Translations under genes and position numbers: made by a program
Notes under the pieces: model-generated
Told to the model about the DNA's origin: nothing
Databases searched by the model: none
What the model saw: the letters and a program-made list of their open reading frames with translations, nothing else
Shown: positions 1 through 37,028 of the stretch, one piece after another
How the letters are laid out: the number at the start of each line of letters is the position of its first letter
How positions within the stretch are numbered: position 1 is the stretch's first letter
IMG/VR virus record: IMGVR_UViG_2690316076_000004
Reading direction: 5' to 3' (one strand)
DNA: 37,028 nt
Origin: a virus
Taxonomy: Duplodnaviria; Heunggongvirae; Uroviricota; Caudoviricetes

Positions 1-273
1 ATGAACATCGGTAAAGCAATCATCAACTACGCAGCACGTCGCAACATGGACATTACCTTGATTGGCGATGAGACCGTAGCGTTCTGGGAAGCGGATAACG
101 ATTGTGAATGGATGTTCTCCTACATGATTGGTAATGATGGTTTCCTCCACTTTAAAGGCAATGTGTATCTGCCGCAGGAGATTAAAGAAGAATTACCGGC
201 GTGCATCGATACAGACAAGAAGCTGAAAGAAGTAATCAACTTTATCGCTAAAGAGTTTATCAGCAAGAAGTAA
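1..273 (+). CDS. hypothetical protein (starts at window edge; possibly N-terminally truncated)
   Basis: 90-codon ORF beginning with ATG at position 1; no recognisable motif; first gene of a plus-strand run. Confidence 0.45.
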   Translation: MNIGKAIINYAARRNMDITLIGDETVAFWEADNDCEWMFSYMIGNDGFLHFKGNVYLPQEIKEELPACIDTDKKLKEVINFIAKEFISKK

Positions 274-285
274 GGCAGCAAAACA

Positions 286-672
286 ATGTTCAATATCATG
301 ATTCGTAAATTTGGTGAGATGACTTTCGAGAAAGCTGGTGTTGCGCGTACAGAAGAAGAAGCAATGGCCTTAGTTCTGGTAGCACTGAGATCATCACCTG
401 AGATTATCGACGCTGAATATGTTGCGGCTGAGGGTGAGATTAAAGAGATTAAAGCGGTAGCTAAGGAATTAGGTGTTAAAGGTTTCCGTAAGCTGAAACT
501 ATCCCGCGAGACTTATGTCATTGGACAGCAAGGACAATACCTAGATGAGAATAGCGCGATTGTCCTACTGAATAAGATCACCCGCTATGGTTTCCAGATT
601 GAGCAATATAAAACGTGTTTCGAATTATACGAAAAAGGTTTGCTGGATACTCTGACCATCGTTCGCGCTTAA
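286..672 (+). CDS. hypothetical protein
   Basis: 128-aa ORF with AAGG RBS upstream; followed by a hairpin/T-tract. Confidence 0.55.
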   Translation: MFNIMIRKFGEMTFEKAGVARTEEEAMALVLVALRSSPEIIDAEYVAAEGEIKEIKAVAKELGVKGFRKLKLSRETYVIGQQGQYLDENSAIVLLNKITRYGFQIEQYKTCFELYEKGLLDTLTIVRA

Positions 673-686
673 TTAATTTCTAATTT

Positions 687-712
687 GGTGGGTGCAATTC
701 CCACCGCTTTTT
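687..712 (+). terminator. putative intrinsic terminator
   Basis: GGTGGG-N7-CCCACC stem followed by GCTTTTT. Confidence 0.5.
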
Positions 713-980
713 AAACTGGAGAATCAAACATGTTAGCTTTTATCTCATTCGTGGGAGGTAGTCTCACAACTATGATTAGTCTTTCTTGTCTTGTCGTTAG
801 TATGGGGTGAGCAATGAAACAATTTCATGATGGCATTTCATCTAAGACATTCAAGAAAGAATATAGCGGATTGTGTATTAACTGGATTGATTTGATTGGT
901 GCGGTTGTGTTTGGTCTGGTAATTAGCATCAATTTTTAACGATATAAATATATCGTAATTCATTCAAAGAGGATTCAATT

Positions 981-1322
981 ATGAAAAAGACTATCTACGC
1001 AATTATTGTTTCTGTGTGTGTTGGTGGCATCGGTGGATTTGTTTGTGGGTATGACTATTCCGATACTCAACATCAAGAGACTATCCGGTCAAATAAGGCC
1101 GAGATTAAGGATCTGAATCAGGAGATTAGCCAGTTAGAAAATGCTCTCTCACTCAAAGACAGTGAATATAGCGAGGTTTATGCAGATAAACAAAAATATT
1201 GGAAAGAGAAAGATAATCTCGTTGTTTACGGGATGAAATTGTGTAAGAGCATGAAGGACGAGCGCAGTTGTTTAATGGAACTTGCCCTTAAAGGTAACGT
1301 GACCATCGACTTCAAAGACTAA
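981..1322 (+). CDS. membrane-anchored coiled-coil protein (i-spanin-like or superinfection-exclusion-like)
   Basis: N-terminal hydrophobic helix (IYAIIVSVCVGGIGGFVCG) then coiled-coil-type region; AAGAGGA RBS. Confidence 0.55.
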   Translation: MKKTIYAIIVSVCVGGIGGFVCGYDYSDTQHQETIRSNKAEIKDLNQEISQLENALSLKDSEYSEVYADKQKYWKEKDNLVVYGMKLCKSMKDERSCLMELALKGNVTIDFKD

Positions 1323-1351
1323 TTAATTCAAATAACAAAGAGGATTCTATT

Positions 1352-1597
1352 ATGAAAAAGATTATCGCTGGTATCGTTCTTGCTCTGGGTTTGGTTGGTG
1401 CTGCAAATGCCGAACAATATGTACAGGGTGATAGTGTCAAGCGTGCTGCCGTTGCACCTTCTTTAAATCAACTGTGTACTGAATTAGCACAGGTTGCCGG
1501 AGTTGGTGACGATGACGACTTTATTACTGCGTGTGTATGGAGTCATATCGAGGATATTAATAAACGTGATGCAAAACTAACTGGAAAGAAATATTAA
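1352..1597 (+). CDS. small secreted protein with signal peptide
   Basis: MKKIIAGIVLALGLVGAANA-E signal-peptide pattern with AxA site; 3 Cys in mature part; no lipobox Cys; same leader/RBS as the 981 gene. Confidence 0.55.
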   Translation: MKKIIAGIVLALGLVGAANAEQYVQGDSVKRAAVAPSLNQLCTELAQVAGVGDDDDFITACVWSHIEDINKRDAKLTGKKY

Positions 1598-1613
1598 TGA
1601 CTTACTAACCAAT

Positions 1614-1653
1614 GCCCCTATCGTTATAATACGCGGTAGGGGCGTTTTTGTTT
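1614..1653 (+). terminator. putative intrinsic terminator
   Basis: GCCCCTA...TAGGGGC stem followed by GTTTTTGTTT. Confidence 0.5.
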
Positions 1654-1662
1654 GGAAATGGT

Positions 1663-3342
1663 ATGAAAACTAAACTGTATTCGTATATTCGCTTCTCGTC
1701 TATGCGTCAGAATGATGGTTCGAGTTATGAACGACAAATCAGGATGGCGAGAGAGGTTGCGGCAAAGTATGACCTTGAACTGGTAAATGATTATCAGGAT
1801 CTGGGTGTATCTGCGTTTAAGGGTGCTAACTCTAAAACAGGGGCGCTATCTCGTTTCCTTGATGCAATTGGTAGATCCGTTCCTGTTGGTAGCTGGCTAT
1901 TCATTGAAAACTTGGACCGCTTATCCCGTGCCGATATTGTCAGTGCGCAGGAGTTATTCCTTTCAATCATCCGTAGGGGGATAACCATTGTTACTGGCAT
2001 GGATAACAAGATCTACTCGCTGGATACTGTTACCGCTAACCCGATGGACCTGATGTTCTCCATCCTTTTATTCATCCGTGGTAATGAGGAAAGCCAGACT
2101 AAGCGCAATCGTACTAACTCAAGCGCACTGATTAAGATTAAAGCTCATCAAGAAAATCCACAAAATCCGGCAGTGGCAATCGAGGAAGTTGGAAAGAATA
2201 TGTGGTGGACTGATACCACTTCCGGTTATGTGTTGCCTCATCCTACATACTTCCCTGTTGTTCAGGAGATTGTGGAATTACGGAAGAATGGACGTTCAAC
2301 CGCCGAAATACTGGATCACCTTAACGAGACATATACACCGCCACCAGCAGTAAGCAACAAGAAGCATTCAAAATGGTCACGGGCAATGGTTGAAAGGTTG
2401 TTCCATACCCGCGCTTTGATTGGTATCAAGGAAGTCTCTGTAGATGGTGTTAACTATGAGTTAAAGGATTATTACCCTCGTGTTATTGATGATGCTACGT
2501 TCTATCACCTTAAGAAAAATATTGGTGCTAGAGCATGGAACTTTGGAGACAAGGAAGAAGTTAAACCGATCCCCCTGCTTAGTGGTATTGGCCTATTGAA
2601 ATGTGATCATTGCGGTTGCGCTATGGTTAAAGTGAAGGGAACGAACAAACGTTCTGACCAGTATCGTTATACATGTGATGCGACCCGTTCACGTAGACTT
2701 GATTGCGAGCATCCAAACTGGAGTTTTCGAGGTGATCAATTAGAGAAAGCTGTATTGCAATTGCTGGCTGATAAAATATGGATTGCTGAGGACAAGGCTA
2801 ATCCGGTTCCGGCGTTGAAAGTACAGGTTGATGAAATATCACGCAAGATTGATAACCTGATTGCCCTTTCTGCTATGACAGGAGCAACGAAGGAGCTAGC
2901 CGATCAGATTACTACCCTCAATAGCGAGCGTGAAACACTCTACAATCAGATCAAGATGGCAGAAGAGGAAATGTATTCTGTGGACTCTCAAGGCTGGGAG
3001 AAGCTCGCAGAATTTGATTTAGAAGATGTTTATAACGAGGAACGACTAAAGGTCCGGTTTAAGATTAAGCAAGCTCTAAAGCGGATCGGGTGTAGCAGGA
3101 TTGACAGAAACAAAAACTTGTTTGTACTGGAATACATCGATGGAAAAACCCAGAGAGTTGTAATAGAAAATTCAAGAGGAACGAGGAAAGGCCGGATCTT
3201 CATTGATTTGAAGACTATCAATGATAGGCAGATTCTGGAGAGCAACGGGCTTGTTCTGCATCCATGTTTAGACATGCTGACAGATAAGAACTGGAAACCA
3301 GAAGAGGAAATACCAGGTCCATTACAGGAATTTGGAATTTAA
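1663..3342 (+). CDS. large serine recombinase (resolvase/integrase family)
   Basis: N-terminal resolvase catalytic pattern (YSYIRFSS...Q), recombinase domain, Cys-rich zinc ribbon (CDHCGC...CDATRSRRLDCEH), C-terminal coiled-coil; track start at 1648 is TTG, ATG at 1663 preferred. Confidence 0.85.
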   Translation: MKTKLYSYIRFSSMRQNDGSSYERQIRMAREVAAKYDLELVNDYQDLGVSAFKGANSKTGALSRFLDAIGRSVPVGSWLFIENLDRLSRADIVSAQELFLSIIRRGITIVTGMDNKIYSLDTVTANPMDLMFSILLFIRGNEESQTKRNRTNSSALIKIKAHQENPQNPAVAIEEVGKNMWWTDTTSGYVLPHPTYFPVVQEIVELRKNGRSTAEILDHLNETYTPPPAVSNKKHSKWSRAMVERLFHTRALIGIKEVSVDGVNYELKDYYPRVIDDATFYHLKKNIGARAWNFGDKEEVKPIPLLSGIGLLKCDHCGCAMVKVKGTNKRSDQYRYTCDATRSRRLDCEHPNWSFRGDQLEKAVLQLLADKIWIAEDKANPVPALKVQVDEISRKIDNLIALSAMTGATKELADQITTLNSERETLYNQIKMAEEEMYSVDSQGWEKLAEFDLEDVYNEERLKVRFKIKQALKRIGCSRIDRNKNLFVLEYIDGKTQRVVIENSRGTRKGRIFIDLKTINDRQILESNGLVLHPCLDMLTDKNWKPEEEIPGPLQEFGI

Positions 3343-3376
3343 GCGGCCTAAATCGACGTATAACGAGCTAAAACAG

Positions 3377-3405
3377 TTAAGGGGTACATCCGTACCCCTT
3401 TTTAA
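3377..3405. terminator. intrinsic terminator between convergent genes
   Basis: GGGGTAC-ATCC-GTACCCC stem followed by TTTTTAATTT. Confidence 0.65.
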
Positions 3406-3415
3406 TTTAATTGCA

Positions 3416-4414
3416 TTAAAGAGCCTCTAAAGGGCTTAAATCGAGTTCTAAGTCTTCCGGTGTTAAATCAGCTAACGGTGCATTCATCCACTGCGATAAA
3501 TCTCGTTCTATGTCTTCATCACTAATGTAGTTGTTCAGATTGATTGCGTTGGTATCATCAAAATACATTGGCTTAGATGGGTTGATGTGGATGTATTCAT
3601 TGATGAATGATTTAACATCTTTCAGCTTGCTAATCGGTAGCGTTTCTGTGAATCCGCTATTCATTACCTTACGTGGGATTTTCTTGCCCTGAATATTCTT
3701 TTTAATCCCCATTTCTAAATCACCAGCTTTCCATCCAATGTTAAACAAATGTGAGCATTCAAAGGTGATTTTCTCGCTGGTGTGCTTCTGGTGTTCTCTT
3801 ACCCGTTGCATCGGATCTTTGCGAGTGGTAATTCCATATTTGAAAAACTTCTCGCCAACACGAATTAGATAAAAGTGCATAGGGCGCTGTGCAAACTTGT
3901 TTCTGATAACCTGTTTTCTACCATTCTGAATTGATTTAAGTACACCCCTAACCAAAGGGCATGTTAACCCGCCTTGTCTGCGGTTATTGTGTAAATCACC
4001 TTTCTTGTGAATCTTTCCGTGGCACTTACAACGAAGAATTAGTTTAGTGTCAACACCCTGATAAGGTTCAGCCAGACCTAACACATCCCACCCTATCGGC
4101 TTGTAGAACTTGCGAGCGTTTTCTAAGTGTTCTTCTTCGGTAAATCTAAACTTCTTCTTAGGCGGTGATACTCTATCTTTGCCAGTAAACTGACCAGTTA
4201 GAACATGACTAATACATGGCGTTTTAACCTTTCCATTAACTTCTATGCAAACTTTAGTGTTCTGGAATGGTTTCTTTACAGGAAGCACAAAACCACTGTA
4301 TAACCATCCATGCGCTTGACAAACTTTAATGATTCTGGTTTCATATTCGACCGGAGGGGTCGCACGTTTGCTTTTTGCGGTAAATTCGATATCCTTTGCT
4401 AAAGTAGTATTCAT
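3416..4414 (-). CDS. T5orf172 (GIY-YIG-like) domain protein with Cys/His cluster; putative homing-endonuclease-like DNA-binding protein
   Basis: segment HFYLIRVGEKFFKYGITTR...MQRVREH resembles T5orf172/GIY-YIG-like fold; CKCHGKIHKKGDLH...CPL Cys/His cluster; family assignment from memory. Confidence 0.5.
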   Translation of the reverse strand: MNTTLAKDIEFTAKSKRATPPVEYETRIIKVCQAHGWLYSGFVLPVKKPFQNTKVCIEVNGKVKTPCISHVLTGQFTGKDRVSPPKKKFRFTEEEHLENARKFYKPIGWDVLGLAEPYQGVDTKLILRCKCHGKIHKKGDLHNNRRQGGLTCPLVRGVLKSIQNGRKQVIRNKFAQRPMHFYLIRVGEKFFKYGITTRKDPMQRVREHQKHTSEKITFECSHLFNIGWKAGDLEMGIKKNIQGKKIPRKVMNSGFTETLPISKLKDVKSFINEYIHINPSKPMYFDDTNAINLNNYISDEDIERDLSQWMNAPLADLTPEDLELDLSPLEAL

Positions 4415-4450
4415 AGTAGTGAATCCTCAATAAAATAATATTCACTACTA
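4415..4450 (-). promoter_or_regulatory. 5'-UTR stem-loop masking the translation initiation region of the 3416-4414 gene
   Basis: perfect inverted repeat AGTAGTGAAT (4415-4424) / ATTCACTACT (4440-4449); GAGG RBS lies in the loop next to the 3' arm, ATG directly after the stem. Confidence 0.5.
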
Positions 4451-4460
4451 TTTATAAGAA

Positions 4461-4862
4461 TTAATTATTGTAGTTTTGGAAACCAGTAAGATCGCAAAAT
4501 GAATCAGTGTCATGTGCTGGGGAACGATGTTCTGCTTCGTCAGAGAAAATGTTGGCTACCGGAGATTCTACTTTAACTTCCGGTGCTTCTTCAACATCTG
4601 ACTTAACTTCTTCGACCACTGGTTCAACTGCTGGAGATTCTTCTTTTGTTTCTTCAATGACGATCTCAGGTTCTTTCATTGCTTCAACCAGAGACGGATC
4701 AACTTCGTCGAATACCACTTTATCATCTGCGGTATATTTGTCTATAATGAAAAAATGGTCAGAAATATAGCTAACGTCGCCAGCATATTCTAACAAAAAA
4801 GCGCCCACTAGAGGCGCTTTTGTTTTATCCATTCCACCGTGATTTTTTTGATCTGGAATCAA
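4461..4862 (-). CDS. acidic low-complexity protein (E/V/P-rich); start uncertain
   Basis: track start at 4862 is TTG and the first 12 codons overlap the endolysin 3' end and a terminator hairpin; in-frame ATGs at 4832 and about 4679; poor RBS. Confidence 0.3.
   Translation of the reverse strand: MIPDQKNHGGMDKTKAPLVGAFLLEYAGDVSYISDHFFIIDKYTADDKVVFDEVDPSLVEAMKEPEIVIEETKEESPAVEPVVEEVKSDVEEAPEVKVESPVANIFSDEAEHRSPAHDTDSFCDLTGFQNYNN
4797..4821. terminator. bidirectional intrinsic terminator after endolysin gene
   Basis: AAAA-GCGCC-N7-GGCGC-TTTT with T-tracts on both strands, immediately 3' of the endolysin stop. Confidence 0.6.
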
Positions 4863-5178
4863 TATGCGTAAAGGTTTTATATTTTCCTAAGCCGTATTGA
4901 GTAGGATATTTCCCATCAAGATAAGCATGAACAATATCAGGCGAGACACCCTTGATAACAATGTCAGCCGCGCGGCCTCGAACGTGATAGCTATTGGCTG
5001 CCCCGCCTACATTCTTGTTATGAGTCGGGCAACGGTTGCCACTGTTAATAATCACTGGTTTACCGAAGTGCTCTCGTACATCCTCAAGAATCACCAGTAA
5101 TTCAGCGTCGATTGTATCATAATCACATTTTCCGCATTTACATTTAAATTCCTTGCGAGAAAAATGCTTACTTAACAT
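4825..5178 (-). CDS. endolysin, peptidase M15 family (L-alanyl-D-glutamate peptidase-like)
   Basis: zinc-ligand pattern SYHVRGRAAD ... THID typical of M15 phage peptidases; AAGGGGG RBS. Confidence 0.7.
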   Translation of the reverse strand: MLSKHFSRKEFKCKCGKCDYDTIDAELLVILEDVREHFGKPVIINSGNRCPTHNKNVGGAANSYHVRGRAADIVIKGVSPDIVHAYLDGKYPTQYGLGKYKTFTHIDSRSKKSRWNG

Positions 5179-5187
5179 ATTACCCCC

Positions 5188-5535
5188 TTAGATCATTTCG
5201 AAGATATAACCAATAAAGCGCATACCCTTGATATAATAAGGAGCAGTGCCTACACACACCGCGCGTGCATCGCCCAGACAGTTAAAGCTATAAGGATTAA
5301 CCACATCAACTTCTTGTCCGACACGAAAACGATACTTAGGACGTTTAGCCAATGTAGCGACACAAAACACGGTCCCTTTTTCATGATCGCGGATACATTC
5401 TTTATATTGTTTATGTTTAACTCTCTTCGCCTCAAAATCATGTGTCATAGATTCTGGGCTAATGCCATTAATAAAAATACCGGAAAGCTGATCGACCGGA
5501 TAAGTAGGAAATTCAGTGAAAATATTTTTAGCCAT
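5188..5535 (-). CDS. hypothetical protein
   Basis: 115-aa ORF with GGGGG RBS; no recognisable motif. Confidence 0.55.
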   Translation of the reverse strand: MAKNIFTEFPTYPVDQLSGIFINGISPESMTHDFEAKRVKHKQYKECIRDHEKGTVFCVATLAKRPKYRFRVGQEVDVVNPYSFNCLGDARAVCVGTAPYYIKGMRFIGYIFEMI

Positions 5536-5573
5536 GTTATACCCCCATAAGTTTCTATGAGGGTATTTATGGA

Positions 5574-6257
5574 TTAAACGTATTTCATGCGCGATTTAAT
5601 GTGCTTATTGATGTTTTCAAGCATCATTGCTTCGTTGCTTTCCCACGATCCTAGCGTCGAATAACGAGTAGAAATTTTATCCGATTTAACGGCAACAATT
5701 CGCTTGCTCTGTTTCTGTATGCGTTTCTCTAAGCGACGTTTTGCCACCGCCGATCCATTCCTAGCGCGTTTGGTTCGGGATTTCTTAGGCTTGTACTTCT
5801 TCATGATAAAAGTCCCTTCCTTGTTCTCTACCTTGATGAAGTTGCCGTTTTCGAGGTTACGCATCATCTTACCGCCTTTGATGGCCTTAATGTTCCCGTG
5901 GGCGTCTAAGACCTTACCGTTGGCGATTGGAACTAGCTTATTGATTTTGCCCCCATCGAAATAGTGTTTCAGATAGTCGTCCTGACTGCCGATCTTCTTA
6001 TCCTTATCCCTTGCGCCCTTGATGAAGATTTGGTGTCTCGTCCCTGATCGGTTCTTGTAGTTGGTATTACCTACAGCTTGCTGAGTCCAGCGAGTAGGTC
6101 TATCAACATTCTTGTTAATCTTCTTCTGGAGTGCTCTGGAAGCAAAGATCGCCCCTTCCCCTAGTGCCCTTTCGAATGTATCGGTTGCCTTTTCAGACCA
6201 TTGCCGTAACGCTTTCTTAGTCCTTAGAGCGTTTCGTTTATTGGTACTGGTTGCCAT
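5574..6257 (-). CDS. hypothetical basic (Lys/Arg-rich) protein
   Basis: 227-aa ORF with AGGGGG RBS; strongly basic composition. Confidence 0.55.
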   Translation of the reverse strand: MATSTNKRNALRTKKALRQWSEKATDTFERALGEGAIFASRALQKKINKNVDRPTRWTQQAVGNTNYKNRSGTRHQIFIKGARDKDKKIGSQDDYLKHYFDGGKINKLVPIANGKVLDAHGNIKAIKGGKMMRNLENGNFIKVENKEGTFIMKKYKPKKSRTKRARNGSAVAKRRLEKRIQKQSKRIVAVKSDKISTRYSTLGSWESNEAMMLENINKHIKSRMKYV

Positions 6258-6258
6258 G

Positions 6259-6429
6259 TTAGCCCCCTAATAACGAAAAGACCCCCGCCAGTGTCCTTAG
6301 CAATTGTTCATCCACGGTCATAGCCGGGAGTTCAAGCCCAAAGGACGTAAGCAGAGGTCTAATTGCTACGTTATAAGTGAGGGCGACAATCAAGAGATAA
6401 CCAAAATATTTCTTAAGTTTATTCTTCAT
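6259..6429 (-). CDS. small membrane protein (possible lysis-associated)
   Basis: ATG at 6429 with GGGGTGA RBS preferred over track start 6501 (which overlaps upstream gene); one hydrophobic helix; no Cys, so not a lipoprotein o-spanin. Confidence 0.4.
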   Translation of the reverse strand: MKNKLKKYFGYLLIVALTYNVAIRPLLTSFGLELPAMTVDEQLLRTLAGVFSLLGG

Positions 6430-6448
6430 ATATTCACCCCTTTTATTA

Positions 6449-6727
6449 TTATTTTTGTTTGAGTATGTCGAGAACTTGGTCAAATTTGGCGTCCATCGCA
6501 ACCACTTTCTTCTCTATACCGTGTAGTGTTTGTTCCATTTGGTAAACACGTTCAGCAATCTGAGTATGGTTATTCTGCATCGTCTCAAACTTCTGGTTTA
6601 ACAATGCGTCGCTGGATTCCAATTTCGACAATCTATTTTCTGTGGCTAATTGATTTCGGTGAAGTCTCCAAAGCCCACCACAAATTAAGGCGATAACACC
6701 GATACCGCCATATATAATTTCAGTCAT
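6449..6727 (-). CDS. membrane-anchored coiled-coil protein (holin- or i-spanin-like)
   Basis: N-terminal TM helix (IYGGIGVIALICGGLW) followed by coiled-coil-type region; GGGGG RBS. Confidence 0.45.
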   Translation of the reverse strand: MTEIIYGGIGVIALICGGLWRLHRNQLATENRLSKLESSDALLNQKFETMQNNHTQIAERVYQMEQTLHGIEKKVVAMDAKFDQVLDILKQK

Positions 6728-6770
6728 TACGCCCCCGATATTTTTATATAATTTAATGGCAGAATTATTT

Positions 6771-6814
6771 AGATAAAAATAATCCCGCCTAACTCAAAAG
6801 AATTAAGCGGGATT
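6771..6814 (-). terminator. intrinsic terminator downstream of J-like gene
   Basis: AATCCCGC ... GCGGGATT stem followed on minus strand by ATTTTTATCT. Confidence 0.55.
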
Positions 6815-6832
6815 AATTATTAGAATTAAATT

Positions 6833-9800
6833 TTAAGAAACAGAAATACCAGTAGCGGCTTTCTTAGTTACCATTACCGTTAGATCGCTGATATATGCAC
6901 TTGGGTTATAGTTGTTAACGCCCTTACAGTAAACTTCAAAAGTCATTGTTACTGCCCCGTGTCCGGCTGGCATGTCAATAACTCCACTGTACATACAGCC
7001 AGAAGTTGCAGTGCGATCATATAGAACACCACCATTTTTCTTAACGATTAGTCGGCAAGTATCCCAATGATCGCTACTTTCGCCACGACGAACAGACCCG
7101 TTATGATGAATCGCTGGAATCACTATTTGGCGATCGAATGGATGATCATCTTCGACCCTTACAGTGATTGCACCATCAGGCCAGTTTGGTTGGCGATGTG
7201 GGAAACTCCTACCAACCACTTTCACGAAGTCACCACGCACCTGATTAGCATCAAGCATACCCAAAATGCGGCAACTTGAATTAATCGTTACGTTGTTCAT
7301 TTCGCCGGAATCAGCCACCAAATGACCACGAATATTAGCGTGTCTAAAATGACAAGTGCCATCTTTGCCGATATACCATCCATCGTTACCATTCCAGTTA
7401 TAAGACTGGATATAGTTACCAATTTTAGCATTATCGATAGAGCCATCAATGATATGACCTGTTCCGATCTGTGCGTGTTGGATGTGAGCGCCGTTAATCT
7501 GGGCTGTGCCGATCTTAGCCGTGGTGATACTAGCATCACTAATCTGGGCTGTGCCAATTGCAGCATTACGAATCATCGCATTATCAAGATAAACTTTGTT
7601 ATCTTCGATGCCAAACGGACAAACTTCTGATCCGTCTTGTGGAGCTACCGCGATTTTATCAGCCGTAAAGATGATTCTTGTCGGTTCTGCCGGATCATTG
7701 GTTGCGCTCATATGAATACCAGCCACGCGACCATCTGCATTAACTGCCAGATTATATTTGCTGTTAATGGTTCCCTTCAAAGCATCGATTTTTACATCTG
7801 CTTCCTGATTCACACCAGCAATCTTGCCATCCATTTCTACCCGAACTTGATCAATCTTACTTGCGCTTGCTGCCTCACTGGTAGCAATTGCTTGTTTCAG
7901 GGTAGTAGCGGATGCGCTAACTTCTTTGGTGATATCGCCTTTCAGTTCAGCTTTAACCTGATCAATCTTAGTTGCGCTGGCTTGCTCACTGGTAGCAATC
8001 AGACTCTTGAGAGTATCGGCTGAGGCTTGGACCGTCTGCCCTGTCTCGGTAGTAATCTGTTTATGCATTGCATCAATCTTAGCATCGGCATTAGCGCCAG
8101 CTTGAGCAATAGCATCCGCGATGGTTTCATCTAAGCGATCTTGTAAACCAATCAGGTCTTCCAGTGCTTCTTTGTCCTGATCGTCCCAGCTAATGGTAGA
8201 TTTCATTTGCATGAAATACGGTTCAGACCAAACAGCATCATCCATACCGAAAATATCATAGTGAGCACCACGGATATAATAATCACCGTCAGCCAAATCA
8301 AAGGAAGTATGACTAACGCTATTGGTAGTCACTGCCCTTGCATCGGAGAAAGTATTATCGGTTGCATACTGGATGATTGACCCTGCATAGTCATGTTCTA
8401 CGTCATCCGCCCAGCTAACAAACGCAGTATTAAAGCCACCACGCGCACTAAAACCTTTCATCGGCTTATGTTGTGGGTTGATAGCCACTAAACGCGCTGG
8501 GGCGCTCTCTGAGTTGTTATAGCCCTTGACTGATACTTCTACCGTCAATTCACGGGAAAGGCCGTTAAACTGGTTCATATCAAGCGTATAAGTCCATGAT
8601 TCAGGATCGCGGGTACGGTACTGAATAGACTTACCAGCCTTGTTAGTTACCTTGATAATGTATGCTTCAAACAGGTCACTAAACTTGTTAGCTTCACCGT
8701 TGATCATCACATCTAATTGTTGCTGATTTTCCCATTCGATAATCAGATCATTGCCTTCGAAAGTACCAGGGGAGCTACCCTGATTTTTGATTCGAATAAC
8801 CGGAGTCGGCAATTCATAGGTAACAGTAGGATTCTGGTTAACCAGTTCCACCCATTCGGAACGAGCAATAATACCGAAAGCACAAACGCGGTAATCGTAG
8901 GAGCGATCTTTTGCCAGTGCATTGATATTGAAAATTTGCTGTGAAGTCTGTCCCAGCTTAATCCAGTTAGGTGATCCACTCACACGATAATCAATCTGGA
9001 AACCGTAGCGGTTGAAATCTTCCGGTGCATCCCATGTCAAAGTTACGTTTTTACCGTGGATGGTTTCACCAGTTGCCTTAATTCTGAAATTAGTAGGCTT
9101 CTGTACTGTCATTGAATCCGGTAAACCACTTGGTCGGTTATCTGGGTTAGCCGCATAGTTTAGGTCAGTATAAACCTGAGAATTATATTCTGTAGCGGTG
9201 ATAGTCATCATCCCAGCAATACCAGAATCAATAGAGCGATCAATTGCAGTAATACGCCAAAGTGAATTATTCAGTTTTAATTCATCATAGGTTACGCTGA
9301 TAACGTCCCATACTTCGGCGGTGAATGCGTCAGTAGTCATAAAGCTGATAACCTGAGTGATACGAGATTTATTTCGTTCTACACTCGCAAGTTTATCAAT
9401 CTGGGCTTTAGACTTAACAAAACGATATTCAATATCTTTAGCGATAATTCGACCATCTTGACGAATAGTAGCATCGTTTTCAGCATCAGCCGGATAACGT
9501 AGCATTTGCTCTGAATAGTCGATTGATGGTTCTTGATACATCGCGTTAATGGTATTGAAATAACCGTTAGTGCCACCTGTTTTCAGTGATACTTTTCCCA
9601 TCATGATATTGTCTTCATTGAAGGTATGCTTAACAATATCAGGAGCATCCAGTTTCAGCGTAATACGTCCAAAGGATTCGAACATCACCCCGCCGAAAGT
9701 CTGCATAAGGCTAGTTAAGTTCTCTTTAAAGCTGGCGTTCGGATCACATGCACCGTTGGAATGTAAATCCATCTGGCGTACTTGTTTACGCACTTTCAGG

Positions 9801-17829: not shown

Positions 17830-20800
17830 TTAACCAAATAATTTTGCTTCAATAGCAGCAAGACGTTCACGAAGGATTTTATTTTCTTCGCTCATTTCTT
17901 GAATTGCTTTGATTAAAAGCGCGTTCACTGCGGAGTTTGAAATTGTTAAAATCTCTTCTGGGTTATCAAGACCACCAATTTTTGCGGTTTTAACAGCTTC
18001 CGGTAATACCTCTTGTAAATCCTGTGCGATAATACCAATCTCATGACCTATAACTTCTCGGTCATTAAGAGATTTAACTTTATCGTAGGTTTTAACTTTG
18101 AGTTTATTTACCTTATCTACCGCATTTTCTTCGTAGTCTTCAACATTAATTTTCAGACGACGGTCGGAACGAATATACACATCGTTAAAGTTACCATTAC
18201 CTGGAGAATAGAAAGTGCCATCATGATGGAACTCGTAGACAGCTTGAGGATGACCAGCAGCAGGTGAGTTTTCCGCAGATCCAACACGAATAATTGCTTG
18301 TCCCCAATTGTTGGGGACACGACGCATACCAAAATCGACGGCAGTTGTATACCCTTGATTGGTTATTAAACTTCTTCCTTTGATAATCGGATAATAACAG
18401 TCCTGTGAAACATAACCATGATCGACGAATATTGGAGCTTCTAATGACCATTGGTCATTCCATGCGCCAGATTGGCTAGCAGTCCAACGTTCACCGTGAA
18501 CATAGAATCGAACGTTATTGACATGAGTCATTTCGACGCCTTTCGGACTTAGCGCGATATCCCCCGCATTTGTAATGTTTATGGCAGCATTAGTAGCATA
18601 GCTATAGAACGCTAATCCATTATCAGCGCCACCTTTACCGATATACCAGTTGTTATTATCAGCACAAGTACCCAACAAATATATAGACGAATCTCCACTT
18701 TCGGCATTCATGATGATTGCGTCAGATCCACGATTAACTTTCAGTTTCCCGAAAAATGTGTTTTTAATGGTATTATCACCCAATCGTTCAAATTCTGCGA
18801 AAAATCCTTTTGAGTCACGAAGACTTAAAACGTTATTTCGACCTGTATTGCTTGCCCCCCAATGGACGAGTTCCATATAGTCCATAGATTGACGAGAACC
18901 AGCTTTAAACAAAAGGTTGTCTTCGAGACGAGTGCTACCATCAATCCCAAGATGTAAACACCGAGCGGTCGTTGTGCCCCCTAGATCCAATCCACCCTCA
19001 GCGAAATCATAACTAAATGGTCTACGATTATTCCAATTTCCAAAAGAATCTTTTAAATCGGTAGTCAGTATATGGAAACCAGTACCATCATTTCTAAAAA
19101 TTAAGCCATAATTGCCACCTTTAACAGCCAAACGCGCATTTTCAGATAATGCAACTTCGCTATTCATTACAATTTTCTGGCCTTTACCACCAGTAATATG
19201 TAATTCACCATCTTCAATCAGGTTTATCGAGTTTTGACCGTTATCGTTCCACCAAATAAAATCTTTGGTCTGACCATCACCGAAGCCAAACCAGCCATTA
19301 CGAACATCTGTACCAGTGCGATAATCAAAGAAGTTTAAATGACATGATTCATTTGGACCACGACGAAAATCAATTGCTGAGTTTCCACCTAAACCGCCAT
19401 CAATGGTCATTCTACGAATATGCAAACCGGATGCAGCCGACAGCAATAATTGTTGGTTTACATCATCGTATCCAGTAGCAAGACGATAATTCTGATCATC
19501 TACAGTTTCATGCCAGATAGTAGCGGGTGCGGAACTACGGAAGCGACGCAACTTTTTCTTAGCATTTGTTTGTTGTTCGTTCAAATGCTCAATGTCATAT
19601 TGGCCTTGATGGTTTCCACCAAAATTTAACGTTCCACGGTTGCTAAAGTTATTGAATGATGAAATGTTAAGAGCATCAAAAATTTCATCTGCAACAGGTT
19701 TTTCACCACCCAGATATTCAGGAGTATCCAACAGGTTTAAAGAAACACCACCGGACGAAACTTGATATTCTGCTAAAACAAATCCTGTATGTGCACCGTA
19801 GTAAGCGTAAAGATCGTAATTATCGCCATCGGTAGGAATTGCGCAAAAATATTGTTCGTAATACCAAATGCTATAATAAGCATTGAATACAACACCTTTC
19901 GGGCTATTGTTGCCGCAACGGATCACCAGTTCAATAACATTGGCTTGTCCATTCTGTCCGACGTTATAACCGTTACCACCAACCAAACGAATCTTAGCGG
20001 TGCGACCGTGTTGTTGTGGCATTGTCAAAGTGCCTAGTTTAAACCAACCGCCCTCGATACCAAAATTAAGCGTCTTCTGGAACAGTCGGTCAATTTCTGC
20101 TTTCGAATATGCGCCAATTTCGGCAGGAGTAGGTTTATCACCTTCATGATACATGCGGTGAGAATATGCCAAATGACCCAATTCATCATAGCCGTATGTT
20201 CTTACCGTAGCATGTGGATTAGACCCATAAGTGAACTCAAAACCACGAGCATGATTAACACCGGATGGATGTGGAACATGCAAGATCATAGCAATATGAT
20301 CAGCTAGATCATTGGTACGGAATGCACCAAAGTAATCAAGATTACGAGCACCTGGATCATCAAAATAGTTTGCGGTCTTAGACAGCAAATAACCATCAGT
20401 ATAAGTGTTTACGTGTTTTTTGATGTACTTACCGTCACTAGATCCATCGGCTGCATCAATACGGCTTTCTAAACGTGCAAGTTCGGAATCGGTGTAAGAC
20501 TTGTTATTGTCAACTTTGCTATGAATTGCTGAATTTTTGGCTTCAACATCACGGGTTAATGCTGCGACGTTATCCGCTGCCTCTTGCTTATTGGCTGCAA
20601 TCACACCAGTAAGGTTATTGTAGGTGTCAGTTAACTGATTTTCCGCATAGGCTTTATTTGCTGCGATAGTCCGATCAGTCTCGGCCTTAATCAAATCAAC
20701 CTTGTCATTGATTGCTTTGTCATTGCTTGCGATGGTTGCATCGGTACGGGATTTAATATCATCAACTTTTTTATTGATGCGGGTGTCCAGTTCCTGTGTT

Positions 20801-21243
20801 GCTACAGCAGCCGCATTTTTATTAGCGTTGATAGTATCCGACAATTCAGCTTTAACACCAGCAAGGTCGGAAGCAGCTTTATTTTTATTGGCATCGATTG
20901 TCGCGTCGGTTTCGCGTTTAATTACATCAACTTTATTGTTAATTTCTACGTGATTTGCTGCGATGGTTGCATCAGTAGTTTGTTTAATTTCATCTACTTT
21001 AGCGTGAATATTGCGGTCATTTACTGCAATTGTACTATCCAGTTCTTGTTTGTTAGCATCAACTTTAGATTCTAGTGCCGCGTGAGTTTCAGGAGAAACA
21101 GAGATTTGAACTACTTCATGATCTCGGTCTTTGGTAAAAATAACATGGTCTTTAAGGTTGATTGCTACCTCACCGACCTGTAATTGTTCCGGCGTTGGTT
21201 TTTTGCCAGAAACATTTGTTCGTTTAAATTGGATCGACTGCAT
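17830..21243 (-). CDS. side tail fibre with C-terminal intramolecular chaperone (peptidase S74-type) domain
   Basis: C-terminal ~112 aa (SDRRLKINVEDY...AIQEMSEENKILRERLAAIEAKL) matches S74 chaperone-domain pattern, encoded at about 17833-18168; fibre-like repeats in N-terminal third; GAGGTGA RBS. Confidence 0.85.
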   Translation of the reverse strand: MQSIQFKRTNVSGKKPTPEQLQVGEVAINLKDHVIFTKDRDHEVVQISVSPETHAALESKVDANKQELDSTIAVNDRNIHAKVDEIKQTTDATIAANHVEINNKVDVIKRETDATIDANKNKAASDLAGVKAELSDTINANKNAAAVATQELDTRINKKVDDIKSRTDATIASNDKAINDKVDLIKAETDRTIAANKAYAENQLTDTYNNLTGVIAANKQEAADNVAALTRDVEAKNSAIHSKVDNNKSYTDSELARLESRIDAADGSSDGKYIKKHVNTYTDGYLLSKTANYFDDPGARNLDYFGAFRTNDLADHIAMILHVPHPSGVNHARGFEFTYGSNPHATVRTYGYDELGHLAYSHRMYHEGDKPTPAEIGAYSKAEIDRLFQKTLNFGIEGGWFKLGTLTMPQQHGRTAKIRLVGGNGYNVGQNGQANVIELVIRCGNNSPKGVVFNAYYSIWYYEQYFCAIPTDGDNYDLYAYYGAHTGFVLAEYQVSSGGVSLNLLDTPEYLGGEKPVADEIFDALNISSFNNFSNRGTLNFGGNHQGQYDIEHLNEQQTNAKKKLRRFRSSAPATIWHETVDDQNYRLATGYDDVNQQLLLSAASGLHIRRMTIDGGLGGNSAIDFRRGPNESCHLNFFDYRTGTDVRNGWFGFGDGQTKDFIWWNDNGQNSINLIEDGELHITGGKGQKIVMNSEVALSENARLAVKGGNYGLIFRNDGTGFHILTTDLKDSFGNWNNRRPFSYDFAEGGLDLGGTTTARCLHLGIDGSTRLEDNLLFKAGSRQSMDYMELVHWGASNTGRNNVLSLRDSKGFFAEFERLGDNTIKNTFFGKLKVNRGSDAIIMNAESGDSSIYLLGTCADNNNWYIGKGGADNGLAFYSYATNAAINITNAGDIALSPKGVEMTHVNNVRFYVHGERWTASQSGAWNDQWSLEAPIFVDHGYVSQDCYYPIIKGRSLITNQGYTTAVDFGMRRVPNNWGQAIIRVGSAENSPAAGHPQAVYEFHHDGTFYSPGNGNFNDVYIRSDRRLKINVEDYEENAVDKVNKLKVKTYDKVKSLNDREVIGHEIGIIAQDLQEVLPEAVKTAKIGGLDNPEEILTISNSAVNALLIKAIQEMSEENKILRERLAAIEAKLFG

Positions 21244-21254
21244 CGAATCACCTC

Positions 21255-21291
21255 ACTATAAAACAGGAATAAGGGAGGCGTTAACCTCCCG
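21255..21291 (-). terminator. putative terminator between 277-aa gene and fibre gene
   Basis: GGGAGG-N6-CCTCCC stem followed on minus strand by U-rich tract. Confidence 0.45.
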
Positions 21292-21316
21292 CGTCATGTT
21301 TTATTTAGAGAAGCAA

Positions 21317-22150
21317 TCAGTATTCCCCGAAGTCGATCCGGTCATGGATAGAAACGGCTTCAATCTCGGCTGGTGTCGGTTTTTCTTCTGTGGAATACAC
21401 TTTCACCCATCCAGAATTACCGTCTTTCTGGACTGTGCGAACTCGTAAACGTGGTGCGCCGGAAGCGGTGCAAGTTAATTGCCATCCACCATCTTCATTA
21501 GGTTGAACGTGAATTAGTGAAGTATCAGCACTAAATGGATTAGATACGCTCGATCCCTGATAAGTTACGAAACGGTTTCCGGCTAATGCTTCGCTATCAA
21601 TCGGACCTGTGAATGGATGTACACCAGCGCCCAAACCAAAATCACCTTGACGTAAGATCCGGCCTTCGGTGGCAATACCACGGTCGAGAATCCCACCATC
21701 AGGATCTAATTTAAATTCGATGGTAGTAACTTTGTTATCGCTACCACGGGTTTTGTGTGATGTGACGTATGCATCAAAAATGACGTAGTATCCTGTGTTA
21801 GCAGCACTATAGCCAGAGTTCACAACATAGAACATACGGAAGCGTAAAGGGGTTTTATCCTCTACCGCTTTCATCAACATTGCTTGATGTTCATCATCCA
21901 GAACACGGTTTACTGTGAGTGTTGTTGATTCAAGTTTACGATAGCCAGCCAACTTACCAGTAACATCATGGTTATATTCTTCTAACGTCTGGATCTCTGT
22001 GGATTCGGTGATCGTAGGGAATGCTGCGATGTTCTCGATAGGACTAAATGCAGGATCGAAAAAGTCCGGCTGGTTATCCACCATAGTAGACACGGAGACT
22101 TCAACATGCGACCCCGTGAAAATGTCTAAGTTATCTTGTGTAATATTCAT
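21317..22150 (-). CDS. hypothetical virion protein (possible fibre-associated/collar protein)
   Basis: 277 aa; shares KPTPAEI motif with the fibre; located between U-like and fibre genes; function not recognisable. Confidence 0.45.
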   Translation of the reverse strand: MNITQDNLDIFTGSHVEVSVSTMVDNQPDFFDPAFSPIENIAAFPTITESTEIQTLEEYNHDVTGKLAGYRKLESTTLTVNRVLDDEHQAMLMKAVEDKTPLRFRMFYVVNSGYSAANTGYYVIFDAYVTSHKTRGSDNKVTTIEFKLDPDGGILDRGIATEGRILRQGDFGLGAGVHPFTGPIDSEALAGNRFVTYQGSSVSNPFSADTSLIHVQPNEDGGWQLTCTASGAPRLRVRTVQKDGNSGWVKVYSTEEKPTPAEIEAVSIHDRIDFGEY

Positions 22151-22159
22151 TATTACCCC

Positions 22160-22582
22160 TTAAAAACGCGCTACATAAGAAAATTTAAGGCTAAGTGTCC
22201 CAACGATACCCCCATCACTAGAATCATCGTCATAATCGGTATTAGAGGCTACTGGAGTGATATCTGAAATAGAGAAGCCCAAATCTTTAAAACGTGGGTT
22301 ATCCGGCTGAATCTGGATTATCTGGCAAATACCCTCATGAATTTTGGTTTCATGATTCTGAGAATACAACTGCATTTCGATAACGCATTCAGCTTGCATT
22401 GCATTACCACCACGGACCCTAGTGTAAGTCTCATTCATTCCAGTAATCCAACAAACCACGTCATCACTAAAGCCTTGCTGAGTTTGTTCTACGTTTAAAG
22501 CCAGACCTAAATCTTGTTCGATAATATCCTGCAAGGCGCGTTTGATTTTCAGTCTAGGCATATTATTAACGGTAGCGAGCAT
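22160..22582 (-). CDS. tail terminator protein, lambda U-like (tentative)
   Basis: ATG at 22582 with AGGGGG RBS preferred (track start 22663 overlaps upstream gene by ~100 nt); C-terminal acidic DYDDDSSDGG stretch resembles lambda U pattern. Confidence 0.45.
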   Translation of the reverse strand: MLATVNNMPRLKIKRALQDIIEQDLGLALNVEQTQQGFSDDVVCWITGMNETYTRVRGGNAMQAECVIEMQLYSQNHETKIHEGICQIIQIQPDNPRFKDLGFSISDITPVASNTDYDDDSSDGGIVGTLSLKFSYVARF

Positions 22583-22856
22583 GTGTACCCCCTGCACGAG
22601 CAATAAAGCAATCAGAAGTATTATCACCATTGCGCTTAACGTATTGAACTTTGAAGCGTTCACCGTCTACAATGACAACATCACCCTGATTTAAGTCTCC
22701 CTCACGACAAAATAGAAATTCTGATTCTGTAATTACCCCTTGTTCGTCGGTAGTAGTAATTTCATGATAAGCACGAATTGATTTACCACCTTCCACCGAA
22801 AATACAGGAGCACTCTTAAACATTCTTGATAATTGTGATTCTGATAATTTGAACAT
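22566..22856 (-). CDS. head-tail joining protein, lambda FII-like
   Basis: QGDVVIVDGERFKVQYVKRNGDNTSDCF resembles remembered FII C-terminal pattern; first gene after capsid; AAGGGGG RBS. Confidence 0.5.
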   Translation of the reverse strand: MFKLSESQLSRMFKSAPVFSVEGGKSIRAYHEITTTDEQGVITESEFLFCREGDLNQGDVVIVDGERFKVQYVKRNGDNTSDCFIARAGGTHARYR

Positions 22857-22882
22857 AGTTACCCCCTTTATGGAGTATTTAC

Positions 22883-22913
22883 ATACAAAAAAGCCCCACC
22901 GTTAGGCAGGGCT
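22883..22913 (-). terminator. intrinsic terminator downstream of capsid gene
   Basis: minus-strand AGCCCUGCC-UAAC-GGUGGGGCU followed by UUUUUUGU. Confidence 0.65.
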
Positions 22914-23050
22914 AATTATTATTTTGCTTTAGTCTTACGTTCTTTTTTAACTGTGGCTTTCGCCGTAACCTCTTGAACTTCTTCTTCCTGAGATGGAATC
23001 AGATTTTCTTCCCCCAAATCGGGGGAAGGTTCAGAAGGTTCTACGTTAGT

Positions 23051-25054
23051 TCATTCAGAGACGTGAAGAACTTTCAGAGCTTCCGGCTGGGTAACTACAT
23101 AATCCAGATCTACCCAGATACGCGGAACGATCGCGCCCTGTGCTCTGTAGGTTGAATCGTCCAGATCTAGCTCAAGACCGCCCCATTCACCGATGGTAAT
23201 AGCGGAGAAGTCACCCAGAACGATGTGGTCTACCGGAATAACACCAGAAGTAACTACTTCGTAACCAGCCAGTTTACCGTTTTCGATGATATAACCGGAA
23301 ACGCCGTTATCTTTCAGGGTAGATTCCAGTTCAGCAGCAGTTGCACCGCTCATCGCAAACTTGATCGCCTGAGCAGGAACGCCAGCGTCGGTCAGTTTAG
23401 CGATTTCTTTCAGGAAGTCTTTGTAAGAGAAAGCAGCTTTCTTCTCAACACGGCTTGCATCAACCAGTTGTTTAATCACACCAGCCGGACCACGAGCATT
23501 ATCTTTATCAGACAGAATCAGTTGTTCCAGTTTGATGCGAACAGCCTGGTTAATGTGATCAGTGATCAGGGTAGCGATGCCCGGAACGGTTTTCAGAGAC
23601 TGACGGCTGATCGGGTTGCCACCAGCAAAAGTTTTCGGAGCCATTTTCACGTTTGCAAATTCTGCTTTACCTTCCGGTGCAGCACCGTTTTCATCAACGA
23701 AGCCGAAAGATTCAACGCTGGAAGCGGTCATTTTAGGAATAGCGGTCGGCGAAGTCAGACCAGACAGGACTTTCACACCAAGACGACCCAGAACGGATTC
23801 CGGTAACAGCATCGCTACATAGGAATCATTCAGCAGTTTTTCGTCGGTTACAGCTTCCAGAGTAGTTTTGGTGTTACCATCAGCAGCAGCACGCATAGCA
23901 GCAGTCGGAACGAATACAGAGCCACCACGAGCAGCACGACCACGCTGCATTGCAGCACCAGCAGCCATAGCAGAAAACTCGGCTTCGTTAGCACCCAGAG
24001 CAGCACCATCTACCAGAGAGCGAATTACGTTGTTCAGGTCAAAAGTTTTTTCCATTTTAGAGTCCTTAATTTGTTCGTTATTACGTTGAGCATTGGTAAT
24101 GTTATTTAGTGCCTTAGTGCGGAATGCTTCCGGCGTCATTTCTTTATTTGCCAATGCGCGTTTCAATTCTTCGTCGTCAATATTTAGTTCCCGCGCGATC
24201 TCGCGGATTTCTAATTCGTCTTCTTCGGAACGTTCAGCCACTTCCTCGATTTCTTCTTCTTCAACCGGAGCAGCTTCACGTTCTTCTTTTATTTCTTCTG
24301 TTTCCCGAACAGTTGAACTATCATCATCAACACTTTCAGGATGTTCAGCGTCTTTTCCGTCTTCGAGATTTTCATTTTCTTCATTCTCTTCAGCTTGGCG
24401 CTCTTGAGTTTCTTCAACTTCCGGTTCTTTATTTTCTTCTACCGGAGTTTCTTCAACCTGAGCGACTTCTTTTTCTTCGTCTTTAACTTGTTCGATTTGT
24501 TCTTTAGTCATATCGCGTTTAGCCTCCAAATTAACTGTGATAGTATTTAGAGAGCGATTTAAACCGACCGAATCGTCAGCAGGAACTGTCACAAATGAAA
24601 TTTCAAAGGGTGCCCACTTAGTAACAATCAATTGTCCTTTAGCGTAATCGATGTGATACTCTTTAATGTCATAGCCGACCGATATTTTTTCCATCGTACC
24701 TTCAATGACTTTATTACGAATATCATTAGCCAAAGTCCCATGCTTAGAGAATTTAACCAGAGCACGGCCTACGTTATCCGCATCGATTCGAGCGTTACAG
24801 ACAACACCAATGTGATTATCGAAATTATGATTGAACAGCAACGGAGCGTTATTATTCAGGCGAGACAGATCAACCGCTTCCGGTGTATGTACCAGAATTT
24901 CATCTAATACCACCATTTCTTGATTTTGCTCATCCCAGAATTGGCGCTGGTAAGGCTGGGTACTGGAGAAAGCAATTTCAAATTCGTATTGATCGTTATG
25001 CCCTTCGTTAATAACTCCACCGTAACCGTTAAGATCGCGGCGAAATTTAAGCAT
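23051..25054 (-). CDS. fused prohead protease - scaffold-like acidic linker - HK97-fold major capsid protein
   Basis: N-terminal ~200 aa with prohead-protease-like His/Ser motifs, central Glu-rich coiled region, C-terminal ~330 aa capsid-like; AAAGGTGA RBS. Confidence 0.8.
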   Translation of the reverse strand: MLKFRRDLNGYGGVINEGHNDQYEFEIAFSSTQPYQRQFWDEQNQEMVVLDEILVHTPEAVDLSRLNNNAPLLFNHNFDNHIGVVCNARIDADNVGRALVKFSKHGTLANDIRNKVIEGTMEKISVGYDIKEYHIDYAKGQLIVTKWAPFEISFVTVPADDSVGLNRSLNTITVNLEAKRDMTKEQIEQVKDEEKEVAQVEETPVEENKEPEVEETQERQAEENEENENLEDGKDAEHPESVDDDSSTVRETEEIKEEREAAPVEEEEIEEVAERSEEDELEIREIARELNIDDEELKRALANKEMTPEAFRTKALNNITNAQRNNEQIKDSKMEKTFDLNNVIRSLVDGAALGANEAEFSAMAAGAAMQRGRAARGGSVFVPTAAMRAAADGNTKTTLEAVTDEKLLNDSYVAMLLPESVLGRLGVKVLSGLTSPTAIPKMTASSVESFGFVDENGAAPEGKAEFANVKMAPKTFAGGNPISRQSLKTVPGIATLITDHINQAVRIKLEQLILSDKDNARGPAGVIKQLVDASRVEKKAAFSYKDFLKEIAKLTDAGVPAQAIKFAMSGATAAELESTLKDNGVSGYIIENGKLAGYEVVTSGVIPVDHIVLGDFSAITIGEWGGLELDLDDSTYRAQGAIVPRIWVDLDYVVTQPEALKVLHVSE

Positions 25055-25096
25055 TTAATCACCTTTAATTAATTGGGGGCATTGCGCCCCCGTTGG

Positions 25097-26611
25097 TTAT
25101 TGGGGATCGGTTTGAGAAGGGTTATCCTTGCTCTCACCATCAACGATAATATTTAGTGCGCTCTTTTCGGCTTGAATCTCTGAGAATACTTTTTCAGGAT
25201 CATCACCACGTTCTAATATAACGGCAGTACGTGATTTAAGTCCTTTATCAATTAAAGCAATCTCGGCGTTTACGTCTTTAATAGGATCGACGGATTCAAA
25301 ACGCGGACGAATAATAGTAGTGTTGTCGATAATATGCGGAATTGCAGTAATACGAATCGGAACAATACCACGCGCGGAATAATGGCGTAGATATGCTTCG
25401 AAAATTGGCAATACCACGGTTTCAATCAATTTGTTTTGCAGTGCTTTAACACGGTTACGCTGAGTTAATTCACCAAAACGCGCGGCTGAGTAGTTAATCT
25501 GGGAAGTGTCACCAGTCAAGCCCTGTTTAAACACGCCAAGACCCATCGCTATATGGGTGAACATGCCATCGTTGAAGCTGATAAAGTCATCACCGTTTTG
25601 CGTCGCCTGAATACTCTTGATCGTTGCCCCTTCCGGCAATTCCTGAATAGTACCAGGTGCAAAATCCTGTACTACTTCCGGCGCTTGATATTGTTCATCC
25701 TCTTCACCAGTATCAAAATCGTCACCAGAATCTTTCGGACGTTCAATAAAGCCCATAGAGCTAGCTGCAATACGTTTCTGGATGATCGCGGTTTCGCGGA
25801 ACGCTTCTTGATGAGCAATATCCTTAATCACTGGCAGGAAGTCAGTCACACCACGTAAACTTTCCGCGCACAGTGGCTGGTAGTAGTGGCACACCTGAGA
25901 AGCATCTACGCGATAATTTTCGCCAGTGTAGGTCTGAGTCAGTAGATTGATTTTTCTAAACCAGTATGCTACAGGGCGCATTGTTTCTACGTCATACTCA
26001 ATCCCTTGAAAGATCGCGCGGTCTTTGCTTATTTCACGACTAAGCGACCAGTCGCACCTATCAGCAGACAGAATAGAAACTTGTAACTCGTTGTTTTCTT
26101 TGGTTAAAACGATGAAGCATTCTCCACCCTGAACACGTTCAGATTCTGCCATTGCCAGCATTTCACGGAAGTTAAAGCGACCGTTGCGAGAGAAGCGTTT
26201 AGCACTCTGCGCCCACTTCCAGAAAGCATTCTCGATCTGCTTATTCAGTGCGGTGTCAAGTTTGCCATTTGATTTAACGATTGATGGTTTCGGATCAAGC
26301 CCCGTACCAACAACTTGGTCAACGATATACTGCTTGTATCGCTTGCCTACAGCATTGTTTATAGCCAGAGTACGACCCTGATCATAAAGGCGCTTACCGT
26401 TCGATTTGAGAGCCTTATTGAACGTTCCGGTGATAGTATCTTGTTGAAGCTGTCCATCAATTCGATCACCGACTAAGCCCAAAGAACGCTTAGACAAATC
26501 TTTCTGGAATTTTTCTACTTGTTTGTCGATAAAGATTTTTTGTTGTTGCTGGCGGTGATTAGTTTTAACTGGAGTTTCTACCGCCTTTTTGCGTCGAAAA
26601 AGATTAAACAT
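25097..26611 (-). CDS. portal protein, lambda gpB-like
   Basis: IAMGLGV...YSAARF segment resembles remembered gpB (IAAGLGVSYEQL...YSTAR); 504 aa; between W-like and capsid genes. Confidence 0.85.
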   Translation of the reverse strand: MFNLFRRKKAVETPVKTNHRQQQQKIFIDKQVEKFQKDLSKRSLGLVGDRIDGQLQQDTITGTFNKALKSNGKRLYDQGRTLAINNAVGKRYKQYIVDQVVGTGLDPKPSIVKSNGKLDTALNKQIENAFWKWAQSAKRFSRNGRFNFREMLAMAESERVQGGECFIVLTKENNELQVSILSADRCDWSLSREISKDRAIFQGIEYDVETMRPVAYWFRKINLLTQTYTGENYRVDASQVCHYYQPLCAESLRGVTDFLPVIKDIAHQEAFRETAIIQKRIAASSMGFIERPKDSGDDFDTGEEDEQYQAPEVVQDFAPGTIQELPEGATIKSIQATQNGDDFISFNDGMFTHIAMGLGVFKQGLTGDTSQINYSAARFGELTQRNRVKALQNKLIETVVLPIFEAYLRHYSARGIVPIRITAIPHIIDNTTIIRPRFESVDPIKDVNAEIALIDKGLKSRTAVILERGDDPEKVFSEIQAEKSALNIIVDGESKDNPSQTDPQ

Positions 26612-26621
26612 GATTTACCCC

Positions 26622-27119
26622 TTATCGCGTAAGACGTAATTTGATATTTTTAATCGGGCTAATTCCCTGTTTACGTCGTTCGGCTTGAATTAATTTTGAT
26701 AACTGACGTTCATAATCAGTCTTTAATTGCTGGAGAACACCTAATGACTCATAGGCGAAAGTATTCCCTTTCACTGTCATTTGAGATAATGCGGCTTCGT
26801 CCCCAGATAAACGGGCGAAAATAACTTGCTCGATTAAGGTGATAGTTTCCCGCAGATATTCTTTTTTGGATTGTTTGGCGAATACTGGTAAAACAGTTAA
26901 TTCCTGCATTGATATCAGTTCTTCTTCCAAAGTTATTACGATGGTATATTTACCTTCGGCAAAATCTAAGGTTTTAATCTCATGATTAGCCGGAGAATCA
27001 TCAACCTGATAGATGATACCTTTATTATTATTTCCTACCTGAATTGTTACACCCTCTTCATTCGCCAGCGTGACTTTTTCGCCTTTACGAATTACTAAGG
27101 GAATTAGTTCTAAACTCAT
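26622..27119 (-). CDS. head-tail joining protein (W-like) with N-terminal extension (tentative)
   Basis: position between terL and portal as for lambda W; no firm motif. Confidence 0.35.
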   Translation of the reverse strand: MSLELIPLVIRKGEKVTLANEEGVTIQVGNNNKGIIYQVDDSPANHEIKTLDFAEGKYTIVITLEEELISMQELTVLPVFAKQSKKEYLRETITLIEQVIFARLSGDEAALSQMTVKGNTFAYESLGVLQQLKTDYERQLSKLIQAERRKQGISPIKNIKLRLTR

Positions 27120-27191
27120 AATTACCCCTTATTTAATTGTTATTGGATTAACAATATTTAGGAGTAAGCCGCCCCGAAGGACGGCGAGTTA

Positions 27192-29099
27192 TTAGAACGA
27201 TGTTACCCAGCTACGGCCTCTATTTGGGCGTCTGGCGATGTTTTGACGTTGCGGTCGTGTGATTGGCTTAGTTTCTTCTATTTGCTCGTCAGATTGCGAT
27301 TTAGGAGCTTCTACGGATTCTTCGACAACACGGTTTAAGCTGTCTTTCATTGCAATGAGTTTATCCCATGACATTTTTGAAAGAACGTAGCGAGAAGCAG
27401 CATAGCTATAAACCAGACAGTCGAGAGCCTCGTTTCGGGTACTACCTGGATTTTTCACCCAACGCACGCCAGTAGTAGTACGCTTGATGGATTCACTCAA
27501 AAGCTGATCGAGATAATCATCAGGAACGGTTTCTGATATTTCTAAGCCAATATGAGGATTATCTTTCAGGTTTCTAACCAGCATTTCACGAACAGCGGAT
27601 TTCCCAACGTTAACACCCAGCATAAGCAATTCATGACCACCTGTACGGGTAGGTTTAACCGGAATCACTGGAGCATTACCAGATGAACTACCTTTGATAG
27701 CGTGTAGGTTCTTCCACTTGCCGCAAATACGGTATCCGGCTTGAGTGAATCGACCGTTCGATGTATCAAGGAAACTGGCGAGCATTGGTACACGTTCACC
27801 ATTAACGTTATAGAATTTGGTTTTCTTGAAGTTAACCAGACGATCCCAAACAGGTGATTCATATCGTTCACAGTTATGATCGTAAAAGCTGCGGTGATCC
27901 AGAATGTAAACCTTATCTTTCGCTACACCTAAGATGGTAGATTCTGCGCGGTCCAATTGCTGGTCAATTCCTGAGCACAAGAAAATCACGTCATCAGGGA
28001 TATTCTCGATAGAAACATCTGTTTTGAGTTGTTCCAGTTCATTTGCTTCTACTGCCGTGTCCTGATCGTCGTATACCTTGCCTAACACGGTGTTATAAAA
28101 TGATTGTAAATCAAAGGATTGCCACGCATGGCTAAAATCAACAACACAAGCGCGGATCGTGCTGAAAGGTGAATACAGACGGCTAATCCAGAATCCAGCT
28201 ACTTCACTTTCTCTCGTTACTCGCCATTCACCAGCAGCCACCGCCCTGATCCGCTCTCCTTCTGTCCATGCGTTCTTACAGTGGGGGCAAATATAACGAG
28301 CGGTATCAGGATCGGGTAAGTTCTTACCATCGATGTTACGCCATTCAAATTGAACGTTTTCCCACTCGATCACCTGGTGTTCCCCGCAATGAGGACACGG
28401 AACAAAAAACATACGCATATCGCTTGATAACCATTGCTGGTTAATGCTTCCGAGCTTACTGGTCGGGGTGCTGGATACGACTAATCGACCTTCATCGCCA
28501 AAGGTAGTTAAACGGTTAGCAGCCAGTGCCACCGGATCACCTTCTTCTGAGGCTGTAGCAGCATCGATTTCGTCAAGTAATCCAACCTTTGCGGTCTTAC
28601 CGCGTAGGGTTGATGGACTGGTAAGCGATACCATGTAAAGGAAGTGATTCGTTTTTAGCTGTAGCTGGTTATTGTTGTTAACCGCATTGCGATCATTCTT
28701 GTCTGTAACAACGTCTTTTAATGCATCACATGCTTCGATAGACGGTCGGATCTTACCAGCGAGATATTGAGACATTTCTTTAGCGGTTGATTGTCCGATA
28801 ATCATATTGCATGGATCGTTAGCCATCTGGTTAAACAGGATACCGTTCAGGATGGTAGTCTTTCCGATCTGTGCACTGGTCATCAGGACATACTTTTTCT
28901 TGTTCTCAAGGAAAGGTGCATCAATCATGCCTTTTTGGAATGACAACAATTTAACTTTATCCCCAGCTTGAGGACCATCTACCAGCACCATATTCGCTTC
29001 GCACCATTCAGACGGAAGGAGTTTAGGCGGTGGAGTGATATATTTTGCGGCATTTTTAAGAATCTTTTTTAATTTGGCCTTGTTCGAAATCAGTTTCAT
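27192..29099 (-). CDS. terminase large subunit, lambda gpA-like
   Basis: [26 protein letters not shown] (Walker A-like), [21 protein letters not shown] all mirror remembered gpA motifs; ATG at 29099 with GAGGG RBS preferred over track start 29174. Confidence 0.93.
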
Positions 29100-29142
29100 G
29101 TAATTACCCTCATTACGAAATATGAAGGTATTTATTAAATTG

Positions 29143-29170
29143 TTGATATTTTGATAAATACGGGTATTAA
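29143..29170 (+). promoter_or_regulatory. candidate sigma70-type promoter in divergent terL/HTH-gene intergenic region
   Basis: TTGATA (29143-29148), 16-nt spacer, TATTAA (29165-29170), about 15 nt upstream of the 29185 ATG. Confidence 0.35.
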
Positions 29171-29184
29171 TCAAAGGGGGTTGT

Positions 29185-29787
29185 ATGCTAATTAATCAGC
29201 AAGAAAGAGATGAATTAGAATTAGCCTTGTCTTGTACCGATCATGAATATCGTTTGCCAGTTAAGCACCATCACAAGAAGACTGATTACACAACATCCGG
29301 CTTTAGTCGCGAGGAAGCGAAGCAAATTTTAATAGAGTTGTATCGCGATCAGGGATATACAGATATTCACAACTTCTTTAAGAAGCACCGAACATCACAG
29401 ACAGAGTTCCAGAGAGTCCGTGAATGGTTTGATTTTGATATCAAGCGTTATTATCGAGTGGATGACGGTCCGATCTATCGGTTGCAGTGGACACCGATCA
29501 GGGAAGTGTTGAAACAGAAGAGACTAAATCACGCTATTACACGCTATCGTAACGTGGCTTTTAAGAAAGGATATGGTGATACAAGGGAACTATTCGTTGA
29601 ACTCGCTAACGTGCGATATAGCCATTATTACAGGAATCCTAAAGAGTTCTTCGAAGTGCTGCGCAAGGTTGATATAAGTCGGGGTACATACTATTCACGG
29701 TTGAAGAAGTACGGGATTAAGGCAGAGTTCTTTATGAGTATTGACGATGGAGAACTTTTTCCGATAAAATGTAAGTCCTCTAAATAA
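29185..29787 (+). CDS. HTH DNA-binding protein (C-terminal resolvase-type helix-turn-helix)
   Basis: C-terminal [15 protein letters not shown] resembles Hin/resolvase-type HTH; AAGGGGG RBS. Confidence 0.5.
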
Positions 29788-29815
29788 AGGTGAACATTCA
29801 CTTTAATTTGGAGAA

Positions 29816-30046
29816 ATGACTATGACTACTAAAGCTACTCGCGGTCGTCCTTGCCGTTTTGATCGTGAACAACTGGCAGCGATTGTAAAAGCGTACTATC
29901 AAGCACCGAAAGGTAAAGCCGAAAAAGAGCAAGTATTGAGTGAACACGGTATTTCAATCGCTCAATTCTACAAATCACTCCATAAAGTTGATTTGAAATT
30001 CTTTGTTCAGGTTGACGGTGAAATGGTAGAAGCAACAGGAATTTGA
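29816..30046 (+). CDS. small HTH protein, paralog of 33578-33757
   Basis: RGRPCRFDREQL ... GISIAQFYKSL parallels MARPVKFTREMI ... GIDRSGFYKLM in the 33578 gene; GGAG RBS. Confidence 0.5.
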   Translation: MTMTTKATRGRPCRFDREQLAAIVKAYYQAPKGKAEKEQVLSEHGISIAQFYKSLHKVDLKFFVQVDGEMVEATGI

Positions 30047-30053
30047 TTCTCTA

Positions 30054-30082
30054 GGCCAATCCTTCGGGGTTGGCCTTTTTTA
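30054..30082 (+). terminator. intrinsic terminator
   Basis: GGCCAATCC-TTCG-GGGTTGGCC stem followed by TTTTTTA. Confidence 0.8.
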
Positions 30083-30086
30083 TATC

Positions 30087-30314
30087 CGCTCAAAACTGAG
30101 CACATCTCTAAGTCATTGATTCTTCCGATGAGTCCAGATTTGGACTGATCTATAGATGCCCTCAAAACTGAGGAGATGTGCTTAAAGTTCAGCGTATCTA
30201 TCTAAGTGGTTGATTCTTTCGAGAAATTCAAACTTGAATCAATCGGCGCAAAACTGCGCTCATCTCTAACCTATTGATTCTTCCGATAAATCCAAATCTG
30301 GATGCATCAGATAC
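30087..30314. repeat. three-unit degenerate repeat (~70-85 bp each) with IHF-consensus motifs and short palindromes
   Basis: units start CAAAACTG(A/C)G; each contains ATTGATTCTT whose complement fits WATCAANNNNTTR, followed by GTCCAGATTTGGAC / ATTCAAACTTGAAT / ATCCAAATCTGGAT near-palindromes. Confidence 0.7.
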
Positions 30315-30344
30315 AAAAAAGCCCAGCGCAATTATGCGCTGGGC
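30314..30344 (-). terminator. intrinsic terminator after Rha-like gene
   Basis: perfect 10-bp stem GCCCAGCGCA-ATTA-TGCGCTGGGC followed on minus strand by TTTTTTGT. Confidence 0.85.
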
Positions 30345-30350
30345 GATTAA

Positions 30351-31184
30351 TCAGATCCCAAAATCAACAAGGGAAATTACGTTACCTGATTCACGAATCT
30401 GTTTAGCAGCTTTGTTTTGAATCAGAATAGTGTTATTTGGCTGCGGCAGTTTAAGAGTTGCTTTCTGTTCTTCTTCCAAAACGCCCAATTCAACCAGCAC
30501 CGGAAGAACATCAACAGTAAACTCAAGCTGGTAATGAGCATTCATGCGGCAGAAAGACAGAGAAGAGTCATTAGCAACATACCCACACGGCTTGTTATTT
30601 TCATCATAGACGCGCTCAATGTAGCCAGCAGTACGTAAGGCCGTCAGTGCTTGTTTAACCTTCGTAGCGCCCTTTTTAGCGCCTAACAGACGTGTCATAG
30701 AATGGCTATCTACGGATTTGCGAATGTGTAGCTCAATCAGTTTTTTATTTTTGCGTTTTTCATCTAATGCCAGTTCGATCCAGTCGGTTTCTTCAAAGTC
30801 CGCATACGGGTTAACAGGAGTATTATTGGCGGTTTTCAGTTTCTCTTCCAGATAATTCCAACGGTCAACCAGTTGGCGAGTAAATTCCGGTACGTTTTGA
30901 GCAATCAAGACAATCGAATCTAAGCGACCTTGCTCACCCTCAAACACATAATCTTTAACAGTAACAGCAAACCCTAAGTTATTGATTTTCTCGAAATTCT
31001 GCGTTGCAGGTTTTCGGATAACTTGGCGTTCAACCAGTCGGTTCATAGAAGTTTCAAGGTTTGAAAAACGAACTCCAATAAGGTCGGCAATTTCACGAAG
31101 AGTCATTTTTGCAACTTCGTTATCAACAACCAGAGACACGGAAGCAGTTTTAACAGCAGTATTCATAGTAGTAACAGTATTCAT
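30351..31184 (-). CDS. Rha/ORF6N-type phage regulatory protein (antirepressor-like)
   Basis: N-terminal MTLREIADLIGVRFSNLETSMNRL resembles Rha/ORF6N DNA-binding pattern; family call from memory. Confidence 0.5.
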   Translation of the reverse strand: MNTVTTMNTAVKTASVSLVVDNEVAKMTLREIADLIGVRFSNLETSMNRLVERQVIRKPATQNFEKINNLGFAVTVKDYVFEGEQGRLDSIVLIAQNVPEFTRQLVDRWNYLEEKLKTANNTPVNPYADFEETDWIELALDEKRKNKKLIELHIRKSVDSHSMTRLLGAKKGATKVKQALTALRTAGYIERVYDENNKPCGYVANDSSLSFCRMNAHYQLEFTVDVLPVLVELGVLEEEQKATLKLPQPNNTILIQNKAAKQIRESGNVISLVDFGI

Positions 31185-31273
31185 AGTAAAAATTCCCCTT
31201 AAACGGTTTAATGATTTGGTCCTCCTAGTTCCGGCATCACCACCGGAACAATTTTATTTATAATAGAAATTTA

Positions 31274-31606
31274 TTACCAATCGATTTCTACTTGGTCTTC
31301 TTCATAATAAGGAATCGCATATTCATAACGCCAGTTTTCGATGATTTCACGTTCTTCATTAGTAAGAAGGTGATTGCTAACTGGAGTTGCATTGTGATTA
31401 CCAGCTTCGAATTGCTCGCGAACTTCCAGCATTGCATGAATACCAGTTAAGGACATCAGATCAAACGGAACATGCATACTACGGGAGATAGTTTCACGGG
31501 ATACACCCCAATCATTTTCTACATGGCTAGGGGTTACAGAAACGGTTTTGCCGGAGATTTTAACAGTCCAGTCATACAGGGATTTAGTGATGGTAAATTC
31601 TTTCAT
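31274..31606 (-). CDS. hypothetical protein
   Basis: 110-aa ORF with AAGAGGA RBS; preceded by a strong promoter-like element. Confidence 0.55.
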   Translation of the reverse strand: MKEFTITKSLYDWTVKISGKTVSVTPSHVENDWGVSRETISRSMHVPFDLMSLTGIHAMLEVREQFEAGNHNATPVSNHLLTNEEREIIENWRYEYAIPYYEEDQVEIDW

Positions 31607-31662
31607 GTTACATCCTCTTTACAAATCTAGGTCAAATAGGTTCAAAGTTGTCAAGTGCGATA

Positions 31663-31704
31663 ATCATAAAAAAGTCATAAAATTTTGTCAATACCCCTTG
31701 ACAA
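31663..31704 (-). promoter_or_regulatory. sigma70-type promoter with overlapping palindromic operator
   Basis: minus strand TTGACA (31686-31691), 17-nt spacer, TATGAT (31663-31668); inverted repeat TTGTCAA-N6-TTGACAA (31685-31704) overlaps the -35. Confidence 0.5.
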
Positions 31705-31726
31705 GACGCCAAAGGGTTGACCTAAC

Positions 31727-32185
31727 TTACAGCATATCTAAGCCTTCATCGTAACCGTAGAAGCCATTCTGAGAAGAGAAACAGATTGGAGCGTAGTCTT
31801 CGTCTTCCTCATCTTCTTCATCTTGTTCTGGGGCTTCCTGAGCGGGTTGTTTACCGTAATCAGCCATAATCTGGTCAAGATCGGCGATCCCATAGTAAGA
31901 GCCTAAATCAACATCGTATTCACGAACATCAAACGGCAGGTCATCACGAACAATAATTGCTGGTAGATTCTGGTATTGTTCACGATCTTCATCAGTGAAG
32001 CAGTCAACTACCACCGTAGGACGACCATTGCGTTTAAGAGCATAGAAAGCAGTTGAATAGTTGGAGTCTTCGGAATGACGAATGATGTTATAACCACGAT
32101 TAGCGAAAACTTCTAGCATATGGAAGTTGCCGTAGTTTTCAGAGTCCAGACCCAGAAGTACGAAAGGAGTTTTAGTATTGATCAT
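31727..32185 (-). CDS. acidic protein (C-terminal Asp/Glu run)
   Basis: 152-aa ORF with AGAGGA RBS; C-terminus EAPEQDEEDEEDEDY. Confidence 0.55.
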   Translation of the reverse strand: MINTKTPFVLLGLDSENYGNFHMLEVFANRGYNIIRHSEDSNYSTAFYALKRNGRPTVVVDCFTDEDREQYQNLPAIIVRDDLPFDVREYDVDLGSYYGIADLDQIMADYGKQPAQEAPEQDEEDEEDEDYAPICFSSQNGFYGYDEGLDML

Positions 32186-32766
32186 AGTGGTATCCTCTAA
32201 AAAGAAAGTGAATCAATCTAATATTATTTATAAAGAGAAAATTCTTGTTATTATGAAAGGTGATTGGATTCAGTCGGCTTCGCCTCCTTCATGATTTTTG
32301 ATTAAATCATCGTCAAAACGAAGAAGTATCTTTAGAATATAAGAATCTTTCTTTTGGAGAAATAATAATCAGGAAGCAATTTAGCAACCGAAGGTTGCAA
32401 TCCCGAAGGGATACCAATACCTTTCATGATCATTAAAGTGATTATTACTATCTTTCTAGAATCAGTTAGTAACTAGTTTAAAATCCCTTTCGAGAAAATC
32501 CTTTCAGAAGTGATTCTCGATGCCACGCAGTGGCGTCGCAGACGTTTGAGAGTGAGCGAAGCGAGCGAGCAAACTAGTTAATTCCTTCTAAGACCATCTA
32601 GTATCATCTAGTTTAAATTAGTTGTTACTAGAAGCAATTGGTTGGCGCTTCGCGCAGTCGGGCTAAAGCCCTCCTAATATCTTTCTGGTTATTTGTTGTT
32701 TTTAGTTTTACACATGAGCGTAGCGAATGTGTTATATAATATCTATGCACGCCGAATCCCTGCTTT

Positions 32767-33010
32767 TGCCCCTCGCTAAGTTAATGTTTTATAAAGAGTT
32801 TTTCTCACCAATTCCTTTCAGGGGCAAATTTCAGGGGCAAAAATTAGATTTTCAGGGGCAATTATTGGCATTTCAGGGGCAAAAATGAGGGGCAAAATCA
32901 CCGTTTCCCAGAATTTCAGGGGCAAAAATATAGGGTTTCAGGGGCAAAAATGGGATGTGGAATCTAGGGGATTTTGGTTCAGGGGCAAAAATTCAGAATT
33001 TCAGGGGCAA
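32767..33010. repeat. iteron-like array of TTCAGGGGCAA
   Basis: exact 11-mers at 32817, 32830, 32851, 32872, 32915, 32937, 32978, 33000, variants at 32886 and ~32963, one inverted core at 32767-32775; spacing mostly 21-22 bp or multiples. Confidence 0.85.
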
Positions 33011-33100
33011 TTCCCATCAAATATTTTGATAGAAAATTCCTGTATATTATTTAATCAAAAAATCACCAAAAAGCGGCGTAAGTTAATGATTTAAAAAGAA

Positions 33101-33126
33101 TTGTCAAAAGGTCTCCGTGCTATAAT
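33101..33126 (+). promoter_or_regulatory. possible extended -10 promoter
   Basis: TTGTCA then TGC-TATAAT (TGnTATAAT) at 33118-33126; -35 spacing suboptimal (14 nt). Confidence 0.3.
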
Positions 33127-33206
33127 AGGTTATAAAGGTTGATAATCCTGCTCTACCATTTTCAAACAAAAATTTTGATAGTCATTTCTCGCTTAGGTCA
33201 AGTGTA

Positions 33207-33235
33207 TTGACAACTGTCAAGGATTATTTTATACT
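33207..33235 (+). promoter_or_regulatory. strong sigma70-type promoter
   Basis: TTGACA (33207-33212), 17-nt spacer, TATACT (33230-33235); overlaps TTGACAA/TGTCAA near-palindrome. Confidence 0.5.
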
Positions 33236-33371
33236 TTTTCTCACTGGTGGGGGTTGAAATTTTCTAAACAGTCCCCATATAGATGATAAGCAAGAATTTC
33301 CACGTTATAAATACATGTGTGAAATGATTGTTCACTTCTGAAAATCTCCTGATTCACTGCTAATTCATACA

Positions 33372-33400
33372 GCACTGGTTAGATATACAGTGCTTTTTCG
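33372..33400 (+). terminator. hairpin + T-tract (leader terminator/attenuator 1)
   Basis: AGCACTG-GTTAGATATA-CAGTGCT followed by TTTT. Confidence 0.4.
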
Positions 33401-33457
33401 GTTGAATATTGTACGAATTGATTAATAATTAATCTTCTCTTTAGCAATTCGTGCTCC

Positions 33458-33484
33458 CACTGATCGGATATACAGTGGTTTTAC
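33458..33484 (+). terminator. hairpin + T-tract (leader terminator/attenuator 2)
   Basis: CCACTG-ATCGGATATA-CAGTGG followed by TTTTA; same CACTG..GATATA..CAGTG architecture as 33372. Confidence 0.4.
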
Positions 33485-33523
33485 AGGGTTTTCTGAAAAT
33501 CATTTTATAAATACAAGTGTTCA

Positions 33524-33544
33524 GAGCGAAATGCTCTTTTTTAA
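33524..33544 (+). terminator. hairpin + T-tract directly upstream of small HTH gene
   Basis: AGAGC-GAAAT-GCTCT followed by TTTTTT, about 20 nt before the RBS of the 33578 gene. Confidence 0.45.
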
Positions 33545-33577
33545 GAAATTATTAATCCACATGTGAGGAATCGACTG

Positions 33578-33757
33578 ATGGCTAGACCTGTTAAGTTCAC
33601 TCGTGAAATGATTGTTGATATTGCTAAACGCTTTTACAGCGACACTGAGCGAGGCGGGGAAAACTTCTTTAAGAAGGAAGGAATTGATAGAAGCGGATTC
33701 TACAAGCTAATGAAGAAATACGAAATTCAGGTAAAGATTAACGTTCAAGTTTGTTAA
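33578..33757 (+). CDS. small HTH protein, paralog of 29816-30046
   Basis: ATG at 33578 with TGAGGAA RBS (track start 33563 is GTG); sequence parallels the 76-aa protein. Confidence 0.5.
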   Translation: MARPVKFTREMIVDIAKRFYSDTERGGENFFKKEGIDRSGFYKLMKKYEIQVKINVQVC

Positions 33758-33871
33758 TCCACTTTCACTGAGAATTATATGATGGCTTTAAAAAAGAAAA
33801 AGCCTCCTTTGCTGCAACAAGGGAGGCTTGAAATGAACAATTAAAACTAACTTTCCACAGGAGTATTTATA

Positions 33872-34834
33872 ATGTTATTTTCCGCTAACTTTTTCACTAA
33901 CGAAGTAACCAACGCTAAAGCAGTTATCAAATTTGGCACCGAAGCAAACAAGAAGATTCAGCCGAAAGTTGTTGCTCATGTTTCCTTTGCGCAGCAGAAA
34001 TCCGCTTTCGCTGGCTTTAAAGCACATCGTGAAGCACTGATCGCGGCTGGCTTTGGTGTTGACGGTAAACTGCCTAACGGCATTCGTAAAGCAATCGACC
34101 GCGTTAAACCTGCTAAAGACGTTGCAGTAGACCACATCGTTACTTTCACCGTTAAGAACTCTTCTGAACTGTTCCACCTAGTGATTGCTGGTGATACTGC
34201 TATCGTTTCCGCTCCTAACATGGATTTTCAGGATACCGCTGATTGCAACATTACCTTTGGTCGTCGTAAAGAAGTTACCGGAAAAGCTAAACTGAACTTC
34301 ACCAAATCCGGCAATCCTTACTTTGCTGTATTCTTTAACAGCCACGCTACTGAGAAAGAAGTAGTAGAACTGGTTGCATATGAAGGTGAAGAAAAAGCAC
34401 GTATTGAATCTTGCGACGCTTTCGTAGAACTGGAAGCACAGGTTAATGCTGTTTCTCCGGTTGCTGTTGAAGATCGTTTCTCTGCACTGGAAGCACAGAT
34501 CGCAGAACTGAAAGCTGCACTGAAAGAAAAAGACCAGATCATCGAAGCACAGAAAGCTGAGATTGAAGAACTGAAAGCTAAAGAAGTTGCTCCGGTTGCT
34601 GTTGAAGCAGATCGGGAAGTTGAATCTAAAGACTTCTTTACTCAAGCGGTTGAATCTAAAGACAAACAAGCTCTTTGGATTCTGCTTAACGAAAAGCGTA
34701 CTGTTGCAGACGTTGCAGAATGGAACAAATACCTGATTAAGAAAAATGGTTCTTCCGTTCAATTCATCGATTTAATGACAGTTAAAGTTTTTGATGCGTT
34801 CGAAAATGTGTTCGACGTTCGCAAAGCAGCTTAA
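33872..34834 (+). CDS. hypothetical protein with host-like high-expression codon usage and central coiled-coil
   Basis: 320-aa ORF with AGGAG RBS; codons dominated by CTG, CGT, GGT, AAC, GAC, ACC unlike the AT-rich structural genes; coiled-coil EAQIAELKAALKEKDQIIEAQKAEIEELKAK. Confidence 0.65.
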   Translation: MLFSANFFTNEVTNAKAVIKFGTEANKKIQPKVVAHVSFAQQKSAFAGFKAHREALIAAGFGVDGKLPNGIRKAIDRVKPAKDVAVDHIVTFTVKNSSELFHLVIAGDTAIVSAPNMDFQDTADCNITFGRRKEVTGKAKLNFTKSGNPYFAVFFNSHATEKEVVELVAYEGEEKARIESCDAFVELEAQVNAVSPVAVEDRFSALEAQIAELKAALKEKDQIIEAQKAEIEELKAKEVAPVAVEADREVESKDFFTQAVESKDKQALWILLNEKRTVADVAEWNKYLIKKNGSSVQFIDLMTVKVFDAFENVFDVRKAA

Positions 34835-34860
34835 TTTTTAATTTAATTGGAGACCCTACT

Positions 34861-35202
34861 ATGGCAACTTTAAACGAAAAAGCACTGTCCCGTAAAACTC
34901 TGAAAGAGAAAAACATGATTCTTTCTGAAACGCTAAAACAGACTAATGCTGAGTGTGAATTTTTGACCATTAAACTTTCGATTAAAGAGAAAGAATGCAA
35001 TGAGCTAATGGAAAAGTACAAATCCTTACATGATAATTACGTGAAACTTGGTGAAGGATTTAAAGCCATGCAAGAAGACTACAAGAAATCATTGAGGGAA
35101 CAGATTAAACTACTTGAAGAATTGAAAGGGTATAGAGAAAAGTCCGTTAAAGAAAAGAAAATACAGAAGATGAAAAACAAAGGATTGCGTCTTGTTGCTT
35201 AA
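34861..35202 (+). CDS. coiled-coil protein
   Basis: 113-aa Lys/Glu-rich ORF with GGAG RBS. Confidence 0.55.
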   Translation: MATLNEKALSRKTLKEKNMILSETLKQTNAECEFLTIKLSIKEKECNELMEKYKSLHDNYVKLGEGFKAMQEDYKKSLREQIKLLEELKGYREKSVKEKKIQKMKNKGLRLVA

Positions 35203-35204
35203 GA

Positions 35205-35232
35205 CAATAAAAAAGGGACTCCGAAGAGTCCC
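35205..35232. terminator. intrinsic terminator (strong on minus strand)
   Basis: GGGACTC-CGAA-GAGTCCC; minus-strand downstream TTTTTTATTG. Confidence 0.65.
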
Positions 35233-35304
35233 TAGTAAGTTTAGGTTAGGTTTGCACAACAAAGATGAGGTTATAATGAACATAATGCTACATTATTCTT
35301 TAAA

Positions 35305-35335
35305 GCCAGAAAAATAACCGCCCCGAAGGGGCGGG
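35305..35335 (-). terminator. intrinsic terminator of leftward terS transcript
   Basis: CCGCCCC-GAAG-GGGCGG; minus-strand downstream TTATTTTTCTGG. Confidence 0.6.
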
Positions 35336-35492
35336 AGGATTAACACTCAATCTATACTTGTTATGTTTTTATGTTGTATAGATCACTGACTATGAAAACA
35401 CTGTACTGGAGTGTGTTTTATGGCTTTTAATCGGGAATCCTCAAAGAAGATCCCCTGTTAATAACCATAAGGAGAAAAGGCAGATTACACTA

Positions 35493-35777
35493 TTATTTAG
35501 TCTGTTTGAAAACAAACGTTAAAAATTCGATTAAGCAATATACCCAGAGTACGGTCATCATCAAATGCATAGCAATAGTTGGATGGAAGTTAAAAAGTGT
35601 CATACTAACTAGGCCAACAATATAAGAAATTCCTTCGACAATTAACGCAAGGCTAGCAAATGCAACAAACGCACCTAAGAATAATTCGCCTCGTTCTTTC
35701 GGTTCGGTTCCGAGTTTATAAGCAGAGATAGCAGCCAGAATAGTAATGATGACAGCATAGGTAATAAAAGTAGCCAT
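35493..35777 (-). CDS. small 3-TMD membrane protein (possible holin)
   Basis: 94 aa, three hydrophobic helices; AAGAGGA RBS; no firm family assignment. Confidence 0.5.
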   Translation of the reverse strand: MATFITYAVIITILAAISAYKLGTEPKERGELFLGAFVAFASLALIVEGISYIVGLVSMTLFNFHPTIAMHLMMTVLWVYCLIEFLTFVFKQTK

Positions 35778-35871
35778 AGTTTTATATCCTCTTAAAAGTT
35801 AAGCGGGGGATGTTCTCCCCCGTAGGCGTTGACCCGTTCAACACCCTTCATACATTTATTTATAACGCGTT

Positions 35872-36426
35872 TTAAGACACATCAAATTCATCGTCTTCAT
35901 CTGGTTCTTGTTCCGGTTCATCGATTAATGGTAATTCTTCTTCCTCGTCTTCTCCCAAATCCGCATTTTCGAACAAGTCCCCTACTTCATTTAAACGACG
36001 CTCGATGATCTCCCTTAGCTTATTCTTCAATGTTTTCTGGTCGGTGGCAGATTCTAAAATTTCTAAAGCATCGATTGTGGCGATCTGCAAAATAGTCTGT
36101 TTCACTTTCCCGCAATATTCCGCTAGTTCCTGTTCTACATAACCGACCGGAATCAGGAGGTTCATTGCTTCCTGGTTCTCTCGTTCGGCTGCATCTGCCA
36201 ATGCTCTCTCACGGCGTAATTTCTCTACGTCGATTTGTTCTTTGATGGAAGTGTTTTTTAACGGGTTAATGATGTTCTTTAGCACCCAATCGCAACCTTC
36301 TTTGGCTGGAACACGTCGTGTGTTGGTGTTAAATGGCAATCCCCTTTCTATCCATCGCTTACCGCCACCATTCAATGAATAGCCGTATAAACGGGAAATT
36401 TCTGTAAGGGTTAATTCTTCTTTCAT
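35872..36426 (-). CDS. terminase small subunit, lambda Nu1-like
   Basis: N-terminal LTLTEISRLYGYSLNGGGKRWIERGLPF and EKLRRERALADA resemble remembered Nu1 (QLADIFGASIRTIQNW...RGGGKG... ENEKLRRE); acidic C-terminus; GGAGGA RBS. Confidence 0.75.
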   Translation of the reverse strand: MKEELTLTEISRLYGYSLNGGGKRWIERGLPFNTNTRRVPAKEGCDWVLKNIINPLKNTSIKEQIDVEKLRRERALADAAERENQEAMNLLIPVGYVEQELAEYCGKVKQTILQIATIDALEILESATDQKTLKNKLREIIERRLNEVGDLFENADLGEDEEEELPLIDEPEQEPDEDDEFDVS

Positions 36427-36546
36427 TGGTTATCCTCCATTAAATTTGCGTAATTTTATTTATTGGTTTTACGCACAATCTAAGCGCCTAAATCGCATTC
36501 TAACGAAGGGAAAGATCCAGTAATGGTAAGGGCTAGGAAGTGGGTT

Positions 36547-36573
36547 AATAGTCGCGTAGCGACCGCGCTAGGA
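36547..36573. other. candidate cos-type cleavage region (GC-rich, partly symmetric)
   Basis: AATAGTCGCGTAGCGACCGCGCTAGGA is a GC-rich island with internal GTCGC..GCGAC symmetry, ~120 bp upstream of the Nu1-like gene start; GCGACC echoes the lambda cohesive end. Confidence 0.25.
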
Positions 36574-36722
36574 CTGCACTGATCACGTTTTAAAATCTCA
36601 CACGCGTATCAAATACCGGGGTGCCGAAAACTCCCTTTATTTCACCCGTGGAACAGTACCTTTTGATTTTGTCAAGTCTTTTTTATAAATAATCGAAAAT
36701 ATTTTTCACACGAGGGCAAATC

Positions 36723-37028
36723 ATGAAGACTAAAGATATTAAGATTGAATTTGAAACTGTTGATGACGTTCGGGAACATCGCATTGATTCTACTGGCTGC
36801 ATCTTCCAGCTTACTAACTCCCCTATTGGATTGATTATCTATGTAGCAGAAGATGACGTGTACGCTATATGGGATGGACAGGATGAGTTTAAAGGCGGGA
36901 ATAGCCATCTGATCAATACTCATGAGGGATTTGATCCGACTCCTGTCTGTATGCTTGCTTATCACGTAACACTGGATGAACTACCGGAAGCAAGCGCGCG
37001 TATCCGTAGAATGAAAGACATTAAGTGA
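36723..37028 (+). CDS. hypothetical protein
   Basis: 101-aa ORF with GAGGG RBS, preceded by TATAAATA-containing promoter-like region; stop at last bases of window. Confidence 0.55.
   Translation: MKTKDIKIEFETVDDVREHRIDSTGCIFQLTNSPIGLIIYVAEDDVYAIWDGQDEFKGGNSHLINTHEGFDPTPVCMLAYHVTLDELPEASARIRRMKDIK

Follow-up and report, generated by a model that had tools for sequence, protein, structure and literature searches.

Tandem modules related to a Rha/Roi antirepressor-gene segment, with IHF-type sites and palindromes, in an Escherichia coli prophage

The array and its surroundings

The window, by which we mean the whole stretch of 37,028 nucleotides that was analysed, is a prophage of Escherichia coli. 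Its array region is 100% identical to that of strain L3Cip3 (NZ_CP062211.1, 2216671-2216981), in which hicB is the insertion site of the element; this copy of the prophage (L042) has an IS3-family element in a tail-fibre gene. When complete E. coli genomes were searched, 41 of 5426 matched the region, at one or two places each, and those examined all carry the same prophage family. Phage GenBank gave no DNA match to the region in either near or distant search mode. Reading along the minus strand, a rha gene is followed by the array and, further along, by the genes for a lambda gpA-type large terminase, portal and capsid (Table 1). The terminase gene terL, which starts at window position 29098 according to RefSeq, lies about 1 kb from the array, and the space between them is occupied by a plus-strand cassette of two genes encoding 200 and 76 amino acids. 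The array is flanked by rha and the 76-aa gene, while a terS-like ORF (PHROG 57) is found 7 kb off.

Several other features of the prophage were recorded along the way. The two-gene cassette, whose 76-aa product is HTH-like, occupies the place directly upstream of terL that a lambda-type Nu1 gene would take. An IHF consensus match on the minus strand, TATCAACAATTTA, lies in the 86 bp that separate the divergent terL and 200-aa genes, and it is conserved in relatives. Between a minus-strand 152-aa gene and a plus-strand 320-aa gene, 1.7 kb of AT-rich DNA (GC 0.35-0.39) lack any ORF of at least 70 aa and could hold regulatory sites, an RNA gene or cos. The prophage also has a large serine recombinase.

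The rha product (277 aa) has RefSeq homologues named ‘Rha family transcriptional regulator’, matches PHROG 63 (Ant) over residues 16-148 and gives weak winged-helix Pfam matches over residues 23-68. Its N-terminal domain shares 43-50% identity with HK022 Roi and with KilAC antirepressors, and a search of the PDB found no sequence relative of the protein.

Table 1. Features of the window and module arrays in helper-embedded PICIs (positions in the window, or in the named locus for the PICI arrays)
Feature	Position	Strand	Details
Large serine recombinase	1648-3342		
Large terminase gene (terL)	27191-29098	minus	lambda gpA-type
Divergent region terL/200-aa gene	29099-29184		IHF consensus at 29136-29148 (minus strand)
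Cassette of 200-aa and 76-aa genes	29185-30046	plus	
Left-boundary intrinsic terminator	30053-30082	plus	10-pair stem, TTCG-type loop, T run (scan: 30053-30076)
Unit A	30084-30150	minus	palindrome GCTCAAAACTGAGC 30088-30101; IHF consensus AATCAATGACTTA 30109-30121 (minus strand); palindrome AGTCCAGATTTGGACT 30131-30146
Unit B	30153-30241	minus	palindrome CCTCAAAACTGAGG 30160-30173; longer palindrome GATGTGCTTAAAGTTCAGCGTATC 30175-30198; IHF consensus AATCAACCACTTA 30203-30215 (minus strand); palindrome ATTCAAACTTGAAT 30226-30239
Unit C	30242-30312	minus	palindrome GCGCAAAACTGCGC 30246-30259; IHF consensus AATCAATAGGTTA 30267-30279 (minus strand); palindrome ATCCAAATCTGGAT 30290-30303
Right-boundary intrinsic terminator of rha	30313-30344	minus	10-pair stem with 8 GC pairs, T run (scan: 30344-30321)
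Rha-family regulator/antirepressor gene	30351-31184	minus	277 aa
rha-internal module	30975-31009	minus	IHF consensus AATCAATAACTTA 30975-30987 (codons K-I-N-N-L); palindrome CTGC-AAC-GCAG 30999-31009
AT-rich stretch	32186-33871		
terS-like ORF	35872-36426		PHROG 57
PICI array, L008	5230-5400		
PICI array, L037	7000-7140		
PICI array, L038	6290-6480		

A repeat search resolved positions 30084-30312 into three degenerate direct units between convergent intrinsic terminators. Two repeat families were recovered, D1 (44 nt, three copies, 70-73% identity) and D2 (61 nt, 82%), together with a 22-nt core, TCTAAnnnWTTGATTCTTyCGA, at 30107, 30201 and 30265 and a weaker fourth copy at 30973, within the neighbouring rha gene. 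By chance 0.05 matches to this core are expected, and four were reached in none of 100 shuffled sequences. Each unit is laid out as a palindrome, an IHF consensus on the minus strand and another palindrome. The element CAAAACTG(A/C)G opens the units (at 30091, 30163 and 30249), with a short palindrome around CAAAACTG, and the closing palindromes are 14-16 bp long; that of unit C has the same half-sites as AGTCCAGATTTGGACT of unit A with the centre flipped. Seven matches to the IHF consensus are present in the 37-kb window, and four of them are accounted for by the three units (at 30109, 30203 and 30267, one in every unit) and the rha-internal copy at 30975. Both strands of the array fold better than shuffled sequences (z of -5.3 and -3.4).

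Much of this anatomy had been proposed in a sequence-only reading of the same DNA. Its three-unit repeat with a common unit start is borne out by the repeat families, the core statistics and the three opening elements, its near-palindromes at the unit ends were all located, and the inverted copy of AGCACATCTC that it noticed in unit B was recovered as inverted repeat I2. The internal motif that it assigned to every unit needs amending, since unit B has GTTGATTCTT rather than ATTGATTCTT, and TTGATTCTT is what all three have in common; its claim that the complement fits the IHF consensus holds for all three units, which match WATCAANNNNTTR on the minus strand. Likewise, the strong terminators that it placed around the cluster, on both strands, were both found by a terminator scan. 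We conclude that the IHF-type motifs and palindromes are genuine and non-random, and that they probably form a protein-binding DNA element.

The left terminator, which closes the plus-strand cassette, is conserved, and relatives have it in two forms. The stem of the rha terminator (30321-30344) contains GCGCAATTATGCGC, a palindrome of the family found in the array and in rha alleles, in place of which relatives have GCCCCTGAAATTCAGGGGC. A sigma-70 promoter scan detected no promoter-like site within the array. Rfam families, including C4 and isrK, gave no match under gathering and E-value thresholds; nothing reached a gathering score, and the sub-threshold matches of the array region are driven by the terminator. 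ARAGORN found no tRNA in the array.

Relation of the units to a segment of rha

When the minus strand of the array was compared with 14 rha alleles by local blastn, we obtained three co-linear matches, all falling at nt ~150-230 of the gene, with E-values down to 4e-7. The units have the same orientation as the resident rha and lie just downstream of it. Unit A aligns on its minus strand to nt 168-222 of the L013-type allele (77% over 56 nt, E 4e-7), and its first palindrome equals that of the L019-type allele at 21 of 21 nt; translated by hand in the rha frame, it reads IDQSKSGLIGRINDLE, where the L013-type allele has IDQLKTEFVERINNLG. The long palindrome of unit B is 86% identical over 28 nt to the palindrome of the L023-type allele, and its IHF part is 81% identical over 36 nt to the L013 allele. 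For unit C, the first palindrome resembles GAGCGCAATTTTGCGCC of the L017-type allele (87%, 30 nt) and the IHF part matches the L013 and L035 alleles. Overall the window units are 65-87% identical to known alleles, and no exact cognate protein was found. On these alignments, the identification of the units as non-coding copies of a segment of Rha/Roi antirepressor genes, and their origin from such genes, appear well supported.

A codon-level alignment of rha alleles separates a conserved N-terminal stretch of 22 aa, a hypervariable Rha/Roi-type winged-helix domain of about seven types and a conserved C-terminal domain. The segment homologous to the units probably encodes the wing of the winged-helix domain, as it comes after residues 23-68, where the weak winged-helix matches lie. 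What sets alleles L019, L021 and L023 apart from one another is chiefly a palindrome that stays in frame, GATG-arm-centre-arm-(C/G)NATC, whose two arms change together. It is these allele-specific palindromes, of the L017, L019, L021 and L023 types, that the array palindromes match, and not that of the resident rha.

The resident gene holds one copy of the module, with its palindrome centred 17 nt upstream of the core. Including this copy, the distance from palindrome centre to IHF core is 17-17.5 nt in all three window units. The candidate Rha/Roi operator module shows both homology to the gene segment and a palindrome spacing of ~17 nt. The same arrangement recurs in most of 50 unique non-coding modules and in coding copies, where the palindrome is centred 15.5-18 nt from the core and about 15 different arm sequences occur. 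The mean perfect palindrome arm is slightly better in the non-coding copies (5.4) than in the coding ones (4.9).

Over 35 unique roi/rha alleles, the codons of the IHF core show no synonymous variation, with Ile written as ATC and Leu as TTA in 35 of 35 each, while 13 of 14 other degenerate codons for invariant residues in the same alignment vary. Invariant core codons beside varying neighbours point to a constraint at the DNA level. Taken with the presence of the consensus WATCARNNNNTTR in the three units and the rha-internal copy, this makes an IHF site in the module moderately well supported. The conservation of the core in the non-coding copies, for its part, could be mere inheritance from a coding ancestor. 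One roi allele, L203, was seen to have an in-frame stop just ahead of the IHF core (VF*KINNLG).

Variation among relatives and arrays in helper-embedded PICIs

We retrieved 26 related loci from IMG/VR through the rha gene, all with the same flanking genes, and found the stretch between the two terminators to be hypervariable. In seven relatives (L014, L019, L020, L023, L025, L027 and L030) the site is empty, with only about 14 nt present, and two others (L033 and L034) have a complete extra minus-strand gene in place of the array, which marks the site as a moron-type insertion hot spot. Others contain one to four small palindromic modules that differ from one to the next. Given the seven empty sites, any function of the array must be dispensable. 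Comparison of empty and filled sites indicates that the insert replaces CCTA between ATA and CAGATAC, with neither a target duplication nor terminal inverted repeats. The 14-nt core of the empty site is inverted in L020 (GTATCTGTAGGTAT) relative to L023 (ATACCTACAGATAC), and in L021 the insert has GTAGG on either side.

Arrays of the same type of module are present in helper-embedded PICIs of E. coli, downstream of terS and a 93-aa gene, where we first met them at locus L008. These elements are described in PMC10111431, where we found no mention of the module arrays in the passages searched. Across 80 such loci (L046-L125), arrays range from none to more than six modules and lie within ~0-450 nt past the 93-aa gene; a PICI array used as query matches 824 of 5426 complete E. 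coli genomes. As in the window, the modules read TAAnnnn[TC]TGAT, then a spacer, then a palindrome, and they are tandem, co-oriented and hypervariable. Unlike the window array, the PICI arrays are longer (up to six or more modules) and begin right at the 93-aa gene's stop codon, without an intervening terminator. The units themselves also differ, those of the PICIs being near-identical to roi/KilAC genes of extant lambdoid phages. In one array, single units share 90-98% identity over 43-53 nt with lambdoid prophage genes annotated as ‘phage antirepressor KilAC domain-containing protein’ or ‘Rha family’, and the two matched KilAC genes that we examined sit in the nin region at the roi position. 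In prophage and PICI arrays alike, the fragments come from the same ~60-nt part of genes of 720-830 nt, in tandem and co-oriented. The possibility that the PICI arrays represent IHF sites of an attP arm was dropped, as they lie ~300-400 bp from the TGTATTGC arm motif, too far for the usual intasome (PMC10111431).

Candidate functions of the array

The sequence-only reading had taken the repeated IHF bends and palindromes as typical of a cosB or pac recognition region, a replication origin or a site-specific recombination site, which now appears extremely unlikely. Repeat-flanked IHF consensus sites do resemble lambda cosB (R3-I1-R2-R1) and P1 pac (hexamer repeats flanking an IHF site), which likewise combine repeated sites for phage winged-helix proteins with an IHF bend, and a gpA-type large terminase is encoded nearby. 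In addition, the L008 PICI has, about 400 bp upstream of its module array, a lambda-like cos, recognised by its likeness to the lambda cos sequence. That reading looked to conservation of the repeats in relatives, but 7 of 26 sites are empty and the rest have differing modules or an inserted gene, so that the array is absent or wholly different in phages with the same terminase; being dispensable among them, it is hardly a cosB, a pac or an essential origin. It is also separated from terL by a cassette on the opposite strand, adjoins neither a terS-like gene nor cosN, and consists of units derived from an antirepressor gene, and the empty and filled sites display neither a direct target duplication nor a recombinase core. 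Also very unlikely is that host REP/BIME-like or MITE-like mobile palindromic elements landed between the convergent genes. E. coli BIME-1 elements (RIP/RIB) have an architecture of palindrome, IHF site and palindrome (PMC3333891, PMC2817692), that is, a REP, an IHF-binding L motif and an inverted REP; the array mirrors this at convergent 3' ends, where BIME-1 elements cluster too, and its palindromes are found in both orientations. The likeness is limited to architecture, however, as the array belongs to another sequence family, has much shorter (14-16 bp), AT-centred palindromes without the 5' GTAG/CGTC tag that marks REPs (PMC3733652), and is homologous to phage coding sequence. Rather than being dispersed over the chromosome it occurs at low copy, in the 41 of 5426 genomes and one or two places each noted above, in this prophage family in all those examined. 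A MITE or an element of the IS200-605 type was rejected for want of terminal inverted repeats or a target duplication between empty and filled sites. The idea of an IS200/IS605 TTGAT target, suggested by TTGATT, was abandoned because no transposase accompanies the array and because the I-N codons, together with the IHF core, account for the motif. Other candidates for a short palindromic repeat array were discarded as well: a type III toxin-antitoxin locus with ToxI-like repeats (no adjacent toxin seen), a CRISPR-like mini-array (no repeat-spacer structure seen), a DGR template repeat (no reverse transcriptase among the annotated ORFs) and iterons (no initiator gene seen).

A possible but doubtful alternative is that the array is non-functional debris, left behind at a mosaic junction and moron hot spot by recombination with rha alleles, illegitimate or palindrome-mediated, that took place repeatedly, and now decaying neutrally. 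The hypervariable and often empty site, the whole gene in L033 and L034, the inverted core in L020 and the dispensability of the array would all fit, as would the degraded palindromes of some modules, such as the L001 unit CTGCAATACAG. Random debris would, however, sample the whole gene, whereas the fragments in two unrelated types of element cover the same short part, in tandem and co-oriented. The spacing between palindrome and IHF core is fixed in most of the 50 distinct non-coding modules, and conserved PICI arrays are found in over 800 E. coli genomes. Transcription offers another explanation, which we consider unlikely: that a plus-strand transcript of hairpin modules silences the wing-coding segment of the antirepressor mRNAs of rivals or helpers, in the manner of the P1 c4 and P4 CI RNAs; it would arise by read-through of the terminator of the 76-aa gene in the window or from the 3' UTR of the terS operon in the PICIs. 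Those RNAs, which act on ant/eta, genes of the Bro network, are likewise short repeats related to parts of antirepressor-type genes and vary with allele specificity. The window array and the PICI arrays each follow a gene read in the plus direction, and in each the plus strand is antisense to antirepressor genes. Both strands of the window array fold well, and over 43-53 nt the complementarity of PICI units to real genes reaches 98%. RNA immunity is known to target genes of the Bro/Ant type (PMC10111431). Against such a transcript, the window array lies behind a strong terminator on each side, has no promoter-like site and matches neither C4, isrK nor any other Rfam family, and the window units reach only 65-87% identity to known alleles. 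The pattern of mismatches in the palindrome arms (8 G.T, 13 A.C, 45 other) shows neither the wobble bias of G.U over A.C that RNA would leave nor a preference for either strand, and many palindromes run on through a centre of only 0-2 nt, which leaves too little for an RNA loop. These two observations fit two-fold symmetric sites in double-stranded DNA better than RNA hairpins. Covariation of the arms was set aside as an argument for RNA, as compensatory changes are equally expected for two-fold symmetric DNA sites, and hairpins of the nut/boxB antitermination kind, suggested by shape, were dropped once homology to coding sequence emerged.

We favour, at a probability of roughly one half, an accessory array of portable modules, each a Rha/Roi operator with an IHF site, whose predicted function is that of a DNA-level binding platform or sink. 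According to this proposal, the three units are degenerate copies, non-coding and in tandem, of a module of 60-90 bp whose normal place is within antirepressor genes of the Rha/Roi family. IHF would bend each module on double-stranded DNA, and a Rha/Roi-type winged-helix dimer of matching specificity would bind the palindrome. With the help of IHF, the array could in this way be a landing pad or a sink for several specificity classes of Rha/Roi proteins, coming from resident, co-resident or incoming phages, and might buffer their activity or autoregulation. Proteins of other phages are included because the array palindromes are not of the resident type; only through this hypothesis would the presence of palindromes of non-resident specificity be explained. 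Both the binding of a Rha-type protein and the sink function are inferred.

Some of the ingredients of the proposal are known, namely an IHF site beside a Roi site inside roi, and a BIME-1-like layout. HK022 Roi reportedly binds inside its own gene beside an IHF site, with IHF stabilising the binding (Clerget and Boccard 1996). The 4-kb nin region of HK022 has a single IHF consensus, which we located in roi (NC_002166, 34655-35380) at about 34780-34820, in the position homologous to the module and just after the palindrome CCTGCATTGCAG. The module and the N-terminal domain of the window Rha are homologous to roi and Roi, and the order and spacing of palindrome and IHF core are the same. The window modules differ from the HK022 site in being extragenic, three in tandem and equipped with non-resident palindromes and a second palindrome beyond the IHF core, and binding to them is predicted. 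The IHF-dependent rha genes of phi80 and P22 are also among the closest known systems, and without IHF, Rha is detrimental to lytic growth (PMC4936722). Our literature search found no description of extragenic hypervariable arrays of the Rha/Roi module in prophages or PICIs.

More speculatively, prophages and PICIs may keep hypervariable libraries of operator modules copied from the Rha/Roi genes of other phages, as a record of competitors or helpers, for defence or for eavesdropping. Since the DNA that probably encodes the wing also holds the proposed binding palindrome, a copied fragment would be a ready-made decoy or sensor for its specificity class. Such a library might act together with IHF at the level of DNA; in PICIs, antisense RNA is another possibility.

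If the portable-module proposal is wrong, the region would be a mere recombination scar at a moron insertion site. If it is right, Rha/Roi antirepressors carry their own operator within the coding sequence of their DNA-binding domain, and mobile elements copy this 60-bp piece into non-coding arrays, which would give prophages and satellites a simple means of titrating, sensing or silencing one another's antirepressors. The proposal would also account for ‘late zone’ DNA of PICIs that occurs in over 800 of 5426 complete E. coli genomes and has no annotated feature in the records examined, and the IHF dependence of the Rha/Roi phenotype, a long-standing observation, would become approachable in molecular terms.

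Follow-up and report, generated by a model that had tools for sequence, protein, structure and literature searches.

In lambda immunity, the operators O_L and O_R, built of 17-bp dyads in triplets, act on the strong outward early promoters P_L and P_R, one pair on each side of the repressor gene. Operators of the P2 C repressor have a pair of half-sites in direct repeat, which are separated by about two helical turns and flank promoter elements, and in P22 immI the P_ant promoter of the arc-ant operon carries O_arc between its −35 and −10 elements and O_mnt at its start site. The early region described here, within a 37,028-nt stretch of DNA analyzed over its whole length (the window), shows likenesses to each of these systems. 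As in lambda, two strong outward early promoters, P_A and P_B, are about 1.5 kb apart, related short sites lie across the −35, the spacer or the +1 of both, the first gene of the rightward operon is small and HTH-like and the next is a probable replication gene, and the leader contains a boxA-like word and terminator hairpins. By contrast, neither a CI-like nor a Cro-like protein is recognizable here, the product of gene E between the promoters is not a DNA binder according to its structural model, and the sites are bipartite direct repeats that do not co-vary with neighboring genes and hence, unlike those of lambda, define no immunity type. The likeness to P2 consists of direct-repeat half-sites (GGTCAA and TGTCAA) positioned 21 bp apart on an early promoter; however, three sites are present here, of which an inverted pair surrounds one promoter, and a P2 C homologue was not detected. 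As in P22 immI, a very strong promoter precedes an operon made up of a small first gene and an Ant/Rha-like gene, and separate sites are conserved at +2 to +9 and at or upstream of the −35. It differs in that the first gene, D, exists in three unrelated alleles, none matching ribbon-helix-helix families, in that no divergent mnt-like gene is present (the upstream neighbor E is co-directional, with a fold that is not DNA-binding), and in that the same boxes recur at a second, unrelated operon.

This temperate E. coli prophage, integrated and with a serine integrase, belongs to a family that is found in 58 of 5,426 complete E. coli genomes (about 1%) and also in Salmonella, and whose early genes are nearly all annotated as 'hypothetical'. 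One family member carries an mcr-1 transposon. In the phage database, the one similarity was that of the tail fibre to T4-like phages and no other relative was found, species-representative genomes searched with E returned no match, and the literature search found nothing on the prophage family or on a TTGTCAA operator. In Rfam, no family reached its gathering score, and only chance-level matches at E <= 5 were obtained in 31600-33600. The features under discussion are collected in Table 1.

Table 1. Window coordinates of the genes, predicted promoters and conserved sites discussed in the text; positions relative to transcription starts are computed from starts inferred from the −10 elements rather than mapped.
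Feature	Position	Strand	Description
Gene A	29185-29787	+	200 aa; conserved family-wide
Gene B	29816-30046	+	76 aa; conserved family-wide
Gene C	30351-31184	-	Rha/Ant-like; second gene of P_A operon
Gene D	31274-31606	-	First gene of P_A operon
Downstream 28-bp copy	31628..31655	+	+2..+29 of P_A; inner box is the 31648 heptamer; exact match
Promoter P_A	31663..31691	-	−35 TTGACA 31691-31686, 17 nt, −10 TATGAT 31668-31663
Hairpin	31687..31722	-	Directly after E stop; 5' arm GTCA ACCCTTTGGC, 3' arm GTCAAGGGGT..TGAC
Upstream 28-bp copy	31697..31724	-	−68..−41 of P_A; inner box is the 31698 heptamer; exact match
TTGTCAA	33101..33107	+	13 nt upstream of conserved extended −10 promoter TGcTATAAT (33118-33126)
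Third 28-bp copy	33194..33221	+	About −48..−21 of P_B; exact match
Promoter P_B	33207..33235	+	−35 TTGACA 33207-33212, 17 nt, −10 TATACT 33230-33235
Gene F	33563..33757	+	59-64 aa; first gene of P_B operon; Cro-like position
Lone TTGTCAAG	36669..36676	+	TerS-K intergenic region; conserved TGTCAAG

P_A and P_B match the sigma-70 consensus at 11 of 12 positions and are the only promoters in the window to do so, all other sites reaching 10/12 or less. The likeness of the two across the −35 to −10 region was also detected as inverted repeat I1. Transcription from P_A is predicted to start at an A near 31656 and to cover D and then C as one operon, and three Salmonella relatives (L045, L046 and L048) retain the promoter. 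P_B, with an inferred start near 33242, is followed by a leader of about 335 nt and then by genes F, G and H, so that it heads an early-type operon with a small HTH-like gene ahead of a probable replication gene; E. coli and Salmonella relatives share the boxA-like 19-mer of this leader without a mismatch. Given that no other promoter in the window is as close to consensus and that the prophage is integrated, P_A and P_B would need silencing in the lysogen.

An earlier note had proposed that a recurrent TTGTCAA/TTGACAA heptamer marks one family of repressor operators in this region. The heptamer is indeed present at 31648, 31685, 31698, 33101, 33207 and 36669, with the CTGTCAA reported near 33215 located at 33214-33220, and the described arrangements TTGTCAA-N6-TTGACAA (31685-31704) and TTGACAA-CTGTCAA do cover the −35 elements of the minus- and plus-strand promoters, respectively. 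Over the whole window, 10 matches were counted against 8.78 +/- 3.3 expected, indicating no enrichment, and matches with one mismatch were depleted (130 vs 169 expected). By contrast, the intergenic DNA (4,456 nt) contains 6 of the 10 matches against 0.77 expected, a number reached in none of 5,000 first-order simulations, and half of all matches (5/10) fall inside 1.6 kb (scan probability about 0.003). The intergenic set is a mixture of the −35 hexamers at 31685 and 33207, of boxes belonging to a longer element described below, and of others. A −10 at 16-18 bp on the same strand exists only for 31691-31686 on the minus strand and 33207-33212 on the plus strand, while none was found at this distance on the own strand of the boxes at 31648, 31698, 33214, 33101 (where the gap is 14 nt) and 36669. 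The idea of a single operator family is partly supported by the extra copies, which are conserved and sit at operator-type positions (upstream of the −35, at +2 to +9 and in the −35/−10 spacer), but not by the two words that are plain −35 hexamers. Nor is the heptamer itself the conserved unit, since the seventh base of both true −35 hexamers varies among relatives; the conserved unit is TGTCAAG, or C+TTGACA when the opposite strand is read.

The extra copies at the two promoters belong to a 28-bp bipartite element, TAGGTCAA-N13-TGTCAAG, of which the window contains three exact copies against 0.00 expected, with the sites at 31648, 31698 and 33214 as inner boxes. The two copies at P_A are inverted relative to each other and bracket the promoter, while the third runs across the P_B −35 into the spacer, placing its outer box upstream of the −35 and its inner box (CTGTCAAG) between −35 and −10. 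The N13 spacers of the three copies are mutually unrelated, and exact recurrence of both boxes around such spacers argues for selection on the boxes and on their distance rather than for simple duplication. In all three copies GGTCAA and TGTCAA form a direct repeat of half-sites spaced 21 bp from start to start, or two helical turns, so that they would be exposed on one face of the DNA. The element accordingly lacks the dyad symmetry that would suit a homodimeric HTH repressor, and the palindromes seen locally are reversed in polarity and unequal in gap, P_A having GTCAA-N8-TTGAC and P_B having TTGAC-N4-GTCAA. A repressor-operator reading thus retains the extra words at operator positions on both of the strongest promoters while losing the simple palindrome as its unit.

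We considered whether promoter and terminator architecture could by itself account for these words, each being conserved for a local reason of its own (as a true −35, as the 3' arm of the hairpin after E, as the 5' end of the D mRNA or as a weak leftward promoter) with no common binder. In addition to the unremarkable count over the whole window, plain −35 hexamers make up two of the seven sites, the word at 33101 is unconserved, and a leftward promoter call (9/12; 33201-33172, with TTGACC at 33201) whose −10 region is conserved falls on the P_B outer box. However, such local reasons leave unexplained three exact copies of a pattern with 15 specified bases, identical spacing and unrelated spacers, as well as the recurrence of C+TTGACA at four conserved places without a −10. 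We regard this explanation as unlikely.

Comparison of relatives shows that the boxes are selectively conserved. Across the 120-bp P_A intergenic region of 29 distinct E. coli relatives, only 1 of 30 box positions varies compared with 45 of 78 other positions (Fisher 5e-8), and in the upstream copy the boxes are almost invariant around a variable spacer. At P_B, the 15 E. coli relatives compared all have TTGACA and TGTCAAG unchanged. This pattern, read from aligned sequences, indicates strong purifying selection on the extra boxes. In Salmonella relatives, where protein A is 45-56% identical and the intergenic flanks have diverged, the inner boxes persist: GTCAAGGGGT upstream of the P_A −35 is invariant in the window, L047, L045, L046 and L048, TTGACAA at +3 to +9 is the longest invariant intergenic block across E. 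coli and Salmonella relatives, and the two keep the same separation of 43-44 bp. The outer box TAGGTCAA is mostly lost in the Salmonella relatives, including from the downstream P_A copy, and the Proteus relative L044 is without boxes. The box at +2 has no downstream −10 partner in any relative when the sequences are read by eye, which rules it out as the −35 of a tandem promoter.

The upstream inner box of P_A is part of the hairpin after E, which extends into the P_A −35. Reading of the sequences of L045, L046 and L048 shows a hairpin with the same 3' arm and another loop or 5' arm, and the dual role of the box as hairpin 3' arm could alone account for its conservation. The hairpin is terminator-like, with an RNAalifold consensus of −9.9 kcal/mol over 14 pairs; yet its T-run is too poor to be usable, the covariation term is unfavorable, and the terminator scan did not call it. 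By contrast, local architecture offers no reason for the invariance of TGTCAAG in the P_B spacer, a stretch outside the P_B transcript. This spacer box is retained in Salmonella L045 and L046 and appears as GGTCAAC in L049, TTGCAAG in L048 and AAGCAAG in Proteus L044. Many E. coli relatives carry a second allele of the P_B region from which the 28-bp element and its spacer box are absent while the P_A boxes are retained. The TAGTGTAGG repeats of this second allele, considered as alternative operators, are instead iterons of another replication module.

That the extended sigma-70 −35 consensus of E. coli itself matches C+TTGACA raises the question of a host ligand common to E. coli and Salmonella. 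As with a sigma-70 −35 element, TTGACA is contained in every box here and two boxes are true −35 elements with a −10 at 17 bp, whereas a −10 at 16-18 bp is missing from the other four or five. Since each box is identical to the extended consensus, RNA polymerase is an alternative ligand: sigma-70 region 4 would bind the −35-only sites and hold or compete for polymerase beside the real promoters. Alternatively, an FNR/CRP-family regulator might bind the P_B palindrome. FNR recognizes TTGAT-N4-ATCAA and acts from about −41.5 or over the promoter, and TTGAC-N4-GTCAA at P_B agrees with 8 of the 10 consensus positions and is kept in E. coli type-1 relatives, L045 and L046. A host ligand would also suit the independence of the boxes from all mosaic phage alleles and the lack of boxes in the Proteus relative. 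However, an FNR site centered near −28 would be atypical, no such arrangement exists at P_A, where half-sites of opposite polarity with an 8-bp gap do not form an FNR/CRP-type site, and neither the outer box TAGGTCAA nor the fixed 13-nt spacing is explained. Either form of host ligand seems to us unlikely.

The 28-bp element could also be read on the opposite strand, as a promoter of the E. coli lineage for an alternative sigma factor with sigma-S-like selectivity or for a phage factor, with the form TTGACA-17 bp-CCTA(A/G) or the form TTGACA-19 bp-TAnnnT with C at −13. All three copies have TTGACA followed by CCTA at exactly 17 bp (CCTAAC, CCTAGA and CCTAAG), and two of the three have TAACTT or TAGATT at 19 bp. 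We consider such promoters very improbable.

The two solitary heptamers behave differently. The box at 36669 is invariant in 16 distinct E. coli relatives and sits exactly where conserved sequence switches to alternative downstream alleles. It is present in Salmonella L045, L046 and L048, occurs as ATGTCAAG in L049 and is absent in Proteus L044; sequence reading found neither an TAGGTCAA partner nor a convincing −10 on either strand. By contrast, the heptamer at 33101 varies in 13 of 15 E. coli relatives, close relatives having TTATCAA, TTTTCAA, TGATCAA and others, while the TGcTATAAT block beside it is conserved. TTGTCAA does occur at the same distance from the extended −10 in Salmonella L045 and L046. 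The heptamer at 33101 therefore probably lies outside the box set, although it had been listed as a family member.

If the boxes are operators, they need a binder, and the small HTH proteins and the Rha-like protein had been proposed for this role. Box and allele co-variation lends these candidates no support, for the box sequence is unchanged across differing alleles of D, F, the C N-terminus, G and E. Gene D was rejected, since identical boxes precede all three of its alleles, which are unrelated to one another (110, about 51 and 59 aa) and lack a ribbon-helix-helix family match. F, the 'small HTH protein' of the earlier note, found no support as a Cro-like specific binder since the same F allele is found with and without the P_B spacer box; conversely, the same boxes accompany several F alleles, hence no allele/box co-variation. 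The HTH nature of the small proteins stems from sub-threshold Pfam matches and a medium-confidence model only, with A, B and F being weakly HTH-like. Protein C matches PHROG 63 'anti-repressor Ant' (2e-15), and its relatives carry PF09669 Phage_pRha and the PGAP name 'Rha family transcriptional regulator'. Its N-terminal winged helix was rejected as the binder because the boxes stay constant across relatives in which the recognition region differs greatly, and L049 lacks C yet retains the 36669-type box and GGTCAAC at P_B. The product of G, probably a replication gene, co-varies with its adjacent iterons and not with the boxes. E, a co-directional upstream neighbor of P_A in what might be taken for the cI position, was rejected as repressor on the basis of its AF2 model, a Rossmann-like alpha/beta domain with a disordered acidic tail and no significant structural neighbor. 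Among the early-region and arm-end proteins scanned against Pfam, PHROGs and NCBIfam, no CI/Cro-, Arc/Mnt- or P2 C-type repressor was found. By contrast, A and B are conserved throughout the family, which makes them candidate trans-acting binders. A contains two tandem copies of a domain found once in B and once in F, predicted to consist of three helices and a beta-hairpin and belonging to no Pfam family.

Taken together, the extra TTGACA-type words may well be operator boxes of a trans-acting regulator that controls both strong early promoters, an interpretation from sequence that we hold with even confidence. Related sites are shared by the two, P_A having two copies and P_B one, and in the E. 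coli lineage TGTCAAG is the inner half of the bipartite site TAGGTCAA-N13-TGTCAAG. When occupied, the sites would keep RNA polymerase from binding or escaping at P_A and P_B, leaving the Rha/Ant-like operon and the F-G-H operon (probable replication) silent, analogous to O_L and O_R acting on P_L and P_R in lambda. The boxes vary with no neighboring gene, unlike those of classical immunity regions, and this counts against the operator interpretation, as do the second P_B allele without the spacer box and the loss of most outer boxes in Salmonella relatives. The binder would most likely be a factor conserved family-wide rather than one of the allelic neighbors D, F, C and G. Protein A is our first guess, as its two tandem domains would suit a site built of direct repeats, while a host factor is possible. 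A bolder proposal, which strikes us as rather unlikely, is that a new, unclassified family of small DNA-binding domains, the one shared by A, B and F, controls the early promoters without a recognizable CI/Cro-type switch, A reading the bipartite site in direct competition with sigma region 4 at the promoters and next to them; here the inner half-site would mimic the sigma-70 −35 element.

Conserved boxes on early promoters are to be expected in any temperate phage and are an ordinary element of phage control, so that they provide useful annotation of an unstudied phage family rather than a surprise. If they are operators, they would mark the genetic switch of this prophage family, and knowing them would give a direct handle for finding the repressor and help to predict inducers of the prophage.

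An earlier note had proposed TTGTCAA/TTGACAA heptamers as candidate repressor operators, and all of its heptamer coordinates were correct. The heptamer occurred at expectation over the whole window (10 copies vs 8.8 expected), and five of the ten copies fell inside 1.6 kb (scan probability ~0.003). The intergenic DNA, 4,456 nt in total, contained all 6 non-coding copies against 0.77 expected, and none of 5,000 simulations reached that number. The clustering in intergenic DNA was thus real, but the unit had been mis-delimited. Repeat and pattern searches revealed that the heptamers at 31648, 31698 and 33214 are parts of a larger pattern, TAGGTCAA-N13-TGTCAAG, with three exact copies against 0.00 expected. 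The related boxes of one such 28-bp element, GGTCAA and TGTCAA, form direct repeats 21 bp apart, and because the N13 spacers of the three copies are unrelated, it is the boxes and the distance between them that have been kept. Two other heptamers serve as −35 hexamers, the one at 31685 in P_A (driving an operon in which a small, variable gene, D, precedes a Rha/Ant-like one) and the one at 33207 in P_B (followed by genes F, G and H); these two promoters are the only sites in the whole window with 11/12 matches to the sigma-70 consensus. Given that the seventh base (A) of the −35 heptamer varies at P_B in relatives, both represent ordinary −35 elements. Two element copies in inverted orientation flank P_A on both sides, while the inner box of the P_B copy falls in the −35/−10 spacer.

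Coordinates of candidate control elements and other features of the prophage
Feature	Position	Strand	Detail
28-bp element	31628-31655	+	+2..+29 of P_A (presumed start)
28-bp element	31697-31724	-	-68..-41 of P_A (presumed start)
28-bp element	33194-33221	+	about -48..-21 of P_B (presumed start)
P_A		-	TTGACA, 17 nt, TATGAT
P_B		+	TTGACA, 17 nt, TATACT
P_B leader	33243-33562		~335 nt, precedes F
Terminator-like hairpin in P_B leader	33523-33537
Gene E	31727-32185		152 aa, Rossmann-like N-terminal domain
Genes with ~55-aa domain	29185-30046 and 33563-33757
Large serine recombinase	1648-3342
Prophage insertion evidence	right end of window, 37028; relative L042, 1075-1160; relative L043 (strain PE15), 30336-30647

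Among 29 distinct sequences of the P_A intergenic region, a conserved island within a strongly mosaic prophage family, 1 of 30 box positions was variable vs 45 of 78 others (Fisher 5e-8), and the element spacer changed freely (for example, from ATAGGTTCAAAG to ATATAATAAAAG). More distant relatives were obtained via homologues of protein A. In three Salmonella prophages with diverged flanks, GTCAAGGGGT upstream of the P_A −35 and TTGACAA at +3..+9 were invariant and formed the longest invariant blocks, with an unchanged gap of 43-44 bp between them; the outer TAGGTCAA boxes were mostly lost. At P_B, TTGACA and TGTCAAG did not vary among 15 E. coli relatives, and TGTCAAG was kept in two Salmonella relatives, with GGTCAAC, TTGCAAG and AAGCAAG as variants elsewhere. 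A second P_B-region allele, with tandem promoters and without the spacer box, occurs in many E. coli relatives. The copy at 36669 is an invariant TTGTCAAG placed exactly at a mosaic junction, found in Salmonella relatives and absent from the Proteus relative. The 33101 heptamer was variable in 13 of 15 close relatives, while a neighbouring extended −10 promoter (TGcTATAAT, 33118-33126) was conserved. This pattern indicates that the non-promoter boxes share C+TTGACA, not TTGACAA, as their conserved core. In one relative (L033, 5628-5882), probably a decaying prophage, a deletion joins the N-terminus of E to the C-terminus of a 59-aa D allele, and P_A with its boxes is gone.

The absence of a −10 partner at 16-18 bp for any of the non-promoter boxes indicates that they are not promoters. 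They sit at classical operator positions of two near-consensus promoters, which a lysogen would have to keep silent, and the P_A/P_B layout works like P_L/O_L and P_R/O_R of lambda. Box positions and layout together lead us to favour operators of a trans-acting repressor, a reading to which we give about an even chance. By itself, however, a hairpin directly after the E stop codon could explain conservation of the upstream inner box of P_A without any protein: that box doubles as the hairpin's 3' arm, and the hairpin is kept in Salmonella relatives with other loops.

The operator interpretation is plausible and partly supported by operator positions and box conservation, but the binders first proposed, the adjacent small HTH proteins and the Rha-like protein, do not co-vary with the boxes. 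Three unrelated D alleles lie behind identical boxes, and neither the occurrence nor the form of the P_B box follows the F allele. The Rha-like protein varies strongly in its N-terminal winged helix. G tracks the iterons, and E, though in the cI position, has a model that combines a Rossmann-like domain and a disordered acidic tail. This tail, very acidic and closing with a conserved aromatic motif (FYGYDEGLDML), is reminiscent of partner-binding tails of the SSB or gp2.5 type; E is common in E. coli and Shigella prophages and always annotated as 'hypothetical'. Proteins A and B are candidate binders conserved family-wide. In the model of A (pLDDT 72), a unit of three helices and a hairpin appears twice; B and F each have a single copy of this domain. 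A protein with such tandem domains would fit a direct-repeat site. One Salmonella relative retaining some boxes lacks B, and the box-less Proteus relative has it. The common ~55-aa domain, (G/A)RPxxF(T/D)xE ... GI(S/D)xxxF(Y/H)K ... beta-hairpin, matched no family in Pfam, PHROG or NCBIfam, and the E. coli and Salmonella phages have almost the same B despite differing neighbours. The boxes ignore every phage allele change and are identical to the extended −35 consensus, so that a host ligand is still a live rival to a phage repressor; it could be region 4 of sigma-70 or, at the TTGAC-N4-GTCAA of P_B, a protein of the FNR/CRP type.

Downstream of P_B, the leader folds more stably than its shuffled versions (z = −2.8) and contains two copies of a CACTG..CAGTG hairpin followed by T-runs. 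Its 19-mer CTCTTTAGCAATTCGTGCT (33438-33456), exact in E. coli and Salmonella relatives, resembles a nut site in having a boxA-like word (CTCTTTA) and a small stem-loop, and may act in antitermination. The leader is followed by F (59-64 aa, HTH-like) and G, which strictly co-occurs with upstream iterons. About nine direct TTTCAGGGGCAAAAAT copies with 21-22-nt or doubled spacing (32800-33015) and one inverted copy (32754-32774) lie within a 1.4-kb gene-free stretch. This array and 300 nt on its left were found only in relatives also having G (33872-34834); other G alleles come with other iterons, GCTAGGGAT in Salmonella and Proteus and CCTACACT in others. Array and G look like an origin and the initiator that goes with it, swapped together as a single module, whose boundaries may be marked by a 24-nt direct repeat, TAAGTTAATGtTTTAtAAAGAgTT (88% identical; 32777-32800 and 33079-33102), on both sides of the array. 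Non-coding 32280-32720 is dense in short G+C mini-hairpins (GCGAAGC, CCGAAGG twice, GCCACGCAGTGGC, GCGCTTCGCGC, GGGCTAAAGCCC) with A+T-rich words such as CTTTCTAGAA between them. The architecture is the same in Salmonella and Proteus relatives with different sequence, and Rfam gave no match for the region, which could represent structured RNA or single-strand DNA signals adjoining the origin.

The window is a 37-kb temperate siphovirus-like E. coli prophage with genes for a GpA-type large and a Nu1-like small terminase subunit. An identical copy resides within a 140-kb chromosomal contig of GCA_001285265.1, where its right end breaks a PHP-domain gene whose neighbour encodes a 2-hydroxyacid dehydrogenase; we take the two genes to be ycdX and ghrA. 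Since the window begins and finishes exactly at gene boundaries, the attachment sites lie just outside it. The insertion gene differs between strains: relatives in E. coli, Salmonella and Proteus interrupt the PHP-domain gene, and a close relative in strain PE15 lies in hicB. The PE15 prophage also carries mcr-1 in an ISApl1-mcr-1-PAP2-ISApl1 composite transposon (L043, 24037-28690) just downstream of the G-like gene. Relatives were found in 58 of 5,426 complete E. coli genomes and many IMG/VR contigs, and in Salmonella and Proteus with the same gene order. Among characterised phages none was related to the window, the tail fibre excepted; that gene (16869-20380, 1,137 aa), the sole part closely matched in other sequenced phages, is 76-88% identical at the nucleotide level to the genes for the distal long tail fibre in T4-like phages of E. 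coli. Nearly all early genes of the family are annotated as 'hypothetical'. In this unstudied prophage family, the boxes are a new instance of a well-known type of control element in phages.

Follow-up and report, generated by a model that had tools for sequence, protein, structure and literature searches.

A hairpin-rich non-coding region beside an iteron cassette in an Escherichia coli prophage family: a candidate origin module that co-varies with an orphan protein

Introduction

In phage lambda the N-terminal domain of the O protein matches the iterons, which lie inside the O gene itself, and in the lambdoid ori/O modules this DNA-binding domain co-varies with the iterons, next to which lies AT-rich DNA. 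The remainder of the protein can be exchanged, as can neighbouring DNA. Allelic cassettes that combine a DNA-binding domain with its sites are also typical of phage immunity regions. The oriV of the IncQ plasmid RSF1010 presents phased direct repeats beside GC-rich and AT-rich segments, with short hairpins on both strands. Mini-hairpins of the GCGNAGC and CCGAAGG kind have been documented at the phage G4 origin, at ssiA of RSF1010, which carries CCGAAGG, and at N4 promoters (PMC13037366). Another class of small stem-loops, the PeSL cassettes of phages RB49 and phi1, are non-coding elements at the borders of shuffled modules that combine a consensus sigma-70 early promoter with a terminator stem-loop, occur in many copies per genome, and recombine at GGGC/GCCC-type stem-loops and their loops (PMC2839356).

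Here we analyse positions 32186-32760 of a viral record of 37,028 nucleotides (IMGVR_UViG_2690316076_000004; its full length is referred to as the window). This 575-bp region, divided into modules M0 to M8 (Table 1), shares with RSF1010 the layout of oriV and the mini-hairpin of ssiA, of which module M3 holds two copies; it differs in that the window encodes no homologues of RepA, RepB' or RepC, that the loops of M1 and M7 are unconserved, and that the presumed initiator, a 320-aa protein, is an orphan. As in the lambdoid modules, an N-terminal domain co-varies with iterons next to AT-rich DNA, and exchange affects both the remainder of the protein and adjacent DNA; here, however, the iterons are located ~850 bp upstream of the gene and the cassette includes a GC hairpin core, and the 320-aa protein has no sequence similarity to lambda O. 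Like the PeSL cassettes, the region is non-coding DNA with short stem-loops of the GGGC/GCCC type where exchanged modules meet, and RB49-like phages are involved in both cases. It also resembles G4-type ssi sites, with four GCGNAGC heptamers and six C-GNA-G hairpins in 575 bp, but is double-stranded phage DNA, and among relatives its loops also take the forms AAA, TAAA, ATA and TA. The phage is not known to have a single-stranded DNA stage. Non-coding origins or control regions that are rich in repeats and hairpins and contain an exchangeable specificity module are a familiar kind of element; new are an initiator candidate without known relatives, the unstudied phage family in which it occurs and a palindrome in common with T4-type phages.

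Results and Discussion

The prophage family and its gene-free stretch

The window represents a ~37-kb siphovirus-like temperate prophage of E. coli, which encodes a large serine recombinase, a gpA-type large terminase, portal, capsid and tail proteins, and a Rha-family regulator. Related prophages are present in about 1% (57-64) of the 5426 complete E. coli genomes, those ~92% identical to the window in 64, all of them chromosomal, with hosts that include O55:H7 and ETEC strains. No close isolated phage was found, the top terminase match being only 43% identical, and the literature offered nothing relevant to the prophage family or to small RNAs of RB49. No primase or helicase gene is recognisable anywhere in the window, and a tRNA/tmRNA scan detected none.

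The region was described in an earlier note, made from the sequence alone, as free of credible open reading frames, and this stands: none of at least 60 aa is present, the short ones are unconserved, with those of 33-40 aa lost or frameshifted in relatives, and the RefSeq annotation of 16 related prophages holds nothing here. The gene-free stretch in fact measures 1.38 kb (32186-33577) and separates the divergent 152-aa and 60-aa genes, the region being its left 575 bp; an unannotated gap of 1.27-1.46 kb occurs at this place in every related prophage examined. The motifs named in the note were recovered by exact search at the positions given for them, GCCACGCAGTGGC at 32522, GAGCGAAGCGAGCGAGC at 32554, GCAACCGAAGGTTGC at 32384 and the AT-rich repeat ACTAGTTTAAA at 32472, the second copy of which, at 32608, reads T followed by CTAGTTTAAA (10/11 match) and thus differs by one letter. 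Its GC-rich core is equally real, with 61% GC in 32514-32570, the region as a whole having 36.5% and the window 41.5%, and hairpins are present there as described, except that GAGCGAAGCGAGCGAGC as a whole forms none and pairs only in its GC-GAA-GC core.

Hairpins of this type are in clear excess. Counting C-GNA-G triloop hairpins whose stem has 3 bp or more, the region contains six vs 0.24 expected, and none of 1000 dinucleotide shuffles reached that number. The four GCGNAGC heptamers are four of the ten in the entire window, on 1.6% of its sequence. CTAG is found six times vs 2.1 in the shuffles, 19 of 1000 of which reached six. To follow these elements across the family, the whole intergenic region was aligned for 16 loci, and further loci from IMG/VR and metagenomes were then classified.

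Table 1. Features in and around the region, with positions counted from the first letter of the window
Feature	Position	Strand	Description
Serine recombinase gene	1648-3342		large serine recombinase
Terminase gene	27192-29174	-	gpA-type large terminase
Operator-like sequence, two copies	31628-31655; 33194-33221		TAGGTCAA...TGTCAAG, overlapping the two strong divergent early promoters
Leftward early promoter	31691-31663		strong
152-aa gene	31727-32185	-	leftward; start at 32185
M0	32186-32262	-	5' untranslated region of the 152-aa gene, with its presumed weak promoter
Sigma-70 match in M0	32251-32223	-	weak, 9/12 positions
M1	32271-32292		CAGTC, hairpin GGC-TTC-GCC (32276-32284), TCCTTCAT
M2	32299-32371		73-nt imperfect palindrome, TGATTAAA-N7-CAAA-N(30-40)-TTTG-N9-TAATCA; apical part variable
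M3	32384-32412	+	adjacent hairpins GCAACC-GAA-GGTTGC and ATCCC-GAA-GGGAT, CCGAAGG in each (32388-32394, 32403-32409)
M4	32413-32513		repeat units from CCTTTC, AAGTGAT, CTAGAATCAGTTAGTAACTAGTTTAAAA and AATCCCTTTC; CTAG-rich
M5	32514-32570	+	GC-rich core, left end of cassette; hairpins GCCAC-GCA-GTGGC, CGTC-GCA-GACG and GC-GAA-GC
M6	32571-32640		AT-rich CTAG-repeat segment, type-specific; 18+18-nt palindrome (32597-32632)
M7	32645-32671	-	double hairpin GCGC-TTC-GCGC (32645-32655) and GGGC-TAAA-GCCC (32660-32671)
M8	32677-32815		T-rich stretch, type-specific, reaching past 32760 up to the iterons
Parts of M8	32706-32714; 32710-32732		DnaA-box-like TTTTACACA; hairpin ACACAT..ATGTGT around GC-GTA-GC; also TATATAAT
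Iteron array	32816-33015	+	about 9 copies (6-9) of TTTCAGGGGCAAAA; spacings 21, 21, 43, 22 and 63 bp, in multiples of 21-22 bp
Iteron families of the types			A CAGGGGCAA; B CGGGGA; C GTAGGTTT; D GGAATCTTGGGG; mutually unrelated
AT-rich segment	33016-33200		28-34% GC; shared by every cassette type; promoter-like sites and palindromes of the ATCAAATATTTTGAT type; candidate unwinding region
Rightward early promoter	33207-33235		near-consensus TTGACA-17-TATACT, upstream of the 320-aa gene
Leader elements	33368-33400; 33453-33485; 33523-33537		hairpin + T-run; the first two a repeated unit
60-aa gene	~33578	+	right bound of the gene-free stretch
320-aa gene	33872-34834	+	orphan protein: variable N-terminal ~175 aa, coiled coil, acidic tail

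An iteron cassette matched to the N-terminus of a 320-aa protein

The iteron array adjoins the region on its right and forms the core of the same cassette as M5-M8. This cassette spans ~500 bp, with borders at ~32514, where the alignment shows types A and C to part exactly at M5, and at ~33015, where all types converge. Across the types the direct repeats number about 5-14 copies and are phased at ~11 or 21-22 bp, with AT-rich DNA of 28-38% GC on both flanks. As separate observations, type-A arrays contain stray iterons of other types, such as a D-like GGAATCTAGGGGATTTT at 32959-32975 of the window, and a stray type-C AGTGTAGG just right of the iterons was recorded for the relatives L002, L004, L005, L007 and L008 as a group.

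The 320-aa protein occurs with four types of N-terminus, which are 21-23% identical to each other. In 51 of 51 readable loci the type of M5-M8, the type of the iterons and the type of the N-terminus agree, with none discordant. The promoters, the leader and the 60-aa gene, located between cassette and protein, have variants of their own that combine freely with the types, and neither the M4 variants nor the 60-aa gene correlate with cassette type. Given that the DNA between the cassette and the protein domain recombines freely, a functional match, in which the 320-aa protein would recognise the iterons, best accounts for their perfect association. With nothing between M5-M8 and the iterons, the linkage of these modules could be due to adjacency alone.

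Database comparisons leave the protein an orphan. None of the four types matched an entry in Pfam, PHROG or PDB, the only proteins retrieved by deep searches were hypotheticals of Escherichia/Shigella, no homology to a known replication protein or Rep/O family could be assigned, and the AlphaFold model, at pLDDT 40, is unusable for fold comparison. We also noted that the C-terminal ~75 aa of the window protein are unlike the common type-A allele, and that most relatives match it at 100% identity over 76% of its length only; the C-terminal tail is, judged from these alignments, a second exchangeable module.

Since numerous phased direct repeats with AT-rich flanks constitute the layout of an iteron origin, we read the cassette as an origin, with the 320-aa protein as its presumed iteron-binding initiator. 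The right part of the region would then be the accessory portion of this origin and the left part a type-independent accessory spacer, a reading that we favour and yet consider an even call. The earlier note had proposed that the region and its iterons may together form part of an origin; of this, the right ~250 bp, from ~32514, do belong with the iterons to one exchangeable cassette that co-varies with the 320-aa N-terminus, whereas the left ~330 bp assort independently and are deleted or interrupted in some relatives. Mechanistically, the N-terminal domain would bind the helically phased iterons, the coiled coil would oligomerise the protein, the acidic tail would recruit host replication factors, and the flanking AT/T-rich DNA would melt. 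Once single strands are exposed, the short GC hairpins would fold on them, or else on transcripts that run into the origin, and would serve as structural or priming signals, in the manner of the ssi hairpins beside the RSF1010 oriV iterons. Besides the AT-rich flanks, a DnaA-box-like site at 32706 suits an origin, but this match is relaxed, one of two in the window and not above chance; no IHF consensus is present in the region. Against an origin speak the absence of a recognisable primase or helicase gene, the failure to assign a known replication protein or Rep fold to the 320-aa protein, and the deletion or interruption of the left part in some relatives. The pairing of cassette and protein provides a concrete candidate origin and initiator for a prophage without a recognisable replication gene, and defines four natural specificity types.

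A repressor-operator cassette would, however, yield the same co-variation. The 320-aa protein could be a type-specific repressor or activator acting on the repeats as an operator array, with the hairpin-rich DNA as terminators and insulators for two divergent early operons, and we regard such an immunity or transcription-control cassette as unlikely, albeit the foremost of the alternatives. It accounts for the co-variation equally well, the region does lie between divergent promoters, and in type C the second M7 hairpin with its T-run scores as a + strand terminator. Known repressors, on the other hand, have a few palindromic operators, which these eight to fourteen direct copies with a phasing of 11 or 21-22 bp do not resemble. 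Furthermore, a different, operator-like sequence is common to both strong early promoters (Table 1) and is likely, from its sequence and placement, the binding site of the true immunity repressor. A separate repressor would thus control both promoters, and the 320-aa protein would have an early lytic function, a role that fits better than that of a lysogenic repressor. The rightward promoter is followed by a leader of ~335 nt with three hairpin + T-run elements, which suggests that the rightward operon is controlled by attenuation or antitermination. With this early promoter and terminator-like hairpins upstream of it, the 320-aa gene is probably not expressed in the lysogen, again at odds with an immunity function.

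Small hairpins with conserved stems and free loops

In the comparison of structures across relatives, which the earlier note had put forward as a check, the small hairpins keep their pairing while loops, and in places stems, vary; in M2 the consensus consists only of invariant pairs. Across all variants the small-hairpin stems, of 3-6 bp, are perfectly paired, with loops of TTC, TAC, TAAA, AAA, ATA, TA and CGCA/TGCG. M7, a form common to cassette types A, C and D, has perfect stems in 12 of 12 variants (loops TTC, TAC, TAAA and AAA). M1 exists in six variants with three perfect stems (GGC/GCC, GGGC/GCCC and TGGC/GCCA) and five loops, and its form CAGTC-GGGC-loop-GCCC-TCCT recurs at 32655-32675. 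In four relatives (L013, L015, L039 and L046) the M3 pair is swapped in place for GACGCTC-loop-GAGCGTC and TGC-GAA-GCA, an exchange of one hairpin pair for another that points to selection on pairing. Stems of 3-6 bp are too short for extrusion from duplex DNA, so any action of these hairpins would take place in single-stranded DNA or RNA.

Many of the loops are GNA on one or the other strand. GNA is not kept at M1 and M7, which weakens the case for mini-hairpin priming and makes a specific mini-hairpin mechanism only a lead. Elsewhere in this phage, hairpins with UUC/GAA loops followed by T-runs are ordinary terminators; those of the region have no T-runs, except M7 in the type C relatives.

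One or more non-coding RNA genes could also underlie this pattern, with the M2 and M3 hairpins and/or M4-M7 transcribed as structured RNAs that act as regulator, as primer or origin transcript, or as anti-defence decoy, and with M2 exchanged horizontally with RB49-like phages; we hold this improbable and place it after the immunity cassette. Conserved stems with free loops are expected of such RNAs, and of single-stranded DNA equally well. One M5 variant retains its pairing only as G-U on the + strand, segments of 149-150 nt give fold z-scores of -1.6 to -3.1, and in type C a promoter TTGTTA-18-TAGAAT in M4 and the M7 terminator would frame a + strand transcript of ~165 nt. The window copy, in contrast, has no matching promoter or terminator in 32186-32760. 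A search of Rfam gave no match at gathering score and only chance-level ones up to E 10, and neither E. coli genes nor the mRNA of the 320-aa protein showed extended complementarity to the region. The properties of M2, described below, bear on the RNA genes in both directions.

A palindrome in common with RB49-like phages

M2 retains the same hairpin shape in seven of nine variants. Its left 41 nt are 88-90% identical to sequences of RB49-like phages (Krischvirus; E 7e-8 to 7e-11), otherwise unrelated to the prophage, and its terminal motifs and spacings are invariant across both phage groups. BLAST with M2 gave matches in 57 Krischvirus records, at one or two places per genome. There the match consists of two tandem copies in the 414-bp gene-free intergenic region between RB49 ORF165c and ORF164c. 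Beyond the left 41 nt of M2, other words in common between the window and this intergenic region are at chance level, and the two places have no flanking protein in common. A search of phage and plasmid DNA collections gave the 75-nt Krischvirus match as the sole one, and among viral contigs the M2 architecture was found only in this prophage family and in Krischviruses; matches to the pattern in GTDB genomes were rejected as AT-rich chance matches.

The identity between such distant phages, together with a 10/12 promoter match within M2 of L013, would suit an RNA gene. The RNAalifold consensus, however, comprises 10 pairs, all of them invariant, at -0.5 kcal/mol, and the two strands fold equally, without strand bias; on these grounds a conserved RNA hairpin was rejected. 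A conserved promoter was likewise rejected, the -35/-10 matches not being kept among variants, as was a PeSL, given the one or two places per Krischvirus genome and the lack of a conserved promoter. With its alignable pairs invariant, its energy negligible and its strands equal, M2 is a conserved DNA palindrome, any RNA role being conjectural.

M2 is a rare short non-coding element common to temperate and T4-type lytic phages, and its presence may reflect either an interaction with the host that both have in common or a route by which the prophage family and the RB49-like phages recombine. In a bolder reading, as doubtful in our view as the RNA genes, M2 and the GC hairpins that trail it would form a portable, structure-conserved element, acting as single-stranded DNA or RNA, that has moved between temperate siphoviruses and lytic Krischviruses with E. 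coli as their common host. M2 would in that event be a decoy against host defence that is non-coding, or a signal for priming or origin support that can be transferred. Separately, the 320-aa family would be a new class of iteron-binding initiators.

A mosaic left part

The left part, 32186-32513, behaves differently from the cassette, modules M1-M4 assorting independently of its type. Within M0, the blocks AAAGAAAGTGAATCAA and TATTTATAA are kept across the 16 loci. The number of M4 units differs among relatives, the window being one unit short of most. Relative L040 lacks M1-M4 altogether, and in E. coli HeN100 (L087, 1322-2302) an IS5-like element is inserted inside the CTAG-rich M4. Taken together, the deletion and the interruption indicate that the left part is probably dispensable for prophage maintenance, with the proviso that both prophages may be defective. 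Within the origin module that we favour, it would be an accessory, that is an insulator, a place of host-factor binding or a recombination-prone spacer.

The same data could be taken to mean that the entire region is a functionless recombination scar, a hyperplastic spacer shuffled by way of its short palindromes, with the promoter of the 152-aa gene as sole function. Mosaicism is indeed extreme, with indels, swaps and copy-number changes among prophages ~92% identical overall, the deletion and the IS insertion are tolerated, and GGGC/GCCC-type stem-loops are where PeSL recombination maps. Nevertheless, no variant has lost perfect pairing in the stems despite changes in the loops, hairpins are exchanged for other hairpins rather than lost, and the terminal motifs and spacings of M2 are invariant in two phage groups, which argues for purifying selection on structure or sequence; we thus consider a scar improbable, to the same degree as the RNA genes.

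The proposal of the earlier note that the region may be a recombination site of the serine recombinase fails, and attP or another site of this enzyme is very improbable, as inverted repeats are all that would suit it, while the prophage-host junction lies ~3-4 kb off in hicB (beside yncJ in strain L3Cip3), next to the right end of the prophage, and all integrated relatives examined carry the region internally, without interruption and in colinear order.

Other observations in the window

Three features outside the region were recorded in passing. The tail-fibre genes (16869-20380) have ~84% DNA identity to the long-tail-fibre genes of RB49-like Krischvirus phages, which by sequence shows a recent exchange between the temperate family and T4-type lytic phages; in relative L002 an IS3 element (18715-19943) splits the tail-fibre gene. 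Near the gpA-type terminase, between two intrinsic terminators, three ~85-bp direct repeats (30100-30300) each carry an exact IHF consensus on the - strand (AATCAATGACTTA, AATCAACCACTTA and AATCAATAGGTTA), and may represent a cos/packaging or regulatory array. Finally, the C-terminus of a 200-aa protein and the 76-aa and 60-aa proteins, encoded in 29185-30046 and 33578-33757, have in common an HTH-like motif, RP.KF.RE ... GI..S.FYK..KK, and appear to be paralogous DNA-binding proteins.

Follow-up and report, generated by a model that had tools for sequence, protein, structure and literature searches.

A phased direct-repeat array in an Escherichia prophage changes together with the N-terminal head of a nearby 320-aa protein and may be an iteron-type replication origin

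The stretch of DNA analyzed here ("the window"; 37,028 nucleotides) is essentially one complete Escherichia prophage of ~36 kb. The same ~36.4-kb element interrupts ycdX in E. coli PEC41; in other strains, it interrupts hicB or persists there as a ~6-kb remnant. The region was present in 61 of 5426 complete E. coli genomes (~1%), on the chromosome every time, while it was found on none of 72,556 plasmids and in no isolated phage. A megablast search with the intergenic gap described below returned nothing from phages or plasmids, and the sole match in a more distant search was 75 nt to RB49-like phages. Literature searches for the repeat motif, for a ycdX prophage, and for hicB with a serine recombinase found nothing relevant. 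The genes and protein domains referred to below are as follows.

1648-3342: large serine recombinase.
27192-29174, minus strand: gpA-type large terminase, at the end of the lysis, tail, and head module.
30351-31184, minus strand: Rha/Ant-like protein.
Early region after the Rha/Ant-like gene, minus strand: 110-aa protein.
31727-32185, minus strand: acidic 152-aa protein (p152).
33578-33757, plus strand: HTH-like protein p64 (about 59 to 64 aa), first gene of the rightward operon.
33872-34834, plus strand: p320.
33872-34381, plus strand: p320 head (aa 1 to 170), the putative array-binding domain (from covariation and a structure model).
34382-34834, plus strand: remainder of p320, comprising a linker, a coiled coil (~aa 199 to 237), and a C-terminal tail of ~70 aa ending ...RKAA.
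After p320, plus strand: p113.
After p113, minus strand: 94-aa membrane protein.
35872-36426, minus strand: Nu1-like small terminase (TerS; phrog_57, E = 6e-11).

Comparison with Pfam, PHROGs, and NCBIfam identified no known replication, partition, or CI-type repressor family in the prophage or among the extra genes of its relatives, and the neighbors of the array yielded no match to Rep, ParB, or another known family. A repeat at 30081-30311, considered as an alternative ori or cos, was dropped, as it is not repeated in relatives L021, L022, L049, and L052.

The genes p152 and p64 are separated by ~1.4 kb (32186-33577). An earlier note on this DNA had described, in that gap, eight exact 11-mers plus variants, mostly two helical turns apart, with one inverted core at 32767-32775; it saw no credible ORF in the gap, two promoter-like elements downstream of the array, and no Rep/initiator or ParB-like protein nearby. 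Each of these observations was borne out, with the inverted core now placed at 32766-32773. The features of the gap are listed below.

32698-33014, no strand: exchangeable "array module," consisting of a hairpin, the inverted copy, an AT-rich spacer, and the array.
32710-32732, plus strand: stem-loop ACACAT-GAGCGTAGCGA-ATGTGT at the left edge of the module (identified by eye).
About 32764-32775, minus strand: single inverted repeat core (TTTTGCCCCT; TTGCCCCT at 32766-32773), with the first direct copy ~45 bp to its right.
32777-32800, plus strand: 24-bp box TAAGTTAATGTTTTATAAAGAGTT, kept in L049, within the AT-rich spacer that precedes the array.
32816-33013, plus strand: array of nine direct repeats with the unit TTTCAGGGGCAAAAAT.
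32817, 32830, 32851, 32872, 32915, 32937, 32978, and 33000, plus strand: exact copies of the 11-mer TTCAGGGGCAA.
32820, 32833, 32854, 32875, 32888, 32918, 32940, 32981, and 33003: AGGGGCAA cores in the array.
32958-32975, plus strand: lone foreign "B-type" repeat TGGAATCTAGGGGATTTT within the array.
33014-33110, no strand: AT-rich block (75% AT) abutting the right side of the array, a candidate unwinding region.
33016-33030: palindrome ATCAAATATTTTGAT in the AT-rich block.
33079-33102: second copy of the 24-bp box, right of the array.
33118-33126, plus strand: promoter-like P1 with an extended -10 element, TGCTATAAT (read from the sequence; not reported by the hexamer scan).
33207-33235, plus strand: promoter-like P2, TTGACA-17-TATACT (11/12; hexamer scan).
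33373-33545, plus strand: leader between P2 and the first rightward gene, with three terminator-like hairpins (33373-33397, 33458-33482, and 33523-33545).

The eight exact copies of TTCAGGGGCAA lie on the plus strand within 32817-33010, and the 11-mer occurs nowhere else in the 37 kb; shuffled sequences gave a mean of 0.57 copies and a maximum of 3. A ninth direct core is present as the variant ATGAGGGGCAA at 32885-32895, and alignment of the copies gave TTTCAGGGGCAAAAAT as the longer conserved unit. The short core (NGGGGCAA) has a few isolated copies elsewhere and forms no second cluster. Core-to-core distances are 13, 21, 21, 13, 30, 22, 41, and 22 bp, and the sites cluster along a single helical face (R = 0.83 at 10.7 bp), to a degree equaled by 0.6% of random arrangements. 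A5 tracts are likewise phased in arrays of this type, with a power that none of the background windows reached. Iteron-type origins are recognized by at least three direct repeats of 17 to 22 bp, ~22 bp apart and in helical phase, and the window array conforms to that description: it has nine copies of a conserved unit of ~13 to 16 bp, spaced mostly by 21 to 22 bp or multiples thereof.

The gap holds short ORFs only, none of ≥70 aa and none conserved. In one relative, RefSeq annotates a 69-aa ORF that spans the array (32885-33094 in window coordinates). Since its frame is broken in relative L011, where 27 aa are left, and since whole repeat units have been gained or lost among relatives, we regard this ORF as spurious and the array as noncoding; a protein-coding tandem repeat was rejected on the same grounds. 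With chance and coding ruled out, these data support a specific protein-binding array.

The sequence around the array is itself modular. The array module could not be aligned between the window and either L049 or L052, two close relatives with repeats of other types; blastn placed the breakpoints at 32697/32704 and 33015/33017. The stem-loop at its left edge has different, compensating stems in relatives around a conserved loop, GAG(G)CG.TAGC(C)GA (again by eye). To the right, the 100 bp next to the array are 75% AT in the window and 71 to 78% AT in 4 of the 6 variants scored; a block of 71 to 85% AT follows the array in most variants (78 to 85% in type E, described below). Identical sequence follows arrays of types A, B2, C, D, and E, while the block is replaced in the "type b" relatives, in L021, and in L051. 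No 13-mer repeats were seen in the AT-rich block. One relaxed DnaA box lies near the array (32706) and is not conserved in other types, and no IHF consensus was found in the gap. The hexamer scan gave no promoter-like sites inside the array. The -35 element of P2 sits in a palindrome, TTGACAACTGTCAA, that is also found in L021 and L022, and the last leader hairpin (33523-33545) is conserved in L011, L021, and L022. The promoter/leader module swaps independently of the array; a proposed association of this module with the type of p320 tail was discarded because L052 breaks the pattern. Conserved hairpins are abundant across the gap around the array. Rfam covariance models matched nothing relevant in 29000-37028 at E ≤ 1.

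Relatives were collected as follows. A double copy of the 11-mer occurred in 17 IMG/VR contigs, 15 of which are prophage relatives with the same array; the remaining two, L002 and L017, are unrelated matches and were excluded. More distant syntenic relatives were reached through p320 homologues, whose contigs were then fetched, and the small terminase gave more contigs. A scan of a genome-contig collection with the small terminase detected no relatives, and a scan of a viral-contig collection for a double B motif (defined below) was also negative. In all relatives whose gap was examined, an array was present at the same place, ~0.6 to 0.85 kb upstream of p64 and in the orientation of p320. The sequence of the repeat differs by lineage, with at least five types, A to E. 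The earlier note had suggested looking for the same 11-mer array in other phages: the 15 IMG/VR relatives have it, and further relatives carry other repeats at that position.

Type A: TTTCAGGGGCAAAAAT, 9 copies, the window.
Type A': GAGGGGCAAAAAT, 7 copies, L021.
Type B1: TGGAATCTAGGGGATTT, 5 copies, L022.
Type B2: TGGAATCTTGGGGATTT, 5 copies, L049, E. coli.
Type B3: TGGAATCCGGGGGATTT, 5 copies, L051, Salmonella.
Type C: CTAATCCGGGGGA, 7 copies, L052.
Type D: TAGTGTAGGTTT, 5 to 9 copies, eleven loci.
Type E: (A/C)CGGGGA, 16 copies, L025.

Across the types, arrays consist of 5 to 16 direct repeats in a single orientation, spaced mostly by 19 to 24 bp or by 11 bp, and 7 of 8 arrays are phased on one helical face (10.7 to 11.3 bp). 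The E array is divided into two repeat clusters flanking a 46-bp AT-rich spacer. The A', B, and C motifs were not found outside the gap in their own loci. The inverted core is kept in most A-type relatives and is also seen in L021 and L025. The motif TGGAATCTAGGGGATTTT, present once as a foreign repeat in the window array, makes up the entire array in L022, L049, and L051.

Each fetched locus was assigned an array type and, from the first 170 residues of the protein encoded where p320 lies, a head type. The two agreed, with no mismatch, in all 46 fetched loci that carried both (35 distinct contigs): 29 loci were A-A (18 distinct contigs, 11 of which were fetched twice), 11 were D-D, 4 were B-B, 1 was C-C, and 1 was E-E. 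Because many of the contigs are close relatives, the independent support amounts to ~5 to 7 exchange events rather than 35. The other neighbors assort independently of array type. The most informative locus was L049, in which several proteins resemble those of the window (identities of 100% for p64, 92% for TerS, 86% for p200, 82% for p152, 71% for Rha, and 87% for the p320 tail) and whose DNA between array and p320 (33015-33872, 857 bp) is 94% identical. Only the array module (32698-33014) and 33873-34603, that is, p320 codons 1 to 244, could not be aligned. Changes in the array sequence were seen only in combination with changes in the p320 head, and the two always went together.

The degree of divergence follows the same pattern. 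Between L022 and L051, TerS, Rha, p152, and p200 are 98 to 100% identical (99% for TerS), and the heads are 64% identical; the repeats differ by two bases (TA to CG). Overall, the B1, B2, and B3 heads are 63 to 79% identical, and their repeats, AATCTAGGGG, AATCTTGGGG, and AATCCGGGGG, are one or two bases apart. A and B heads are ~20% identical in a full-length alignment, and their repeats share only the G-run. The D head has an hhalign probability of 0.05% against A and B, and the D repeat, TAGTGTAGG, is unrelated. The relation is graded, with similar heads accompanying similar repeats and unrelated heads accompanying unrelated repeats. This covariation makes it highly probable that the p320 N-terminal head (~170 aa) is the cognate binder of the array.

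Several other candidates were rejected. Since L049 swaps only the array and p320 codons 1 to 244, the other neighbors and the terminase are excluded as binders. p152 is 92% identical in L052, which has a C-type array; p64, with its HTH, is 100% identical beside a different array in L049; Rha is excluded by the L022/L051 comparison; and the small terminase is 92 to 99% identical across phages with different arrays. The earlier note had sought the binder among the unassigned neighbors. The 320-aa protein, through its head, is the one that covariation retains from that group, and the acidic 152-aa protein and the HTH protein drop out.

The TerS comparison bears as well on a packaging role, according to which the repeats would be cosB- or pac-like sites for the small terminase. 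The prophage does encode a lambda-type gpA large terminase with a Nu1-like small subunit, and terminase recognition sites are often repeated and bent. However, the arrays differ even though TerS identity is 92% for L049 and 99% for the L022/L051 pair, 2.9 kb separate the array from the small terminase gene, and a GC-rich quasi-palindrome directly upstream of that gene (~36540-36580) is a better cos candidate. A packaging site is therefore very improbable.

p320 has a coiled coil between a head and a tail, both of which are variable. Its sequence matched no protein family or known DNA-binding fold, and comparison with PDB sequences, phages, and plasmids gave nothing. Among 1.8 billion representative proteins, the family accounts for just 12 clusters at the 50% identity level, and a search with the C-terminal 77 aa returned a single fragment. 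A structure model predicts a beta-barrel for the head, not a winged helix. Head and tail are exchanged separately: in "type b" relatives, the head is the same but is joined to another tail, which is acidic and ends ...MYGTNFSYCQ, and a third kind of tail occurs in L051 and L052. One metagenomic relative carries an ORF6N (KilA-N-like) head on a stalk and tail of the window type; proteins built in this way are usually annotated as antirepressors or regulators.

The array is comparable to parC of plasmid R1 in the number and length of its repeats and in lying upstream of an operon promoter, and we considered a partition site like parC, to which an adaptor protein would bind. Against this, no neighbor encodes a ParM- or ParA-like ATPase, the p320 model is not actin-like, and all copies found were integrated in chromosomes, with none on plasmids. 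For a prophage that is integrated, encodes a serine recombinase, and has no gene resembling ParA or ParM, there is little to recommend a centromere role, and we consider it very unlikely.

The repeats are all in one orientation and the gap is rich in conserved hairpins, as might be expected if a transcribed array were bound as RNA by oligomeric p320, in the manner of TRAP or HutP on repeated triplets, with control of termination or translation. No convincing promoter reads into the array, however, and it lies upstream of P1 and P2, outside their leader. An inverted copy exists, and the sites follow the DNA helical repeat of 10.7 to 11.3 bp, which would be meaningless for RNA. Recognition at the RNA level is thus scarcely probable.

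A DNA-binding array between divergent early genes, 100 to 200 bp upstream of P1 and P2, could also be regulatory. p320 would then be a Bro/KilA/Ant-like modular transcription regulator that coats or loops the array and switches the divergent early operons (P1/P2 to the right, p152-Rha to the left), in the manner of the Mu repressor with its operators or the 186 CI wheel. The head, coiled-coil, and tail build of p320 and the relative in which its tail is joined to an ORF6N head suit such a protein, and covariation is as compatible with regulation as with an origin. In addition, D-type repeats lie across the -35 element and spacer of an early promoter in the "type b" phages, from which it follows that such sites can occupy transcription-regulating positions. 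However, no promoter hexamers lie within or overlap the window array, and the promoter/leader module is exchanged independently of it. p320 is encoded behind three terminator-like hairpins, so that it is unlikely to be a repressor made constitutively by the prophage. Finally, strain BS74R-D carries two full prophages in one chromosome, with the same array, the same leader, and identical p320, which argues weakly against an immunity determinant. We regard regulation, the chief alternative to an origin, as a possible, though not a probable, function of the array.

The architecture of the locus favors a replication origin: the direct repeats are phased, a 75 to 85% AT block is adjacent, the array is free of promoters, and the binder gene stands behind terminators. 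The position of p320 behind the three hairpins is as expected for a gene of the lytic phase rather than for a maintenance repressor. The layout of the E type, with its clusters around an AT-rich spacer, also counts for an origin, as does, by analogy, the lambda-like co-exchange of specificity head and repeats. Moreover, because no other replication function is recognizable in the prophage or its relatives, an unrecognized initiator must exist. Against an origin are the lack of conserved DnaA and IHF sites, the replacement of the AT block in some relatives, the lack of an initiator fold, the Bro/KilA-like modular build that is usually tied to regulation, and the D-type repeats across an early promoter. 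Weighing these points, we consider the chances about evenly balanced that the array is an iteron-type replication origin with p320 as its initiator. As initiators commonly autoregulate, the origin and regulatory readings are not exclusive. The earlier note had left the choice among an origin, a centromere, and a regulator-binding array; a specific array stands, the centromere has become unlikely, and an origin is now rated ahead of a regulatory site.

If the array is an origin, it might work as follows. Upon induction, the rightward early operon would be read through the leader terminators and p320 would be made. Each p320 N-terminal head would recognize one asymmetric repeat of 11 to 16 bp, and the coiled coil would join the subunits. 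With 9 to 10 sites on one face, a single wrapped nucleoprotein complex could form, the A type being bent additionally by its phased A-tracts; wrapping would strain the adjoining AT-rich block (33014-33110), and the variable, often acidic and aromatic C-terminal tail would recruit host replication proteins. Physical binding, oligomerization, unwinding, and the role in replication are all steps that we infer. More tentatively, the proteins at the p320 position could be an undescribed class of phage origin-binding initiators with interchangeable, nonhomologous heads (A/B/C, beta-barrel-like; D/E; ORF6N), a common coiled-coil stalk, and variable acidic/aromatic tails, each head having its own phased array. 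Such a family would replicate with this protein and host factors only, without a helicase, loader, or primase of its own; we consider this possible but rather doubtful.

These results assign a probable function and DNA target to the orphan p320 family, in a prophage family otherwise without recognizable replication or immunity genes. The natural swaps of head and array provide at least five ready-made specificity pairs. The p320 head may be a new sequence-specific DNA-binding fold, and its modular versions could act as orthogonal DNA-binding parts. Should the array prove to be an origin, automated annotation could flag origins and initiators in such prophages.

Among known systems, the pair resembles lambda O and its origin in having several phased repeats beside an AT-rich stretch, an N-terminal domain that sets repeat specificity and swaps with the repeats, a C-terminal part that is a separate module, and a gene in the rightward early operon behind terminators. 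The lambda O protein is unstable, and p320 ends ...KAA, resembling a ClpXP tag. In contrast, lambda has four 18- to 19-bp repeats with an internal dyad inside the O gene, while the repeats here are asymmetric, number 5 to 16, and lie 0.86 kb upstream. p320 has no match to Phage_rep_O or another replication family (no Pfam hit), its modeled head is a beta-barrel and not a winged helix, and no P-like helicase loader is present.

The iteron plasmids (Rep_3: F RepE, R6K pi, pPS10 RepA, and RK2 TrfA; also P1 RepA/incA) share direct repeats spaced by ~22 bp on one face in 4 to 9 copies, flanking AT-rich DNA, an inverted partial copy nearby, and a cognate protein encoded beside the repeats. Unlike them, the locus studied here has no Rep_3 or other Rep domain and no conserved DnaA box or IHF site, and it belongs to an integrated prophage absent from the 72,556 plasmids. 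The origins of SaPIs and PICIs have lineage-specific, matched pairs of repeat and protein domain, and the two E-type clusters flanking an AT-rich spacer recall them. SaPI Rep, however, is a helicase encoded with a primase, whereas no helicase or NTPase motif was detected in the proteins at the p320 position.

As in Mu c with O1-O3, the 186 CI wheel, and P2 C, many sites lie between divergent early promoters, a DNA-binding head is combined with coiled-coil oligomerization, and heads and sites are co-exchanged, there among heteroimmune relatives. Here, however, the sites are off the promoter hexamers, terminators precede the binder gene in the operon on the lytic side, and a single chromosome can carry two prophages of one type. 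In the parC/ParR centromere of plasmid R1, ten direct repeats of 11 bp surround a promoter, and the similarity lies in having about ten such repeats ahead of an operon promoter; the present element differs in that it is integrated, lacks ParM/ParA, and has a repeat spacing of 21 to 22 bp in place of contiguous repeats. By analogy, the array would work most like the lambda O/ori, iteron Rep/iteron, and SaPI Rep/ori pairs, without being a member of those families. The array and p320 are best described as a repeat array with a cognate modular binder, built on an unassigned protein family.

The promoter/leader segment immediately to the right of the array of phased direct repeats is itself a mosaic module, as seen when window positions 32997-33505 are compared with 1112-1569 of the relative L011. 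L011 is one of the "type b" relatives, which carry unrelated DNA with two strong tandem promoters in place of this segment. GTGTAGG boxes, the repeat of D-type arrays, span the -35/spacer of these promoters. Despite the replacement, the array and the N-terminal head of p320 (the 320-aa protein inferred to bind the array) are unchanged in "type b" relatives. In the window, the -35 element of P2, a rightward promoter-like site, sits within a 14-bp palindrome that is likely an operator for a dimeric regulator, and three terminator-like hairpins lie in the ~330 nt of leader that separate P2 from the first gene.

Palindrome and hairpins of the promoter/leader segment
33207-33220, palindrome at the P2 -35, TTGACAACTGTCAA (L021, 9166-9179, TTGACATGAGTCAA; L022, 9350-9363, TTGACGGCTGTCAA)
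33373-33397, terminator-like hairpin
33458-33482, terminator-like hairpin
33523-33545, terminator-like hairpin, kept in the relatives examined (L011, L021, and L022)

The leader hairpins suggest either control by antitermination or a small RNA derived from the leader.

The arrays themselves contain one to three copies of the repeat of another lineage. A B copy lies in the A array of the window (32958-32975), a B2 copy follows the D array in L033, and D copies are found inside the A' array of L021 (9107-9127). The foreign copies either were left behind by recombination between arrays or act as cross-talk sites for the proteins of coresident prophages. E. coli BS74R-D (NZ_CP063332.1) harbors two complete prophages of the family of the window, one each in ycdX and hicB (L055 and L056; ~10.4 to 47.7 kb and 415.7 to 452.7 kb). 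Their 7.7-kb early regions align in two blocks, at 82% and 94%; they share the same A array and type b leader, and their p320 proteins are identical. Free-standing homing-endonuclease-like genes (T5orf172/GIY-YIG, NUMOD3) were found in relatives at varying prophage positions (L050, 8478-9542; L055, 35193-35966 and 44458-45633).

Three small paralogous HTH-like proteins with an RPxKF.RE motif are encoded at 33578-33757, at 29816-30046, and in the C-terminal part of 29185-29787. The 76-aa paralog moves as a separate module, because it is 92% identical in L022, compared with ~55% for its neighbors there, and is absent from L021. Between the p76 and Rha terminators, three direct units of ~60 to 90 bp (30081-30311) each contain one match to the IHF consensus (30109, 30203, and 30267) together with a small palindrome. 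No such repetition is seen in L021, L022, L049, or L052, and the repeat is therefore probably an insertion or expansion rather than a core phage site.

Several early proteins have C termini in -AA or -LVA, which resemble ssrA-type ClpXP degradation tags: p320 (RKAA, 34826-34834), p113, encoded by the next gene (RLVA, 35194-35202), a D-type protein in L026 (YAYAA), and an E-type protein in L025 (DFAA). These ends suggest that the proteins are short-lived. Other tail types end differently, with an aromatic motif that follows a run of acidic residues (...LHDEMYGTNFSYCQ), and the end of the 152-aa protein is similar to these.

The entire early region separates the Nu1-like small terminase gene (35872-36426) from that of the large terminase, 6.7 kb away. 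In the DNA upstream of the small terminase gene (36427-36722), a GC-rich quasi-palindrome at ~36540-36580 is a candidate cosN.

To the left of the array, the gap is crowded with perfect short hairpins with C(GNA)G triloops (5 observed versus 0.10 expected; 3.6 per kb versus 0.08 per kb across the remaining window).

Hairpins to the left of the array
32384-32398, C(GNA)G hairpin
32400-32412, C(GNA)G hairpin
32522-32534, C(GNA)G hairpin
32534-32544, C(GNA)G hairpin
32556-32562, GCGAAGC, in addition to the five C(GNA)G hairpins
32645-32655, C(GNA)G hairpin
32710-32732, left-edge stem-loop of the array module (L049, 3895-3925; L051, 3868-3896; L052, 3808-3838)

The GNA is on the + strand for the left hairpins and on the - strand for those closest to the array. 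Seven of eight relatives have C(GNA)G hairpins at corresponding places, with different, compensating stems; they could act as hairpins in RNA or as priming signals on single-stranded DNA. In the left-edge stem-loop, the loop is conserved (GAG(G)CG.TAGC(C)GA), while the stems differ and compensate by array type (ACACAT/ATGTGT, AGGGGT/ATCCCCT, CAGGGT/ATCCCTG, and TATGGGT/ATCCCATA).

A second, CTAG-rich repeat family occupies 32455-32630 of the gap (TCTAGAATCAGTTAGTAAC and CATCTAGTATCATCTAGTTTAAA), with 4 to 5 copies in L049 and L052, and may be a site for another protein. Farther left, a 75-nt segment of the gap (32297-32371) overlaps a weak promoter-like site (32310-32338) and shares ~80% identity with DNA of RB49-like T-even phages (Krischvirus). 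In these phages, the matching stretch is intergenic and carries no annotation; in RB49, it falls between ORF165c and ORF164c. The common core is TTTGATTAAATCAT..TCAAAACGAAGAA..ATCTTTAGAA.

What the first reader, a model, noticed from the sequence alone, without database searches (positions are those of the whole stretch)
33236..33577. Structured untranslated leader with three hairpin/T-tract elements downstream of a strong promoter
Between the TTGACA-17-TATACT promoter (33207-33235) and the next gene (ATG 33578) lie ~340 nt with three terminator-like hairpins. Two share the architecture CACTG-N4-GATATA-CAGTG-TTTT (33372-33400, 33458-33484); the third is 33524-33544. Two TTATAAATACA motifs sit exactly 200 bp apart (33306 and 33506). 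This suggests either one or more small RNAs or an antitermination-controlled leader.
Basis: seen in the sequence. Interest (0 to 1): 0.55.

Follow-up and report, generated by a model that had tools for sequence, protein, structure and literature searches.

The report
Stress-wired control cassette of a prophage

Summary
The stretch is non-coding: relatives differ by 1-2-nt indels. It is conserved at 89-100% in 31 of 5,426 complete E. coli genomes.

The window is a ~35-kb prophage inserted in ycdX. The stretch lies between eight iterons and a small helix-turn-helix-like gene, which is followed by a gene that co-varies perfectly with iteron type.

- **Heat-shock promoter.** A sigma32-type box at 33254-33280 is kept in all four non-homologous versions of this cassette. 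The same box precedes hsp20 genes in unrelated phages.
- **Promoter boxes.** The two TTATAAATACA motifs belong to a family of 16 ATAAATA boxes. All are intergenic and nearly all point at a gene. The sequence equals the T4 late-promoter consensus.
- **LexA look-alikes.** Hairpins 1 and 2, plus a third adjacent site, fit CTG-N10-CAG SOS boxes, with heterology indices of 9.4, 13.7 and 12.6. Only this cassette type has them.
- **RNA fold.** Hairpin 1 and a long-range helix show modest covariation. Hairpin 2 alone does not.

My best reading is a modular, cis-acting control cassette driven by host factors, with attenuation. A discrete trans-acting small RNA is not excluded. Nothing has been tested experimentally.

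The parts
32816..33011 (+). Eight iterons TTTCAGGGGCAAA at 21-22-bp phasing. They form the left neighbour of the cassette.
   Evidence: Iteron type co-varies perfectly with the N-terminus of the third gene downstream.
33207..33235 (+). Sigma70 promoter TTGACA-17-TATACT. The -35 hexamer lies inside the palindrome TTGACAACTGTCAA (33207-33220). The start site is inferred near 33242.
   Evidence: 11 of 12 consensus positions. Kept in all type-A cassettes.
33254..33280 (+). Sigma32-type heat-shock promoter: TTGAAA (33254-33259), 13-nt gap, CCCCATAT (33273-33280). The start site is inferred near 33287.
   Evidence: It is the only match in 37 kb to TTGAA-N13-17-CCCCATNT, against 0.02 expected. The consensus comes from PMC4263515 and PMC6687850. 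The box is kept in cassette types A, B, C and D. The same box lies 39-66 nt upstream of hsp20 genes in unrelated phage contigs.
33305..33315 (+). TTATAAATACA box 1 (TATAAATA at 33306-33313), a phage-type promoter-like box. The T4 rule predicts a start near 33319.
   Evidence: T4 late-promoter consensus from PMC1524935.
33322..33347 (+). Invariant 26-nt stretch GAAATGATTGTTCACTTCTGAAAATC. Its role is unknown. Part of it is the 5' strand of the long-range helix.
   Evidence: 100% identical in 20 distinct type-A leaders.
33355..33374 (.). SOS-box look-alike 0, CACTGCTAATTCATACAGCA. It cannot form an RNA hairpin.
   Evidence: Heterology index 12.55 in the window and 7.1-11.4 in most relatives.
33371..33398 (+). 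Hairpin 1 (7-bp stem, 10-nt loop, five T). It coincides with SOS-box look-alike 1, CACTGGTTAGATATACAGTG (33373-33392).
   Evidence: Free energy -10.1 kcal/mol, z -3.2. The closing pair is A-U in 16 sequences, G-C in 2 and G.U in 1. Heterology index 9.40, the lowest of the 11 CTG-N10-CAG sites in the window. P = 0.005 given the arms and a random AT-rich loop.
33402..33429 (+). Weak internal sigma70-like site TTGAAT-16-AATAAT.
   Evidence: 9 of 12 consensus positions. Only partly conserved. Inference only.
33411..33454 (+). 10-bp hairpin GUACGAAUUG / CAAUUCGUGC. Its 3' half lies inside motif M3 (33433-33455), which is shared with cassette B.
   Evidence: One pair changes U.G to C-G and another A-U to G.U. 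M3 was used as the search key.
33457..33482 (+). Hairpin 2 (6-bp stem, 10-nt loop, four T). It coincides with SOS-box look-alike 2, CACTGATCGGATATACAGTG (33458-33477).
   Evidence: Free energy -7.4 kcal/mol, z -1.4. No covariation and two disruptions. Heterology index 13.72, range 12.4-16.5 in relatives.
33340..33494 (+). RNA domain closed by a long-range helix (33340-33361 with 33472-33494). It encloses hairpin 1 and the 10-bp hairpin, and is an alternative to hairpin 2.
   Evidence: RNAalifold. 3 pairs change on both sides, reached by 2 of 500 shuffles. Free energy -43 kcal/mol, z -4.2.
33505..33515 (+). TTATAAATACA box 2 (TATAAATA at 33506-33513), 9 nt upstream of hairpin 3. The predicted start is near 33519.
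   Evidence: A TATAAATA box lies 4-9 nt upstream of this hairpin in cassette types A, B and C.
33523..33542 (+). Hairpin 3 plus a T6 run: a weak intrinsic terminator and the right boundary shared by all cassettes.
   Evidence: The core GAGC/GCUC and the T-run are kept in types A, B and C.
33578..33757 (+). First gene of the operon: a 59-aa, three-helix, helix-turn-helix-like protein.
   Evidence: No family match.
33790..33871 (-). Candidate antisense RNA of about 69 nt. TATAAATA at 33871-33864, start near 33858 (complement of the AGGAG of the next gene), then a strong terminator at 33829-33800 with a T-run.
   Evidence: The box is kept in relative L105. Inference only.
33872..34834 (+). 320-aa protein whose N-terminal type matches the iteron type. 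It is the presumed iteron-binding protein, possibly a replication initiator.
   Evidence: An Escherichia/Shigella-only family with no Pfam domain. The structure model is poor.

Best explanation
The stretch is one version ("type A") of an exchangeable, protein-free control cassette for the rightward operon of a ycdX-integrating E. coli prophage. That operon encodes a small helix-turn-helix-like protein and then the iteron-matched 320-aa protein. The cassette works in cis and mostly through host factors.

Transcription would start at a near-consensus sigma70 promoter (33207-33235) and at a sigma32 heat-shock promoter 45 bp downstream (33254-33280). The transcripts then cross about 260 nt of non-coding DNA.

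At the DNA level this stretch carries two adjacent LexA-type boxes (33355-33374 and 33373-33392) and a weaker third box (33458-33477). At the RNA level it forms hairpin 1 with a U-run, a 10-bp hairpin, a long-range helix (or hairpin 2), and a final weak terminator at 33523-33542.

The result would be that few transcripts reach the genes unless one of three things happens:
- sigma32 rises after heat or protein-folding stress;
- LexA is cleaved after DNA damage;
- the phage's own TATAAATA-box transcription, from boxes at 33306 and 33506, starts inside or beyond the attenuator.

Shown here: the sequence matches, their statistics, their conservation and the modular exchange. Inferred: the start sites, LexA and sigma32 use, termination, and the direction of regulation.
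For: Non-coding and conserved:
- 31 of 5,426 genomes carry it at 89-100% identity.
- Relatives differ by indels.
- The leader is better conserved than the ORF downstream.

Modular:
- The same flanks carry non-homologous cassettes A, B, C and D.
- Cassette type assorts independently of iteron type, third-gene type and small-ORF allele.
- This fits trans factors that are host-encoded or common to the whole family.

Sigma32 box:
- It is the only match in the window, against 0.02 expected.
- It is present in 29 of 30 family contigs whatever the cassette type.
- In L152 the prefix is CCCC instead of GGGG. That fits the promoter consensus and destroys the alternative GGGG/CCCC RNA hairpin.
- The same box precedes Hsp20 genes in at least 27 unrelated phage contigs.

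SOS boxes:
- All three sites have exact CTG-N10-CAG spacing.
- The heterology index is 9.40 for hairpin 1. This is the range of the K-12 sites tabulated with those indices in PMC12527982 Table S1, which I recall as ruvAB 9.19, recN 9.38 and cho 9.54.
- P = 0.005 given the arms.
- Box 0 is not an RNA hairpin, yet scores 7.1-11.4 in relatives.
- All 16 type-A contigs have 2-3 such sites. None of the 13 type-B contigs, type C or type D has any.

RNA structure.

TATAAATA boxes.
Against: - No experiment of any kind supports this, and no transcript ends are known.
- The SOS-like boxes lie +114 to +236 from the sigma70 start and do not overlap any convincing promoter, unlike classical LexA operators.
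- Box 2 is borderline (13.7).
- Box 0 is destroyed in three relatives by a change that the RNA stem of hairpin 1 compensates in two of them.
- The one "compensatory" pair that favours the long-range helix also moves both boxes toward the LexA consensus, so the RNA and DNA readings are confounded.
- Hairpins 2 and 3 are weak. 10-nt loops are atypical for terminators.
- The sigma32 -35 has G instead of C before TTGAA.
- Cassettes B, C and D lack SOS boxes, so LexA input is not essential to the family.
- No factor for the TATAAATA boxes was found.
- Sequence diversity is low (92% mean column identity), so the covariation statistics are modest.
Confidence: 0.5

Rival explanations
1. This is a pure RNA attenuator. 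The three hairpins with U-runs are intrinsic terminators in a structured leader, read through by some antitermination mechanism. The LexA-like and sigma32-like matches are incidental.
For: - U-runs follow all three hairpins and are conserved.
- Hairpin 1 has a covarying closing pair.
- The leader folds better than shuffled sequence.
- Hairpin 3 is the only + strand terminator call in the region.
- All cassette types end with the same hairpin and T-run.
Against: - It does not explain the exact 10-nt spacing in three sites.
- It does not explain box 0, which is not a hairpin.
- It does not explain the ATACAG half-site, or why the loop of hairpin 1 scores in the top 0.5% for LexA likeness.
- The sigma32 box is too well supported to be incidental.
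- No antiterminator gene and no nut, put or Q-like element was seen.
- No Rfam match.
- Hairpins 2 and 3 are no more stable than shuffled sequence.
Confidence: 0.2
2. The cassette is chiefly a gene for one or more trans-acting small RNAs, for example a ~155-nt RNA ending at hairpin 1 or a ~300-nt RNA ending at hairpin 3. This RNA would act as immunity or copy-number control, in the manner of the P4 CI RNA or the P1 c4 RNA, and cassette types would be specificity types.
For: - A strong constitutive-looking promoter is followed by terminators.
- The exchanged segment encodes no protein, which suits an RNA determinant.
- TTATAAATAC is complementary to GTATTTATAA at the ribosome-binding site and ATG of the 320-aa gene. 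The 27-nt arms 33488-33514 and 33863-33889 are 78% complementary.
- An AU-rich stretch precedes the final hairpin, as in Hfq-binding RNAs (my own knowledge).
Against: - No match to Rfam C4 or to any other family.
- Relatives with a different third gene lack the complementary site but keep the leader motif.
- The motif belongs to a 16-member promoter-like family.
- A 12-nt complement at 32502 is not linked to cassette type.
- No type-specific target was found.
Confidence: 0.12
3. The signals serve the adjacent origin rather than gene expression. Transcription from the strong promoter would activate an iteron origin, and the palindromes and boxes would be binding sites for host replication or nucleoid proteins.
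For: - Eight iterons and an AT-rich tract lie immediately upstream.
- The operon encodes the iteron-matched protein.
- Transcriptional activation of origins is known for lambda (my own knowledge).
Against: - Transcription runs away from the iterons.
- No DnaA-box or IHF consensus match was seen by eye in 33236-33577.
- The cassette is exchanged independently of iteron type.
Confidence: 0.08

Closest known systems
LexA-controlled prophage switches (coliphage 186 p95/tum, Bacillus phage GIL01, CTXphi) and colicin promoters with tandem SOS boxes
   Same: Host LexA boxes are built into a mobile element's control region. Two adjacent boxes occur, as at colicin genes. This would give DNA-damage input without a phage-encoded cleavable repressor.
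   Different: Here the boxes lie more than 100 nt downstream of the start sites rather than over a promoter. They coincide with hairpin and U-run motifs. Only one of four cassette versions has them. LexA binding has not been tested.
Sigma32 heat-shock promoters (dnaK, groE, ibpA; consensus CTTGAA-N13-17-CCCCATNT)
   Same: 5 of 6 and 8 of 8 consensus positions with a 14-nt spacer. The same box precedes phage hsp20 genes.
   Different: Here it drives a prophage regulatory and replication-type operon rather than a chaperone. It sits 45 bp downstream of a sigma70 promoter in type A, and just before the terminator in type B.
Lambda pR'-tR' 6S leader and Q antitermination
   Same: A strong promoter is followed by a short non-coding transcript that ends at a terminator before the genes. 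The module is exchanged among related phages.
   Different: There is no Q-like gene upstream, no Q-binding or pause element was identified, the terminators are several and weak, and the genes controlled are early or replication-type rather than late.
P4 immunity leader (CI RNA) and P1/P7 c4 RNA
   Same: A protein-free, type-specific non-coding segment lies downstream of a constitutive promoter and upstream of replication or antirepressor genes.
   Different: There is no Rfam C4 match, no conserved seqA/B/C-type complementarities and no evidence of processing.
T4-type late promoters (TATAAATA at -13 to -6, read by gp55)
   Same: The same 8-mer is present, restricted to intergenic DNA and pointing at genes, including inside the structural operon.
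   Different: This is a temperate 35-kb prophage with no detectable gp55, gp33 or gp45. Two boxes lie inside a leader and one is antisense to a ribosome-binding site.

Membership tests
Sigma70 promoter | TTGACA and TATAAT hexamers 16-18 bp apart | tested here: met
   TTGACA-17-TATACT, 11 of 12 positions. Conserved in type A.
Sigma32 heat-shock promoter | CTTGAA-N13-17-CCCCATNT | tested here: met
   GTTGAA-N14-CCCCATAT at 33253-33280. It is the only match in the window against 0.02 expected. Consensus taken.
Sigma32 heat-shock promoter | Association with heat-shock genes elsewhere | tested here: met
   The same box lies 39-66 nt upstream of PF00011 Hsp20 genes in at least 27 unrelated phage contigs.
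Sigma32 heat-shock promoter | Transcription by E-sigma32 and heat induction | not testable with these tools
   Needs in vitro transcription or start-site mapping after a heat shift.
LexA SOS box | CTG-N10-CAG palindrome with an AT-rich centre (TACTG(TA)5CAGTA) | tested here: met
   Three sites at 33355, 33373 and 33458. Consensus from PMC12527982.
LexA SOS box | Heterology index in the range of validated sites | tested here: inconclusive
   Hairpin 1 scores 9.40, inside the range. Box 0 scores 12.55 (7.1-11.4 in relatives). Hairpin 2 scores 13.72, at the cluster limit of about 13.6. The matrix was rebuilt exactly from Table S1 of PMC12527982.
LexA SOS box | Operator overlaps the regulated promoter | tested here: not met
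   No convincing promoter overlaps 33355-33392 or 33458-33477 on either strand (and reading).
LexA SOS box | LexA binding and SOS induction | not testable with these tools
   Needs gel shift or footprinting, and reporters in lexA(Ind-) and recA backgrounds.
Intrinsic (Rho-independent) terminator | Stable GC-rich stem, short loop, U-run directly after the stem | tested here: inconclusive
   Hairpin 3: 5 bp, 5-nt loop, U6, -5.9 kcal/mol. Hairpin 1: 7 bp, 10-nt loop, U5, -10.1 kcal/mol. Hairpin 2: 6 bp, 10-nt loop, U4, -7.4 kcal/mol. The U-runs are conserved.
Conserved RNA secondary structure | Compensatory base changes | tested here: inconclusive
   The model with the long-range helix has 3 pairs changed on both sides, reached by 2 of 500 shuffles. 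The model with local hairpin 2 has 1 pair, reached by 142 of 500. Diversity is low, and one pair is confounded with LexA likeness.
Rfam families, including C4 (P1 c4 / P4 CI), riboswitches and leaders | Covariance-model match | tested here: not met
   No hit at gathering score in the window. No hit within 33236-33577 at E up to 10.
P4 CI / P1 c4-type antisense control | Leader segment complementary to a downstream target, kept across relatives | tested here: not met
   The complementarity to the ribosome-binding site of the 320-aa gene exists. It is absent where the third gene differs, although the leader motif stays.
T4-type late promoter | TATAAATA box upstream of genes | tested here: met
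   9 TATAAATA and 16 ATAAATA copies, all intergenic, against 0.96 and 2.95 in shuffles. 13 precede a start codon on the same strand.
T4-type late promoter | gp55-like sigma factor encoded by the phage | tested here: not met
   No such PHROG or Pfam hit among the 24 window proteins scanned. The 184-aa protein has no tblastn hit in phages. Most structural-region proteins were not scanned.
Lambda Q / pR'-tR' module | Antiterminator gene immediately upstream of the promoter | tested here: not met
   Iterons and non-coding DNA lie upstream. There is no ORF of 60 aa or more between 32186 and 33577 apart from repeat-derived frames.

The most novel reading that the evidence does not exclude
A family of temperate E. 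coli phages has no recognisable repressor or replication genes. It controls its replication-type operon through a swappable, protein-free cassette that plugs host stress sensors directly into the phage: sigma32 in every version and LexA in one. The rest of the genome would be transcribed from T4-late-type TATAAATA promoters by an unknown factor. Heat or proteotoxic stress would then be a built-in induction signal, and cassette swapping would change which stresses induce the prophage.
Probability: 0.25. Interest if true: 0.8.

Novelty: new variant of a known kind. Interest (0 to 1): 0.6.

Why it matters
Prophage induction is usually explained by a phage repressor that senses RecA. Here the control DNA itself appears to carry binding sites for host stress regulators, namely a heat-shock sigma factor and LexA. 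It is also exchanged as a unit between related prophages.

If this is right, it gives a directly testable example of heat or proteotoxic-stress input into a prophage. It would also show how prophages re-wire their induction signals by swapping cassettes.

A further consequence is that a common but unstudied Escherichia/Shigella prophage family, present in about 1% of complete E. coli genomes, becomes a system for three questions: T4-late-like promoters in a temperate phage, an unknown iteron-binding protein, and a possible antisense RNA.

If the matches turn out not to function, the region is an ordinary structured 5' leader.

Tried and rejected
- **DNA similarity to GenBank phages and PLSDB plasmids.** Near and distant searches found nothing. 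The element is known only as an unannotated prophage.
- **Rfam and tRNA scans.** Rfam at gathering score and at E up to 10 found nothing in the leader, and there are no tRNA or tmRNA genes.
- **Minus-strand 44-aa ORF at 33241-33375.** It is broken by a 2-nt indel in relatives. A 72-aa minus-strand ORF in cassette B is broken in L010.
- **Motif M1 as a 5' GGGG/CCCC RNA hairpin.** Rejected in favour of the sigma32 promoter, because L152 has CCCCTTGAA...CCCCATAT and the box precedes hsp20 genes.
- **TTATAAATAC as an antisense seed for the ribosome-binding site of the 320-aa gene.** The complementarity is real. It was rejected as the main role, because relatives with another third gene lack the target and the motif is one of 16 promoter-like boxes.
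- **The 12-nt perfect complement 32502-32513 versus 33332-33343.** It is not linked to cassette type.
- **TATAAATA as a sigma70 -10 element.** It contains no TAnnnT, so this is unlikely (reasoning from the consensus).
- **Identity of the 59-aa and 320-aa proteins.** Pfam, PHROGs and PDB sequence searches gave no hit. The AlphaFold models were weak (pLDDT 64 and 44). Foldseek gave no significant match. The 5.8-billion-protein search returned only Escherichia/Shigella hypothetical proteins.
- **Host identification through the genome-contig scan.** This failed. The host was obtained from cluster names instead.
- **Literature search for a ycdX prophage or sigma32-driven prophage control.** Nothing relevant was found.
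Full report
**What the window is.** The 37-kb window is essentially one whole prophage of Escherichia coli.
- It carries a large serine recombinase (1648-3342), an endolysin, and tail and head genes on the minus strand.
- It has a lambda gpA-type large terminase (27192-29174) and a Rha-family gene (30351-31184).
- Exact-sequence look-ups name E. coli and Shigella as hosts and show the element splitting the host gene ycdX.
- A sibling in O55:H7 DEC5A is inserted in hicB instead.
- The region around the finding occurs in 57 of 5,426 complete E. coli genomes.
- Nothing similar is present among GenBank phages or PLSDB plasmids.
- RefSeq annotates nothing between 32186 and 33577.
- No CI-type repressor or replication protein is recognisable.

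**Observation check.**
- The promoter TTGACA-17-TATACT (33207-33235) matches 11 of 12 consensus positions.
- The next gene starts at ATG 33578, behind GAGGA.
- Hairpin 1 has a 7-bp stem (33371-33377 with 33388-33394), a 10-nt loop and five T. Its free energy is -10.1 kcal/mol, z -3.2.
- Hairpin 2 (33457-33462 with 33473-33478, then four T) and hairpin 3 (33523-33527 with 33533-33537, then six T) are weak. Their free energies are -7.4 and -5.9 kcal/mol, no better than shuffled sequence.
- CACTG-N10-CAGTG occurs exactly twice in the window.
- The two TTATAAATACA copies start 200 bp apart.

**Non-coding, conserved and modular.** Thirty family contigs in IMG/VR and 31 complete genomes carry this version of the leader at 89-100% identity.
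- In a four-way alignment the leader is almost invariant, while the 59-aa ORF behind it diverges strongly.
- Indels of 1-2 nt rule out coding.
- In other family members the segment from the last iteron to just before hairpin 3 is replaced by unrelated sequence of similar length. These are type B, type C (L109) and type D (L152).
- Only a few islands are shared between types:
  - a box reading GGGGTTGAAA-N13-CCCCATAT (motif M1);
  - TATAAATA;
  - the 23-mer TCTTCTCTTTAGCAATTCGTGCT (motif M3);
  - the final hairpin with its T-run.

**Context.**
- Upstream lie eight iterons, TTTCAGGGGCAAA (32816-33011).
- Across the loci fetched, iteron type predicts the N-terminus of the third gene without exception:
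  - GGGGCAA with MLFSAN, 35 of 35;
  - GTGTAGG with MKNSKR, 16 of 16;
  - CCGGGG with MKQNNF, 2 of 2.
- Cassette type and small-ORF allele assort freely. The 320-aa product is therefore very probably the iteron-binding protein. A replication-initiator role is an inference.
- That protein family is an Escherichia/Shigella-only family without known domains.
- The 59-aa protein is a three-helix, helix-turn-helix-like protein without a significant match.

**A heat-shock promoter inside the "leader".** Positions 33254-33280 read TTGAAATTTTCTAAACAGTCCCCATAT.
- This fits the E. coli sigma32 consensus CTTGAA-N13-17-CCCCATNT / CCCCATWT (PMC4263515 and PMC6687850).
- It is the only such match in the window, against 0.02 expected.
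- The box is kept in 29 of 30 family contigs whatever the cassette type.
- I first read it as a 5' RNA hairpin (GGGG pairing with CCCC). Two results speak against that reading:
  - In L152 the prefix is CCCC, the canonical CCCCTTGAA, which cannot pair.
  - A scan of IMG/VR for the box returned about 31 unrelated environmental phage contigs. In at least 27 of them the box lies 39-66 nt upstream of an Hsp20 small heat-shock protein gene.
- The transcription start near 33287 is inferred.

**The TTATAAATACA pair belongs to a phage-wide box family.**
- TATAAATA occurs 9 times and ATAAATA 16 times in the window.
- Every copy is intergenic. Composition-matched shuffles of the intergenic DNA give 0.96 and 2.95 copies.
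- Thirteen copies lie 24-79 nt upstream of a start codon on the same strand. These include sites before the terminase gene and inside the structural operon.
- The same sites are kept in the DEC5A relative.
- The sequence equals the T4 late-promoter consensus, positioned at -13 to -6 (PMC1524935). It contains no TAnnnT, so it is a poor sigma70 -10 element.
- No gp55-like protein was detected among those scanned.
- In cassettes A, B and C a TATAAATA box lies 4-9 nt upstream of hairpin 3.
- A third nearby copy is on the minus strand over the ribosome-binding site of the 320-aa gene. It is followed by a strong minus-strand terminator, which suggests an antisense RNA of about 69 nt.

**The two similar hairpins look like LexA boxes.**
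- CACTG-N10-CAGTG matches the core of the SOS box TACTG(TA)5CAGTA (PMC12527982).
- I rebuilt that paper's heterology-index matrix by regression on 145 tabulated sites. The fit is exact, and the largest hold-out error is 9e-5.
- Hairpin 1 scores 9.40. This is the range of sites tabulated at 9.19, 9.38 and 9.54, which I recall as ruvAB, recN and cho. It is the lowest of the 11 CTG-N10-CAG sites in the window.
- With the arms fixed and a random AT-rich loop, only 0.5% of sequences score as low.
- Hairpin 2 scores 13.72, which is borderline.
- A third site, 33355-33374, abuts hairpin 1 and is not a hairpin. It scores 12.55 here and 7.1-11.4 in most relatives.
- All 16 type-A contigs have two or three such sites. 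Types B, C and D have none.
- Against a classical operator role, the boxes overlap no convincing promoter.

**RNA structure.**
- The leader folds with z -3.5.
- RNAalifold on 20 distinct type-A sequences keeps hairpin 1, a 10-bp hairpin (33411-33420 with 33445-33454) and hairpin 3.
- It replaces hairpin 2 by a long-range helix, 33340-33361 with 33472-33494.
- Counting pairs, the long-range model has three pairs changed on both sides, reached by 2 of 500 shuffles. The local model has one, reached by 142 of 500.
- The closed domain folds to -43 kcal/mol, z -4.2.
- Two cautions apply. Diversity is low, and the C-to-A / G-to-U pair in L140 also improves both LexA scores.
- Other changes point in different directions:
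  - The A-to-G change in three relatives destroys box 0 and is compensated in the stem of hairpin 1 in two of them.
  - A G-to-A change in L053 breaks the stem but lowers the index to 6.6.
- The DNA and RNA readings therefore cannot be separated from sequence alone, and both may hold.
- Type B also predicts a long-range fold, with its own repeats TGTTA and TAACA, but it is too conserved to test.

**Tests for a trans-acting RNA.**
- No Rfam family matches, including C4.
- The complementarity between TTATAAATAC and the ribosome-binding site of the 320-aa gene is real. It is absent in relatives with another third gene.
- A 12-nt complement at 32502 is unlinked to cassette type.
- A discrete small RNA is not excluded, but nothing specific supports it.

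**Synthesis.** The best-supported reading is a cis-acting, exchangeable control cassette for the operon that encodes the small helix-turn-helix-like protein and the iteron-matched protein.
- It combines tandem sigma70 and sigma32 promoters, LexA-type boxes that coincide with hairpin and U-run motifs, a structured RNA domain, phage-type promoter boxes and a weak terminal terminator.
- Its portability makes sense if its trans factors are host proteins or are common to the family.
- Shown here: the matches, their statistics, their conservation and the modular exchange.
- Inferred: the start sites, the binding, the termination and the regulatory logic.
- Compared with known systems, it resembles LexA-wired prophage switches, colicin promoters, heat-shock promoters and the lambda pR'-tR' leader. 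It meets the full definition of none of them.
- I file it as a new variant of a known kind, a phage early-operon control region, with moderate interest.

Noticed in passing
window, 16 sites: 944+, 4455-, 5570-, 11857-, 13135-, 16884-, 29135-, 29154+, 31261-, 32231-, 33307+, 33507+, 33870-, 35863-, 36463-, 36685+: The ATAAATA / TATAAATA box family is found only in intergenic DNA and almost always points at the next gene. It is identical to the T4 late-promoter consensus. No gp55-like factor was found in this temperate 35-kb prophage.
   Followed up: partly
window 33790-33871, minus strand: Candidate antisense RNA of about 69 nt. A TATAAATA box overlaps the ATG and spacer of the 320-aa gene, the predicted start lies at the complement of its AGGAG, and a strong terminator follows (33829-33800, about -20 kcal/mol) with a T-run. 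It resembles a replication-control countertranscript.
   Followed up: partly
window 32816-33011 and 33872-34834; loci L001-L015, L038-L109: Three iteron types (TTTCAGGGGCAAA, TAGTGTAGG, CCTAATACCGGGGGA) pair without exception with three unrelated N-termini of the third gene. The protein family is an Escherichia/Shigella-only family with no known domain.
   Followed up: partly
window 32380-32680: The left half of the 1.4-kb non-coding region holds several GC-rich palindromes: GCAACCGAAGGTTGC, CCCGAAGGG, GCCACGCAGTGGC and GGGCTAAAGCCC. They could be a cos site or another structured RNA.
   Followed up: no
loci L108, L110-L139 (environmental IMG/VR contigs): An almost invariant box, gtgtgGGGGTTGAAAtttggttTTCAATCCCCATATAAATATAg, lies 39-66 nt upstream of phage-encoded Hsp20 genes. 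It is a sigma32-type promoter shared by unrelated aquatic phages, and is followed by a conserved hairpin in the 5' untranslated region.
   Followed up: partly
locus L152 800-1600: A fourth cassette type. It has an extra small helix-turn-helix gene (MEQKKRGRKPTYAPE...), a canonical CCCCTTGAA...CCCCATAT box, two TATAAATA boxes, a different terminal hairpin and no SOS box.
   Followed up: no
loci L002-L014, about 3180-3680 (cassette B): Two tandem consensus sigma70 promoters. Three GTGTAGG motifs surround the first promoter, although these phages carry GGGGCAA iterons. There are also three TGTTA and five TAACA repeats.
   Followed up: no
window 33020-33040 and 33170-33190; 33101-33127: Two copies of AAA(T/A)ATTTTGATAG lie 149 bp apart. 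They flank a second promoter-like site, TTGTCA-15-TATAAT, upstream of the main promoter.
   Followed up: no
window 35872-36426 (-) versus 27192-29174 (-): The only candidate for a small terminase subunit (weak PHROG 57 hit) lies 6.7 kb away from the large subunit. It is separated from it by the regulatory region.
   Followed up: no
window 29103-29184: Divergent boxes GTATTTATCA ... TAATAAATAC form an inverted pair between the terminase gene and the 200-aa gene. This fits back-to-back phage-type promoters.
   Followed up: no

Follow-up and report, generated by a model that had tools for sequence, protein, structure and literature searches.

The DNA analysed here (the window, 37,028 nucleotides) is an integrating prophage with a serine integrase. 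It comes from an enterobacterial lineage that has not been cultured and belongs to a family of likewise uncultured temperate siphophages whose hosts are Escherichia, Salmonella, Providencia, and Proteus. Its early/control region carries a 320-aa gene (Table 1) that lies about 860 bp downstream of an array of direct repeats; the array is the single such site in the 37-kb window and sits inside a 1.4-kb stretch between divergent early operons. A 59-aa gene is found upstream of the 320-aa gene in 11 of 11 relatives with the upstream region recovered, and in the window both stand behind three LexA-box-like palindromes. Boxes of this kind cluster in the control regions, with 20 in 19.8 kb of control region versus 4 in 214 kb elsewhere (>50-fold enrichment); they are position-conserved in six loci, two other loci have a single box matching 17 to 18 of 20 consensus positions, and no such box is present in 4 of the 12 loci. 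Loci L011 and L012 have a LexA box upstream of the strong promoter, and in L011 the strong promoter element with its palindrome occupies a different position.

Table 1. Features at and around the 320-aa gene, in window coordinates
Feature	Position	Strand	Description
Nine direct repeats (iterons)	32816-33011	+	Core TTTCAGGGGCAAA(AAT); mostly 21-22 bp apart; oriented as the gene
Heterologous repeat inside array	32958-32975	+	TGGAATCTAGGGGATTTT; identical to the unit of prophages with a type 2 N-terminal domain
Strong promoter-like site	33207-33235	+	TTGACA-17-TATACT; -35 hexamer within palindrome TTGACAACTGTCAA
LexA-box-like palindromes (three)	33355-33374, 33373-33392, 33458-33477		CTG-N10-CAG; match 13-15/20 consensus positions
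Weak promoter-like site	33402-33429		Flanked by LexA-box-like palindromes
59-aa gene	33578-33757	+	First of operon; likely helix-turn-helix; CAI 0.21-0.37
Hairpin	33800-33829	-	12 bp, then U-run; between 59-aa and 320-aa genes
AGGAG Shine-Dalgarno sequence	33859-33863	+	8 nt before ATG
320-aa gene	33872-34834	+	Three modules; top codon adaptation of window
N-terminal domain, ~residues 1-160	33872-34351	+	Basic (pI 9.8, net charge +8); predicted beta-rich
Acidic coiled-coil segment, ~residues 196-240	34457-34591	+	Local CAI 0.88
Type A C-terminal domain, ~residues 246-320	34607-34831	+	Motif WNKYLIKKNG; terminus ...RKAA
TerS-like gene	35872-36426		PHROG E 1e-10

The sequence-only reading had singled out the 320-aa gene for a codon choice resembling that of highly expressed enterobacterial genes, and a quantitative check against E. 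coli bears this out, with a clear deviation from the rest of the window. Its codon adaptation index (CAI) of 0.650, calculated with the Sharp and Li E. coli weights, on which the exact CAI values hinge, ranks first among the 40 ORFs of the window (mean 0.336, SD 0.105), followed by the major tail protein (0.619) and the protease-capsid fusion (0.491); the proposed contrast therefore holds against most window genes but not against all structural genes, as the tail and capsid genes are codon adapted too. Raw codon counts, free of any weights, show the same bias: the share of CTG is 71% in the gene versus 23% in the remaining window, that of GTT 77% versus 47%, that of TCT plus TCC 93% versus 42%, and that of CCA/CCC 0% versus 33%, while AGA, AGG, and ATA stand at 0% in the gene. 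When the protein was re-drawn synonymously 5,000 times with window codon usage, the CAI was 0.390 ± 0.024 (maximum, 0.505); the observed value lies ~10 SD above these re-draws, and amino acid composition thus cannot account for the bias. Nor is the bias GC driven, since the GC content (0.426) and GC3 (0.353) of the gene are at or under the window average.

Orthologues of all N-terminal types from Escherichia and Salmonella have a CAI of 0.55 to 0.72, compared with 0.25 to 0.36 in the gene directly upstream within the operon and 0.20 to 0.41 in flanking host genes, and the bias is retained among orthologues with merely 20 to 50% protein identity. Recent acquisition from the host, as had been suggested, is therefore not supported; the GC and GC3 of the gene are phage-like rather than E. 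coli-like, and no host or plasmid homologue was found. The AGGAG ribosome-binding site noticed earlier is conserved across the family, and the A/T-rich spacer between it and the ATG, TATTTATA, is conserved as well. A very abundant early protein, as originally proposed, is plausible in view of the bias conserved in orthologues and of a position downstream of LexA-box-like sites in the early/control region.

The protein is a mosaic of three modules. Its N-terminal domain is basic in 21 of 21 family members (net charge +2 to +13), with a pI of 9.3 to 9.8 in 19 of them and of 8.3 in two Proteus proteins; the C-terminal domains range from acidic to near-neutral, and the linker/coiled-coil segment is acidic save in six type 2 members. 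The central coiled coil, likewise predicted from the letters, was recovered in two ways: AlphaFold models a single long helix at residues 199 to 237 (pLDDT 57, a poor value, for the full-length protein and 68 for the N-terminal domain modelled by itself), and the Pfam and PDB sequence matches are solely to coiled coils (such as GCN4, Jun, and ZapB) over residues 204 to 236. One copy of an 18-nt direct repeat, CTCCGGTTGCTGTTGAAG (peptide PVAVE), lies just upstream of the coiled-coil segment and a second at the segment's 3' end. According to the family alignment, the type A C-terminal domain is swapped in relatives for either of two unrelated acidic C-terminal types. In the metagenomic protein P0123, an ORF6N domain (Pfam E 1.2e-20) is fused to a coiled coil and type A C-terminal domain 91% identical to those of the 320-aa protein, a fusion consistent with an N-terminal slot for DNA-binding domains.

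Members of the gene family are present on >1,000 contigs from Escherichia and Shigella assemblies and in 38 of 5,426 complete E. coli genomes. A comparison with 50,697 phage records gave no nucleotide or protein match, and the protein had no match in 72,556 plasmids, from which the module is absent; a search of 1.84 billion representative proteins returned 12 clusters, all of the same prophage family bar one spurious repetitive protein. On these searches, the gene family is confined to one prophage lineage. The profile and structure searches that had been proposed yielded coiled-coil matches alone and no known functional family (Pfam, PHROGs, NCBIfam, PADLOC, and PDB sequences), apart from a marginal PHROG hit to Ant (E 0.26). 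Among the large and early-region ORFs scanned, none matched a helicase, primase, polymerase, O/P, or Rep family, and no relevant literature was found on ycdX prophages or on LexA in combination with iterons.

Arrays of 4 to 10 identical direct repeats, 21 to 22 bp apart, are present in 10 of 10 related loci that include the upstream region, and each repeat consists of a G-run followed by an A5 tract. Such repeat geometry is typical of iteron origins, for example, those of P1, F, R6K, and RK2 and lambda ori. The repeat sequence follows the type of N-terminal domain: type 1 (window, L001, L012, and L013) is found with TTTCAGGGGCAAA, a 52%-identical type 1 domain (L002) with GAGGGGCAAAAAT, type 1b (L010) with TTTCACGGACAAA, type 2 (L003, L006, and L011) with TGGAATC[TA/TT/CG]GGGGAT, and types 3 and 4 (Providencia and Proteus) with unrelated repeats. 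In a Mantel test on eight Escherichia/Salmonella loci, the N-terminal domain was strongly associated with repeat sequence (rho -0.89, p 0.0005), a covariation that rests on ~5 repeat types from related, non-independent genomes and on repeat consensus sequences derived in this analysis. The same test was not significant for the C-terminal domain (rho 0.07) or for the 59-aa, leftward ~150-aa, TerS-like, and 200-aa proteins, and the Rha N-terminus showed a weaker association (rho -0.50, same eight loci). Over the ten related prophages, the repeats thus follow the N-terminal domain of the 320-aa protein alone and none of seven other proteins or domains of the neighborhood; after these covariation tests, repeat binding by the 59-aa, 76-aa, ~150-aa, 200-aa, Rha, or TerS-like protein was dropped.

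Between the window and L006, the 59-aa proteins are 100% identical, the TerS-like proteins 92%, the C-terminal domains 87%, and the 860 bp from repeats to gene 94%, whereas the N-terminal domains are just 24% identical and the repeats differ; the pair looks like a natural swap of N-terminal domain and repeats. In addition, a type 1 N-terminal domain is encoded downstream of a type 1 array in 13 of 13 further viral contigs with enough flank, and no satellites with the repeats but without the 320-aa gene were found in IMG/VR. The N-terminal domain thus probably reads the repeat sequence, and the suggestion of a DNA-binding protein gains indirect support from a basic domain that covaries with upstream repeats.

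We consider it likeliest, at a probability of about 0.45, that the 320-aa protein is an SOS-induced, abundantly made, origin-binding replication initiator representing a new protein family. This reading is favored by the iteron-like geometry, the specificity of the N-terminal domain, the apparent natural swap, the 13 further contigs, the basic charge of that domain, the lack of a recognisable replication gene among the ORFs scanned, the occurrence of the repeats at one place only, the ORF6N fusion, and the LexA-like boxes. The analysis establishes the extreme, conserved codon adaptation, the three-module mosaic, the repeat array, its exclusive covariation with the N-terminal domain, and the clustering of LexA-like boxes; direct DNA binding by the protein, SOS control of its operon, and the role in replication are inferred. 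DNA damage would relieve LexA control, and possibly phage-repressor control, of the operon formed by the 59-aa and 320-aa genes, and the 320-aa protein would then be produced fast and in bulk. Its N-terminal domain would dock on the nine phased repeats, the coiled coil could pair or oligomerise the repeat-bound molecules, and the exchangeable C-terminal domain may recruit a host or phage partner, for which the machinery of the replicative helicase is one candidate, to the moderately AT-rich DNA next to the array.

Some observations sit uneasily with an initiator. Initiators are usually scarce proteins, and a classical Rep or O protein is not tail-protein-like in CAI; the tail-protein-level CAI therefore counts against this reading unless it can be explained specially, for instance, by one-shot use of the protein, its rapid turnover, or a need for speed. 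The signature of an origin is also incomplete: the array flank is modestly enriched in AT (70 to 72% versus ~64% background), and DnaA boxes are not enriched save in L002, which has three perfect boxes, so DnaA-box enrichment was dropped as origin evidence. No half-repeat was found at the promoter, and there is thus no sign of autoregulation. Further points against an initiator are the lack of the module in the plasmids searched, the four of 12 loci free of LexA-like boxes, and the ambiguous placement of such boxes relative to the promoters, as in L011 and L012. A more ambitious version, possible but in our view doubtful, holds that the N-terminal domain is an unrecognised beta-rich, sequence-specific DNA-binding fold and that the protein serves as lytic master switch and initiator at once, in a widespread, never cultured enterobacterial lineage that lacks a recognisable repressor or replication gene and would be wired straight to host LexA; natural swaps of the N-terminal domain along with its repeats would reset replicon specificity, and swaps among the three unrelated C-terminal domains would reset partner specificity.

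Among known initiators, lambda O and those of lambdoid phages (P22 gp18, phi80, and 82) show a functional likeness: their N-terminal part sets repeat specificity and covaries with the repeats, and lambda O is an early gene product with an exchangeable, partner-recruiting C-terminal part. Lambda O is unstable and hence made continuously; the type A C termini of the present family, which end in ...AA, are a hint only of comparable proteolytic control. There is, however, no sequence similarity (Pfam Phage_rep_O, PHROGs, and NCBIfam gave no match), the N-terminal fold of lambda O is a winged helix rather than the beta-rich fold predicted here, its four repeats lie within the gene and not, as nine copies, 860 bp upstream, a P-like partner gene is missing from the window, and the codon adaptation of the 320-aa gene is extreme. 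The Rep proteins of iteron plasmids (F RepE, R6K pi, P1 RepA, pSC101 RepA, and RK2 TrfA) likewise work near direct repeats of ~16 to 19 bp with 21- to 22-bp spacing and one orientation, and the replicon of the 320-aa protein would, like theirs, rely wholly on host replication proteins. It differs from them in having no Rep_3 or WH1-WH2 homology, no promoter-overlapping inverted half-repeat, no conserved DnaA boxes, and no relative in the 72,556 plasmids; plasmid Reps are also scarce and rate-limiting, whereas this protein is apparently made in bulk.

The main rival, which we regard as unlikely, is a master switch of transcription that binds the repeats, or a regulator akin to antirepressors: once induced, the protein would assemble on the array and toggle the divergent early operons, or it would displace or titrate a phage repressor, with its effect on transcription and not on replication. 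The array does lie in the control region of those operons, but the end of its last repeat is ~196 bp away from the nearest strong promoter and 630 bp away from the leftward gene, and operators do not usually consist of 5 to 10 identical direct repeats spaced two turns apart. Antirepressors under LexA control are known from other phages (186 Tum, N15 AntC, and Gifsy phages), and a repressor-titrating protein must be abundant, both of which suit a switch. Like CTXphi RstA (LexA/RstR), 186 Tum, N15 AntC, and Gifsy GfoA/GfhA, the 320-aa gene would be a prophage gene for the start of lytic growth behind SOS boxes (here, candidate boxes); in the RstA and antirepressor systems, host LexA cleavage triggers the gene directly. 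Those proteins nevertheless share no homology with ours, and the box layout varies among family members to the point of absence in the four loci noted above. A second likeness is to the ORF6N/KilA-N/Bro-N Ant-like regulators, which have an N-terminal DNA-binding module, a coiled coil, and a variable C-terminal effector: the coiled coil and C-terminal domain of the family also occur fused to ORF6N, typical of Ant/KilA/Bro-type phage regulators, the weak PHROG match is to Ant, and the order of DNA-binding domain, coiled coil, and C-terminal tail recalls the Mu repressor. The N-terminal domain itself, however, is not ORF6N, KilA-N, or Bro-N (ORF6N is found in P0123 alone), ANT, KilA-C, and ORF6C are undetected, and no candidate repressor among the 59-aa, 76-aa, 200-aa, ~150-aa, and Rha proteins tested covaries with the repeats.

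It is still less probable that the protein is an abundant architectural or partition-like factor that starts to assemble at the repeats, used as a centromere or condensation site, and by means of its coiled coil coats phage DNA or bridges it, in the manner of ParR/TubR-type binders or phi29 p6. Arrays of direct repeats typify type II and type III partition sites, the very high codon adaptation suits a stoichiometric demand, and the coiled coil could bridge bound molecules; against this, the element is an integrating prophage, no ParA-, ParM-, or TubZ-type motor was seen among the ORFs scanned, and the protein has neither similarity to ParR, TubR, or ParB nor any plasmid homologue. A single-strand annealing protein, one of the original candidates, or a single-strand-binding protein is very improbable, as is a highly expressed gene recently taken from the host. 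The high expression and the modular C terminus do resemble Red-beta, Erf, gp32, and gp2.5, and C-terminal types B and C, being acidic, are reminiscent of SSB tails, but no RecT, Red-beta, Erf, Sak, Rad52, or SSB match was obtained by sequence (Pfam, PHROGs, NCBIfam, and PDB) or by fold search, a partner exonuclease gene is absent, and such proteins would not be expected to covary with repeats in a sequence-specific manner; host origin is further opposed by the restriction of homologues to the prophage lineage. A small terminase, with the N-terminal domain on cos/pac repeats, an oligomerising coiled coil, and the C-terminal domain on the large terminase, would mirror lambda Nu1 with cosB in its three-part layout and covariation, but we reject it as highly improbable because the C-terminal type is independent of the large terminase (Spearman rho 0.04; TerL N termini are 100% identical in L006 [type A] and L013 [type B], and also in L003 [A] and L011 [C]), a separate TerS-like gene exists, and the 320-aa gene lies in an early operon with LexA-like boxes.

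If the origin-binding initiator reading is correct, a family of hypothetical proteins acquires a function that can be tested, together with a defined target on DNA, and a new family, probably with a new DNA-binding fold, joins the few repeat-binding initiators. The matched protein/repeat pairs, with at least five specificities visible, could be put to use as orthogonal parts for DNA binding or for replicons, and induction in this prophage group may be read straight from host LexA. The case also shows that a key early gene can be picked out by its codon adaptation where the early region of a prophage is otherwise wholly unannotated.

Two further ideas about the gene were dropped: its downstream neighbor as an obligate partner, since that gene is variable and is absent in L008, L009, and L013, and a recombination directionality factor, since C-terminal type is independent of integration site (ycdX and hicB both occur with type A). 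The window has no Rfam match. The hairpin between the 59-aa and 320-aa genes is conserved and has compensatory changes, and its stem is perfect on minus-strand RNA in 12 of 13 loci when the sequences are folded individually, RNAalifold on the alignment being misled by an indel.

The ORF, the limits of which had been placed exactly in the sequence-only reading, was proposed there to carry host-like high-expression codon usage, and this was borne out: its codon adaptation index (CAI; E. coli weights of Sharp & Li [1987]) of 0.650 is the highest among the window's 40 ORFs (mean 0.336, SD 0.105), and raw codon counts, which do not depend on those weights, give the same picture. CTG accounts for 71% of its leucine codons (23% in the window's other genes), GTT for 77% of its valine codons (47%), and TCT plus TCC for 93% of its serine codons (42%); AGA, AGG, ATA, CCA, and CCC are absent from it. 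Synonymous re-drawing of the protein from window codon usage gave a CAI of 0.390 ± 0.024 (maximum of 5000 draws, 0.505), and as GC (0.426) and GC3 (0.353) are no higher than the window average, the bias is not GC-driven. The expected contrast with the structural genes holds against most genes of the window but not against those for the most abundant virion proteins, as the major tail protein gene ranks second (0.619) and the protease-capsid fusion next (0.491). The strong AGGAG ribosome-binding site was found as described, 8 nt ahead of the ATG and followed by an A/T-rich spacer, TATTTATA, conserved family-wide; so was the central coiled coil, with AlphaFold predicting a single helix at residues 199-237 and coiled coils the only matches among Pfam and PDB sequences. 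CAI is 0.55-0.72 in all Escherichia and Salmonella orthologues, irrespective of domain types; the 59-aa gene co-transcribed with the ORF has 0.25-0.36, the TerS-like gene 0.23-0.34, and host genes on the flanks 0.20-0.41. High CAI is thus a trait of the whole family, which rules out the suggested recent acquisition from a host and points to sustained selection on translation efficiency.

Features of the window, in order of position where coordinates apply
Feature	Coordinates	Strand	Remarks
Serine integrase	1648-3342
Homing-endonuclease-like ORF	11045-11815	-	Inside tail gene module; PHROG 314, E 3e-31
Major tail protein gene	16360-16830		PHROG major tail protein, E 4e-20
Tail fibre gene	17830-21243	-
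Large terminase, gpA-type	27192-29174
Helix-turn-helix-like gene pair	29185-29787, 29816-30046	+	Directly abuts terminase gene; second encodes 76 aa
152-aa acidic protein gene	31727-32185	-	First gene of divergent leftward operon
Direct repeat array	32816-33011		Orientation of 320-aa gene; nine copies of TTTCAGGGGCAAA(AAT)
Type-2-like repeat	32958-32975		(T/A)GAATCT(A/T)GGGGATTTT; between seventh and eighth copies
Strong promoter-like site	33207-33235		-35 hexamer within palindrome TTGACAACTGTCAA; LexA-like boxes downstream
LexA-box-like palindromes, three	33355-33477 (starts 33355, 33373, 33458)		CTG-N10-CAG; upstream of operon; 13-15/20 positions of E. coli LexA consensus
Weak promoter-like site	33402-33429		Flanked by LexA-like boxes
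Small hairpin and T-run	33523-33542		Near 59-aa gene, past strong promoter-like site
59-aa gene	33578-33757	+
Mini-ORF	33779-33844		MMALKKKKPP...
Intergenic hairpin	33800-33829	-	Between 59-aa and 320-aa genes
320-aa ORF	33872-34834	+
18-nt direct repeat pair	~34447-34610		CTCCGGTTGCTGTTGAAG (peptide PVAVE)
Tandem terminators, two	35334-35318, 35233-35214	-	End of TerS-like gene's operon
TerS-like gene	35872-36426	-	PHROG 57, E 1e-10
Endolysin; head genes			In window
Tail module			Tape measure and fibre resembling T4 gp37
Early block			Small genes without known families

Homologues, annotated solely as "hypothetical protein," were found in Escherichia, Shigella, Salmonella, Providencia, and Proteus, and an exhaustive search of 1.84 billion representative proteins returned only 12 clusters. 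Every homologue with recovered surroundings occupies the identical position, preceded by a leftward gene of ~150-220 aa, 1.2-1.6 kb of non-coding DNA, and a 59-60-aa helix-turn-helix-like gene, and followed by a variable or empty slot and a leftward TerS-like gene. The family is built as a mosaic: at least four to five N-terminal types, all basic (pI 9.3-9.8 in 19 of 21 and 8.3 in both Proteus proteins), are followed by the coiled coil and then by one of three unrelated C-terminal types, of which A (that of the window) carries WNKYL..KNG as its motif and finishes in ...AA, B is acidic (..MLHDEMYGT.F), and C is longer and likewise acidic, with GCGIRRRYK at its terminus. Most copies in complete E. 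coli genomes align to the first 75-76% of the gene only, because the C-terminal domain has been replaced. The 18-nt repeats lie on both sides of the coiled-coil coding segment, and the shortened coiled coils of two natural variants (homologues P0023 and P0024) suggest that coiled-coil length is altered through them. The 59-aa and 76-aa products, both small helix-turn-helix proteins, resemble paralogues in style, each with (R)P.(K/R)F(T/D/N)RE close to the N-terminus. Their movement is not tied to that of the 320-aa protein's domains, and the 59-aa gene has a few alleles, common to several genera (e.g., 90% identity between an E. coli prophage and a Providencia one).

Copies in the repeat array are mostly spaced by 21-22 bp, and the motif has no other occurrence in the 37-kb window. 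Comparable arrays of 4-10 copies are present in every relative covering the region; their repeat sequence varies and tracks the N-terminal type of the 320-aa protein in a graded manner. Where N-terminal domains are 77-97% identical the repeats are identical; at 52% identity the repeat core is kept and the flanks are new; at 37% two positions are changed; type 2 domains (22-26%) are paired with TGGAATCT[A/T]GGGGAT; and Providencia and Proteus have their own domain/repeat pairs. Mantel tests comparing protein identity with repeat distance across eight Escherichia/Salmonella loci (mutually related, with repeat consensuses derived by ourselves and only ~5 specificity classes) gave a rho of -0.89 (p 0.0005) for the N-terminal domain; values for the C-terminal domain (0.07), the 59-aa protein (0.25), the leftward ~150-aa protein (0.25), the TerS-like protein (-0.08), and the 200-aa protein (-0.19) were not significant. 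The N-terminus of Rha gave -0.50 (p 0.012), and inspection removed Rha as a repeat reader, its N-termini being just 31-48% identical among three loci sharing identical repeats; the 76-aa helix-turn-helix protein was also discarded, being ~90% identical between loci whose repeats differ. The cleanest natural experiment on this pairing is the comparison with L006, a related prophage locus with a type 2 domain: the 59-aa protein (100% identity), TerS-like protein (92%), C-terminal domain (87%), and 860 bp from array to gene (94%) are retained, and the array, N-terminal domain, and coiled coil are replaced. Moreover, all 13 further viral contigs having a type-1 array and sufficient flanking DNA encode a type-1 N-terminal domain. 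Judging from this covariation, we therefore take direct recognition of the repeats by the N-terminal domain to be probable. Each type-1 array also holds exactly one type-2-like repeat, at the matching relative place in L001, L012, and L013, which could be left over from recombination or be bound by a second, conserved factor.

Six loci have LexA-like boxes at -223, -205, and -120 relative to the start of the 59-aa gene; a single box (17-18/20 consensus positions) is present in each of two others, and four have none. Overall, 20 occur in 19.8 kb of control regions versus 4 in 214 kb elsewhere, and the first two boxes of the window overlap by 2 nt, like those of colicin promoters; we lean toward SOS control of the operon. 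The box/promoter order in the related locus L011 differs from that of the window. The strong promoter-like element is family-conserved (L011 copy at 5574-5602), its distance to the 59-aa gene varying, and the small hairpin with its T-run could be an attenuator. The intergenic hairpin is kept in 13/13 loci with compensatory changes; a conserved A-rich run precedes it on the plus strand, its invariant AAAA abutting the stem, and on the minus strand this becomes a U-run following the stem. As the stem is perfect on minus-strand RNA in 12/13 loci, with G.U pairs opposite plus-strand C.A mismatches, it resembles an intrinsic terminator of the minus strand and would imply transcription antisense to the 320-aa gene. 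The mini-ORF overlapping this hairpin is not conserved in reading frame.

We regard the 320-aa protein as an iteron-binding, modular phage early protein of a new family, whose function we infer; our preferred reading, at a probability of roughly 0.45, is an iteron-type origin-binding replication initiator. Phased direct repeats with in-phase A-tracts, repeat specificity set by the N-terminal domain of a neighbouring gene's product, and an independently exchangeable C-terminal module all recall lambda O and plasmid Rep origins, as does reliance on host machinery, to which the lack of helicase, primase, polymerase, or loader family matches among the ORFs scanned points; should direct LexA control hold, CTXphi rstA would offer a parallel. 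The protein behaves like an initiator of the O/Rep type, yet none of the sequence and fold tests places it in those families. Other signs of an origin are weak: the array flank is only moderately AT-rich, the module was not found in plasmids, and DnaA boxes occur in L002 alone, where a ~200-bp insert between the 59-aa and 320-aa genes (7690-7860), missing from other loci, carries three perfect ones (TTATCCACA) and AT-rich repeats. The main difficulty is abundance, as replication initiators are normally scarce whereas this gene is codon-optimised like that of the major tail protein. High output might serve a one-shot, stoichiometric role on many copies of the genome, offset rapid turnover, or reflect selection for induction speed; type-A C-termini ending in ...AA recall ssrA-like ClpX signals, which is only a hint.

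A transcriptional switch bound to the repeats, or an antirepressor-like regulator, would suit the array's position in the control region and a metagenomic chimera in which a bona fide ORF6N domain is fused to the same coiled coil and type-A C-terminus; we consider it unlikely. An abundant architectural or partition-like protein seems more doubtful still. A terminase small subunit was rejected, as identical TerL N-termini are paired with different C-terminal types, as was a recombination directionality factor, since C-terminal type does not track integration site; nothing favoured the single-strand annealing protein proposed earlier, or an SSB. The codon signal has led to a concrete protein-DNA specificity system, open to testing, in a prophage lineage that is common yet unstudied.

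The window is a prophage, complete or nearly so, to which no cultured phage is close, its top capsid match being 43% identical. The same element interrupts ycdX in E. coli PEC41, and a relative adjoins hicAB in strain PD23 and in L006, hicB being interrupted in PD23. The TerS-like gene, the only one present, lies 6.7 kb from the large terminase gene and in a separate operon. The 152-aa protein is very acidic (tail ...DEEDEEDEDY...), belongs to no known family, and has an elevated CAI (0.47, with 0.44-0.60 among the relatives in Escherichia and Salmonella); a second abundant early protein may thus be present here, possibly acting as a DNA mimic. Over 2.8 kb the tail fibre gene is up to 84% identical in nucleotide sequence to that of the gp37-like long-tail-fibre distal subunit of T-even lytic phages (e.g., KFS-EC), which indicates that receptor-binding modules were recently exchanged between phages as different as a temperate siphophage and the T-even lytic type.

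Follow-up and report, generated by a model that had tools for sequence, protein, structure and literature searches.

The DNA analysed in this study, referred to as the window, is a stretch of 37,028 nucleotides, and it represents a prophage integrated in ycdX of E. coli rather than a circular genome. Its limits coincide with the first and last prophage genes. At the right end, relatives with longer flanks run on into a truncated ycdX and then ghrA, and the complete genome NZ_CP115351 (E. coli CUVET21-37) contains this element, about 35.6 kb long, at 2.793-2.829 Mb, with one half of ycdX on either side. We observed a large serine recombinase of 564 aa near the left end (1648-3342; phrog_95, E=1.3e-63), to which the ycdX insertion is attributed. 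The ends of the window are joined only upon excision, via about 85 bp carrying attP, and the preliminary description, which had considered a circular join possible in the spacer beside the small terminase gene, is ruled against by the integrated prophage with its flanking ycdX halves. The split of ycdX and the recombinase were observed over window 1-3342 and both window ends, and over 3942-4337 and 39987-40391 of L025. The vicinity of yegQ is a second insertion site, used by the relatives L071 and L089.

With respect to distribution, the prophage was detected in 61-63 of 5426 complete E. coli genomes (about 1%), chromosomal in all cases. Salmonella and Proteus carry prophages of the same layout, and in all three genera terS stands at the prophage end with a spacer of 300-440 bp and terL about 6 kb off. 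Megablast, as well as tblastn with the region and TerS, revealed no close relatives among 50,697 phage records, a scan of species-representative genomes found no relative, and the literature on ycdX prophages offered nothing relevant. The only and nearest isolate with related TerL and capsid genes is phage DCP80, at 43% identity, the left end of which gave no usable cos information. The features needed for the following analysis are listed below.

27192 to 29174, minus strand: terL, gpA-type large terminase, with a probable ATG at 29099, 6.7 kb from terS
35872 to 36426, minus strand: terS, Nu1-type small terminase subunit of 184 aa (phrog_57, E=5.7e-11)
36200 to 36426, minus strand: 5' part of terS with the winged-helix DNA-binding domain, the coding half of the exchange cassette (from the L071 comparison)
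36427 to 36605, no strand: terS-proximal spacer, the non-coding half of the cassette, proposed as TerS recognition (cosB-type) and terS control region
36447 to 36475, no strand: TGCGTAA-N15-TTACGCA, an inverted pair that brackets a TAAATA box and lies 14-42 nt before the GGAGGA ribosome-binding site
36483 to 36490, minus strand: another invariant block, TAGGCGCT, which partially repeats a portion of the 16-mer in inverted orientation
36551 to 36566, minus strand: invariant 16-mer GCGGTCGCTACGCGAC with the dyad GTCGC-TAC-GCGAC, core of the element at 36547-36573
36602 to 36607: ACGCGT palindrome (distal spacer)
36606 to 36684, no strand: distal spacer block, kept with terS and outside the cassette (window and L071 97-100% identical)
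36611 to 36642: quasi-palindrome of A-tract, GC and T-tract (distal spacer)
36655 to 36661, minus strand: AGGTACT box (distal spacer)
36670 to 36675, minus strand: TTGACA box (distal spacer)
36723 to 37028, plus strand: divergent gene of 101 aa with function unassigned, the final gene of the prophage, followed by attR and the 5' half of ycdX; no Pfam or PHROG match

On profile evidence, the protein predicted from 35872-36426 is a Nu1-type TerS belonging to the same PHROG as lambda Nu1, which itself falls in phrog_57 with E=1.3e-76. A profile of ten members of the terS family aligned with lambda Nu1 over residues 4-92 (hhalign; 95.2% probability, E=2.5e-8), and six of the ten members matched Pfam Phage_Nu1 (PF07471; best 8.6e-5), with no match for the TerS of the window itself. 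The assignment as a Nu1-like gene, already made in the preliminary description, is thus borne out by phrog_57, hhalign and the Pfam matches. The AF2 model of TerS (pLDDT 70 overall) consists of a winged-helix-like N-terminus followed by long helices, with a strand-helix-helix-wing topology in residues 4-53 (pLDDT 70-80). Its best Foldseek similarities were MerR-like wHTH proteins (RacA, BmrR, GlnR), all of them non-significant (E>1), and a profile search matched 1j9i, the solved gpNu1, and 6hn7 weakly (E~0.2).

The large subunit displays GpA_ATPase (PF05876, 1.6e-56) in its N-terminal part and GpA_nuclease (PF20454, 2.8e-44) in its C-terminal part, and it is followed by genes for a head-tail joining protein, a lambda-family portal and a protease-capsid fusion. 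Since TerL is of the gpA type, cos (cohesive-end) packaging is the expected mode. The distance of terS from terL is an unusual feature; the 6.7 kb between them hold mixed-strand regulatory genes and a 1.4-kb non-coding stretch, and terS heads its own two-gene operon at the right end of the prophage. Two small HTH-like proteins in this part of the window (29816-30046 and 33563-33757) harbor no detectable paralogy. The second gene, co-transcribed with terS (35493-35777), encodes a predicted membrane protein of 94 aa that is kept in most relatives examined and has no family match. Two TerL alleles, 55-60% identical, were recognized, and these reassort freely against the terS and spacer types (L027, L029, L030, L071). 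The first 35 or so residues of the TerL alleles stay similar, for example between L029 and L030.

The spacer between terS and the divergent gene harbors a GC-rich element, AATAGTCGCGTAGCGACCGCGCTAGGA, at 36547-36573, which is unique in the window even when three mismatches are allowed. It begins 121 bp from the terS ATG (36426) and spans 121-147 bp upstream, in agreement with the distance of about 120 bp first proposed for it. Its partial symmetry was likewise seen again, as two overlapping dyads, GTCGC-GTA-GCGAC and TAGCG-ACCG-CGCTA, though two dyads of 5 bp are expected in a 40-mer of this composition with p~0.06. The GC content of the element is 59%, a value equalled or exceeded by 4.4% of the 27-mers of the window. 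It had further been described as lying in otherwise AT-rich DNA; this holds only beside the two gene starts, where stretches of 25-30% GC adjoin, and not for the spacer as a whole, which has 40% GC against 41.5% for the window.

Comparison with relatives gave a clearer picture. Across 31 distinct relatives sharing this spacer type, from E. coli, Salmonella and metagenomes, GCGGTCGCTACGCGAC at 36551-36566 is the longest invariant run over 262 nt of spacer and 240 nt of coding sequence (permutation P~1.5e-4), and the positions flanking it are variable on both sides. The dyad GTCGC-TAC-GCGAC is kept among the relatives and TAGCG...CGCTA is not. Because it is conserved among relatives, the element is regarded as functional, above chance, its intrinsic statistics being weak alone. 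Between the TAGGCGCT block and the 16-mer there is an inverted match of 9/11 (CTACGCGACTA versus CTAAGCGCCTA), which is not significant alone, and within terS no second inverted copy of the 16-mer was found at up to three mismatches. A scan of IMG/VR with the 16-mer returned 35 matches, and those from outside the family lie in GC-rich coding DNA or unrelated repeats, at chance level. Two unrelated IMG/VR contigs, L046 (4636-4651) and L058 (1750-1765), display the same 16-mer in hairpin-rich non-coding DNA, in the former between tail genes and in the latter in tandem with GCGGTCGCTtCGCGAC inside a long palindrome, and CTTCACTACGCTGGTGG is common to both downstream; these copies probably represent a different repeat element or chance.

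To describe what the 16-mer follows, 48 loci were grouped by the N-terminal sequence of TerS. The 16-mer was present in 34/34 loci whose TerS carries a winged helix of the MKEE.TLTE.SRLYG...N(G/A)(G/A) type, and in none of the 14 loci with other TerS types (L071/L072, L067/L068, L084, L026/L069/L070 and L027/L028), which harbor other GC-rich sequences at the equivalent position. TerL behaves differently. L029 and L030 have identical terS and spacer sequences and both carry the 16-mer, yet their TerLs are only 60% identical; the TerLs of L030 and L027 share 96% identity across 504 residues, yet only L030 carries the 16-mer. If the TerL nuclease read this sequence as its nick site, the sequence would be expected to go with TerL or to be family-wide; it follows the DNA-binding domain of TerS. 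Because it tracks the TerS type and not TerL, it is more likely a TerS recognition (cosB-type) site than cosN. In the lambda group, cosB varies with TerS, and cosN and cosQ are common (PMC4669245).

The same association is visible in the extent of sequence exchange. The window and L071 are about 93-100% identical outside 36200-36605 and 40-65% within it (40-70% in the terS part); identity is 90-100% beyond 36195 and falls from 97-100% to 40-63% at about 36605. The reciprocal case is that of L029 and L066. Counted from the terS ATG, their identity is 87-100% between -161 and +18 and 70-87% as far as about +140 (about codon 45), against only 30-67% in the flanks. Since these two independent natural recombinants (window/L071 and L029/L066) define the same unit, sequence comparison shows that a single block is exchanged, made up of about 160-180 bp of spacer and the opening 45-76 codons of terS, with the 16-mer situated 20-50 bp inside its distal edge. 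When E. coli genomes were searched with the spacer alone, no extra copies were found in satellites or plasmids.

This arrangement can be set beside the packaging-specificity segment of phages lambda, 21 and N15, which is made up of cosB and the part of the TerS gene, at its 5' end, that encodes the HTH; cosQ and cosN are shared (PMC4669245). In both cases, non-coding DNA and the HTH-coding 5' end of terS are swapped together between otherwise near-identical phages, and the DNA just outside the block is common to the types. The two differ in that exchange in the present family is read from natural recombinants only and that no shared cosN or cosQ was identified outside the block. By these alignments, the spacer next to terS is a functional module that has been conserved and passed on together with the TerS DNA-binding domain, as would be expected of a terminase recognition region. 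Both the cassette at 36200-36605 and the 34/34 against 0/14 distribution show the co-inheritance with the TerS DNA-binding domain that is expected of cosB.

The explanation we prefer, at roughly even chances, is that this spacer serves a cos-type phage for TerS recognition and control, with the 16-mer as a cosB-type site. The spacer would thus act as the cis-acting region of the Nu1-type terS of the ycdX prophage, and the cassette block would hold the DNA sites read by the winged-helix domain, as a counterpart of lambda cosB together with the 5' end of Nu1. As the principal TerS site, in a role comparable to that of R3, the 16-mer is the strongest candidate; it is probably not the nick site. 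TerS bound at the 16-mer may position the gpA-type TerL for staggered nicks nearby, after which packaging would proceed towards terS. Two considerations weigh against this explanation, in that co-inheritance with the 5' end of the gene could reflect plain linkage and the cassette could reflect repression by TerS of its own promoter instead of packaging recognition. The lambda analogy is also inexact, given that terS is 6.7 kb from terL. Counting against it too are the negative results given below for contig ends, R-like repeats, the IHF consensus, lambda cos similarity and a family-wide block, as well as the lack of a close isolate among the phage records.

The terS-proximal part of the spacer bears on the control of terS. 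As had been proposed, TGCGTAA (36447-36453) and TTACGCA (36469-36475) lie between the element and the gene; they form a perfect 7-bp inverted pair, 15 nt apart, which is unique in the window. A perfect inverted repeat of 7 bp with a gap of up to 30 is expected 0.7 times in the shuffled spacer (p~0.42). Its right half-site, TTACGCA, is kept in 8/9 sequence groups, across TerS types and genera. Such conservation across TerS specificities would, on the sequence comparisons, be the opposite of a specificity determinant. The interpretation of the pair as cosB is accordingly not upheld, for it is kept across TerS types, overlaps TAAATA and ends about 15 nt before the ribosome-binding site. Most likely, the inverted pair over the TAAATA box is part of the promoter/operator control of terS. 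The spacer must hold the terS promoter because terS heads its own short operon, and further conserved boxes were noticed near -70 (TAGAAT/TATAAA) and near -245 (TTGACA).

These observations lend weight to a second explanation, in which the spacer serves transcription control only, with promoters that drive terS and the divergent 101-aa gene, with operators for TerS or another regulator, and cos lies elsewhere or the element no longer packages. The need of the terS operon for a promoter here, the inverted pair bracketing a -10-like TAAATA just before the ribosome-binding site, and the conserved boxes near -70 and -245 are all in its favor, as is a window without R-like repeats or an IHF site. 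It is also consistent with a family that has no known isolate and no recognisable replication genes apart from an iteron field. Nevertheless, we consider it unlikely. A sigma-70 scan found no consensus promoter, and the partner with which the block co-varies is a terminase DNA-binding domain, not a repressor gene. The other intergenic regions also offer no better cos candidate. To our knowledge, all well-studied Nu1/gpA phages have cos immediately upstream of Nu1, a position which likewise speaks against placing cos elsewhere. In the lambda group, too, cos lies directly upstream of Nu1 (PMC4669245).

As for those other regions, three candidates for cos were rejected: the terL-upstream spacer is AT-rich and promoter-like, the 1.4-kb gap harbors iterons and no block common to the family, and the remaining GC-rich intergenic spots are terminator-type hairpins.

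If the order cosQ-cosN-cosB-terS known from lambda applies, cosN would be expected in the distal block at 36606-36684. The architecture of this block recurs in the Salmonella and Proteus relatives, and similarity to relatives with a different neighbour gene stops at 36676-36684. A GGGTG/GGGTC motif at 36645-36652 shows what we take to be only a 5-mer resemblance to the 7-bp cosQ. Within the spacer, cosN was not located; the candidates are a site in or beside the 16-mer, or the quasi-palindrome at 36611-36642. The spacer contains no block of at least 9 nt common to all relatives, so that a family-wide cosN is not visible.

Structural and similarity searches were likewise negative. RNAalifold gave no consensus hairpin for the conserved GTTTCG block, the hairpin fold of the window sequence is no better than those of shuffles (z=0.09), and Rfam had no match in the window as a whole or, at sensitive settings, in the spacer. 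Local alignments with lambda cos were not significant (p=0.12 and p=0.96), and matches to the lambda-type cohesive end GGGCGGCGACCT with up to two mismatches occur only inside coding DNA, at chance level. The IHF consensus WATCAANNNNTTR was absent from 36427-36722, and R-like repeats show no excess in the window spacer (p=0.57), so the composition of a complex cosB, in which an IHF site separates R3 from R2 in a set of three R repeats, was not observed in the window. No contig ends at or near the element were detected in IMG/VR, the JGI/ENA metagenomes or Logan. Several contigs, 35.5-36.7 kb long, stop some 390 bp upstream of terS, at what we take to be the prophage boundary.

A third explanation, advanced in the preliminary description, takes 36547-36573 as cosN nicked by TerL and the TGCGTAA/TTACGCA pair as cosB. 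The GC-rich and partly dyad-symmetric nature of the element, its position 121-147 bp upstream of a Nu1-type terS, the strong purifying selection on its 16-bp core and the gpA-type TerL all agree with it. We nonetheless regard it as rather improbable. The core is confined to one TerS wHTH type and is absent from all the loci with other TerS types named above; a nick site would be common to phages with closely related TerLs, and this one is missing from L027 despite the 96% TerL identity to L030, and is shared by L029 and L030 at 60%. The core is moreover part of the block that moves together with the TerS DNA-binding domain, as cosB does in the lambda group (PMC4669245), and the inverted pair, kept across TerS types, is unlike a specificity site. 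What stands of the proposed lambda-like cos arrangement upstream of Nu1 is the neighbourhood, that is, a Nu1 TerS, a gpA TerL and a module tracking TerS; the labels given to its sub-sites probably do not stand. A match to lambda itself is contradicted by the lack of sequence similarity to lambda cos, of an IHF consensus and of significant R-like repeats in the window.

It is very improbable that chance alone put the element and the inverted pair into an ordinary spacer, for the modest values for the inverted repeat (p~0.42), the dyads (p~0.06) and the GC content (top 4.4%) would allow it, but the invariant 16-nt run (P~1.5e-4), the recurrence of the cassette boundaries in two independent recombinants and the conservation of the half-site across genera oppose it.

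Returning to the TerS recognition and control region as the preferred explanation, its resemblance to known systems is partial. The cos-Nu1-A region of lambda shares with the present locus a Nu1-family TerS with an N-terminal winged helix, a gpA-family TerL, a conserved non-coding module of about 250 bp immediately upstream of terS and, 120-190 bp from the start codon, an element that is GC-rich and partly symmetric. The present locus differs in showing neither similarity to lambda cos nor, outside coding DNA, a lambda-like cohesive end, and it lacks an IHF consensus and triple R repeats; its terS is not followed by terL, being placed in a two-gene operon of its own at the prophage end. The simple cosB of the N15 type, with one critical R3 site, is comparable to the type I spacer found here, as both have one dominant site, invariant in our case, with no obvious triple repeat, though the 16-mer is dyad-symmetric, unlike N15. 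Phages P2 and 186 also have non-adjacent small and large terminase genes and a cos that is not beside terL, but both terminase subunits of the present prophage are lambda-type. In P2, gpM and gpP belong to other families, and the cohesive end measures 19 nt.

The arrangement is a further case of the known Nu1/gpA cos layout with a modest twist, since terS and the recognition cassette are beside attP and unlinked from terL. It is conceivable, though we hold it doubtful, that an undescribed serine-integrase prophage family in ycdX (E. coli, Salmonella and Proteus) has its recognition module beside attP, 6.7 kb from terL, and swaps it as a cassette, with two TerL alleles reassorting freely and the choice of nick site set almost entirely by TerS binding. 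If the ends of virion DNA map here, a packaging origin would be defined for an uncharacterised family of prophages carried by about 1% of complete E. coli genomes, and natural cosB/TerS specificity cassettes would be recognized outside the classical lambda group. This would also help to predict cross-packaging prophages and satellites and make cos calling in prophage annotation more reliable, though the current understanding of the terminase mechanism would be unchanged.

Some further observations were made in relatives and elsewhere in the window. In the Salmonella locus L027 (7858-7940), three direct repeats of CC(C)TTAcAGCGCC were noticed at -143, -113 and -74 from the terS ATG. L027 has 17 repeat pairs (2.85 in shuffles). 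No R-site-like array in the family is clearer, and this one, found at the corresponding place, resembles a complex cosB and speaks for the preferred explanation.

The stretch of 1.4 kb at 32186-33562 is without convincing genes and has a similar size in all relatives. It harbors nine direct copies of xAGGGGCAA (TTCAGGGGCAAA-type iterons) at 32819-33002, with one inverted copy at 32766, and this iteron field looks like a replication origin; apart from it, no recognisable replication genes were found in the prophage family. A cluster of short GC hairpins at 32380-32700 resembles in style the initial 1.2 kb of phage DCP80.

Between terL and a divergent gene of 200 aa lies a spacer of 85 bp (29100-29184; TTAATACCCGTATTTAT...TTAATAAATACCTTCAT), which is near-identical from E. 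coli to Proteus, conserved far beyond its flanking genes, and probably represents the late promoter and a control site. Downstream of a Rha/Ant-like gene, three exact matches to WATCAANNNNTTR fall within 170 bp (30109-30279) of a 304-bp spacer. Another match to this IHF consensus occurs in the terL-upstream spacer at 29136, and the window as a whole holds seven against 3.7 expected.
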